Part shown: positions 1 through 40,708 of the stretch, in pieces
Position numbering within the stretch: the stretch's first letter is position 1
How the letters are laid out: the number at the start of each line of letters is the position of its first letter
Assembly (NCBI GenBank): GCA_017477855.1
Contig: JAFUUN010000062.1
Span: 1-40,708 of the forward strand
Reading direction: 5' to 3'
From: Rickettsiales bacterium
GTDB taxonomy: Bacteria > Pseudomonadota > Alphaproteobacteria > Rickettsiales > Deianiraeaceae
DNA length: 40,708 nt
Position numbers and translations under genes: made by a program
The notes under the pieces: generated by a model
What the model was told of the DNA's origin: nothing
Seen by the model: the letters and a program-made list of their open reading frames with translations, nothing else
The model's database searches: none

Positions 1-977
1 CTATCATTCAGCGACAACTTTGCCAAGCTTTCTTTGAGCTTTGTATAGTCCTCTGTGTCTACTGGATAGACACCGCAGAACACGACTGGTTGCACTTTTT
101 TGAACCCTTCCAGTGGCGTGGTGGTTTCATCTCCCGCGGCCACGATTGTATCACCTATGTTACAGTCCTTCACATTCTTGAAATTGGCACAGATGTAGCC
201 AACTTCGCCCGCTTTGATACTCTCACATGGCAGTTTTTTCGGTGTAAAAAATCCCAGCTGTTCTATCGTATATTCATTTCCGTTGGATAGAGTTTTTATC
301 TTTGCGCCTTTTTTTAGCTCTCCGTCAATCACGCGCACCAGCAGAATAACGCCTAAATAGACATCATACCAGGCATCAACCAGCAGAGCTTTGAGTGGAT
401 TTTCAAGCTTTCCACTTGGCGCAGGAATTTTTTCAATGACTTTCTCTAACATGTCAACAACACCTTCACCGGTTTTTCCGCTGACAAGTGAAATATCCGC
501 TGTGTCCAGTCCGATAACCTCTTCAATCTGCTTTTTGGAGTTCTCCACCTGTGCTGACGGCAAATCAATTTTATTTAGCGCCGGCATAATTTCAATTCCA
601 ACATCAATGGCTTTGTAGGCATTTGCGAGAGTTTGAGCCTCCACACCTTGCGTTGCATCAGCAAGCAGTATGCAACCTTCACAAGCCGACAGACAACGAC
701 TTACTTCATATCCAAAGTCAACATGTCCGGGCGTATCCATCAGGTTAAAGATGTATTCCTGACCACTCTTTGATTTGTATTTCAACCGTACTGTTTGCGA
801 TTTGATTGTTATACCACGCTCCTTTTCAATATCCATGCTGTCAAGCACTTGCTCTGTCATTTCGCGATCTTGCAGCCCACCGCAAATCTGAATTATCCTG
901 TCGCTGACAGTGCTCTTGCCGTGGTCTATGTGTGCGATAATTGAAAAGTTCCTTATTTTTGAATTGTCGTAGGGCAC
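1..977 (-). CDS. lepA: Elongation factor 4 (LepA), N-terminal ~325 codons; the 3' end runs off the window
   Basis: Not in the ORF track (GTG start at 977-975, frame open to position 1). My minus-strand translation reads [107 protein letters not shown], and at the window edge ..[16 protein letters not shown]. These are GTPase G1-G4 motifs plus LepA-typical signatures. Confidence 0.9.
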
Positions 978-1019
978 GGCAAGATTGTGTAAGTGGAGTT
1001 TTTATTTTCAAGATTAGTT

Positions 1020-2081
1020 TTAATGAACCGCCAACTTGCTACATTCGCTCGTTTCATTTTTCCATTTGTTGTAATTATTTAAGAAATCCTCCTGTGTTAT
1101 TAACGGTTTTTTAGCATACCATATACCATTGAAGTTAAATTTATAAGGCAACATTACATATAATAGGTCATCTATAACAAATGTTTGATTAAATATATGA
1201 TTTTGAACGAATTCAGTAATTTGTCTTGCGCCTTCATTTGATACAATGTATGCGGTTCCCATATGCGTTTTGAATACATTTGATATGAAATACTTATTGC
1301 TTCCGTATTTAAAAAAAGATTTTATGAAATCTCTTTTCTTAATCTTCAATCTATTTTTTACTCCATGTCCGAATTCCGAGAAGATATCAAGTTTAAGTAT
1401 ATTAAAATTCATTGGAGTTTGTGACAAATATTTGTCTAAATCATCATAAAAGCTATCTGGCTTCATTATTTCAAAATCATCTTCTAAAATCAACCCCATG
1501 GCATATCCTTTTTCCGCAATGTCTTTTATTGCCCTCAGATGTGAAAAAGTTGCTCCTATATGTCCTATTGTTATAAATGCTGTTCCTCCACTCGCACGTT
1601 GCCATTTTTGTCTTTCCGTCGGAAAAGCAACACTTGGTCTATATTTGATTACAAATTTTGGATCTTTAATATCATAAATATGATATAAATTATTCAATTC
1701 AAAATGTCGTTCTTTGTTGATAAATTGCTTTCCCGTCATCCTTTCGTTTTTAGTTTTATTTATGATAATTAAATCCTTTGTTGCATCGGTCGTTTTAAAT
1801 CTAATTTCATCAAAGCTTTTTCCAAGAAACTCATTACCAAAGGTCTTTTTCAATCTTTCCTCGTATTTGTTTCGTCTTTCAATGCTCCTATCCATGTTAA
1901 GTACATAAACATTTTCTATGGCAGATCTATTAAACCTGACCAATGTTTGTTTTTGGGTAATAAAAAAATAATACAATATCGGGAATATTAAAATCTGCAA
2001 CAACACAAATGCAAATAGTAGTAAAAAACGTTTCTTTTTGCTATCCATGCAAAAACCTATCTTTCTCTCTAAATAAGTCAT
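1020..2081 (-). CDS. Glycosyltransferase family 25 (LPS/LOS-type beta-glycosyltransferase) with an N-terminal transmembrane anchor
   Basis: VYVLNMDRSIERRNKYEERL matches the GT25 opening motif (I.VINL.RS.eR). GHIGATFSHLRAIKDIAEKGYAMGLILEDDFEI matches the GT25 (C)alSH...ilEDD block. The hydrophobic segment FLLLFAFVLLQILIFPILYYFFI follows KKKR. An alternative start is Met12 (coordinate 2048). Confidence 0.75.
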   Translation of the reverse strand: MTYLERKIGFCMDSKKKRFLLLFAFVLLQILIFPILYYFFITQKQTLVRFNRSAIENVYVLNMDRSIERRNKYEERLKKTFGNEFLGKSFDEIRFKTTDATKDLIIINKTKNERMTGKQFINKERHFELNNLYHIYDIKDPKFVIKYRPSVAFPTERQKWQRASGGTAFITIGHIGATFSHLRAIKDIAEKGYAMGLILEDDFEIMKPDSFYDDLDKYLSQTPMNFNILKLDIFSEFGHGVKNRLKIKKRDFIKSFFKYGSNKYFISNVFKTHMGTAYIVSNEGARQITEFVQNHIFNQTFVIDDLLYVMLPYKFNFNGIWYAKKPLITQEDFLNNYNKWKNETSECSKLAVH

Positions 2082-2090
2082 AAAATTAAA

Positions 2091-3176
2091 TCATTCTGCG
2101 AAATATCTTCCCATCTTCGTATCAACACTTTTTGGTTCTATTGCTTCATCGTTATCAATATTTATCTTAATCCAATCATCAGGATAAATATTTAATGATG
2201 TTTGCAATAACGTTTTATTAATCTTACCATCATCCTTATAAAACCTGTTCGGACAAACCACAATTTTGTTTGGATTTTTGTTTAGCATTCCTGCCCAAAT
2301 TGCAAATGTTGAGTTTGAAACAATATTGTGCTTTGCACTTGCTGACAAAATCAAGTTAAGATATGGCTTTTCCAGTGGGTTAATGTCAACATATGTATGT
2401 GGTTTATTTGGTTTGAAATATTTTTTTGCACCTTCTATGTCATCTGAAAAGATGTAATAATGCACATCTTTCATCTTGTCAAAAACTTTCATTGCCTTTT
2501 TGTAGTAGTCAAAGTTGCAGATATTATGTCTTTTGTATTGAAGGAAATCACCAAGTCGTATATTTATAACGACAGAATTTTTGCGTGATTGCATTTCTTT
2601 TATCATTGCAAGATTTTTATCATCCAATTCATCCTTGTATTTATCAGACAATGTTGTGAACATTTTTTGTATATCTTTTTCATAACCTTTGAAATATTCT
2701 GCATTTTCCAATACCTGTGTCATGTAAATCCCAATGTTTTTTCTAAAACAGTTTTCATCATAATCATATTGCTTTTCATTGCAATCTTTCCATTTCAATC
2801 TTAATAACTTGTTTTTTCTAATAAATCGTTTTTCTAAAAAGTTTGCATTCCATTTCTCTGCATTGACATCAAATTTATCAAAATACCATCTCACCCAAAC
2901 TCTATTTTTCTTATTGTTTTTAGCAAGTTTCACTTCCTTGTCAATAATATGAGTATCATACAAAACCTTCATGCCGGTTTTCTTTTCCAGAGCATAACCA
3001 AAGGCTACCTGATACAACTGATTTCCTGGGCCTCCCCACAATCTAATAATTCTTGTGTTTTTATATTTATTGTTTAGATATGCTGTATATGAAAAAAAAG
3101 CTGCAATCAATAAAACGAGTGCAACAACTGGAACATATATGTATATCTTCTTGTTGAATTTACCACAGCTCTTCAT
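2091..3176 (-). CDS. Glycosyltransferase family 11 (alpha-1,2-fucosyltransferase-like) with an N-terminal transmembrane anchor
   Basis: LWGGPGNQLYQVAFGYAL (GT11 GGLGNQmFQYAF motif), VVINIRLGDF (HIRRGDY motif) and IVSNSTFAIWAGML (SNSTfSWWAA motif). The N-terminal hydrophobic stretch is IYIYVPVVALVLLIAAFFSYTAYL. Confidence 0.8.
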   Translation of the reverse strand: MKSCGKFNKKIYIYVPVVALVLLIAAFFSYTAYLNNKYKNTRIIRLWGGPGNQLYQVAFGYALEKKTGMKVLYDTHIIDKEVKLAKNNKKNRVWVRWYFDKFDVNAEKWNANFLEKRFIRKNKLLRLKWKDCNEKQYDYDENCFRKNIGIYMTQVLENAEYFKGYEKDIQKMFTTLSDKYKDELDDKNLAMIKEMQSRKNSVVINIRLGDFLQYKRHNICNFDYYKKAMKVFDKMKDVHYYIFSDDIEGAKKYFKPNKPHTYVDINPLEKPYLNLILSASAKHNIVSNSTFAIWAGMLNKNPNKIVVCPNRFYKDDGKINKTLLQTSLNIYPDDWIKINIDNDEAIEPKSVDTKMGRYFAE

Positions 3177-3182
3177 GTATTA

Positions 3183-4202
3183 TTAGTCCTGAAACATCTT
3201 CACCAACTTCAACAACTCATCTGCATTTTTATAATCAACCTCCAATTTACCACTGCCATCTTGGTTGAGTTTGAGCTTCACATCAAATCCGCTGTTTTGT
3301 TTGAGGTAGTTCTCAATGGCCCGAAGGTTGTTGTCTATTGACTGGCGCTCTTCCCTTGTAAGCTGTTGTGTATCAGACCCACTATCTTCATCTTCCGTAT
3401 CATGTTCTTCGCTCTGTTTTTGAAGAGGACTATACATCTGCTTTATCATGTCAAATGTAATATTTGCTGGGTTTTGACCGTCATCTTCTTCATCCTCATC
3501 CTCTTCCTTACCACCATTCTCAATAAGCTTTTCCAGCTGACGAATTGACAATTGTTTTGTGATTATATCATCAAGATATTTTGAAGGATCATCTGTTCCA
3601 AGCAAAACTTTTGCGTGACCTAACGTAATATTTCCATTTTTGATTGCGATAATAACCTCACTTGGAAGATTTAGAATTCGCAACAAATTGGTAATATGAC
3701 TACGGCTTTTGCCTACTTCCTTAGCCAGTTGGTCGTGCGTGTAGCCAAAATCTTCAATGATATGCTTGTAGCCATTGGCCTCTTCAACAGGGTTTAGATC
3801 TTCTCTTTGTACGTTTTCAATAATTGCATTTTTCAGAATATCCTTCTCCGCAATGTCAATTATAACTGCCTTTATCTTTTCAAGACCAGCTAATTTTGTA
3901 GCACGATAGCGGCGCTCACCTGCTATAATAATATATTTTCCGCTGTTCTCATTTTGTCCTTTGGCAACGATGATGGGTTGCAGAAGACCACTGTGCTTGA
4001 TGGAGTTGCTAAGCTCGCGCAGTTTTGCATCATCAAATGTTTTACGTGGCTGATTTGGATTTGGAATGATATTTTCAATCAGCAATTCTTTCAGGCCAAA
4101 GCTACTGTCACCGTTTATAAATGTACTTTTGTTGTTATCCAATTCCTCATCATCAATGGCAAGCAAACTTGCTATACCTCGCCCGAGCTTTCTGTCAGTC
4201 AT
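3183..4202 (-). CDS. parB: Chromosome partitioning protein ParB
   Basis: RGIASLL N-terminus, IPNPNQPRK box, QPIIV...YIIIAGERRYRA ParB box, and HTH segment DQLAKEVGKSRSHITNLLRIL. An acidic low-complexity insert (EEDEDEEDD..DTEDEDSGSD) precedes the C-terminal dimerisation region. No parA lies upstream. Confidence 0.9.
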   Translation of the reverse strand: MTDRKLGRGIASLLAIDDEELDNNKSTFINGDSSFGLKELLIENIIPNPNQPRKTFDDAKLRELSNSIKHSGLLQPIIVAKGQNENSGKYIIIAGERRYRATKLAGLEKIKAVIIDIAEKDILKNAIIENVQREDLNPVEEANGYKHIIEDFGYTHDQLAKEVGKSRSHITNLLRILNLPSEVIIAIKNGNITLGHAKVLLGTDDPSKYLDDIITKQLSIRQLEKLIENGGKEEDEDEEDDGQNPANITFDMIKQMYSPLQKQSEEHDTEDEDSGSDTQQLTREERQSIDNNLRAIENYLKQNSGFDVKLKLNQDGSGKLEVDYKNADELLKLVKMFQD

Positions 4203-4252
4203 CTGCTGGTGGTTATAAGTAGGTTTGTAAAAATCAAGTTTTTATTATTTTT

Positions 4253-4338
4253 GCCGTTGCGCTGCCCGAGGCCACGCCCTCGCCGTTTGGCTGCGCCTCG
4301 TTCCTCGTCGGCCAAACGCGCTCCGCGCCGCGCAACAA
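4253..4338 (+). repeat. GC-rich palindromic intergenic element, short-core type
   Basis: (tt)gccGTTGCGCTGCCCGAGGCCACGCCCTCGCCGTTTGGCTGCGCCTCGTTCCTCGTCGGCCAAACGCGCTCCGCGCCGCGCAACAA. The termini are inverted repeats and there is an internal GTTTGGC/GCCAAAC stem. It lies between the parB start and tRNA-Lys. Confidence 0.9.
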
Positions 4339-4406
4339 TATTACTATTCCGCAAATTGGAAAATTCCCTTGCATTTTAAATTTTATCTTTTTCAGTCAAT
4401 ACTGTC

Positions 4407-4479
4407 GGGCATGTAGCTCAGCTGGTAGAGCAGTTGACTTTTAATCAATTGGTCGTGGGTTCGAATCCCACCGTGCCCA
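4407..4479 (+). tRNA. tRNA-Lys (anticodon UUU), 73 nt, CCA not encoded
   Basis: Manual cloverleaf: acceptor GGGCATG/CGTGCCC (one G-U pair), D arm GCTC-AGCTGGTA-GAGC, anticodon arm GTTGA-CTTTTAA-TCAAT (anticodon TTT at 4440-4442), variable loop TGGTC, T arm GTGGG-TTCGAAT-CCCAC, discriminator A. Confidence 0.9.
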
Positions 4480-4486
4480 CTTTGTT

Positions 4487-5923
4487 GTGTTTATGCCAGA
4501 GCTATCCAAAGAGAAAAGTGAAAACTGGAAAAACAAACTCTACATCGCAGACAATCTTGACGTTTTGAATGGATTAAATAGTGAAAGTGTTGATTTGGTT
4601 TATCTTGATCCGCCGTTTAACTCCAACAGGATTTATGGCAGCACAATGGAACGCAACAGCACGGTATTTAGTGATATTTGGAATTGGAGCGACATTGATG
4701 AATACAAGCTTGACATCATCGCAAATGACTTCCCAGAGCTGGCAGATTATATTGAAATTATTGACAGAATAAGTGATATTCACATGAAGTCATATATCGT
4801 TTATATGGCTCAAAGGGTTATTCAACTAAAACGAATTTTGAAAGATACAGGTTCAATCTACTATCACTGCGACCCAACAGCAGTGCACTTCGTCAAGTTG
4901 ATGTTGGATGGGATTTTTGGGAAAAATAATTTTAGGAATGAGATAAAATGGACTTACAATACCTATTTAGGCAAGGTTGACACGCTAAAATACTTTCCAC
5001 GCAAAACTGATTTGATATATTTTTATAGCAAGAATTACAAGGATTACTACTTTAACAAAGTGCCATTTGGTGAGAATTTTCAAGATACGGTTGACGGCAA
5101 ACGATGGAAGAAATATCTGACAGAAGATGGAACAATTCTTGAAGGACAACATCCAAAAACTGATATAAGATTTAAGGCATACAGAGATAAGTGGATAAGA
5201 GAGCATGGCAGGAAACCACAAAAAGGCGAAGCGATTTACTCTTGCAAAGGAACAATAATTACTGATTGCTGGACTGATTTGAAGGCAGTTGATCCAAAAT
5301 CAAAAGAGAATACAGGCCAACTAACCCAAAAACCCCTTGCCTTACTTGAAAGAATAATAGAAGCATCTTGTCCTGAAAATGGAGTTGTTCTTGACCCATT
5401 TTGTGGGTGCGCAACCACTTGCGTAGCAGCTCAAAGATTGAAGAGAAAGTGGATTGGGATTGACATCTGCGACCTTGCGATGGACTTGTTGACACACAGA
5501 TTGGAGCAGGATGGGTATTTTAAGGATAGAAAAGTTAAGGATCTTGACATGAAAATCAAGGAGCAGGGAGAGGATTTTGACATTTTGAACTGCATAGATA
5601 AAAAGTCAAAGAACTATTCTCCACTGCCACGCAGGACTGATGTTGAGGAGCAAAATTTGAACGAACCGAAGACAAAAAGGGCAATCAAAGAGGTTTTGTA
5701 TCAACAGCAGGAGCACAAGTGCAATGGCTGTGGAAGAGTGCTGGATATTGATTTGCTGGAAATAGACCATATTGTTCCAAAGTCGCATGGAGGTGGAGAT
5801 TATATGGAGAATTATCAGTTGCTGTGTGGGTCTTGTAATAAAATCAAGGGTGCCAAGCCAATGGAGTTCCTTCTGCAAAGAGTGGAGTTGATAAGAAGAG
5901 AGAGGAGAAAGAGGGAGTATTAG
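4487..5923 (+). CDS. Beta-class N6-adenine/N4-cytosine DNA methyltransferase fused to a C-terminal HNH endonuclease domain
   Basis: Motif IV SVDLVYLDPPFNS lies near the N-terminus. TQKPLALLERII plus motif I VVLDPFCGCATTCVAAQRLKRKWIGIDI follow later, which is the beta-class order (PF01555-type). The C-terminus HKCNGCGRVLDIDLLEIDHIVPKSHGGGDYMENYQLLCGSCNKIKG is a canonical CxxC..DH..N..CxxC HNH motif. The track start is GTG 4487; ATG 4493 is the alternative. Either lies only 8-14 nt after the tRNA 3' end. Confidence 0.85.
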   Translation: MFMPELSKEKSENWKNKLYIADNLDVLNGLNSESVDLVYLDPPFNSNRIYGSTMERNSTVFSDIWNWSDIDEYKLDIIANDFPELADYIEIIDRISDIHMKSYIVYMAQRVIQLKRILKDTGSIYYHCDPTAVHFVKLMLDGIFGKNNFRNEIKWTYNTYLGKVDTLKYFPRKTDLIYFYSKNYKDYYFNKVPFGENFQDTVDGKRWKKYLTEDGTILEGQHPKTDIRFKAYRDKWIREHGRKPQKGEAIYSCKGTIITDCWTDLKAVDPKSKENTGQLTQKPLALLERIIEASCPENGVVLDPFCGCATTCVAAQRLKRKWIGIDICDLAMDLLTHRLEQDGYFKDRKVKDLDMKIKEQGEDFDILNCIDKKSKNYSPLPRRTDVEEQNLNEPKTKRAIKEVLYQQQEHKCNGCGRVLDIDLLEIDHIVPKSHGGGDYMENYQLLCGSCNKIKGAKPMEFLLQRVELIRRERRKREY

Positions 5924-6010
5924 AGAGAGGTGATAACGTATGTCTCTGCACCAAGCATTGCTTGCAATGCAAAAGCCACTGCTATAATAAATGCATAGTG
6001 GAAAATTTCC

Positions 6011-6688
6011 TCATCTCCTCTCCAACCTCCCTCCCTTAACCTCATACACATCATCAAAGCGGTCATTAAAGTCGTGGCTGTGAGAGACCATAAGGAGTGC
6101 AATATTGTTTTTCTTTACCAGTTCAAGCATTTCGTTCACAACAAACGCAGACATCTCGTTGTCAAGATTGCCAGTTGGCTCGTCTGCAAGGATGATGAGT
6201 GGCTTTTTGATAATCGCTCTGGCAATGGCAATGCGCTGGCGCTCGCCGCCGGACAGCTCGTTTGGCATGGCCTCAGCGCGGTGCGACATTTTCAGCATAT
6301 CCAGCATTTCCATGGCTCGGTTCTCGGCCTTCTTGCGGCTCACATTGCAAATCAGTTGCGGAATTATCAAGTTCTCCTTGGCCGTGAAGTCATTGAATAA
6401 GTAGTGAAACTGGTAGATAAAACCAATCTTTTTTCTCAACAGTTGATTGCGTTTGTCAGCCGACATTTTCGTAGCGTTTTGCTCGTCAATCCAAATTTCA
6501 CCACTTGTTGGCTCTTGAATTAGTCCTGCAATTTGCAAAAATGTGCTCTTTCCACAACCAGAATTTCCAAGCAACAGCGCGCTTTTTCCGCGCTCAATCT
6601 GCAAACTTGCATCAACCAACACGTCATGGCTTGTATCGCCGTCAATGTATTTTTTTGTGATATGTTTTGCTTCCAGAGCGAGAGGCAT
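6011..6688 (-). CDS. lolD: Lipoprotein-release ABC transporter ATP-binding protein LolD
   Basis: Walker A GNSGCGKST, the LolD-typical block IGFIYQFHYLFNDFTAKEN (E. coli LolD has LGFIYQFHHLLPDFTALEN), signature LSGGERQRIAIARA and Walker B ILADEPTGNLD. No lolC/lolE permease gene is adjacent in this window. Confidence 0.8.
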   Translation of the reverse strand: MPLALEAKHITKKYIDGDTSHDVLVDASLQIERGKSALLLGNSGCGKSTFLQIAGLIQEPTSGEIWIDEQNATKMSADKRNQLLRKKIGFIYQFHYLFNDFTAKENLIIPQLICNVSRKKAENRAMEMLDMLKMSHRAEAMPNELSGGERQRIAIARAIIKKPLIILADEPTGNLDNEMSAFVVNEMLELVKKNNIALLMVSHSHDFNDRFDDVYEVKGGRLERR

Positions 6689-6690
6689 AG

Positions 6691-7656
6691 CTATTTCTTC
6701 CTTTTTAGAAGCTCATTTTTTTTGTCAACCCATTTTTTCCATGCATCATCGTTTGGAAGCGCGGCATATTGATATTCCGGTCTCATTTTAATCTTTTTCC
6801 ATCTCATTCTTCTATTGAAAGAGTGATTTTTTGTATAAATTTCTTCTCTCCAATTTCCATATATTCTATCAAATACAGCTTCGGCATTATTTTTACATTT
6901 TAAAGTTAATGGACCAAATTGACATTGTCTAATTGGAAATATTTCCTCTTTTGTTTGCCAATAATCATAGAAATGACATCCGCATCCATTCGGATGTTCT
7001 AATTTGTGTTTTCCTCCGCATTGTAAATATCTATACCTATAATGAGGCTGACAGTTGTCTCCATCACAACATTTTTCCGTTACAAATATATCAATTACAA
7101 CACCTTTGTGAATTTGTAGTTTGATACGCTTATCAACAAGATATCTATCTTCAAGATTATGCTGTTTTATTTCCTTGTTTAGCACATTATAAACTTTATT
7201 CCTATCATAATATACCTCAACGTCCGCGTCATCATCCCAAGGTATAAATCCGCCATGACGAATAGCCCCAAGCTCCGTTCCGCTATCTATTGTATATGGA
7301 ATGTGATATTTTGTAAAAACATAATCCATAAATGCCAATAATTCATATGTTTCATTCACATATTTCTGCGGCATCAAATCGTTTTTTAAAATTTTACTTT
7401 GTGTATATAACTTAATCAACGGATTACACTCCAGAATAGCAAATATTTTTGTACTTCTGAATAAACAGGAGGTTTTTCTAAAACTCTTTACATCACTTGC
7501 ATGGTGATTTTCCCAGTCATTACGACAATTCTCACTTGTATAATAATTATAACACAAAATATAAGCCAAAATCCAAAAAGGGACAAAAACTAAAAACAGT
7601 ACAACAATTATGCTTCTAACCAAGAGTTTTACTCCTCTCTCTCTCTCTCTGCGCAT
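6691..7656 (-). CDS. LicD-family phosphotransferase (fukutin/FKRP-like), N-terminal TM anchor, paralog 1
   Basis: GTELGAIRHGGFIPWDDDADVEV matches the LicD GT.LGA.RH.GFIPWDDD.D motif. The N-terminal hydrophobic segment is IIVVLFLVFVPFWILAYILCY. There is a Cys-rich C-terminal half. The tail ALPNDDAWKKWVDKKNELLKRKK is shared with the downstream paralog. Confidence 0.75.
   Translation of the reverse strand: MRRERERGVKLLVRSIIVVLFLVFVPFWILAYILCYNYYTSENCRNDWENHHASDVKSFRKTSCLFRSTKIFAILECNPLIKLYTQSKILKNDLMPQKYVNETYELLAFMDYVFTKYHIPYTIDSGTELGAIRHGGFIPWDDDADVEVYYDRNKVYNVLNKEIKQHNLEDRYLVDKRIKLQIHKGVVIDIFVTEKCCDGDNCQPHYRYRYLQCGGKHKLEHPNGCGCHFYDYWQTKEEIFPIRQCQFGPLTLKCKNNAEAVFDRIYGNWREEIYTKNHSFNRRMRWKKIKMRPEYQYAALPNDDAWKKWVDKKNELLKRKK
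7635..7650 (-). repeat. (AG)8 dinucleotide tract, (CT)8 on the + strand, in codons 3-8 of the LicD paralog 1 gene
   Basis: Plus strand 7635-7650 is ctctctctctctctct. The coding strand reads ATG CGC AGA GAG AGA GAG AGA GGA (MRRERERG). Confidence 0.95.
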
Positions 7657-7724
7657 AAAAATACAAACTATTGATTATATGCTTTTTTATTTTTCAACAA
7701 TTTTTTTATATTTATTGTTGCGCT

Positions 7725-7812
7725 GCCCGAGGCCACGCCCTCGCCGTTTGCAATCTCCTCGTTCCGCTACGCTCCACTTCGTCCAGCAAACGCGCTCCGC
7801 GCCGCGCAACAA
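7725..7812 (+). repeat. GC-rich palindromic intergenic element, CAATCTCC-core type, followed by an extra right-arm fragment at 7819-7837
   Basis: TTGTTGCGCTGCCCGAGGCCACGCCCTCGCCGTTTGCAATCTCCTCGTTCCGCTACGCTCCACTTCGTCCAGCAAACGCGCTCCGCGCCGCGCAACAA. The following cagctccacgctggcgcaac resembles a second right arm. It lies between the two LicD paralogs. Confidence 0.9.
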
Positions 7813-7995
7813 AAGCCCAGCTCCACGCTGGCGCAACTTATCTTATTTTTCTGATTTTTAAATATAATAATGCCCGTCTTCCATTTTTGGTATCACGATA
7901 TTTAAAATACACATGTGCGATATATCCAATAATAAAAACATAGAACAATATTCTTTCTGCAACAAAAACCTTGCAGAATACTATAAATGCTTTTT

Positions 7996-8940
7996 CTATT
8001 TCTGCTTCAAATTATTTTTCAAATCAACCCATTTTTTCCATGCATCGTTAGTTGGCAGAGCTGGCTTGCGAAGTTCTGGTGTAAGCTTAATCTTTTTGTT
8101 TCTTCCATAATTGAAAGAGTGGTTTTCTGTGTAGGCAACTTCCATCCAATCTTTACCGTATGTGCGGTTAAATGCTTCAACCACATTATTTTTGCATACC
8201 AATTCCAATGGGCCAAACTTACATCTTTTGAGTGGATAAATCTCACTAAGATTGACATAATACAACTCTGGAAAAGTTGTTCCGCAGCCAATATATTTGA
8301 AATTGTAATTATAAACTTGCTTTTTGTAATACCTTTTGCATTTCACTAAATTAGGAAACAAGTCAACGGTCACGTTTTCCATTTCCAAAGTTGGTATAAG
8401 TTGTAAGCTGCCATCATCTTTATATCTGCTATAAATAATTCTATCCTCCACTTTATTCAACTTTATTTCCTTCTTAATAGCTGTCGCCATTTTGTCCTCA
8501 TCTTCCAAGACGACCAAGTCAACGTCATCATCCCATGGAATAAATCCGCCATGTCTGATACTCCCCATTTCGGTGCCCCAGTCAATAGCATATTTTATAT
8601 TGTGCTTTGTAAAAACGTAATCCAAAAATGCCAACGCTTCATATACATCGTTCACGGCCCGCTGATCTAGCTTGTCATAAGACATGATGCGGTTTTTTGT
8701 AAACATGTTAATGAGCTCGTGCTTATCCATTTTAAGCAACAACCGAAAATGCTTGTCATAACATGCATTTGCCTTATCTTTGTTGTCAACATGTAACTTT
8801 CCACACAAGTCAATAGAGAACAAAAAATACGCTATCAAATACAACAAGATCCATCCCGGAACAAGCACAACAAACGACAATACCATCGTAAATTTGCCAA
8901 TTCTTTTGCTAATTTTCTTAGCAAAACGCTTGCTTACCAT
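7996..8940 (-). CDS. LicD-family phosphotransferase, N-terminal TM anchor, paralog 2
   Basis: GTEMGSIRHGGFIPWDDDVDLVV (LicD motif), TM segment FTMVLSFVVLVPGWILLYLIAYFLF and C-terminal ALPTNDAWKKWVDLKNNLKQK. The 3' DNA (caacccattttttccatgcatc) is nearly identical to the paralog at 6691-7656. Confidence 0.75.
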   Translation of the reverse strand: MVSKRFAKKISKRIGKFTMVLSFVVLVPGWILLYLIAYFLFSIDLCGKLHVDNKDKANACYDKHFRLLLKMDKHELINMFTKNRIMSYDKLDQRAVNDVYEALAFLDYVFTKHNIKYAIDWGTEMGSIRHGGFIPWDDDVDLVVLEDEDKMATAIKKEIKLNKVEDRIIYSRYKDDGSLQLIPTLEMENVTVDLFPNLVKCKRYYKKQVYNYNFKYIGCGTTFPELYYVNLSEIYPLKRCKFGPLELVCKNNVVEAFNRTYGKDWMEVAYTENHSFNYGRNKKIKLTPELRKPALPTNDAWKKWVDLKNNLKQK

Positions 8941-8941
8941 A

Positions 8942-11005
8942 TTACTTCTTCATCTTCTCAGCGACCGCGTCTGGAACGATGTCATAATGGTCAAACTGCA
9001 TGGTGTATTGTGCGCGCCCTTGTGACATTGAACGCAACGTGTTGACATAACCAAACATGTTTGCAAGCGGCACCATGGCGTCAATCACCTGAGCATTTCC
9101 GCGAGCATTCATTCCCGCAATCTGTCCACGGCGACTGTTGATGTCTCCAATCACATCGCCCATATATTCCTCCGGCGTGATGACCTCAACCTTCATGATT
9201 GGCTCCAACAATTTTGGATTGCCCTTCTCCTTCAATTCACGGAAGGCATAACGAGCAGCCAATTCAAAGGCCAGCGCCGATGAGTCAACTTCGTGATATT
9301 GTCCGTCCACCAATGTAGCTTTGAAGTCAATCACTGGATAGCCAAAACCAAGTCCATCCTTCTGCGCATATTCCAATCCTTTCATGACACCTGGAATATA
9401 CTCCTTTGGAACGGCACCACCGACAATTTTGCTCTCAAATTGGTAGCCAGCACCTCTTTCCAGTGGCTCAAAGTCAATAACCACGCGTGCGAACTGTCCT
9501 GAACCACCGCTCTGCTTTTTGTGGAAGTAGTCAATCTGCACGGCCTTGCCAAGACACTCACGGTAGGCCACTTGCGGAGCTCCAACATTCACGCCAACGT
9601 TGAACTCCCTCTTCATTCTGTCAACAATAATTTCAAGGTGCAACTCACCCATTCCCTTCAAGATTGTCTGGCCTGTCTCCTCAATGGTTTCAACCTGCAA
9701 CGAAGGGTCTTCTGCAACCAATCTGCTGATTGCAATACCCATTTTCTCTTGGTCGGCCTGCGTTTTTGGCTCAACCGCAATTTGTATAACTGGGTCTGGG
9801 AACTCCATTTTTTCCAATACGATTGGCTTTTCAATTGCGCAAAGTGTATCACCTGTTGTCGTGTTTTTCAGTCCAGCCAGTGCAACGATGTCTCCTGCCT
9901 TTGCGACCTTGATGTCCTCTCTATTGTTAGAGTGCATCAACAGCATACGGCCAATTCTCTCTTTGGAACCTTTAATACTATTCAAAACCGCGGTGCCGGC
10001 CTCCAACTTACCTGAATAAATACGCAAGAATGTGATTGAACCAACAAATGGGTCATTGGCAATTTTAAACGCCAAACCTGCGAATGGCTCGTTTTCATTA
10101 GGGTGTCTGACCTCCTCCTCGTCTGTGTTAGGGTTTGTCCCCTTAATACTTTCAATGTCAAGTGGTGATGGAAGATAATCCACGACCGCGTCAAGCAGCA
10201 ACTGCACACCCTTGTTTTTAAACGCCGAACCGCACAACACTGGCACAAATTTGAACGCAATAGTTCCCTTGCGGATGCACTTTTTTATCTCCTCATTTGA
10301 GATGGTCTCCCCCCCCAAATATTTCTCCATCAAGTCATCGTCCATTTCCACGGCCGTCTCAATCATCGTGGTTCTGTATGCCTCGGCCTTTTCCTTATAT
10401 TCCGCTGGAATTTCCTCATATCTTGGATCAATTCCGCTCGCGCCCGCATCAAAATACACGGCCTTCATTGACATCAAATCAATCACGCCGGTGAATGTCT
10501 CCCCAGAGCCGATTGGCAAAATGATTGGCAGTGGTTTAGCCCCCAAGCGATCAACTATCATGTCAACGCAGCGGTAGAAATTTGCGCCAGTTCTGTCCAT
10601 TTTGTTGCAGAAACAAATACGTGGCACATTATATTTATCTGCCTGACGCCACACTGTCTCACTTTGTGGTTCAACTCCTGCGACACCGTCAAACACCGTC
10701 ACGGCACCGTCAAGCACACGCAGCGAACGCTCAACTTCAACCGTAAAGTCCACGTGTCCCGGCGTATCAATCAGGTTAATTCTGTGGTTTTTCCAGAAGC
10801 AAGTCGTGGCCGCGGACGTAATGGTAATACCGCGCTCCTGCTCTTGTTCCATCCAGTCCATAGTGGCTGCGCCATCATGCACCTCCCCTATTTTGTGGGT
10901 CTTTCCTGTGTAGAACAAAATTCTCTCACTTGTTGTGGTTTTTCCAGCGTCAATGTGCGCCATGATACCGATATTACGATATTTATCCAATGTATATTCA
11001 GCCAT
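8942..11005 (-). CDS. fusA: Elongation factor G
   Basis: [72 protein letters not shown] and NKMDR. The full 687 aa has the five-domain EF-G layout. Confidence 0.95.
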
Positions 11006-11013
11006 ACCTAAAA

Positions 11014-12714
11014 CTACTTATTTTCATTGTTTTTGAACTCGTCCAGCGCCACTCCCAAGACATCTGCCAGCGATGCACCAGTGTTGTCTGAGCCATACTT
11101 TTCAAGTATCTTCTTGTATTCCTCTTCCTCAAAATCTTTGATTGACAGGACAAGCTTTTTGGCGTTCAAATCAAATGCGATAATCTTTGCATCAACCTTG
11201 TTGCCGACTGTGAAACGGTCCAATCTTTGATCCAATTTTTCCCTTGACAGATTTGCCTTTTTGATTGATGAATAGACACCTGGAACAACTTCAACTTCCA
11301 TACGGTCCGCTTTCAAACCAACAACTGTGCAGGTTACATTATTACCAACCACGAACAGGTCTTTGTGTGCCTCAAATGGGTTCTCTGTGAGCTGCTTTAT
11401 TCCAAATGCAATCTTTGTGAATTTGTCATCTATTGACAAGTAGACAACCTTGACTTTGTCACCAACTTTATATCTTGAAAGAGCATCAACATCGGCCAAC
11501 CATGCAAGGTTTTCCAAGCTGACAAGCCCTTCAACCTCTCCAACTGCAACGAAGAAACCGTAATCCACAACTTTGACGATCTCTCCATCAAACTGCTCGC
11601 CCTCTTTGTGAGCCTCTGCAAATTCTTTCCATGGGTTTCTCAACAAGCGGCGGACTGACAACGAAACTCTCTGTTTGTCACCATCAATCTCCATAACCAT
11701 GGCCTCAATTTCATCGCCTTCCTTGTATTCCTTCAACTTCTCACTTCCGCCACTGCCCCACACGAGCTCGCTGACGTGCACCATTCCCTCAACTCCTTTG
11801 GCAACTTCAACGAACAAACCGTAGTTCGTAATTGTTGTGATTTTTCCTTTGATTGCCTTGCCGACTTCAACGTCTTTGACAAGTTTCAGCCATGCATTTT
11901 CAGTCAAGTGCTTCATGCTGACTGCAATTTTGTTGTTAGCTTTGTCAAGCTTTATAACTTTGGCTTTGACCTCTTCTCCAACCGACAAAACCTCTGATGG
12001 GTGACCGATTTTTGACCATGAAATATCTGCAATGTGGAGCAATGCGTCAACACCAAATCCGAGGTCAATGAAGACACCGTAATCAGTAATGTTGCGGACT
12101 TTTCCTTCCACTGTCATGCCCTCGTGAGCCGTTGCATAGAAGCTCTCCCTTGCATCTTTATATGTGTCGTCAATCACTGCTTTACGTGATACGATTGCAT
12201 TTTTGTCATCAAAACCGATAACCTTAAAACTGCACTTTTTACCTACTAAATAGCTGATGTCTGTGACATTTCCTTCGTCAATTTGGCTACCTGGCAAGAA
12301 GGCAATAAAGCCATCAAAGTCAACTGAAAGTCCTCCTTTGACTTTTGCAAATGGAATACCTTCAATGGACTCTCCGCTGGCATAAGCAGCTTTCAATCTG
12401 GCCTTGCTCTCTTCTTTTATAGCGTTCTCGCGGCTCAACAAAAAGTTTCCATTGTGGCCATCAACTGACATTACATATACCTTGACAGTGTCGCCAACCT
12501 GTAAATTCTGCTCATCATCTTTCTTGAAGAACTCTTTTATAGGAATTATTCCATCGCTTTTGAGACCTGCATCTACAATCACAATCCCCTTTTTACGATC
12601 AATAGAAACTACTTTTCCATCAACAACACTACCGACTGCACCAATATTACTGTGTGCAAAGCTATCAAAATATGCATAAACCAAGTCGGTTTTTCTTACG
12701 TTCAATTCAGACAT
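11014..12714 (-). CDS. rpsA: 30S ribosomal protein S1
   Basis: 566 aa with six S1-type OB repeats (e.g. [68 protein letters not shown]). It sits 8 nt upstream of fusA. Confidence 0.92.
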
Positions 12715-13020
12715 CTAAATTTTTTAAAAACGCAGCTCTTTTCTATGCACTTTTTTTATTGTCAAGGGAACAATCACTACGATGATAATGAATATATCTA
12801 TTTTTATTTTGCCAAATCTTATCTAAGCAGAAATGGCTGTAACTTAAAATTTCTTAGTCAGAGAGTTTGGTTTCTTTATTATTAATATTCTCAATTATTG
12901 TTCTTGTTATGCGGATTATTATGCAAAATGTGAAATCACGTTCTTTTGGGAAATAAATATGTTATTACCGGTAAAAATATGAAAGGTTGACAATAATTTT
13001 ATCACTCTTTCAATCAACCG

Positions 13021-14217
13021 ATGACTTCACAATCTCATCTTGTATTGGCACGGAAATACAGACCCAAGATATTGTCTGAATTGGTCGGCCAGAATGTGTT
13101 TGTCAAGACAATTTCAAATGCAATAACCACGAATAAAATTCACCATGCATTTCTGTTGACGGGCACACGCGGGGTTGGAAAAACATCTTCGGCACGCATA
13201 TTGGCATTGAGTTTGAACTGTAAAAAAGCAGATAGACCAACATTAACACCATGCTTAGAATGTGATTGTTGCAGAGAAATTTTGAACGGCAGTAACCCAG
13301 ACGTGATTGAATTTGATGCTGCAAGTAATACGGGAAAAAGCGAAATTCATGACAATGTGATTGATAAAGTGAACTATGCACCAATCATGTCAAGGTATAA
13401 AATCTATATCATTGATGAGGTTCATATGTTATCAAAGGCTGCATTCAATGCGCTGTTGAAGACGCTTGAAGAGCCACCAGAAAGAGTGAAATTTATCTTT
13501 GCAACAACAGAAGTCAGAAAAGTGCCAATCACGATTTTGTCAAGGTGTCAGAAGTTTTACCTGAAAAATATACCTGAAGATGTCATTTTTAACCACTTGA
13601 AAAGCGTATGCGACAAGGAGGCAGTAATATACGATGATGACAGTTTAAAGCTGGTGGCCAAATATGCAAATGGCTCAATGAGGGATGGACTTTCACTACT
13701 GGATCAGGCAATTAGTATTACCAATTCAAATTTGGAAATTAGCACGGTCAGTGCAATGTTGTCAATTCCAAGCAGAGAGCTTATTGCAAGGATGTTTAAA
13801 TACTGCTACATTGGAGATATCAAGCAGGCAATGGAGGTGGCAGACGAGTTTATTTCAGGTGACATTGAAAGCACTTCGGTAGTAAATGAGCTGATGGAAG
13901 TCATCTTGGATGGACTGAAAATAGCAAGCGGAGTTATCACAAAGGATGAAATGTGTCATGAATTTGCAAATGTGCTCGGCGAGCAAATGGATGCAGATAA
14001 CTTGAATATTCCTCGTCTATTGCGCATGTGGCAGATTTTGTCGGCATCCTTACAGGAAATGAAAATAATCCAAGCCAAGCAGTATTTTACGGCGCTGATT
14101 TATAAATTGTGTTATTCTTCAACACTTCCAACGCCAGTTGAGAGTTTAAAACTTATCAAAGATGAGCTTTTACAGGAGACATTGAAGCAGTTTCCGGATG
14201 GTAAAATATTAAAATAA
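13021..14217 (+). CDS. dnaX: DNA polymerase III subunit gamma/tau, short 398-aa form (domains I-III only)
   Basis: LARKYRPKILSELVGQ, HAFLLTGTRGVGKTSSARILA (Walker A), Zn module CLECDCCREI, IYIIDEVHMLS (Walker B), FIFATTE and SRCQKF (sensor). It ends at TAA 14215-14217, and the palindromic element starts 3 nt later. Confidence 0.9.
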   Translation: MTSQSHLVLARKYRPKILSELVGQNVFVKTISNAITTNKIHHAFLLTGTRGVGKTSSARILALSLNCKKADRPTLTPCLECDCCREILNGSNPDVIEFDAASNTGKSEIHDNVIDKVNYAPIMSRYKIYIIDEVHMLSKAAFNALLKTLEEPPERVKFIFATTEVRKVPITILSRCQKFYLKNIPEDVIFNHLKSVCDKEAVIYDDDSLKLVAKYANGSMRDGLSLLDQAISITNSNLEISTVSAMLSIPSRELIARMFKYCYIGDIKQAMEVADEFISGDIESTSVVNELMEVILDGLKIASGVITKDEMCHEFANVLGEQMDADNLNIPRLLRMWQILSASLQEMKIIQAKQYFTALIYKLCYSSTLPTPVESLKLIKDELLQETLKQFPDGKILK

Positions 14218-14219
14218 AG

Positions 14220-14304
14220 TTGTTGCGCCGCCCGAGGCCATGCCCTCGCCGTTTGGCTGCGCCTCGTTCCTCGGCGGCCAAACGCGCTCCGCGCCGCACA
14301 ACAA
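14220..14304 (+). repeat. GC-rich palindromic intergenic element, short-core type
   Basis: TTGTTGCGCCGCCCGAGGCCATGCCCTCGCCGTTTGGCTGCGCCTCGTTCCTCGGCGGCCAAACGCGCTCCGCGCCGCACAACAA. It fills almost the whole gap between the convergent stops of dnaX (14217) and the DMT transporter (14308). Confidence 0.9.
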
Positions 14305-14307
14305 CGA

Positions 14308-15189
14308 TTACTTCTTCTCAACAGCTTTCTTTTTCTTGCAGAGAATAATCAGTCCATAACCACCGACAATGATAAGTCCGCCGATAATTTGGTTACTCAT
14401 GACTGCTTCGCCCAAGATAATTGACGACAGACACATTGAGAACAAAAGACGCGAAAAGTCAAGTGGTTGCAACGTGAGCGCATTGCAGTATTTATAGGCC
14501 TTGTAGACCATGTAGACCTCTGTAAAGAAGAGCAGTGATACGAGTATCATAATTGATAATGCGCCCAATGGAACTGGTTTGAATTGCCAGAAGAATAGTG
14601 CAGAAACGCCAAGCATGATGATATTTGTGTAAAACATCATTGTCATGGTGTTAAATTTGCCAGCCAGACGCTTGTTGAGGATGACAATGTATCCGCGCAT
14701 GATTACGCAAAGCAACAGTGCCCCGTATCCAATTGCAGATGTCTTACTAAATCCTGGTTGTTTGATTACGCACACGCCGACAATGGCTAAAACGAGCGCT
14801 ACGAATATTGATTTTGAACCTTTTTCACCTAACAATTTCACGGCCAAAACGCTGCCGATGATTGGTGCGATAAAAGTGATTGCAGTTGCGTCATTCATCG
14901 GCACGCGCGCCATTCCAGTGTATAGCAAAAAAGTTGAAAATGCGAAGATAACATTTCTGATAAAGTTTGGCTTAAATGCCTGCTTATCAAAAAAGTTGAA
15001 CTTTGCTTTTATCATGAATGGCACGAGGCAAGCGACAATAATAGCTTGGCGCAAGAACAAAACCTCCCATGTTGGTAGACCATAGTTATTGATTACGCGC
15101 TTGACACAGATGTTAAGCAGCACAATTAAAAACATTGCACCTGTGTAAATTAGCACCCCGAGTGCACTTTTTGACAACTTCAACTTCAT
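14308..15189 (-). CDS. EamA/DMT-superfamily membrane transporter (about 10 TM segments)
   Basis: 293 aa, almost entirely hydrophobic helices in two similar halves, which is the typical EamA duplication. The substrate cannot be read from the sequence. Confidence 0.65.
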   Translation of the reverse strand: MKLKLSKSALGVLIYTGAMFLIVLLNICVKRVINNYGLPTWEVLFLRQAIIVACLVPFMIKAKFNFFDKQAFKPNFIRNVIFAFSTFLLYTGMARVPMNDATAITFIAPIIGSVLAVKLLGEKGSKSIFVALVLAIVGVCVIKQPGFSKTSAIGYGALLLCVIMRGYIVILNKRLAGKFNTMTMMFYTNIIMLGVSALFFWQFKPVPLGALSIMILVSLLFFTEVYMVYKAYKYCNALTLQPLDFSRLLFSMCLSSIILGEAVMSNQIIGGLIIVGGYGLIILCKKKKAVEKK

Positions 15190-15192
15190 ATA

Positions 15193-16065
15193 TTAACCCT
15201 TTTTAATTCCACTCAAAAAGCTGTTGTCCTTTGTGCTAATTATAATTTTTTGATTTGGCAGAGTGTTTTTGTAGACCTGCATGGTGCGGTAAAAGCCATA
15301 AAACTCTTTATCTTTTGAAAACGCCGACGAGTGAATTCTTATTGCCTCTGCTTCGGCCTTACCAATGATTTTACTGGCCTCCATCTGTGCCTTTGACTTA
15401 ATTTCCAGTGCCTCTTTGTCAGCCTCAGCCATGACGATTGTTGCCTCTTCTTTACCCTGTGAACGCAACTCCTGAGCCTCTTTCTCACGCTCTGTCTTCA
15501 TCCTCTTAAATATGGCCTCACTATTTTCAACAGGAAGATCTGCGCGAATAATCCTAACATCAATAATTTCAATACCAAACTCCTTGGTTTGCTCAGCCAA
15601 AAGCTTCTGTATGTCATCCATCATTTGCGCGCGCTGCGTTGTCAGGAACGATGACAGCGGATTTGTCGCCACAACCTGCCGCATGATACTGTCAAGCATG
15701 GACGAGACACGCATGTTAGCGCCTTGCTCGTTCTTCAAGTTCTCGTAAAATGCCTTCGTGTTTGTGATTTTATACTTCGCATATGCATCCACAATCAGAC
15801 GCTTTTGGTCGCTGGCGATGATTTCCTTTGCCGGGGAATAAACCTGCAAAATGCGTTTGTCAAAAGATGCAATGTTGTCAAGCAGCGGTGTCCGAAAATA
15901 GAGGCCTGCTTTGTCAATTTGGCGAACAACTTTTCCAAAGCGCACGACAAAAATTGTCTCCGTCTCGCGCACCACGAAGATGCTAAACATGCAGACAATC
16001 AGCGCAAACGCAATGCAAATGAACTGTGGCTTCACCTTAAAGCTTTGAAAAGTGTCGTCTTTCAT
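15193..16065 (-). CDS. hflC: SPFH/band-7 protein, HflC (FtsH protease modulator)
   Basis: N-terminal TM segment, then FVVRETETIFVVRFGKVV..AGLYFRTPLLD. IEIIDVRIIRADLPVENSEAIFKRMKTEREKEAQELRSQGKEEA and AFSKDKEFYGFYRTMQVY parallel E. coli HflC (IEVVDVRIKQINLP..AIYNRMRAEREA..; AFSKDPDFYAFIRSLRAY). No hflK lies upstream. Confidence 0.8.
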   Translation of the reverse strand: MKDDTFQSFKVKPQFICIAFALIVCMFSIFVVRETETIFVVRFGKVVRQIDKAGLYFRTPLLDNIASFDKRILQVYSPAKEIIASDQKRLIVDAYAKYKITNTKAFYENLKNEQGANMRVSSMLDSIMRQVVATNPLSSFLTTQRAQMMDDIQKLLAEQTKEFGIEIIDVRIIRADLPVENSEAIFKRMKTEREKEAQELRSQGKEEATIVMAEADKEALEIKSKAQMEASKIIGKAEAEAIRIHSSAFSKDKEFYGFYRTMQVYKNTLPNQKIIISTKDNSFLSGIKKG

Positions 16066-16110
16066 AATTCGGCCGATTGATTGATTGTTTTAATAAAAGT
16101 CAAGGTTAAT

Positions 16111-16245
16111 CTGCGCGGCGCAGGCTGTGAATTGTGAACGGCAGGATAGACGGCAGCGGCCGCGCATGCCAAAGGCCCCGCACGTCCAGTGATGCAAAGT
16201 GCTTTTCGTGCGAAGGGGCTTTGGCGACAGATCTAGCTTTTTTTT
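16111..16245. other. GC-rich structured segment of unknown nature: candidate small RNA, 5' leader, or degenerate palindromic element
   Basis: A 13-nt palindrome CTGCGCgGCGCAG (16111-16123) and a NotI-like GCGGCCGC are present. A long imperfect hairpin GCCAAAGGCCCCGCACG (16168-16184) / CGTGCGAAGGGGCTTTGGC (16207-16225) carries a 22-nt loop. A T8 run follows at 16238-16245. No ORF. It lies between the hflC start and the next palindromic element. Confidence 0.3.
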
Positions 16246-16273
16246 AAATTTTTGGCAATTATAAAACATTGGC

Positions 16274-16383
16274 GTTGCGCTGGGCGGAGCGAGTTTTTAC
16301 TCCGAGCGGAGCCCGAGCGCAGCGAGGTCGGATTGAGCGAGGAGATTAAAAACCGCGAGGGCGTGGCCTCGGGCGGCGCAACC
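16274..16383 (-). repeat. GC-rich palindromic intergenic element, long-core type, inverted orientation
   Basis: The reverse complement reads GTTGCGCCGCCCGAGGCCACGCCCTCGCGGTTTTTAATCTCCTCGCTCAATCCGACCTCGCTGCGCTCGGGCTCCGCTCGGAGTAAAAACTCGCTCCGCCCAGCGCAAC. Confidence 0.9.
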
Positions 16384-16413
16384 ACAAAATAATCACATAT
16401 GCTTCAAACTATT

Positions 16414-17100
16414 TCAGAATTGTACCCCAACTTTTACCTCAAGCTGACGTGTGCTGAGTTTTACATTTGAATATTTTGTTTTGCCAAATGCTTGAACTGC
16501 TTTCAATTCAAGTCCAGCAACAATAGCAAGTTTTTTATTAAGATCAAATATTACATCAATACCACCACCATAATTGAATGCACTAACAAATTCCATCTTT
16601 GTTTTAAAATAACCATTATAACCATTACCGCCAAGACCTGGATTACTTCCATAATTTTCTCGTCCGAGTAAAACATAACCAAATTTACCATATGGTTGTA
16701 ATGAAATGTTATCGTTTAAAACATTGTTAATTTTTGTACCAAGTTTCAAATCAAGAGAGAAATAGTTAAACTGTTTTGTATGAGCACGCGATCTATTCAT
16801 CATCGGTATTCTTCCAGTCAATTCAATACCAACAAATGGATGCAATAACTCTGTTGCTTTATAGTAGACATCATATTCAGCACTCAGACCTAAGTTAGTG
16901 AGATAATACGAAGAACCATTCATAATTCCTTCTCTATCGGCTTCTCCTTTTACATCACCACGCGTTTCTTCAACCGAATAACCAAGTTTAATACTTGTTT
17001 TTCCATAGATGTTGTCAGTAAAATCATATGCAAAAACATTTTCACTCATGCTTGCACTTGCAGTAGCAAAAATACCAGCAATTAATATAATCTTTTTCAT
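16414..17100 (-). CDS. Outer-membrane beta-barrel protein (porin/Opa-like family), paralog A
   Basis: Signal peptide MKKIILIAGIFATASASMSENVFA (start trimmed from the track start at 17118 to Met7), alternating amphipathic beta strands and a C-terminal aromatic residue (..KVGVQF). It shares the blocks LHPFVGIELTGRIPM and LQPYGKFGY with the ORF at 27291-28088. Confidence 0.7.
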   Translation of the reverse strand: MKKIILIAGIFATASASMSENVFAYDFTDNIYGKTSIKLGYSVEETRGDVKGEADREGIMNGSSYYLTNLGLSAEYDVYYKATELLHPFVGIELTGRIPMMNRSRAHTKQFNYFSLDLKLGTKINNVLNDNISLQPYGKFGYVLLGRENYGSNPGLGGNGYNGYFKTKMEFVSAFNYGGGIDVIFDLNKKLAIVAGLELKAVQAFGKTKYSNVKLSTRQLEVKVGVQF

Positions 17101-17420
17101 AAAAAAATAAAAAAACATAATAGAACTAACATGGCAACCATTAAAATATGTGAAATCAAAAAAAACGAAATGAATGGAACACTACTCCAATACGTTATTG
17201 TCTTAGATATAGCAACATCCACCATTGCTATATCTTATAGCCACTGCCAAAGATTTTTGTTGATATTTTTTGCTAAAACAAGATTTATGTCCTCTGCTGA
17301 ACAAATACATGAATTTAGTTCCTCAAAATTAGACATGAACGCATTATTAATTAACATAATTTTTTATTGTCAATGAAAATGTTATAAAAAACTCTCTGCT
17401 AAAAACAAGCCATCAATTTA

Positions 17421-17508
17421 TTGTTGCGCCGCCCGAGGCCACGCCCTCGCGGTTTGTATTTCGCTCCTCGCGTTGCTCCTCGCACAAACGCGCTCCGCGC
17501 CGCGCAAC
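17421..17508 (+). repeat. GC-rich palindromic intergenic element, GTTTGT-core type
   Basis: TTGTTGCGCCGCCCGAGGCCACGCCCTCGCGGTTTGTATTTCGCTCCTCGCGTTGCTCCTCGCACAAACGCGCTCCGCGCCGCGCAAC. It ends 10 nt before the thrS stop. Confidence 0.9.
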
Positions 17509-17517
17509 ATATTTTTA

Positions 17518-19470
17518 TCATTTTTTCTCCTCAACTTCCTTATTTACAATCTCCACAAACTCCTCCACTCCAACGCTCTTATTCTTCATCTCCCCAAACT
17601 TTCTAACTGACAAAGTGCCATCTTCAATCTCCTTCCTGCCTATCGTTATAATATAAGGTATTTTCATTTCACTATGATGACGAACTTTATAACTCACAGT
17701 TTCTTTACTTAAATCACACTCACAACGAATTCCTGCGTCTTGTAGTTTCTTTGCGGTCTCTTCAACTTGTTTATCAAAATCATTAGAAACACCAATTACA
17801 ACTGCTTGAACTGGCGCGAGCCATAACGGAAGAGCACCGGCATGGTTTTCAATAAGTATAGCAATAAACCTTTCAAATGACCCGAGAACCGCTCTATGTA
17901 GCATAACTGGTGGTTTTTTTGTTCCATCTTCTGCAACATATTCAGCGCCCAAACGTTGACCTAAATTGAAATCAACCTGAAAAGTTCCACACTGCCACTC
18001 ACGCCCTATTGCATCTCTCAATGTGAACTCCAATTTAGGACCATAAAAAGCACCTTCTCCTTTGTTTAATTCCAGTTCAATACCAATTTTTTCCATTGGT
18101 TCACGCAATGCTTTTTCCGCTTTATCCCAAAGTGCATCACTGCCAACCCTCATTTCAGGTCTATCGCTGAACTTAACTTTAATATTTGTAAAACCAAAAT
18201 CATCGTAAACCTCCTTTAATAGCTCATAAAATGCAATACATTCATCGGCAATTTGATCTTCACTGCAAAAAATATGTGCATCATCTTGGACGAACCCTCT
18301 AACTCTCATCAACCCATGCAACGAACCACTTGGCTCGTATCTATGACACTTGCCGAATTCAGCCATTCTTATTGGCAAATCTTTATAACTTCTAATTTTG
18401 TTTTTGAAAATCTCCACATGACAAGGACAATTCATTGGTTTGATTGCAAAATCCATATCTTCGTCGTCAATTCTTGTGATAAACATATGCTCCCTATATT
18501 TCGCCCAGTGTCCTGATTTCTCCCACAAGGTTTTTGAAACAATTTGCGGAGTTTTAACCTCAATATATCCGTATGCCTGCAACTTTTTCCGCATATAATC
18601 TTGCACTATGCGGTATAAAGTCCAACCTCTTGGATGCCAAAAGGCACAACCCGGTGCCTCCTCTTGCATATGAAATAAATCAAGTTGTTGCCCCAGTTTG
18701 CGGTGGTCGCGCTTTTCTGCCTCTTGCAGCATTTTCAGGTAGTCATCCAGCTCTTTTTGTGTAGTCCAGCAAGTGCCATAAACCCTTTGCAACATTACGT
18801 TTTTACTGTCCCCGCGCCAGTATGCCCCTGCAACTTTCATCAATTTAAAATACTTCAAAAACCCAGTGCTTGGCACGTGCGGCCCGCGGCAAAGGTCGGT
18901 AAAAGAGCCTTGTGAATAAGAAGAAAGAACAACATTTTTGTCCGCCTCAATCAAGCTTTTTATTTGCTCAACTTTGTATTTCTCTTTGTCTTTCTGGAAG
19001 AAATCACACAACTCCTTACCATCCCACTCTTTTCTGATAACCTCAAAATTCCTCTCCGCCAACTCGTGCATTTTTTTCTCAATTTTTTGGAAATCTTCGG
19101 TGGTGATTTTTGTGCCATCGGTCAACTCAAAGTCATAGTAAAACCCATTTTCAACTTCTGGGCCAAAGCCAAAATGCACCTTGTCGCCGTATAATTCTCG
19201 CATTGCTTGGGCAAACAAGTGGGCGCACGAGTGCCTCATCGTATCCAGTAAAATCTGCTTGTCTTTGGTGTCTTTTGTGTCGGAGGTGATAATTTTCAGC
19301 GTACAGTCCGCCGTGAGTTTTGTGGCCAAATCAACCACTTTGTCGTTCACGACTGCAACCACGGACTTTTTCATCAAAGAGTGCGAAATACCCTCCGCAA
19401 TTTCTTTAACAGAGATATTGTCCTCAAAAACTCTCTCACTTCCATCAGGAAAAGATACTTTTATTGACAT
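17518..19470 (-). CDS. thrS: Threonyl-tRNA synthetase
   Basis: TGS domain start MSIKVSFPDGSERVF (start trimmed to Met12 of the track ORF), editing-domain HSCAHL, class II motifs (RVRGFVQDDAHIFC, GAFYGPK) and a C-terminal anticodon-binding domain. Confidence 0.93.
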   Translation of the reverse strand: MSIKVSFPDGSERVFEDNISVKEIAEGISHSLMKKSVVAVVNDKVVDLATKLTADCTLKIITSDTKDTKDKQILLDTMRHSCAHLFAQAMRELYGDKVHFGFGPEVENGFYYDFELTDGTKITTEDFQKIEKKMHELAERNFEVIRKEWDGKELCDFFQKDKEKYKVEQIKSLIEADKNVVLSSYSQGSFTDLCRGPHVPSTGFLKYFKLMKVAGAYWRGDSKNVMLQRVYGTCWTTQKELDDYLKMLQEAEKRDHRKLGQQLDLFHMQEEAPGCAFWHPRGWTLYRIVQDYMRKKLQAYGYIEVKTPQIVSKTLWEKSGHWAKYREHMFITRIDDEDMDFAIKPMNCPCHVEIFKNKIRSYKDLPIRMAEFGKCHRYEPSGSLHGLMRVRGFVQDDAHIFCSEDQIADECIAFYELLKEVYDDFGFTNIKVKFSDRPEMRVGSDALWDKAEKALREPMEKIGIELELNKGEGAFYGPKLEFTLRDAIGREWQCGTFQVDFNLGQRLGAEYVAEDGTKKPPVMLHRAVLGSFERFIAILIENHAGALPLWLAPVQAVVIGVSNDFDKQVEETAKKLQDAGIRCECDLSKETVSYKVRHHSEMKIPYIITIGRKEIEDGTLSVRKFGEMKNKSVGVEEFVEIVNKEVEEKK

Positions 19471-19499
19471 GCTCCGCGATGGGCTTGGAATTATAAAAA

Positions 19500-20396
19500 T
19501 CAAGCTGGATTGTTAATCTCCACCACCTTTGCCTCTGGTGTGTAGACATAGTATTTCTTGCCAATTTGTCTTGCAAGTTTATACGCAAAATCCTTCATCA
19601 GGTCATCAACTTTGGCTTTGCTGGCTTCTTCCATCTTGACAAAAACAACGGGTCTGTCGCGGTCAATCAAGTTTTCAGCGCCATCCAAGGCCTCAAACTC
19701 CATGCCCGGCATGTTAACTTTTATCACATCAACATGTTGAAATATCTTCAAGTCATCAATTTTCTTGATTTTATAATCACCGTTTGTATCTTCAACGAGC
19801 TTGGTTTTGGCATAATTTTTCATCTTGAATTTTTCAATGCGTGCACGTGTATCCTTGTTTCCAATACCAAAATTGAGAGCAGCAACTTTTTTTAGACCAT
19901 TAATCTCAATATTTTTCTTCAAAATGTTGTATGGCATCTCCAAAGCTTCACATGCGTAGATAAATTTTGCTCTCTTTGGCGATTGCAGCATCCAATATAA
20001 GGTTTCATTTCCAATATTTGCACCAACATCTATAATTACCGCATTGTGTGGTAAAAATTCATCCAGTTCTTGTAACTTTTTTTGCTTGTAAAACTTGTTT
20101 TTATCAACGATCTTTGTCTGCATTTTTTCCACAGCATAATTAGGAACATAAAATTTGACGTTATCCTTGATAAAAATATCATCTTTCATTGACATCTTCA
20201 TAGCAAGCTGCTTGTGTTTTTCAATAACTTTTTCAGTTTTATCAAGCACTTTTTCTGTTTGTTTAAGAACCTTTTTCTGCTTGCTTTGAATTTGAACAAC
20301 TTTGATAGAACAAAAAATTGCAAAAATCAGTATCAATGTGCCAAAAATAACATGCATGGCCCATGATATGATGGTTTCTTTTTCTAAAAATAGCAT
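19500..20396 (-). CDS. FkbM-family SAM-dependent methyltransferase with an N-terminal TM anchor
   Basis: VIIDVGANIGNETLYW matches the Methyltransf_21/FkbM DVGAN.G motif. The N-terminal hydrophobic segment is WAMHVIFGTLILIFAIFCSIKVV, followed by a K-rich coiled stretch. Confidence 0.65.
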   Translation of the reverse strand: MLFLEKETIISWAMHVIFGTLILIFAIFCSIKVVQIQSKQKKVLKQTEKVLDKTEKVIEKHKQLAMKMSMKDDIFIKDNVKFYVPNYAVEKMQTKIVDKNKFYKQKKLQELDEFLPHNAVIIDVGANIGNETLYWMLQSPKRAKFIYACEALEMPYNILKKNIEINGLKKVAALNFGIGNKDTRARIEKFKMKNYAKTKLVEDTNGDYKIKKIDDLKIFQHVDVIKVNMPGMEFEALDGAENLIDRDRPVVFVKMEEASKAKVDDLMKDFAYKLARQIGKKYYVYTPEAKVVEINNPA

Positions 20397-20525
20397 AAAT
20401 TACAATATTATTTAATCTATTTTTTTTCAAAAATCAATGATAAAAGTAAAAAAAACCAATTTTTGCTGCGTGCATAAAAAATAATTTGCAATATAAAAAA
20501 AGTATTTTCAAACCAAAAATAACGA

Positions 20526-21668
20526 ATGAACGAGCAAATTGGAATTGAAAATATTGGATTTTACACACCGAATGCCGCAATAAGTTTGGTTGAATTGGCG
20601 AAGCACACACGACAAAATCCTGATAAATTCACGAAGGGCTTGGGGCAGCTAAAAATGTCGGTTATCACGCCTAATCAGGATGTAATTTCCATGGCCGCAA
20701 ACGCCGCAAAACAGATATTGACAGAAGATATTATTGACAAAATTGACTTAGTTTTATTTGCTACCGAGAGTGCTGTTGATGCCTCCAAGTCGGCTGCGGT
20801 TGAGGTGCATAATTTGCTGAATTTGCATAAAAATTGCAGATGCCTGGAAGTCAAACATGCATGCTATGGCGGAACTGGCGCGGTATATTTGGCGCGTCAA
20901 CATGTGTGTCAAAATCCGCAAAGCAAGGCGCTTGTTTTGATGAGTGATATTGCTTTTTACGGTTTTAAAACCACTGGCGAGCCCACACAAGGATGTGGCG
21001 CGATGGCATTGATTATTTCTGCGGAGCCAAAAATATGCACTTTTGGCCCTGAAAATGTTTGTCTAACAAAGACATGCAACGACTTTTTTCGTCCATCTTT
21101 CAAGCAAACACCAATCTGGGACGGCCACATGTCAATCAGAGCGTATTTGTCAATGTATAATCAGGCGGCATGCGAGTGGGAAAAGAAATACGGCGCTATT
21201 CCAGAGGTTATGTGCTGTCATATGCCCTTTGCGCGCATGCTTGACAAGTGTGCTGTCATGCAGAAATATAGCAATGAAATAAAATCATATGCAAGCATAA
21301 TTGGAAACCTCTACACAGCATCACTGTATTTAGGTCTACTGTCACTATTAAATAACTGCAAAGATGACTTATCTGGCCGCATAATTGGTATGTTTTCATA
21401 TGGATCGGGATCGGAATGCGAACTATTTTCTGTCAAAATTTCAAATGGATATAAGGACATTTTGAATGCTAAAAAAGCCAGCATTGAGGCCATGATTGCT
21501 GATAGAATTACAGTTAATTATAGAATTTACAAAATGCTCTTGAAAAATTGGTTGAAGCGAGAGAAAAAGCTAAATTGGCATCTCGGGAGACAAAAACCAT
21601 CAATCTGCAATGTGAATGAGGATACAAAACTGATTTCTATAAAAAATGGAGCAAGATACTATAAATAG
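20526..21668 (+). CDS. mvaS: Hydroxymethylglutaryl-CoA synthase (bacterial MvaS type)
   Basis: It is collinear with my recollection of Enterococcus MvaS: IGIENIGFYTPN, DKFTKGLGQLKMSV, FATESAVDASKSAA (catalytic Glu), EVKHACYGGT (catalytic Cys), GEPTQGCGA, CCHMPF (catalytic His) and GNLYTASLYLGLLSLL..FSYGSG. Confidence 0.9.
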   Translation: MNEQIGIENIGFYTPNAAISLVELAKHTRQNPDKFTKGLGQLKMSVITPNQDVISMAANAAKQILTEDIIDKIDLVLFATESAVDASKSAAVEVHNLLNLHKNCRCLEVKHACYGGTGAVYLARQHVCQNPQSKALVLMSDIAFYGFKTTGEPTQGCGAMALIISAEPKICTFGPENVCLTKTCNDFFRPSFKQTPIWDGHMSIRAYLSMYNQAACEWEKKYGAIPEVMCCHMPFARMLDKCAVMQKYSNEIKSYASIIGNLYTASLYLGLLSLLNNCKDDLSGRIIGMFSYGSGSECELFSVKISNGYKDILNAKKASIEAMIADRITVNYRIYKMLLKNWLKREKKLNWHLGRQKPSICNVNEDTKLISIKNGARYYK

Positions 21669-22644
21669 CCTAACAAGCAAGTTGTTTAAACGAAATACAC
21701 ATATTGGCCAAGCTAAAGTACCGGCCAAGCTAATAATTAGTGGTGAGCACGCAGTTTTGTATAACTTGCGAGCCCTGACGTGTGCGATAAATATATGGAT
21801 GCACGTTGAAGTGAGAAAAACTTTTAGATACCGAGTTGTGATAGAACAAGATAAAAAAAAAAATATCGTCAATCTTGATGATAACTTTCCAGAAAATAAA
21901 ATGGATAATCCGCTGTGTGAGATTTATCGGCAGTTTGTGCTTTTTACTGAGTGTGATATTTACGGCATAAGAGTGAAAATAAAAACGGAAATCCCATCAC
22001 GATGTGGTCTTGGTTCAAGTGCTGCACTTGTTGTTGGAATGATAAAGGCGCTGGATAATCTCTTTCAAACTCATTTGTCGCAGCATAACATGACATTGTT
22101 GGCAAAGAACTGTGAGAATATTTTTCATGGCAAAAGCAGTGGAATAGACGTGCAAACGATTTTGAGAAAGGGAATTGTGAGTTTTGATAATGGTAAGGTC
22201 AGAAATTACAGGCAAAAGTTCAACAAAATTTGCGTAATTGACACTGGCAAGCCACAGTTTTCAACGAAGGAAGTGGTTGGGTTTGTGGCACAAAAATGTG
22301 CAAATGATAGTGCAATTTGGGGTGAGTTTTATGACATCGTTTCAAATGAAGAGACATTGATGTTGAAAGGCAAAAATATAAATTATCTCATAGACCAAAA
22401 TGAGCGCTTGCTTGAATATATTGGCGTTGTTTCCAAAAAAACAGCAGCATTTATAAAGATATTAAAAAAATATAACATTCATGCCAAAGTTTGTGGCGCT
22501 GGAACGATTGGCACACATGAGAAATTTGCCAACAATGGCGTAGTTGCTGTTTTTCACGAGCTGGATAAATATCAAAAACAAAAGCTCCAAAAGACATGCA
22601 GAATTTTTCAATTTAAATTAAAATTTGCTGAAATAGTTTATTGA
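21646..22644 (+). CDS. mvk: Mevalonate kinase (GHMP kinase)
   Basis: PAKLIISGEHAVLYN (N-terminal mevalonate kinase motif), GHMP motif IPSRCGLGSSAALVVGMIKAL and C-terminal AKVCGAGT. It overlaps mvaS by 23 nt. The coding region contains an A11 run at 21853-21863. Confidence 0.85.
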   Translation: MEQDTINSLTSKLFKRNTHIGQAKVPAKLIISGEHAVLYNLRALTCAINIWMHVEVRKTFRYRVVIEQDKKKNIVNLDDNFPENKMDNPLCEIYRQFVLFTECDIYGIRVKIKTEIPSRCGLGSSAALVVGMIKALDNLFQTHLSQHNMTLLAKNCENIFHGKSSGIDVQTILRKGIVSFDNGKVRNYRQKFNKICVIDTGKPQFSTKEVVGFVAQKCANDSAIWGEFYDIVSNEETLMLKGKNINYLIDQNERLLEYIGVVSKKTAAFIKILKKYNIHAKVCGAGTIGTHEKFANNGVVAVFHELDKYQKQKLQKTCRIFQFKLKFAEIVY

Positions 22645-23219
22645 AGAATACCAGCTCTGTAAAGCATCTTAGCAACTTCAAACCAGCTACCCTTGCTGAT
22701 AGCAATTTTTTCTATTGCAGCCAAAATTTCTTTTTTACAAATAGCCTCACGTTCAGCAAGTTCTCGCATCGCAATCTCGCGTAATCTCTGCTCCGCAACC
22801 TTCTGCATGTGTTCCAGTTTGGCTTTTTTCCTCTCCTCTTCAATTTTCAATTTGTTCTCCATTTTCTGTCTGATGGACACAATACGCTTATTTATGTAGT
22901 CCTCGCGGCTAATTCTGTTTTCCTCTTCCTGTCTTTTTAGATTTGAAAATTTCTGCCTGCTGCTCTCAGCCATCTCCTTCATTTTCTTTCCAAGAGCAAA
23001 CGAATAGTCATCAACCTCTTTAATCTGTGGAGCTGTAGAAAACATCTGAACTTCCTTCTGAACTGGCTGTTCTTCTGCTTTTTCCGTATTTTTGATTTCA
23101 ACTTTCACAATAGCACTATCAGAAACGCCTTCATCTTTAACTTTGCTTGTGTGGCTATTTTCTCTTCCTTCTGAAGCTTTACTCTTCTTCAAACTTATGG
23201 CTTTAAAATTGTTCGGCAT
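22638..23219 (-). CDS. Hypothetical charged coiled-coil protein
   Basis: 193 aa, K/E/R-rich heptad-like sequence (RQEEENRISREDYINKR..KIEEERKKAKLEHMQKVAEQRLREIAMRELAEREA). No recognisable domain. Its 3' end overlaps the mvk stop by 7 nt (convergent). Confidence 0.45.
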   Translation of the reverse strand: MPNNFKAISLKKSKASEGRENSHTSKVKDEGVSDSAIVKVEIKNTEKAEEQPVQKEVQMFSTAPQIKEVDDYSFALGKKMKEMAESSRQKFSNLKRQEEENRISREDYINKRIVSIRQKMENKLKIEEERKKAKLEHMQKVAEQRLREIAMRELAEREAICKKEILAAIEKIAISKGSWFEVAKMLYRAGILQ

Positions 23220-23319
23220 ATCTCCAAATCTGAAAAACCGTATCTATTTAATACTTTTTATTATAAAAGTCAAATTTTAAAGTAAAGATTAATTCCAAAC
23301 CACTTGTTGCATCTTTTGC

Positions 23320-24489
23320 TTAAAAGGCACTACGATACCCGCCACAGCGCGCACATTTGGCATCGTTGCAAGTATTTAAGTTATAATGAGTTGATAATTT
23401 ACTGCCAAGAGACTTGTTGTTTATCTCCTTTTCAGGATAGTTTTCATATTGTTGATTGAAATCTTCCTGACGATATTGTTCTGGCGGATCATTTCCTCGT
23501 GATTGAGTTTGATAATTCCTCACATGTTCAATGTAATTCTTGTCTGCACTATATCCAACATTTTCGTTTTTATAGTTGTTGTTATACTGATTACTATTGT
23601 CCGCATAGTCATTCATTTGAGAATGGTTTTGTTGATAACCGCTTACATCGTCATTGGTATAACTATTTGAATAATTCTTTGCATAATCATTATTCTGCTG
23701 ATAATTTCCATTGCGGCCACTGTATTCTGTATTTTCATAATCCGAATAGTTGCGTTTCGCTTGCAAATACTCATCAAACGACCGAGTACTCTGTTGCTTA
23801 TCATCCATTTCGTTATAGTTATTCTGCTGCTGTGTGCTATATTGACCTTGCTGATTGTAATTTTGTTCTTGCTGATAATTGTTCTGCTGATAATTCTGCT
23901 GTTGCATGCTGTCATATTGACCATTCCTAACGTTATCCCGCCATTGTTGGTTATTGTTTTGGTATTGATTGTCTTGCCATTCATTTTGTTGTGAATAATT
24001 CTGTTGCCGTTGGTTGTTATACTGGTTTTGCTGATTATAATCCTGTTGTAATTGTTGAGAGTTATTTTGCTGTTGCACATTTTGATATTGGTTATATTGA
24101 TTATTTTGTCCGTTATTCTGCTGTTGGTAGTTATTGTTAAAGTTATTCTCAACATAAGATTGTTGATCTGCATTATCTTTAACTGGTTGATTAAAACTCT
24201 TTTTAGCTGGGCCAAGATTTTGGTTTTTATCCTTGCCTTGCGCCTCTTCCTGAGCGATTATATCGTCAAGATGTTTTTTTCCGTCTTTGCCTTTCTCACT
24301 TTTTTTGTTTTTTTTTTGCCTTGCACATGAAATTATCAAATAAATTCCAAACGGCCACCACAACACACCGACAATTATTTTCCACATCGGAACTGAGACA
24401 TTCTCATCTTTTTCCTTTTTTGCCTTTTCTTTTTCTTTATCCTTGTCTTTGTCTCCTCCAAATACACCGGTTACAGGATTCCATGGCAT
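23320..24489 (-). CDS. Membrane-anchored Q/N/Y-rich low-complexity (prion-like) protein
   Basis: N-terminal K/D/E-rich tract, one TM segment (MWKIIVGVLWWPFGIYLIISCA), a basic stretch, then about 250 aa dominated by Q, N and Y (e.g. QQNNGQNNQYNQYQNVQQQNNSQQLQQDYNQQNQYNNQRQQNY). The C-terminal Cys cluster is CNDAKCARCGG. Confidence 0.6.
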   Translation of the reverse strand: MPWNPVTGVFGGDKDKDKEKEKAKKEKDENVSVPMWKIIVGVLWWPFGIYLIISCARQKKNKKSEKGKDGKKHLDDIIAQEEAQGKDKNQNLGPAKKSFNQPVKDNADQQSYVENNFNNNYQQQNNGQNNQYNQYQNVQQQNNSQQLQQDYNQQNQYNNQRQQNYSQQNEWQDNQYQNNNQQWRDNVRNGQYDSMQQQNYQQNNYQQEQNYNQQGQYSTQQQNNYNEMDDKQQSTRSFDEYLQAKRNYSDYENTEYSGRNGNYQQNNDYAKNYSNSYTNDDVSGYQQNHSQMNDYADNSNQYNNNYKNENVGYSADKNYIEHVRNYQTQSRGNDPPEQYRQEDFNQQYENYPEKEINNKSLGSKLSTHYNLNTCNDAKCARCGGYRSAF

Positions 24490-24527
24490 AGCTACTATGC
24501 TACTAAATTATAGATAATAGTCAATTT

Positions 24528-25421
24528 TTAATCATCTTCCAGTAGATAATTTTCACTGAAACAATAGCACCTACCCCCCGATACTACAATGTGATCTAAC
24601 AGTTTTACACCAATGCTTTTCAGAGATTGCTTTATTTCATTTGTTGTGTCTATATCAGTTTGCGATGGAGTACAATCACCAGATGGATGATTGTGTGTTA
24701 GCACAATATTGCACGCATGCAACTCTAATGCTTTTTGCATTATACGCCGAATATTCAATGTCACGCCGTTAACATTTTCTGCGCCGCTTTTTTCATCCTT
24801 AATTAGCCGCAATTTGCTATCAAGAAACAGAACATGAAATTCCTCCTCTGCCAACGTTCCAATTTTTACTTCGCAATATCTTAACAATGTCGGCATTGTA
24901 TCCAATACTGAACGCTGATCTATCTCATTTTGAAGTATTCTTGCTACTATTTCATTACAAAGCTTGAAGGCATAATGTATTTTCTCACCATTCACACTAC
25001 AAGCATTGAGCTCATTGGTACTTGCATTTGAGAGATTGTGCAAATTTTTGAATTTATCAATCAGTGCATAAGCTATTTGTTTTGTGTCGGCACGAGGAAT
25101 GATTGTAAAAAGAAGCAATTCTAATAGCTCTATATCAGTAGTTAAACTTGGTGTTTGCATGAACCTTTCTCTGGCTCTTTGTCTGTGTCCTGCATGATAA
25201 TTTTTTAGTTTATTTTTTACTAACGGTTGATTATTATCTGAAATTTTTTTTATAACGTCATCCTCATTACTTTCAAACACGCTGGCAAGTAGCTTGTCAT
25301 CTGCTAATTGTGTCTTGTGAAAAGCAACAACGGCATTATGTTGCTCGCCATTGTTATCAATTTCAATATCAGCAAGCAAATCACTAAAACCTCCAAGTAT
25401 TTGGTCGTCGTCCTGAACCAT
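24528..25421 (-). CDS. radC: RadC-family JAB/MPN domain protein with an N-terminal extension
   Basis: GHRQRARERF and the HhH region, then the JAMM motif IVLTHNHPSGDCTPSQTDIDTTNEIKQSLKSIGVKLLDHIVV. Confidence 0.8.
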   Translation of the reverse strand: MVQDDDQILGGFSDLLADIEIDNNGEQHNAVVAFHKTQLADDKLLASVFESNEDDVIKKISDNNQPLVKNKLKNYHAGHRQRARERFMQTPSLTTDIELLELLLFTIIPRADTKQIAYALIDKFKNLHNLSNASTNELNACSVNGEKIHYAFKLCNEIVARILQNEIDQRSVLDTMPTLLRYCEVKIGTLAEEEFHVLFLDSKLRLIKDEKSGAENVNGVTLNIRRIMQKALELHACNIVLTHNHPSGDCTPSQTDIDTTNEIKQSLKSIGVKLLDHIVVSGGRCYCFSENYLLEDD

Positions 25422-25429
25422 TTTGTTAA

Positions 25430-25711
25430 TTATAGCACCTTTGGCACAACAAAAAACGTTTCTTGTCCGTCCATTTCTTTCTCAACTGCATTTGCAAAAA
25501 TATCTGCTGTCTCCTTTGCTACAATATCGTTGTTTGAGATATATTTTGCATCTTCTCCAAGTGTATTATACATTGGCTCAACACCTTCAATATTGACTTC
25601 CTTCAAAATTTGTTGCCATTCTATGATGCGTGCGACATCCTTTACCAATTCTTCATCAACATGGTTGAGACCTGCTGCTTTGAATATTCTTGTTAAATCT
25701 TTGTTTTCCAT
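25430..25711 (-). CDS. gatC: Asp/Glu-tRNA amidotransferase subunit C
   Basis: 93 aa. LTRIFKAAGLNHVDEELVKDVARIIEWQQILKEVNIEGVEPMYN fits the GatC pattern (...L.L...E......I......L.E.d..gVEP). It is followed by radC rather than gatA/gatB. Confidence 0.8.
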   Translation of the reverse strand: MENKDLTRIFKAAGLNHVDEELVKDVARIIEWQQILKEVNIEGVEPMYNTLGEDAKYISNNDIVAKETADIFANAVEKEMDGQETFFVVPKVL

Positions 25712-25774
25712 ACTACACGCACTAAACTAAATCAAAAATTGATTTATCTTTAAGTAAAAGCGCTATAATAAATG

Positions 25775-26362
25775 TCAATACTTCCAAAAGCTATCAACAA
25801 ATCCGAGTTGATTTTTCATTTTGTTCAAAACAGATATACCACTTTCTTTTGTTGCATATGGTCCGACACGGACTTTACTGATACCGCCTTCATTCATAAC
25901 ATACACATTGTTGATGCCATTGGCTTTCAACTTTGCAACTTGCGACAATGCCACTTCTTCACGACTATAACACCCTGCTTGAATATAATATTGTCCTGCT
26001 GCTGGTGTATATGTTTGCTTGTTTGCTTGCGCCGCATTGTTGCTTGTCGTATAAGATGCCCTGGCTGGTGTGAAATATGTACTTACATTTTGCTTTGATG
26101 AAACCTGCTTACTTGTATCCAAGAGTTGACTTTCTGTTAATGTATTTCTTGACTTTTGGCTATTTTTAAATGACTGATTAACTGCTCTTTCCAAGTCAGC
26201 ATCACTCCTGAATTCATCGCTCACAGTTGGTGTTCTATTTGGAGCATAAAACCTGCTTGTTTGCCCACTATATCTTACACCAGCGTCTGGACCGCTTTGA
26301 CACGCACTGACGGCCGACAAAACCAATGATAAACAAAGAAATTTTCTAACTAACAGCTTCAT
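25775..26362 (-). CDS. SPOR-domain lipoprotein (septal peptidoglycan binding)
   Basis: Lipobox LSAVSAC after a signal peptide, a low-complexity S/T/N linker and a C-terminal SPOR-like module YYIQAGCYSREEVALSQVAKLKANGINNVYVMNEGGISKVRVGPYATKESGISVLNKMK. Confidence 0.7.
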   Translation of the reverse strand: MKLLVRKFLCLSLVLSAVSACQSGPDAGVRYSGQTSRFYAPNRTPTVSDEFRSDADLERAVNQSFKNSQKSRNTLTESQLLDTSKQVSSKQNVSTYFTPARASYTTSNNAAQANKQTYTPAAGQYYIQAGCYSREEVALSQVAKLKANGINNVYVMNEGGISKVRVGPYATKESGISVLNKMKNQLGFVDSFWKY

Positions 26363-26416
26363 ACACTACTACTGTAAAACAGATTTTATTGATTGCAAGA
26401 GAAAAAATAATCAAGC

Positions 26417-26444
26417 TTGACAAATACGCATTCTGAACTAAAAT
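26417..26444 (+). promoter_or_regulatory. Candidate sigma70-type promoter (TTGACA-16 nt-TAAAAT) for the hydrolase gene
   Basis: TTGACA at 26417-26422, a 16-nt spacer and TAAAAT at 26439-26444, about 14 nt before ATG 26458. The predicted transcript would have a very short leader. Confidence 0.35.
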
Positions 26445-26457
26445 CTCCTGTATTTTG

Positions 26458-27096
26458 ATGGCATTTGATAAACCAAAAATGTTCGTTTTTTTGCATGGCT
26501 ACGATGCCACTGGCGAGGCCATGATGGTGCTGGACGCGCCGTTCCGCAAGCTTGCGCCAGAAGGCTCGCAGTTTTTTTACCCAAACGCGCCATTCAAAAC
26601 AGGTGGCGGCAAGGGCTACAACTGGTTCTCATTCGTGTTCGGCGACAACCCGTTTGACATCAACGAGGAATACATCTACCACAGCATGCAGCTGGCGATG
26701 CCGTATTTGAAAAACTACATCGGCAACCACATGGATAGGCAGCTTTTTAGCACGCACGACTTGGTGCTGGTCGGATTTTCACAGGGCGCTGGATTGGCTG
26801 TGCACGCAAGCATGCGCATGGGCGAACCAATCTGCGGAGCAATCAGCTTTTCCGGCGGGTTTGCAAATCCTCACAATGAGGCCAAAGGTGGCGATGTTCA
26901 AGACCAGAAATCGCCAGTTTGCTTTATTCATGGGGACAAAGACCCGATCTTGCCATATCAATTTTCCGTGCGTGGGAACAAGATTTTGCAGAACGCTGGC
27001 TTTGAAAGCGAGTGCCACATTTTGGAAGACACCAAGCACCTCATCACGCCAGAGGCCATTGACATTGCAGGTGATTTTTTGAAAAGGATAATTTAA
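26458..27096 (+). CDS. Alpha/beta hydrolase, phospholipase/carboxylesterase family
   Basis: FVFLHGYDATGE, nucleophile elbow LVGFSQGAGLA (GxSxG), FIHGDKDPILP (Asp) and a C-terminal His (TKHLIT). This is the Abhydrolase_2-like layout. ATG 26458 is preferred over the track's TTG 26455. Confidence 0.7.
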   Translation: MAFDKPKMFVFLHGYDATGEAMMVLDAPFRKLAPEGSQFFYPNAPFKTGGGKGYNWFSFVFGDNPFDINEEYIYHSMQLAMPYLKNYIGNHMDRQLFSTHDLVLVGFSQGAGLAVHASMRMGEPICGAISFSGGFANPHNEAKGGDVQDQKSPVCFIHGDKDPILPYQFSVRGNKILQNAGFESECHILEDTKHLITPEAIDIAGDFLKRII

Positions 27097-27117
27097 TATA
27101 ACCAGCTATCAATTTAT

Positions 27118-27202
27118 GTTGCGCCGCCCGCGGCCACGCCCTCGCGGTTTGGCTCCCCCTCGTTCCTCGGCGGCCAAACTCGCTCCGCCCATGGCGCAAC
27201 AA
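27118..27202 (+). repeat. GC-rich palindromic intergenic element, short-core type
   Basis: GTTGCGCCGCCCGCGGCCACGCCCTCGCGGTTTGGCTCCCCCTCGTTCCTCGGCGGCCAAACTCGCTCCGCCCATGGCGCAACAA. It lies between the convergent hydrolase and OMP genes. Confidence 0.9.
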
Positions 27203-27290
27203 TAAAATTCAATAAGAAAAAATAGCAAAAAGAAAAGGCCAGCAGAAAATCTGCCGACCCTTATCAAATACTTCGTTATCAAAACGAGGA

Positions 27291-28088
27291 TTAGAACATA
27301 AATCCAAGTTTTGCAGCAAATGTGTGGTGCTTCATTGTTATACCACCGAACTTTGCCAATGTTGAGTATCTCCACTCACCACCGATCATTACATTCTCAT
27401 TGACGATTGCTTCCAAACCAGCACCAACTGTCATACCAAAGCGTCTTGTTTTTTCTGTTTTGCCTTCGTCTTTTTCGCTAACTGTTGCAAGGTTACCACC
27501 GAACAATCCGTATGGTTGAAGTGCAAAGCTTTCACAGAGGTTAAATTTAAGACCTGCTTTCAATGCTAAGTAACCCCATTCACTGTATGAAATTTTGTCA
27601 CCTTCTGCAACACTTCCCATGATTTTGTTGTGGATTGGTAATCTACCCTCACCAACGATACCAACAAATGGGTGAACTGCATTAGATGCTCTGAAATACC
27701 AGTTGTAACCAAGTGTCAATGACAACGAATGATTATATGAGTTTGCATTTTTGTCACCTTCTGCAACTGCTGCGTCAACCATTTTCTCAACTGCGCCTTC
27801 GTAGATTTGTGCTTCGTAGCCAATCATTCCGTAAGCTTTACCGTAGACACCGCTTTCTTCTTTGTAAGAAGATTTCTTTGTTGTAACGGTAACAGGAGTT
27901 TTAACTCTAACTTCCTCTTTTACAACTCTTGTAGGTCTTTTCATTTTTGATTTATTGTTGTCCCAGTTAATGACAATCCTGTCACTTTGCTTGTGAACAG
28001 TTTTTGTTGGAGCGGCTTTTGCCTTATCTGCCATAGCAGGAGCCAAAGCTAATGCCAAAGAAACACATGATAATAAAGTTTTTTTCAT
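27291..28088 (-). CDS. Outer-membrane beta-barrel protein, paralog B
   Basis: Signal peptide MKKTLLSCVSLALALAPAMA, a basic linker, a beta-barrel region with VHPFVGIVGEGRLPI and LQPYGLFGG blocks shared with 16414-17100, and a terminal ..KLGFMF. Confidence 0.7.
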   Translation of the reverse strand: MKKTLLSCVSLALALAPAMADKAKAAPTKTVHKQSDRIVINWDNNKSKMKRPTRVVKEEVRVKTPVTVTTKKSSYKEESGVYGKAYGMIGYEAQIYEGAVEKMVDAAVAEGDKNANSYNHSLSLTLGYNWYFRASNAVHPFVGIVGEGRLPIHNKIMGSVAEGDKISYSEWGYLALKAGLKFNLCESFALQPYGLFGGNLATVSEKDEGKTEKTRRFGMTVGAGLEAIVNENVMIGGEWRYSTLAKFGGITMKHHTFAAKLGFMF

Positions 28089-28136
28089 AGAAAAAATTTT
28101 TTAACAATGCGCTTGAAAAAAGACAAAAAATAATTG

Positions 28137-28712
28137 TCAAGAATTTTTTTTTGCTCTTTCAACGTATTCCATGGTTGTGGTTGAGACAACAATGTCCTCG
28201 CCTGCATCCATGAAGTCAGGTATATTAATGGTAAGACCATTTGTCAATAGCGCTGGTTTGAATGATGCTTTGACTGTTTGTCCTTTGATATATGGTTGGG
28301 TCTCAGCTATTGTGCAGACAACATTTTGTGGCAAAGTCGCAGAAATTATCTCACCATCTGCATAGTCAATCATAAGCTCCATGTTTTCCTGCAAGAATTC
28401 TACTGGTCCAGAAAGCATTGTGGCTGGAAGAGAAAATTGCTCATAGCTCTCCAAGTCCATGAATTCCAAGTCATTGCCATTTTTGTATAAATATTGCGCC
28501 GCCTTGCTCTCATACATCACCTTATCAACTGTTTGATCACTACGAAAGCGGTCATTCAACTTTGTTCCTGTTTTGATGTCTTTCAATTCCGCCTGTATAA
28601 ATGCGCCCCCCTTGCCCGGTTTGACATGTTCTGTCTTAACCACGCGATACATTGAGTTTTTATATCTTATCAAATTTCCAACTTTGAGTTCTATTGCACT
28701 AACATTTGCCAT
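28137..28712 (-). CDS. efp: Elongation factor P
   Basis: ELKVGNLIRYKNSMYRVVKTEHVKPGKGGAFIQAELKDIKTGTK is the EF-P KOW-like domain with the PGKG loop. The 191-aa length is typical. Confidence 0.92.
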   Translation of the reverse strand: MANVSAIELKVGNLIRYKNSMYRVVKTEHVKPGKGGAFIQAELKDIKTGTKLNDRFRSDQTVDKVMYESKAAQYLYKNGNDLEFMDLESYEQFSLPATMLSGPVEFLQENMELMIDYADGEIISATLPQNVVCTIAETQPYIKGQTVKASFKPALLTNGLTINIPDFMDAGEDIVVSTTTMEYVERAKKNS

Positions 28713-28776
28713 AAGTTTTGTTCCACTGATTGATAAGAAATGTAATTGTCAAGCAAGCAATAAATTGAATTTTAGT

Positions 28777-28888
28777 GTTGCGCTGCCCGAGGCCACGCCC
28801 TCGCCGTTTGGCTGCGCCTCGCTCCATCCGCCCTCGCTGCGCTCGGGCTCCGCTCGTCGGCCAAACGCGCTCCGCGCCAGCGCAACAA
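28777..28888 (+). repeat. GC-rich palindromic intergenic element, long-core type
   Basis: GTTGCGCTGCCCGAGGCCACGCCCTCGCCGTTTGGCTGCGCCTCGCTCCATCCGCCCTCGCTGCGCTCGGGCTCCGCTCGTCGGCCAAACGCGCTCCGCGCCAGCGCAACAA. Confidence 0.9.
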
Positions 28889-28939
28889 TTTTTATATTGC
28901 ATTTAAAAAATCTTACTAACAAGAGATGCTATATTTTTT

Positions 28940-29779
28940 ATGGTCATCCAAATAAGGAATTATTTTTTAAAGACACTATTTTGTGTATATCTATATTGTT
29001 TGAGTTCTTGCACCAATCATCACAATCAAAAAATGCAGACACTTACAACAAACAAGACAATTCTAAATATAAATCAAAAGCTTGAAGAAGGAACAATAAC
29101 ATTTGATGATATTTTTAGAGCAGATTATGGTGAATATGCAGACAAGGATGCCAACAGCAGAGAAGTTTTGGACACTCTGGTTGAAAAGACAAAAAAACAT
29201 TCAACAAAAAGCAACAATAAGGAAATTGTAAAGATTGACTTTGATAAGTTAATAAATAAACACATGGACGAATTGGTTGCAATCATTCTGGATAAGGACA
29301 ATTTGAAATATCATCTTTACGGTGCAGACGAGGACAGGTGGTTAAAAGAAGATCCAAATTTGCATGCTCCATTGAATTATTACCAGCAACAAGTATTACT
29401 TGAAGCAAAGAAGGAGACGTTGGTTAGGTTAAGCAATGAAATTGTCAGGACAATAGCAGAAACTGAAAAAGATTATGTCATCAATTTTGGTATTTTGTGG
29501 ACTGCATACGGTAATGGCAACCAGTTAGATGAATGCTTTGCAATGACTGAAGAATATATCAAAGAGATGAAAGCAGTCGTTGACAAAAAGCAACCACTTA
29601 CAGAAAATCAGAAGAGCACACTCAGAGCAGTTATGGCAATGGAAAAATTTGAAGATATTATCACAAATAGCTTTATGGATATTATTGTGAAACATTGCGT
29701 TCTGAAAAAAAGCCGCATTGTCTGTGCTGCCGCAAGGAAGGTCTACGAGCAAGACATGAAAAATCAAGCAAAAAAGTAA
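28940..29779 (+). CDS. Hypothetical protein, possible lipoprotein
   Basis: 279 aa with an N-terminal hydrophobic segment ending in the lipobox-like LSSC. The remainder is predicted helical and K/E-rich. No domain recognised. Confidence 0.45.
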   Translation: MVIQIRNYFLKTLFCVYLYCLSSCTNHHNQKMQTLTTNKTILNINQKLEEGTITFDDIFRADYGEYADKDANSREVLDTLVEKTKKHSTKSNNKEIVKIDFDKLINKHMDELVAIILDKDNLKYHLYGADEDRWLKEDPNLHAPLNYYQQQVLLEAKKETLVRLSNEIVRTIAETEKDYVINFGILWTAYGNGNQLDECFAMTEEYIKEMKAVVDKKQPLTENQKSTLRAVMAMEKFEDIITNSFMDIIVKHCVLKKSRIVCAAARKVYEQDMKNQAKK

Positions 29780-29785
29780 GATATA

Positions 29786-29866
29786 TTGCGCCGCCCGCGG
29801 CCACGCCCTCGCGGTTTGTATTTTGTTCATCATTTATGTTCCTTGCACAAACACGATCGCTCTGCA
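29786..29866 (+). repeat. Decayed palindromic element (intact left arm, AT-eroded core and right arm)
   Basis: TTGCGCCGCCCGCGGCCACGCCCTCGCGGTTTGTATTTTGTTCATCATTTATGTTCCTTGCACAAACACGATCGCTCTGC. It retains the GTTTGT..ACAAAC pairing but has lost the GC-rich core. Confidence 0.7.
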
Positions 29867-29931
29867 AAAAAAACACTGTTTTAACAATAAAACATACACA
29901 GTAAAAAATAATCCTTGCAAATAAAAAAATG

Positions 29932-29946
29932 TCTTCCACTGGAAGA
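29932..29946 (+). promoter_or_regulatory. Small hairpin overlapping the only purine-rich (SD-like) stretch upstream of rpsF
   Basis: TCTTCC-act-GGAAGA, a 6-bp stem ending 8 nt before ATG 29955. Its position is compatible with an S6:S18 autoregulatory leader, but I cannot verify homology to the described leader motif. Confidence 0.2.
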
Positions 29947-29954
29947 TTTAAATT

Positions 29955-30362
29955 ATGATAAGAAATTATGAATTAACCTTGCTTGCGCGCCAGGATGCAT
30001 CTGATGAGGACATCAAAATGGCCTTGCAAACACTACGAGATATTATTTTATCAAACAACAGCTCCATTTTGTATGCTGAATACTGGGGTTTGCGTCAGTT
30101 GGAATACCAAATCAACAAGAACGATGCCGCACATTTCTACTTCATCCAGTTCAAGTCAGATATTGAAACGAACAAGCTGATAGAAGAAAAACTCTCCACA
30201 AGCGAGATTTTCATAAGATATTTACTCGTCAAGGCCGATGAGGATGGAATAAAATCAAAGAGCGCAAACGCTGTTGTAGAGGGAGACCAAAGCGAGGACG
30301 GCCTAACTATTGACAAGCGCTATTTGAATGTGCTGAAAAATGTATTTAATTTGAATTCGTAA
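29955..30362 (+). CDS. rpsF: 30S ribosomal protein S6
   Basis: [14 protein letters not shown]...[27 protein letters not shown] parallels E. coli S6 (MRHYEIVFMVHPD...[26 protein letters not shown]). Confidence 0.9.
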
Positions 30363-30363
30363 T

Positions 30364-30735
30364 ATGGCAGGTATTAAAAGTCAAACATTAAGAGCAACAC
30401 AGAGCACCGACGACAGTATGGTTAATGCTATGTCTGGTGACATTTCATATGAGGACTTGGCAAAGGTTGAGGGCATTTCAACAATCGCCTTGAAAGTTAA
30501 AAAAGATGCATCGTCGTCATTCTTCAAGAAGTCAACAAATTGTCCGCTCAGCAAAGTTGAGGATAAGTATATTTCATACAAAAATGTCAAGTTGCTGCGC
30601 AGATTTATTAGCCCACGCGGAAAAATTGTGGCCGTTCGCAACTCAAATGTCCAGAGCAGAAAAAAACAAGTTGCGCTCCGCCAAGCAATCTTGCGTGCAA
30701 GGTTTTTAGGGCTCTTGCCTTACGTAAAATATTAG
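30364..30735 (+). CDS. rpsR: 30S ribosomal protein S18 with an N-terminal extension of about 45 aa (start uncertain)
   Basis: The C-terminal 75 aa [69 protein letters not shown] is S18. Internal Met codons (MVNAMSG..) are possible alternative starts. Confidence 0.88.
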
Positions 30736-30751
30736 TTTTTGATGTGAAGAT

Positions 30752-31399
30752 ATGAAAATTATTTTGAACCGTGATTTAAAAAATGTTGGAAAAGTTGGTG
30801 AGGTCTGCAATGTTTCTAATGGCTACGGAAGGAATTTCTTGTTACCAAAAGGATATGCTGTGGTTGCTACAAAAGCCAATATCGCACAAATTGAAAGCAA
30901 GCTCGCAGAGTTAAAAGAAAAGAATGCACAAGCAGAAAAAGACGCTTCTGTTGTTGCAGAATTATTGAACAAGGAAGTGTTCAATACAGTCCGCCAGGCA
31001 GCCGATGACAATACTATTTACGGCTCAATCAGAACAAAAGATGTCTACAACTTAATCAAGGCATGTTTATCCGCAAACAACAGTAGTTTTGACTTTGACA
31101 TCGGAGGCATCAACATTGCAACACCAATCAAAGCATTGGGACAATATGTCATTCCTGTGTGTTTGTTCGGAGATGTCGTTGCAAGCGTCCGCTTGAACGT
31201 TTGCCGTAACCAGAGCGATTTTGAAAGTGACACCGCTGCATTTGATAAAAAGATGCAACAGGCCTTGGCAGTAGCAGAAAAGAAAAACGCTGAAAAGGTT
31301 GAAGCAAAAGAGGAGAAAAAAGAGGAAGTCAAGGAAGAACAACCAAAGGAAGAGGCTAAAACAGAAGTTGCGGAAAGCACAGAGAGTTCAGACAAATGA
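30752..31399 (+). CDS. rplI: 50S ribosomal protein L9 with a K/E-rich C-terminal extension
   Basis: MKIILNRDLKNVGKVGEVCNVSNGYGRNFLLPKGYAV is the L9 N-domain. The last ~55 aa (AEKKNAEKVEAKEEKKEEVKEEQPKEEAKTEVAESTESSDK) lie beyond the normal length of about 150 aa. Confidence 0.9.
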   Translation: MKIILNRDLKNVGKVGEVCNVSNGYGRNFLLPKGYAVVATKANIAQIESKLAELKEKNAQAEKDASVVAELLNKEVFNTVRQAADDNTIYGSIRTKDVYNLIKACLSANNSSFDFDIGGINIATPIKALGQYVIPVCLFGDVVASVRLNVCRNQSDFESDTAAFDKKMQQALAVAEKKNAEKVEAKEEKKEEVKEEQPKEEAKTEVAESTESSDK

Positions 31400-32370
31400 A
31401 ATCAATAACTGTTGGGAAATTTGTCTTTGACTATCCAATTTTTCCTGCTCCGATGTGTGGTGTGATGGATGCACCATTTCGTGCAATGCTTTTGAAGTTT
31501 GGGACGCCACTTCTTTACAGTGAGATGATCGCATCTCATGCAACTATTTTAACATGCAGAAAAGACTATATCAAACATGCAACTAAGAAAGAAACCGACA
31601 AAGTACCATTCGTAATTCAAATTGCAGGTTGTTCACCGGAAGTTATGAGCGCCGCCGTTTTAGTAGCTGCCGATCGTGGCGCAGACATTGTTGACATGAA
31701 CTTTGGCTGTCCTGTGAAAAAAATTGTCAATAGCTACGCTGGCTCAGCACTCATGAAGGATGAAAAACTGGCTGAGCAAATCATCAGTGCAGTGGCTAAA
31801 ACAGCCAACAAAATCAATATGCCGTTGACAATCAAAATGCGCATGGGATGGGATACCGATCACTTGAACGCACCAATCATCGCCAAGCTGGCAGAGGACA
31901 ACGGCGTACAAACGGTTACCATACACTGTCGCACACGAAGCCAAATGTATAGTGGCGCAGCAGATTGGAAGTTCGCCAAAAAGTTGAAGTCCACACTAAA
32001 AATACCAGTCATTGTAAATGGAGACATCAACTACGGCAATCTCGGCGATGCACTTGCCGTTTCCTCAGCGGACGGCGCAATGATCGGCCGTGCGCTATAT
32101 GGTAAACCGTGGCTGATTGCTGATTGCATCGCCAAAATGCAGGGGCAAAAAAACAGTGCTAAGCCAGTCAACATATGGAGCGAGTGCATCAAGGAACATC
32201 TTGAACGTATTTTTGATTTTTATCCACCACAAAATGCTGTTGGGTTTGCTATCAAAAACCTGTATTTTTACAGCAAAGACATGGCAGGAGGGGCAAATTT
32301 TCGGGCTAAAATCTCGCAGGCAAAGGACAAAACAACAATTTTGCAAGTGGCAGAGGATTTTTTCAAGTAA
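31396..32370 (+). CDS. dusB: tRNA-dihydrouridine synthase (DusB/NifR3 type)
   Basis: PAPMCGVMDAPFRAM, ADIVDMNFGCPVKKI (catalytic Cys), LTIKMRMGWD, VTIHCRTR and PVIVNGDI. The start overlaps the rplI stop by 4 nt. Confidence 0.88.
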   Translation: MKSITVGKFVFDYPIFPAPMCGVMDAPFRAMLLKFGTPLLYSEMIASHATILTCRKDYIKHATKKETDKVPFVIQIAGCSPEVMSAAVLVAADRGADIVDMNFGCPVKKIVNSYAGSALMKDEKLAEQIISAVAKTANKINMPLTIKMRMGWDTDHLNAPIIAKLAEDNGVQTVTIHCRTRSQMYSGAADWKFAKKLKSTLKIPVIVNGDINYGNLGDALAVSSADGAMIGRALYGKPWLIADCIAKMQGQKNSAKPVNIWSECIKEHLERIFDFYPPQNAVGFAIKNLYFYSKDMAGGANFRAKISQAKDKTTILQVAEDFFK

Positions 32371-32824
32371 TTTGTTGTGTCTTAGCGCCCGACTCCAAAT
32401 TTATTCCAGCATTGCCATTATTATTGTCCTTCTGTTGCATTTCATAAAACTTTTGTTCTTCTTCTTTTCGTTTCTTAGCATTACGGTTTGAAAAGTAAGC
32501 CGCCAAGCCAATTACAAGACCTATTACGGCAATACATCCAACAACAATAGCAATAATGGTACCAGTGCTAAGTTCTCCTCCTTCAACACCAAAGCCTTTA
32601 TGTAATTCTGTTTTATCAATGCTACCATTTTTATCTGTATCGAAACTGTCAAATGTTTCGGCATCTAAAACTATTGTTTTTGTTATGCCACCATCTACGC
32701 TTTCCGAAGTAGACATAGCCCCGTTCCCTAGCTCTTCTTTGGTTAAAAGACCATCATCGTTTTTATCATACAAATTAAAACCTGTATTAAGAGCCCATCG
32801 TGTGAAGCCATCAAACCATCCCAT
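32363..32824 (-). CDS. Two-EF-hand calcium-binding protein with a single C-proximal TM segment
   Basis: DKNDDGLLTKEE and DTDKNGSIDKTE both fit the canonical 12-residue EF loop D-x-[DN]-x-[DN]-G-x-[ILV]-x-x-x-E. TM segment GTIIAIVVGCIAVIGLVIGLAAYF is followed by a basic NRNAKKRKEEE tail. No N-terminal signal peptide. The 3' end overlaps the dusB stop by 8 nt. Confidence 0.7.
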   Translation of the reverse strand: MGWFDGFTRWALNTGFNLYDKNDDGLLTKEELGNGAMSTSESVDGGITKTIVLDAETFDSFDTDKNGSIDKTELHKGFGVEGGELSTGTIIAIVVGCIAVIGLVIGLAAYFSNRNAKKRKEEEQKFYEMQQKDNNNGNAGINLESGAKTQQIT

Positions 32825-32878
32825 ATTGATATTATAAGTAAAAAATTTTTATTTGTCATTTTAAATTATCTAATAATT

Positions 32879-32936
32879 TTGTTGCGTTGCCCGAGGTCAC
32901 GCCATCGCGGTTTGTATTTCACTCCGCTCCGCGCAA
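32879..32936 (+). repeat. Truncated and mutated palindromic element (core deleted)
   Basis: TTGTTGCGTTGCCCGAGGTCACGCCATCGCGGTTTGTATTTCACTCCGCTCCGCGCAATG. The left arm is joined almost directly to the right arm. Confidence 0.75.
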
Positions 32937-33027
32937 TGTTTATTTTTTAACCAAAAAACTTATAGCATAGTAAAAATTGACAAATTGCATTAAATGCACT
33001 ATAACGTAACAGTTTTAAAGATCATGT

Positions 33028-33332
33028 ATGAGTGGCAGTGGTATAAAGTTGGATAACAACAAAAATCAATTAAAAAGAATCAAGTAGTGAATCAGAGCAT
33101 GAGTATTCTCCTGAAGAAATGATAAAAGTATGCTTAAAATACGATTTGGCTGAAGATAAGGCAGTAGACGATCTATTTAAAACGTCCAAGAGGAATATCT
33201 TAAAAAAGAATGACACAAAGCTAAAACGGAAAGACCTCAAGCCAAAAAACATCAAAAACATTATAAAAGCACTTAACAAAGGCAGTTCATTATATGATAA
33301 AAAGAAACTTAAAACCATTGAAAACATTTATC
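33028..33332 (+). pseudogene. Possible frameshifted remnant or small ORF encoding a K-rich protein
   Basis: The ATG 33028 frame (MSGSGIKLDNNKNQLKRIK*) stops at 33085. The +1 frame is open from 33074 (KESSSESEHEYSPEEMIKVCLKYDLAEDKAVDDLFKTSKRNILKK...). The switch point coincides with an A5 run (33072-33076). The track ORF 33119-33529 only stays open because it runs antisense into tyrS. Confidence 0.2.
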
Positions 33333-34547
33333 TTAAAAAGAAATTTGGAATTTCCTCTTCTTCCCAACAACAAGCTCCCCTTCATTCTCAACAGAAAAAT
33401 TCTTATCAACCGTCTCACCATCAAAACGCACGCCGCGGTTGTCAAGCAAACGCCGAGCCTCGCTCTTTGAAGAACACAAACCGTTTTCAACCAGGACATC
33501 AACGATGTTTTTGCCTTGACGGCATGTAATCTCCTCCGTCACTTCCCTATTTCTGGCCTTGTTGGCCTCCTCTTCGCCGCGGCAGATTTTCGTTGCTTCA
33601 TAGGCTAAAACCTCCTTCACGGCATTAAGTTCCTTGCCAGACAATTTAGCATATTTTTCAATCTGTTCCAGCGGAATGTCAGTGAATATCTTCAACAGCT
33701 TGATTACATCATCATCGGCGCAGTCGCGGAAATACTGAAAATAGTCATAGCTTGACAGCTTGTCCCGGCGTAGCCAGACAGCCCCACCAGCAGTTTTGCC
33801 CATCTTTGTGCCATCACTTTTTGTTAGGAGATTTAATGTGATACCAAACACATTGACCTCGTTCTCGGTGACTACTTTACGACTATCAACGGCCTTGCGA
33901 CGAATTAACTCGCACCCTTGAATTATATTCCCCCACTGGTCGCTTCCACCAACCTGAATATTGCAGCCATAATTATTATTCAAGTAATAGAAATCGTAGC
34001 CCTGAATAAGCATGTAGTTGAACTCAAAGAATGTGTATGGAATGTTGTTATCGAGACGGCGGCGCACGATTTCCATGTTAATCATTTTGTTGATAGTGAA
34101 GCAAGTGCCGATTTCACGAAGGAACCAGATATAGTTTATATTAAGCAGCCAATTAGCGTTGTCAATAATCATAAGGTTGTCAATGAATTTACCCTCTTGC
34201 TGGGCTTCCAAATTGCGGTCAAAAATCTGTGATAAGCACTTTTTTATTCCTAATTTGTTCTCTACAATTTGTTCGTCCGAGAGCATCTTCCGCATTTCAT
34301 TCTTATCACTTGGGTCGCCGATTTTTGTGGTACCACCACCAAGTACTATGATAACACGATGTCCTCTCGCCAGCACCTTGCGCATAAACATCAACGGCAT
34401 CAAATGTCCAACATGCAGGCTGTCAGCCGTTAAATCCGTTCCAACGTAAAATGTTTGCTGTTTTTCTTCAAGAAGTTTTTCCAAAGCATCAAAATTGGTG
34501 CAATCTTTTATGAAACCGAGTGATTTAAGATCAGAGAGTAAGGTCAT
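33333..34547 (-). CDS. tyrS: Tyrosyl-tRNA synthetase
   Basis: Start trimmed to Met22 of the track ORF (MTLLSDLKSLGFIKDCTN). FYVGTDLTADSLHVGHL (HIGH motif), GGSDQWGNI, KMGKT (KMSKS motif) and a C-terminal S4-like domain (SKSEARRLLDNRGVRFDGE). Confidence 0.92.
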   Translation of the reverse strand: MTLLSDLKSLGFIKDCTNFDALEKLLEEKQQTFYVGTDLTADSLHVGHLMPLMFMRKVLARGHRVIIVLGGGTTKIGDPSDKNEMRKMLSDEQIVENKLGIKKCLSQIFDRNLEAQQEGKFIDNLMIIDNANWLLNINYIWFLREIGTCFTINKMINMEIVRRRLDNNIPYTFFEFNYMLIQGYDFYYLNNNYGCNIQVGGSDQWGNIIQGCELIRRKAVDSRKVVTENEVNVFGITLNLLTKSDGTKMGKTAGGAVWLRRDKLSSYDYFQYFRDCADDDVIKLLKIFTDIPLEQIEKYAKLSGKELNAVKEVLAYEATKICRGEEEANKARNREVTEEITCRQGKNIVDVLVENGLCSSKSEARRLLDNRGVRFDGETVDKNFSVENEGELVVGKKRKFQISF

Positions 34548-34648
34548 ATGACTTAGTTGGTTGACAAAGATTTTAAAGTCAATATTTGCTAATATTTGAC
34601 AATTCCACAAACTCTGATAAAATACGATGATTTTGTATTGTAAATATT

Positions 34649-40708: not shown

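Follow-up and report, generated by a model that had tools for sequence, protein, structure and literature searches.

A gene in the 40,708-nt Rickettsiales contig analyzed here (the window) encodes, in one polypeptide, a beta-class DNA methyltransferase with an HNH nuclease domain at its C terminus. We put it at somewhat better than an even chance that this protein is a self-contained restriction-modification (R-M) enzyme, resembling Type IIC enzymes in its logic but assembled from different parts. Of the roles offered in an earlier, sequence-only reading of this DNA, that of a self-contained R-M or defense enzyme is the one best supported by the comparative data; the activity itself is a prediction. 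We favor it because the catalytic residues are invariant, the recognition region behaves as a hypervariable cassette, whole alleles are replaced, and family members are carried by transposons and found in tandem arrays.

The gene extends on the plus strand from an ATG at 4493 to the stop codon ending at 5923 and specifies 476 aa. An in-frame GTG at 4487 opens an alternative 478-aa ORF with the same stop (5923, plus strand); public collections contain the exact 476-aa protein, and the database copies begin at the ATG. With either start, a single ORF unites both domains, as had been claimed, and the Pfam search recommended for each of them returned PF01555 at the N terminus and PF01844 at the C terminus. 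The window ORFs confirm the flanking genes previously named, parB (3183 to 4202) and a lolD-like ABC ATPase gene (6011 to 6688), both on the minus strand. Core genes nearby are parB, fusA, rpsA, and dnaX. The earlier remark that no restriction or specificity gene is adjacent agrees with the neighbors seen in the window, among which a helicase gene is also absent. Transposase models matched none of the annotated ORFs of the window, and the IS1595 passenger arrangement described below for some relatives is not present there.

The N-terminal portion matches PF01555 (N6_N4_Mtase) over residues 35 to 328 (E = 2.5e-40; 139.2 bits versus a cutoff of 26.7). Direct reading of the sequence bears out the beta-class motif order that had been proposed: DPPF (nt 4607 to 4618; aa 39 to 42) precedes DPFCGCATT (nt 5393 to 5419; aa 301 to 309), and the variable region (aa 152 to 272) lies between them. 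The Pfam score, this permuted order, and the fold all place the protein in the beta class. On the plus strand, the N-terminal lobe (aa 1 to 151; 4493 to 4945), delimited from the Pfam match, carries DPPF as motif IV, of the general form (D/S)PP(Y/F), and the AdoMet-binding lobe (aa 273 to 340; 5309 to 5512), delimited from Pfam and PDB alignments, carries TQKP (motif X) and DPFCGCATT (motif I). In an alignment of 108 homologues with 41 to 83% identity, D39, P40, P41, and F42 are invariant, as are T278, Q279, K280, P281, D301, P302, F303, G305, C306, A307, and T308. Motif I is a variant in which alanine replaces the second glycine of FxGxG, invariantly across the family. The AlphaFold2 model of the protein (mean pLDDT, 81; pTM, 0.80) had as its best PDB matches in Foldseek M.BceJIV, M.RsrI, CcrM, and M.MboIIA, all of the beta class (probability, 1.00; target-normalized TM score, 0.7 to 0.8 for M.BceJIV, M.RsrI, and M.MboIIA). 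Foldseek returned no solved structure with the complete methyltransferase-HNH architecture. Since motif IV begins with Asp and m6A enzymes dominate the matches, the modified base is probably m6A.

The C-terminal portion matches PF01844 (HNH) over residues 412 to 456 (E = 3.2e-12; 46.9 bits versus a cutoff of 21.4), and PF14279 also matches this region (35.3 bits); together they outline an HNH (beta-beta-alpha-Me) domain spanning aa 395 to 476 (5675 to 5920, plus strand). The motif reported earlier, CNGC...DH...N...CGSCN, can be read directly at nt 5720 to 5839, with the first CxxC at 5720 to 5731, D425-H426 at 5765 to 5770, N440, and the second CxxC with N449 at 5825 to 5839, all on the plus strand. 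C410, C413, D425, H426, N440, C445, C448, and N449 are invariant in the 108 sequences, so that the Pfam match is accompanied by the catalytic His, the structural or metal-binding Asn, and two CxxC zinc pairs. The nearest named HNH models, over residues ~385 to 470, are those of Cas9d, IscB, and group II intron maturases. A charged linker (aa 341 to 394; 5513 to 5674, plus strand) joins the domain to the methyltransferase; it varies in length and sequence in the alignment, and its pLDDT is below 50 at residues 343 to 358. The motif series DPPF, TQKP, DPFxGCAT, CxxC, DH, N, CxxC, N is constant throughout the 108 homologues. Both domains are, as judged from this alignment, intact and under purifying selection, and the invariance of all HNH catalytic residues argues for an active nuclease.

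The two methyltransferase lobes are separated by a predicted target-recognition domain (aa 152 to 272; 4946 to 5308, plus strand), a hypervariable cassette, as comparison with the family member P0003 and pair counts show. Its junctions with the backbone carry the conserved sequences FGKxNFRNEI and SKExTGxxTQKP. The window protein and P0003 are 97% identical in the N-terminal part (aa 1 to 151), about 25% identical in the recognition domain, and 98% identical in the C-terminal part. In 213 sequence pairs, the backbone is at least 85% identical while the recognition domain is below 35%; the reverse pattern, with recognition domains alike and backbones not, occurs in 17 pairs. The same backbone carries a third type of recognition domain at another locus (L095). 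Within the domain, AlphaFold2 gave low pLDDT at residues 194 to 206 and 218 to 221. Recognition-domain cassettes are, on the evidence of these comparisons, exchanged between otherwise near-identical alleles, and the family appears to be under diversifying pressure. A variable specificity module within a conserved catalytic framework is a property shared with Type IIC/IIG enzymes; in combined R-M enzymes, a single specificity module serves both activities and diversifies by exchange (Pingoud et al. 2014, PMC4081073).

The fusion, earlier described as less characterized, is not rare: species-representative genomes of many phyla contain it at 589 or more loci, in about 160 clusters at 50% identity, with proteins of about 420 to 480 aa. 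Several reduced Rickettsiales genomes retain the gene, including the complete Deianiraea vastatrix genome. The family appears especially frequent in sponge-symbiont and Rickettsiales genomes. In the full-text literature searched (REBASE and subscription journals were outside its scope), neither the fusion family nor its IS1595 carriers is described, and biochemical or methylome data for a family member were not found. Neighbor clustering at 80 distant loci revealed no recurrent partner gene within ±4 kb. A conserved Res, specificity, or helicase partner was rejected; the Uma2, SDR, ABC, and sulfatase clusters that did emerge (4 to 7 loci each) look incidental. The surroundings of the gene vary from one family member to another and include parB/lolD, PCC, rpmE/psd, tuf, feoB, and rpmH.

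Mobility is evident at some of these loci. An IS1595-family transposase adjoins the gene in about 10 of the 80 distant loci, nine times directly upstream on the same strand. At L026, 38-nt inverted repeats enclose the transposase and the fusion gene, and the passenger arrangement of a DDE_Tnp_IS1595 match with inverted repeats holds for L026, L021, and L078. One IS1595 unit occurs in both a Poriferihabitaceae and a Halioglobus genome, the two copies being 96 to 98% identical outside the recognition domain. Elsewhere (L010, L087, and L178), two to five paralogues form tandem arrays; in place of the HNH, some of these paralogues have a T5orf172 domain, which we take to be of the GIY-YIG nuclease class. 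Matches in GenBank phages were methyltransferase only, none of them full length; none of the 15 best plasmid matches listed from PLSDB reaches the HNH domain, and of the two PLSDB records whose match spans 80% or more of the query, the one listed ends before the HNH motif. In IMG/VR, 3 of the best 80 matches were full length. A phage or plasmid origin of the fusion was rejected because the GenBank phage matches and the best PLSDB matches listed lack the HNH. The HNH-less relatives fit a picture of phage anti-restriction methylases set against a nuclease-armed cellular version.

Comparison with close relatives of the window indicates how the locus has changed. In one relative (L096), the identical tRNA-Lys gene and its promoter are present and the fusion gene is absent; homology with the window stops at 4484, 4 nt beyond the tRNA. 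Between the window and a syntenic locus (L005), the flanks are 92 to 100% identical but the fusion gene is only 64 to 81% identical, and an allele 96% identical to that of the window lies at a nonsyntenic locus, whereas identity falls to 73% for the allele in the syntenic position. By these measures, the fusion gene is a hot spot of divergence and recombination at which whole alleles appear to be replaced within conserved flanks. The palindromic element noted earlier near the gene is real: it is a GC-rich imperfect palindromic repeat at 4240 to 4340, defined by alignment (predicted hairpin, −36.9 kcal/mol), ~20 nt upstream of the tRNA module, and it belongs to a dispersed family with at least eight copies in the window (eight aligned). 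In L096, copies of the repeat lie on both sides of the tRNA-Lys module, and this small module relocates between contexts without the fusion gene.

The tRNA-Lys gene (anticodon UUU, no encoded CCA) lies on the plus strand at 4407 to 4480 by ARAGORN and at 4407 to 4479 (78.2 bits) by Rfam (RF00005). Its sequence is identical in L001, L005, L088, L095, and L096, and exact matches to the entire tRNA sequence were found in only two contigs of the JGI metagenomes scanned. The tight spacing between tRNA and gene reported earlier is real and slightly shorter than the 8 to 14 nt given: depending on the tRNA end used (4480 or 4479), the gap is 6 to 7 nt to the GTG and 12 to 13 nt to the ATG. The 12-nt spacer from the tRNA 3′ end to the ATG (4481 to 4492, plus strand), read directly as CTTTGTTGTGTT(T), was scanned; a purine-rich Shine-Dalgarno sequence is absent from CTTTGTTGTGTTT, and neither a sigma-70-like promoter nor a terminator was detected between tRNA and ORF in the scan of the junction. 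This upholds the view that there is no room for the gene's own promoter or an obvious Shine-Dalgarno sequence. Upstream of the tRNA, an AT-rich conserved block at 4360 to 4406 (plus strand), with TTGCAT at 4369, is the presumed tRNA promoter. Its identity is 96% with L096, counted from 4360, and 93% with L001, counted from 4368, in three genomic contexts in all; its assignment is based solely on this conservation because a strict sigma-70 scan called no promoter for the tRNA. The segment from promoter through tRNA and gene (4368 to 5922) is 93% identical in L001, where its context differs and the match ends exactly at the stop codon.

The junction is thus retained in two different genomic contexts, and, given also the 12-nt gap and the lack of an intervening terminator or of a promoter or Shine-Dalgarno sequence belonging to the gene, we consider it a sound inference that in this lineage the fusion gene is expressed by read-through from the tRNA-Lys promoter. 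Processing of the tRNA 3′ end would then free an mRNA with, because of the short gap, hardly any leader. One example of a tRNA-mRNA cotranscript is the E. coli thrU-tyrU-glyT-thrT-tufB operon. The locus described here is similar in that a protein gene directly follows the 3′ end of a tRNA with no promoter or terminator between them; it differs in that the gap is only 12 nt and the downstream gene is accessory and variable rather than housekeeping. Linkage to a tRNA appears, from the loci surveyed, to be confined to close relatives of the window and is not a property of the family. A true tRNA is near the gene in 1 of the 80 distant loci (L023), where it lies 124 nt upstream and is followed by its own T-run; a “tRNA-Ser” at L062 was discarded as an ARAGORN false positive within a coding repeat. 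A family-wide link between tRNA and enzyme, including the RNA guidance that a Cas9/IscB-like HNH might suggest, was rejected on the basis of this count and of the occurrence of tRNA-Lys without the gene. The suggestion that the tRNA serves as an integration site is partly supported by the empty tRNA-Lys of L096.

We propose the following model for the R-M enzyme. The beta-class amino-methyltransferase would read a specific DNA site through its internal, exchangeable recognition domain (aa 152 to 272), and the flexible linker of about 55 aa would tie the Cas9/IscB-like HNH nuclease to it. At host sites, including those hemimethylated after replication, the recognition module would direct methylation; near fully unmethylated, foreign sites, it would direct cutting by the HNH. 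HNH domains of the Cas9/IscB type cut one strand, so double-strand cleavage probably depends on an assumed dimer, as in other beta-class methyltransferases, in which two HNH domains would act jointly. Members of the family are mobile, some being carried inside IS1595-family transposons and others forming tandem arrays. Several observations fit this model poorly. One chain must spare newly replicated or unmethylated host sites, and an element that might control it is not apparent; obligate symbionts, which may face few phages, keep the gene in their reduced genomes; its surroundings are housekeeping genes and not defense islands; and PADLOC recognizes only the methyltransferase part, as generic Type II or III methyltransferases.

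The mobility of the gene could also be read as that of a selfish, self-mobilizing element, in which an HNH cut or nick, at sites beside tRNA genes or in gene-less alleles, for example, leads to copying of the gene or cassette by repair (homing or gene conversion) while the methyltransferase protects the carrier, with defense secondary or absent. The presence/absence polymorphism exactly at the tRNA-Lys 3′ end in L096 is consistent with this, as are the tRNA-gene block in two contexts, the nonsyntenic 96% allele beside the syntenic 73% allele, the recombination hot spot, the affinity of the HNH to group II intron and IscB-type domains, and a gene that is always solitary and sometimes inside an IS1595-family element. 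However, the family has no common insertion site, only 1 of the 80 distant loci has a real tRNA nearby, and homing endonucleases need neither a conserved catalytic methyltransferase nor a diversifying recognition domain. Moreover, the tRNA-Lys module moves without the gene and with dispersed palindromic repeats alongside, so repeat-mediated rearrangement can explain the shared block. We therefore regard a purely selfish element as unlikely. A combined form, to which we give little credence, is a “homing R-M” gene whose HNH would nick or cut beside the enzyme's own recognition sites, with recombinational repair driving cassette swaps, allele replacement, and promoter-proximal insertion; this would explain a lone gene without an integrase 4 to 12 nt behind a tRNA in some genomes.

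The protein might instead be an orphan methyltransferase serving host regulation or replication control, its HNH being either an accessory module that binds DNA or zinc or a repair-type nickase of low activity, for instance a fused strand-discrimination device of the Dam/MutH kind. To our knowledge, Rickettsiales lack CcrM, a gap such an enzyme would fit. Its placement amid core genes (parB, fusA, rpsA, and dnaX) behind a presumed essential-tRNA promoter, its retention in several reduced Rickettsiales genomes, the regulatory methylases CcrM and M.BceJIV among its nearest structures, and the lack of a restriction partner gene also suit this role. Regulatory methylases, however, hold one specificity, and here it is swapped among alleles that are 97 to 99% identical elsewhere. 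The gene is missing behind the same tRNA in L096; carriage by transposons fits badly, as do tandem arrays whose members can have a different nuclease domain; and every HNH catalytic residue is invariant. It had been said that finding the same fusion in relatives as a conserved orphan enzyme would count against a nuclease role; relatives do carry the fusion, but with recognition domains that lack conservation, a pattern that suits a housekeeping methylase poorly, and we hold the orphan explanation to be improbable. Very improbable, in our estimate, is a modification subunit of a Type III or other multigene system with partners elsewhere in the genome. The methyltransferase part does match the Type III models of PADLOC and the Mod structures of EcoP15I and Mbo45V, but neither a Res-like helicase-nuclease nor another recurrent partner is encoded within ±4 kb at the 80 loci or in the window, and the methyltransferase already has a nuclease fused to it.

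If the family does restrict DNA, it would constitute a compact class of single-chain R-M enzymes that join an HNH nuclease to a beta-class methyltransferase and whose specificity would be reprogrammed by natural cassette exchange, and genome surveys would gain a widespread and currently unannotated defense gene. A small, sequence-programmable methylase-nickase scaffold could also serve as a tool. The tRNA-Lys junction would be a clear example in nature of an accessory gene that depends for its expression entirely on read-through from an essential tRNA gene. Should the nuclease prove inactive, what remains is an oddly decorated orphan methylase.

Among known systems, the solitary beta-class enzymes M.BceJIV, M.RsrI, CcrM, M.MboIIA, and YhdJ are the best Foldseek or HMM matches to residues 1 to 340 and share the fold and motif order; they lack a nuclease domain, are only about 20% identical to the fusion, and do not have the invariant DPFCGCATTC motif I that is the hallmark of the fusion family. 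Unlike this family, CcrM and M.BceJIV are regulatory enzymes whose specificity does not change. With the NCBIfam CcrM model, the fusion scores 67.9 bits (cutoff, 830), and the conserved specificity and orthology of a CcrM-like enzyme contrast with the swapped recognition domain and the absence of the gene in L096. The adjacent Res gene of Type III systems was not found in the window or at the 80 loci. The closest methyltransferase-only relatives (phrog_67, methylases of Streptomyces and Mycobacterium phages, and a Megaera plasmid “Mod”) are 35 to 41% identical over residues ~5 to 340; these orphan enzymes, presumed to act in anti-restriction or self-protection, stop where the methyltransferase does and so lack the HNH. 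The HNH domains of Cas9, IscB, and group II introns share the catalytic signature CxxC...DH...N...CxxC-N but are positioned by a guide RNA or intron RNP, whereas this HNH is tethered to a sequence-specific methyltransferase. There is no sign of RNA guidance; the adjacent tRNA is ordinary and occurs also without the gene. The fusion also resembles Type IIC/IIG enzymes such as MmeI, BpuSI, Eco57I, and BtgZI, in which one stand-alone chain has both activities, presumably through a shared recognition module, makes a separate methylase unnecessary, and diversifies its specificity by module exchange (PMC4081073). BtgZI also has its methyltransferase N-terminal and its nuclease C-terminal. In the known enzymes of these types, however, the nuclease is a PD-(D/E)XK domain, the methyltransferase belongs to the gamma class (to the alpha class in BtgZI), and specificity usually resides in a C-terminal domain; canonically, the PD-(D/E)XK nuclease is N-terminal, the methyltransferase is of the gamma class with NPPY/F/W, and the specificity module is either C-terminal or separate (PMC4081073). 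The fusion has both domains in one polypeptide but not this build: its methyltransferase is of the beta class (PF01555), its recognition domain is internal, its nuclease is a zinc-binding HNH, and at 476 aa it is much smaller. It therefore stands outside the MmeI/BpuSI lineage, to which it can at most be called analogous.

The open reading frame behind tRNA-Lys, on the plus strand, begins at 4487 (GTG) or 4493 (ATG) and ends at 5923, for a product of 478 or 476 aa. The sequence-only reading had proposed a beta-class methyltransferase and a C-terminal HNH nuclease in one chain, and this was borne out: Pfam placed PF01555 (N6_N4_Mtase) on residues 35 to 328 (E = 2.5e-40) and PF01844/PF14279 (HNH) on residues 412 to 460 (E = 3e-12 and 1e-8), DPPF (nt 4607 to 4618) lies 5′ of DPFCGCATT (nt 5393 to 5419) in the beta-class order, and the HNH signature (CNGC, DH, N, CGSC-N) is whole at nt 5720 to 5839. 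Among NCBIfam models, the methyltransferase part matched YhdJ and CcrM, both under the cut-off, and the HNH part best matched Cas9d and IscB. Sequence matches in the PDB were M.BceJIV, CcrM, EcoP15I Mod, and M.MboIIA for the former and Cas9, IscB-like proteins, and a group II intron maturase for the latter. An AlphaFold2 model (108 homologues) reached a mean pLDDT of 81 and a pTM of 0.80, with low confidence only in parts of the recognition region and the linker; Foldseek matched it to beta-class DNA methyltransferases only and found the complete fusion architecture in no solved structure.

Both domains were present in all 120 best matches from a collection of 5.8 billion proteins (41 to 96% identity), including those in Ca. 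Deianiraea vastatrix, Planctomycetaceae, and Ignavibacteria. When GTDB was scanned with each species represented by a single genome, at least 589 fusion loci emerged; those listed come from Chloroflexota, Poribacteria, Acidobacteriota, Alpha- and Gammaproteobacteria, Bacteroidota, Cyanobacteria, and a Nitrosopumilus archaeon, with many lineage names typical of sponge symbionts, and several genomes in the scan carry two copies. An exhaustive HMMER search queried with the C-terminal half, from motif X on through the HNH domain, gave 160 clusters at 50% identity (E ≤ 1e-30). The C terminus of a 1,598-aa protein, P0151, matches the motif X/I-HNH half, and this protein may be a giant multidomain relative. 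Because no variation was seen at the catalytic residues of either domain or at the two zinc CxxC pairs when 25 and 108 members were aligned, both predicted activities appear to be under purifying selection.

The recognition domain behaves differently from the backbone. The window protein and its homologue P0003 are 97% identical over residues 1 to 150 and ~98% over 273 to 476 but only ~25% over 152 to 272, and the relative at locus L095 has a third recognition domain on the same backbone. Among 108 sequences, 213 pairs combined a backbone identity of ≥85% with a recognition-domain identity of <35%, 17 pairs showed the reverse (backbone, <60%; recognition domain, ≥50%), and the two identities were correlated at an r of only 0.29. 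Judged from these sequence comparisons, the recognition domain is exchanged as a cassette. The invariant stretches that bound it, FGKxNFRNEI and SKExTGxxTQKP, could serve as recombination anchors. In combined restriction-modification (R-M) enzymes, a single module sets the specificity of restriction and modification alike and shows the same exchange behavior (Pingoud et al. 2014, PMC4081073).

The fusion gene is accessory, mobile, and solitary. Over 13.9 kb, the window and its syntenic relative L005 are 92 to 100% identical per 200-nt bin, whereas the fusion gene alone is 64 to 81% identical; a 96% identical allele, P0001, sits in other surroundings, flanked by an 836-aa unknown protein and a biotin carboxylase. 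In more distant Rickettsiales-type contigs, the gene lies between rpmE and psd, beside tRNA-Val (minus strand) and tuf, adjoining feoB (in Deianiraea), upstream of rpmH, or as a tandem pair. Clustering of neighbors within ±4 kb at 80 distant loci revealed no recurrent partner gene; the commonest neighbor, at ~10 of the 80, was an IS1595-family transposase (PF12762 plus PF12760), directly upstream on the same strand in nine. The fusion gene is a passenger between inverted repeats (GGGGAATTATAT...) in IS1595-family elements at L026 (4942 to 7422, where 38-nt repeats enclose transposase and fusion gene), L078 (5007 to 7641), and L021 (5007 to 8837, with an additional ~1.2-kb insertion near the right end). 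The L021/L078 unit, which begins at the inverted repeat and is common to a Poriferihabitaceae genome and a Halioglobus genome, is 96 to 98% identical in DNA save for the recognition domain. Flammeovirgaceae MAGs carry tandem arrays of 4 to 5 paralogous methyltransferase-nuclease genes (L087, 256 to 7086; L010, 4481 to 10353). Some paralogues have T5orf172, presumably a GIY-YIG-class nuclease domain, instead of HNH (at least one L087 copy, 1657 to 2937, T5orf172/MUG113), which looks like nuclease-domain swapping on one methyltransferase scaffold. Relatives in sequenced phages were methyltransferase only, none of the best plasmid matches listed reached the HNH domain, and of the 80 top-ranking IMG/VR loci, just 3 included HNH.

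In the window, the gene is indeed wedged between parB (3183 to 4202, minus strand) and a lolD-like ABC ATPase gene (6011 to 6688, minus strand), behind tRNA-Lys(UUU) (4407 to 4480). Its start close behind the tRNA was confirmed, with the gap corrected from 8 to 14 nt to 6 to 13 nt. The 12-nt spacer to the ATG (CTTTGTTGTGTT-T) contains no Shine-Dalgarno sequence, and a scan found no promoter-like or terminator-like site between tRNA and ORF, in agreement with the earlier claim that there is no room for the gene's own promoter or an obvious Shine-Dalgarno sequence. Since space, promoter, and terminator are all lacking there, we infer that the gene is co-transcribed with tRNA-Lys; the processed mRNA would have a leader of ≤12 nt and no Shine-Dalgarno sequence. 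The 12-nt distance recurs in context A (parB/lolD; window and L005) and in context B (PCC; L001, L088, and L095), and the tRNA sequence is identical in the window, L001 to L007, L088, L095, and L096. The block common to the window and L001 (93% identical) extends from 4368, 39 nt 5′ of the tRNA, to 5922, exactly one base short of where the stop codon ends. Outside the window's lineage, the tRNA association does not hold. An ARAGORN call of tRNA-Ser(GCU) at L062 (5932 to 6008) is a likely false positive located in a coding repeat (KPGPKPGPKPG) at the upstream ORF's end.

Directly behind tRNA-Lys, the fusion gene is present in some relatives and absent in L096, where homology with the window stops at 4484. 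The source of L096 is a relative whose mlaE is ~84% identical to that of L005; the same promoter block and tRNA-Lys recur there between other genes, with a dispersed palindromic repeat on both sides, and thus the tRNA-Lys module itself relocates between lineages. This 117- to 125-nt module (L096 [Ga0310694_10597108], 316 to 440; window, 4360 to 4484; L001, 2881 to 2997; L005, 7868 to 7992) is found at three different places on the chromosomes of related lineages (on the mlaE side, at parB/lolD, and at PCC); therefore, an essential tRNA gene relocates as a tiny unit, apparently between palindromic repeats and plausibly by way of them. The repeat, a GC-rich imperfect palindrome of ~90 to 130 nt (core, GTTGCGCYGCCCGAGGCCACGCCCTCGCCGTTTGG...CCAAACGCGCTCCGCGCCGCGCAAC), resembles REP/RPE/MITE-type elements. 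At least nine copies, all intergenic, occur in 40 kb of this AT-rich genome (4240 to 4340, 7701 to 7814, 14221 to 14312, 16274 to 16382, 17416 to 17521, 27115 to 27209, 28771 to 28908, 35624 to 35711, and 40596 to 40708), and it also occurs in L001, L005, L088, and L096 and flanks the relocating module. Its translation yields spurious ORFs (e.g., 3954 to 4379).

More widely, the window covers core genes of a reduced genome (fusA, rpsA, dnaX, thrS, tyrS, dnaK, efp, and rplI). Adjoining HMG-CoA synthase and GHMP (mevalonate-type) kinase genes (20526 to 21668 and 21646 to 22644) and a polyprenyl synthetase gene (34649 to 35602) suggest a mevalonate isoprenoid pathway in this Rickettsiales-like genome. 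An ORF at 37656 to 38672 (minus strand) weakly, above threshold, matches YopJ-family Ser/Thr acetyltransferases (PF03421, 30.5 bits) and could encode a secreted effector. Glycan-related genes around the locus (1020 to 3176, 6691 to 8940, and 19500 to 20396) comprise GT25, GT11 (fucosyltransferase-like), two LicD paralogues, and an FkbM-type methyltransferase; several have a GC content of ~30%, markedly below that of neighboring core genes.

The best-supported reading, which we consider somewhat probable on sequence grounds, is that the fusion protein is a self-contained single-chain R-M enzyme in which one exchangeable recognition domain would steer both methylation and HNH cleavage. The main weaknesses are that the self-protection kinetics of a fused enzyme are left without explanation and that Cas9-type HNH domains cut a single strand. 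A homing-like selfish gene is an unlikely account of the locus. It is about equally doubtful that the protein is an orphan methylase, for regulation or repair, to which HNH is an accessory, and exchange of the recognition domain is unexpected for regulatory orphan methylases. That the protein is the Mod subunit of a dispersed system seems very improbable.

The single-chain R-M enzyme that we favor is built from well-known parts. The architecture is not categorically new, and databases already list it generically, for example as "HNH endonuclease" and "DNA methyltransferase"; in the literature searched, no paper on the fusion family was found. Viewed as a probable R-M architecture, the fusion is distinguished by clear cassette shuffling and carriage in IS1595-family elements, and its apparent dependence on a tRNA promoter in the window's lineage is unusual. 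Type IIC enzymes resemble it in logic, with recognition shared by both activities, but not in parts: the MmeI/BpuSI lineage joins a PD-(D/E)XK nuclease to a gamma-class methyltransferase, and the fusion protein falls outside that structural definition. Nearest in layout is BtgZI, with the methyltransferase first and the nuclease last.
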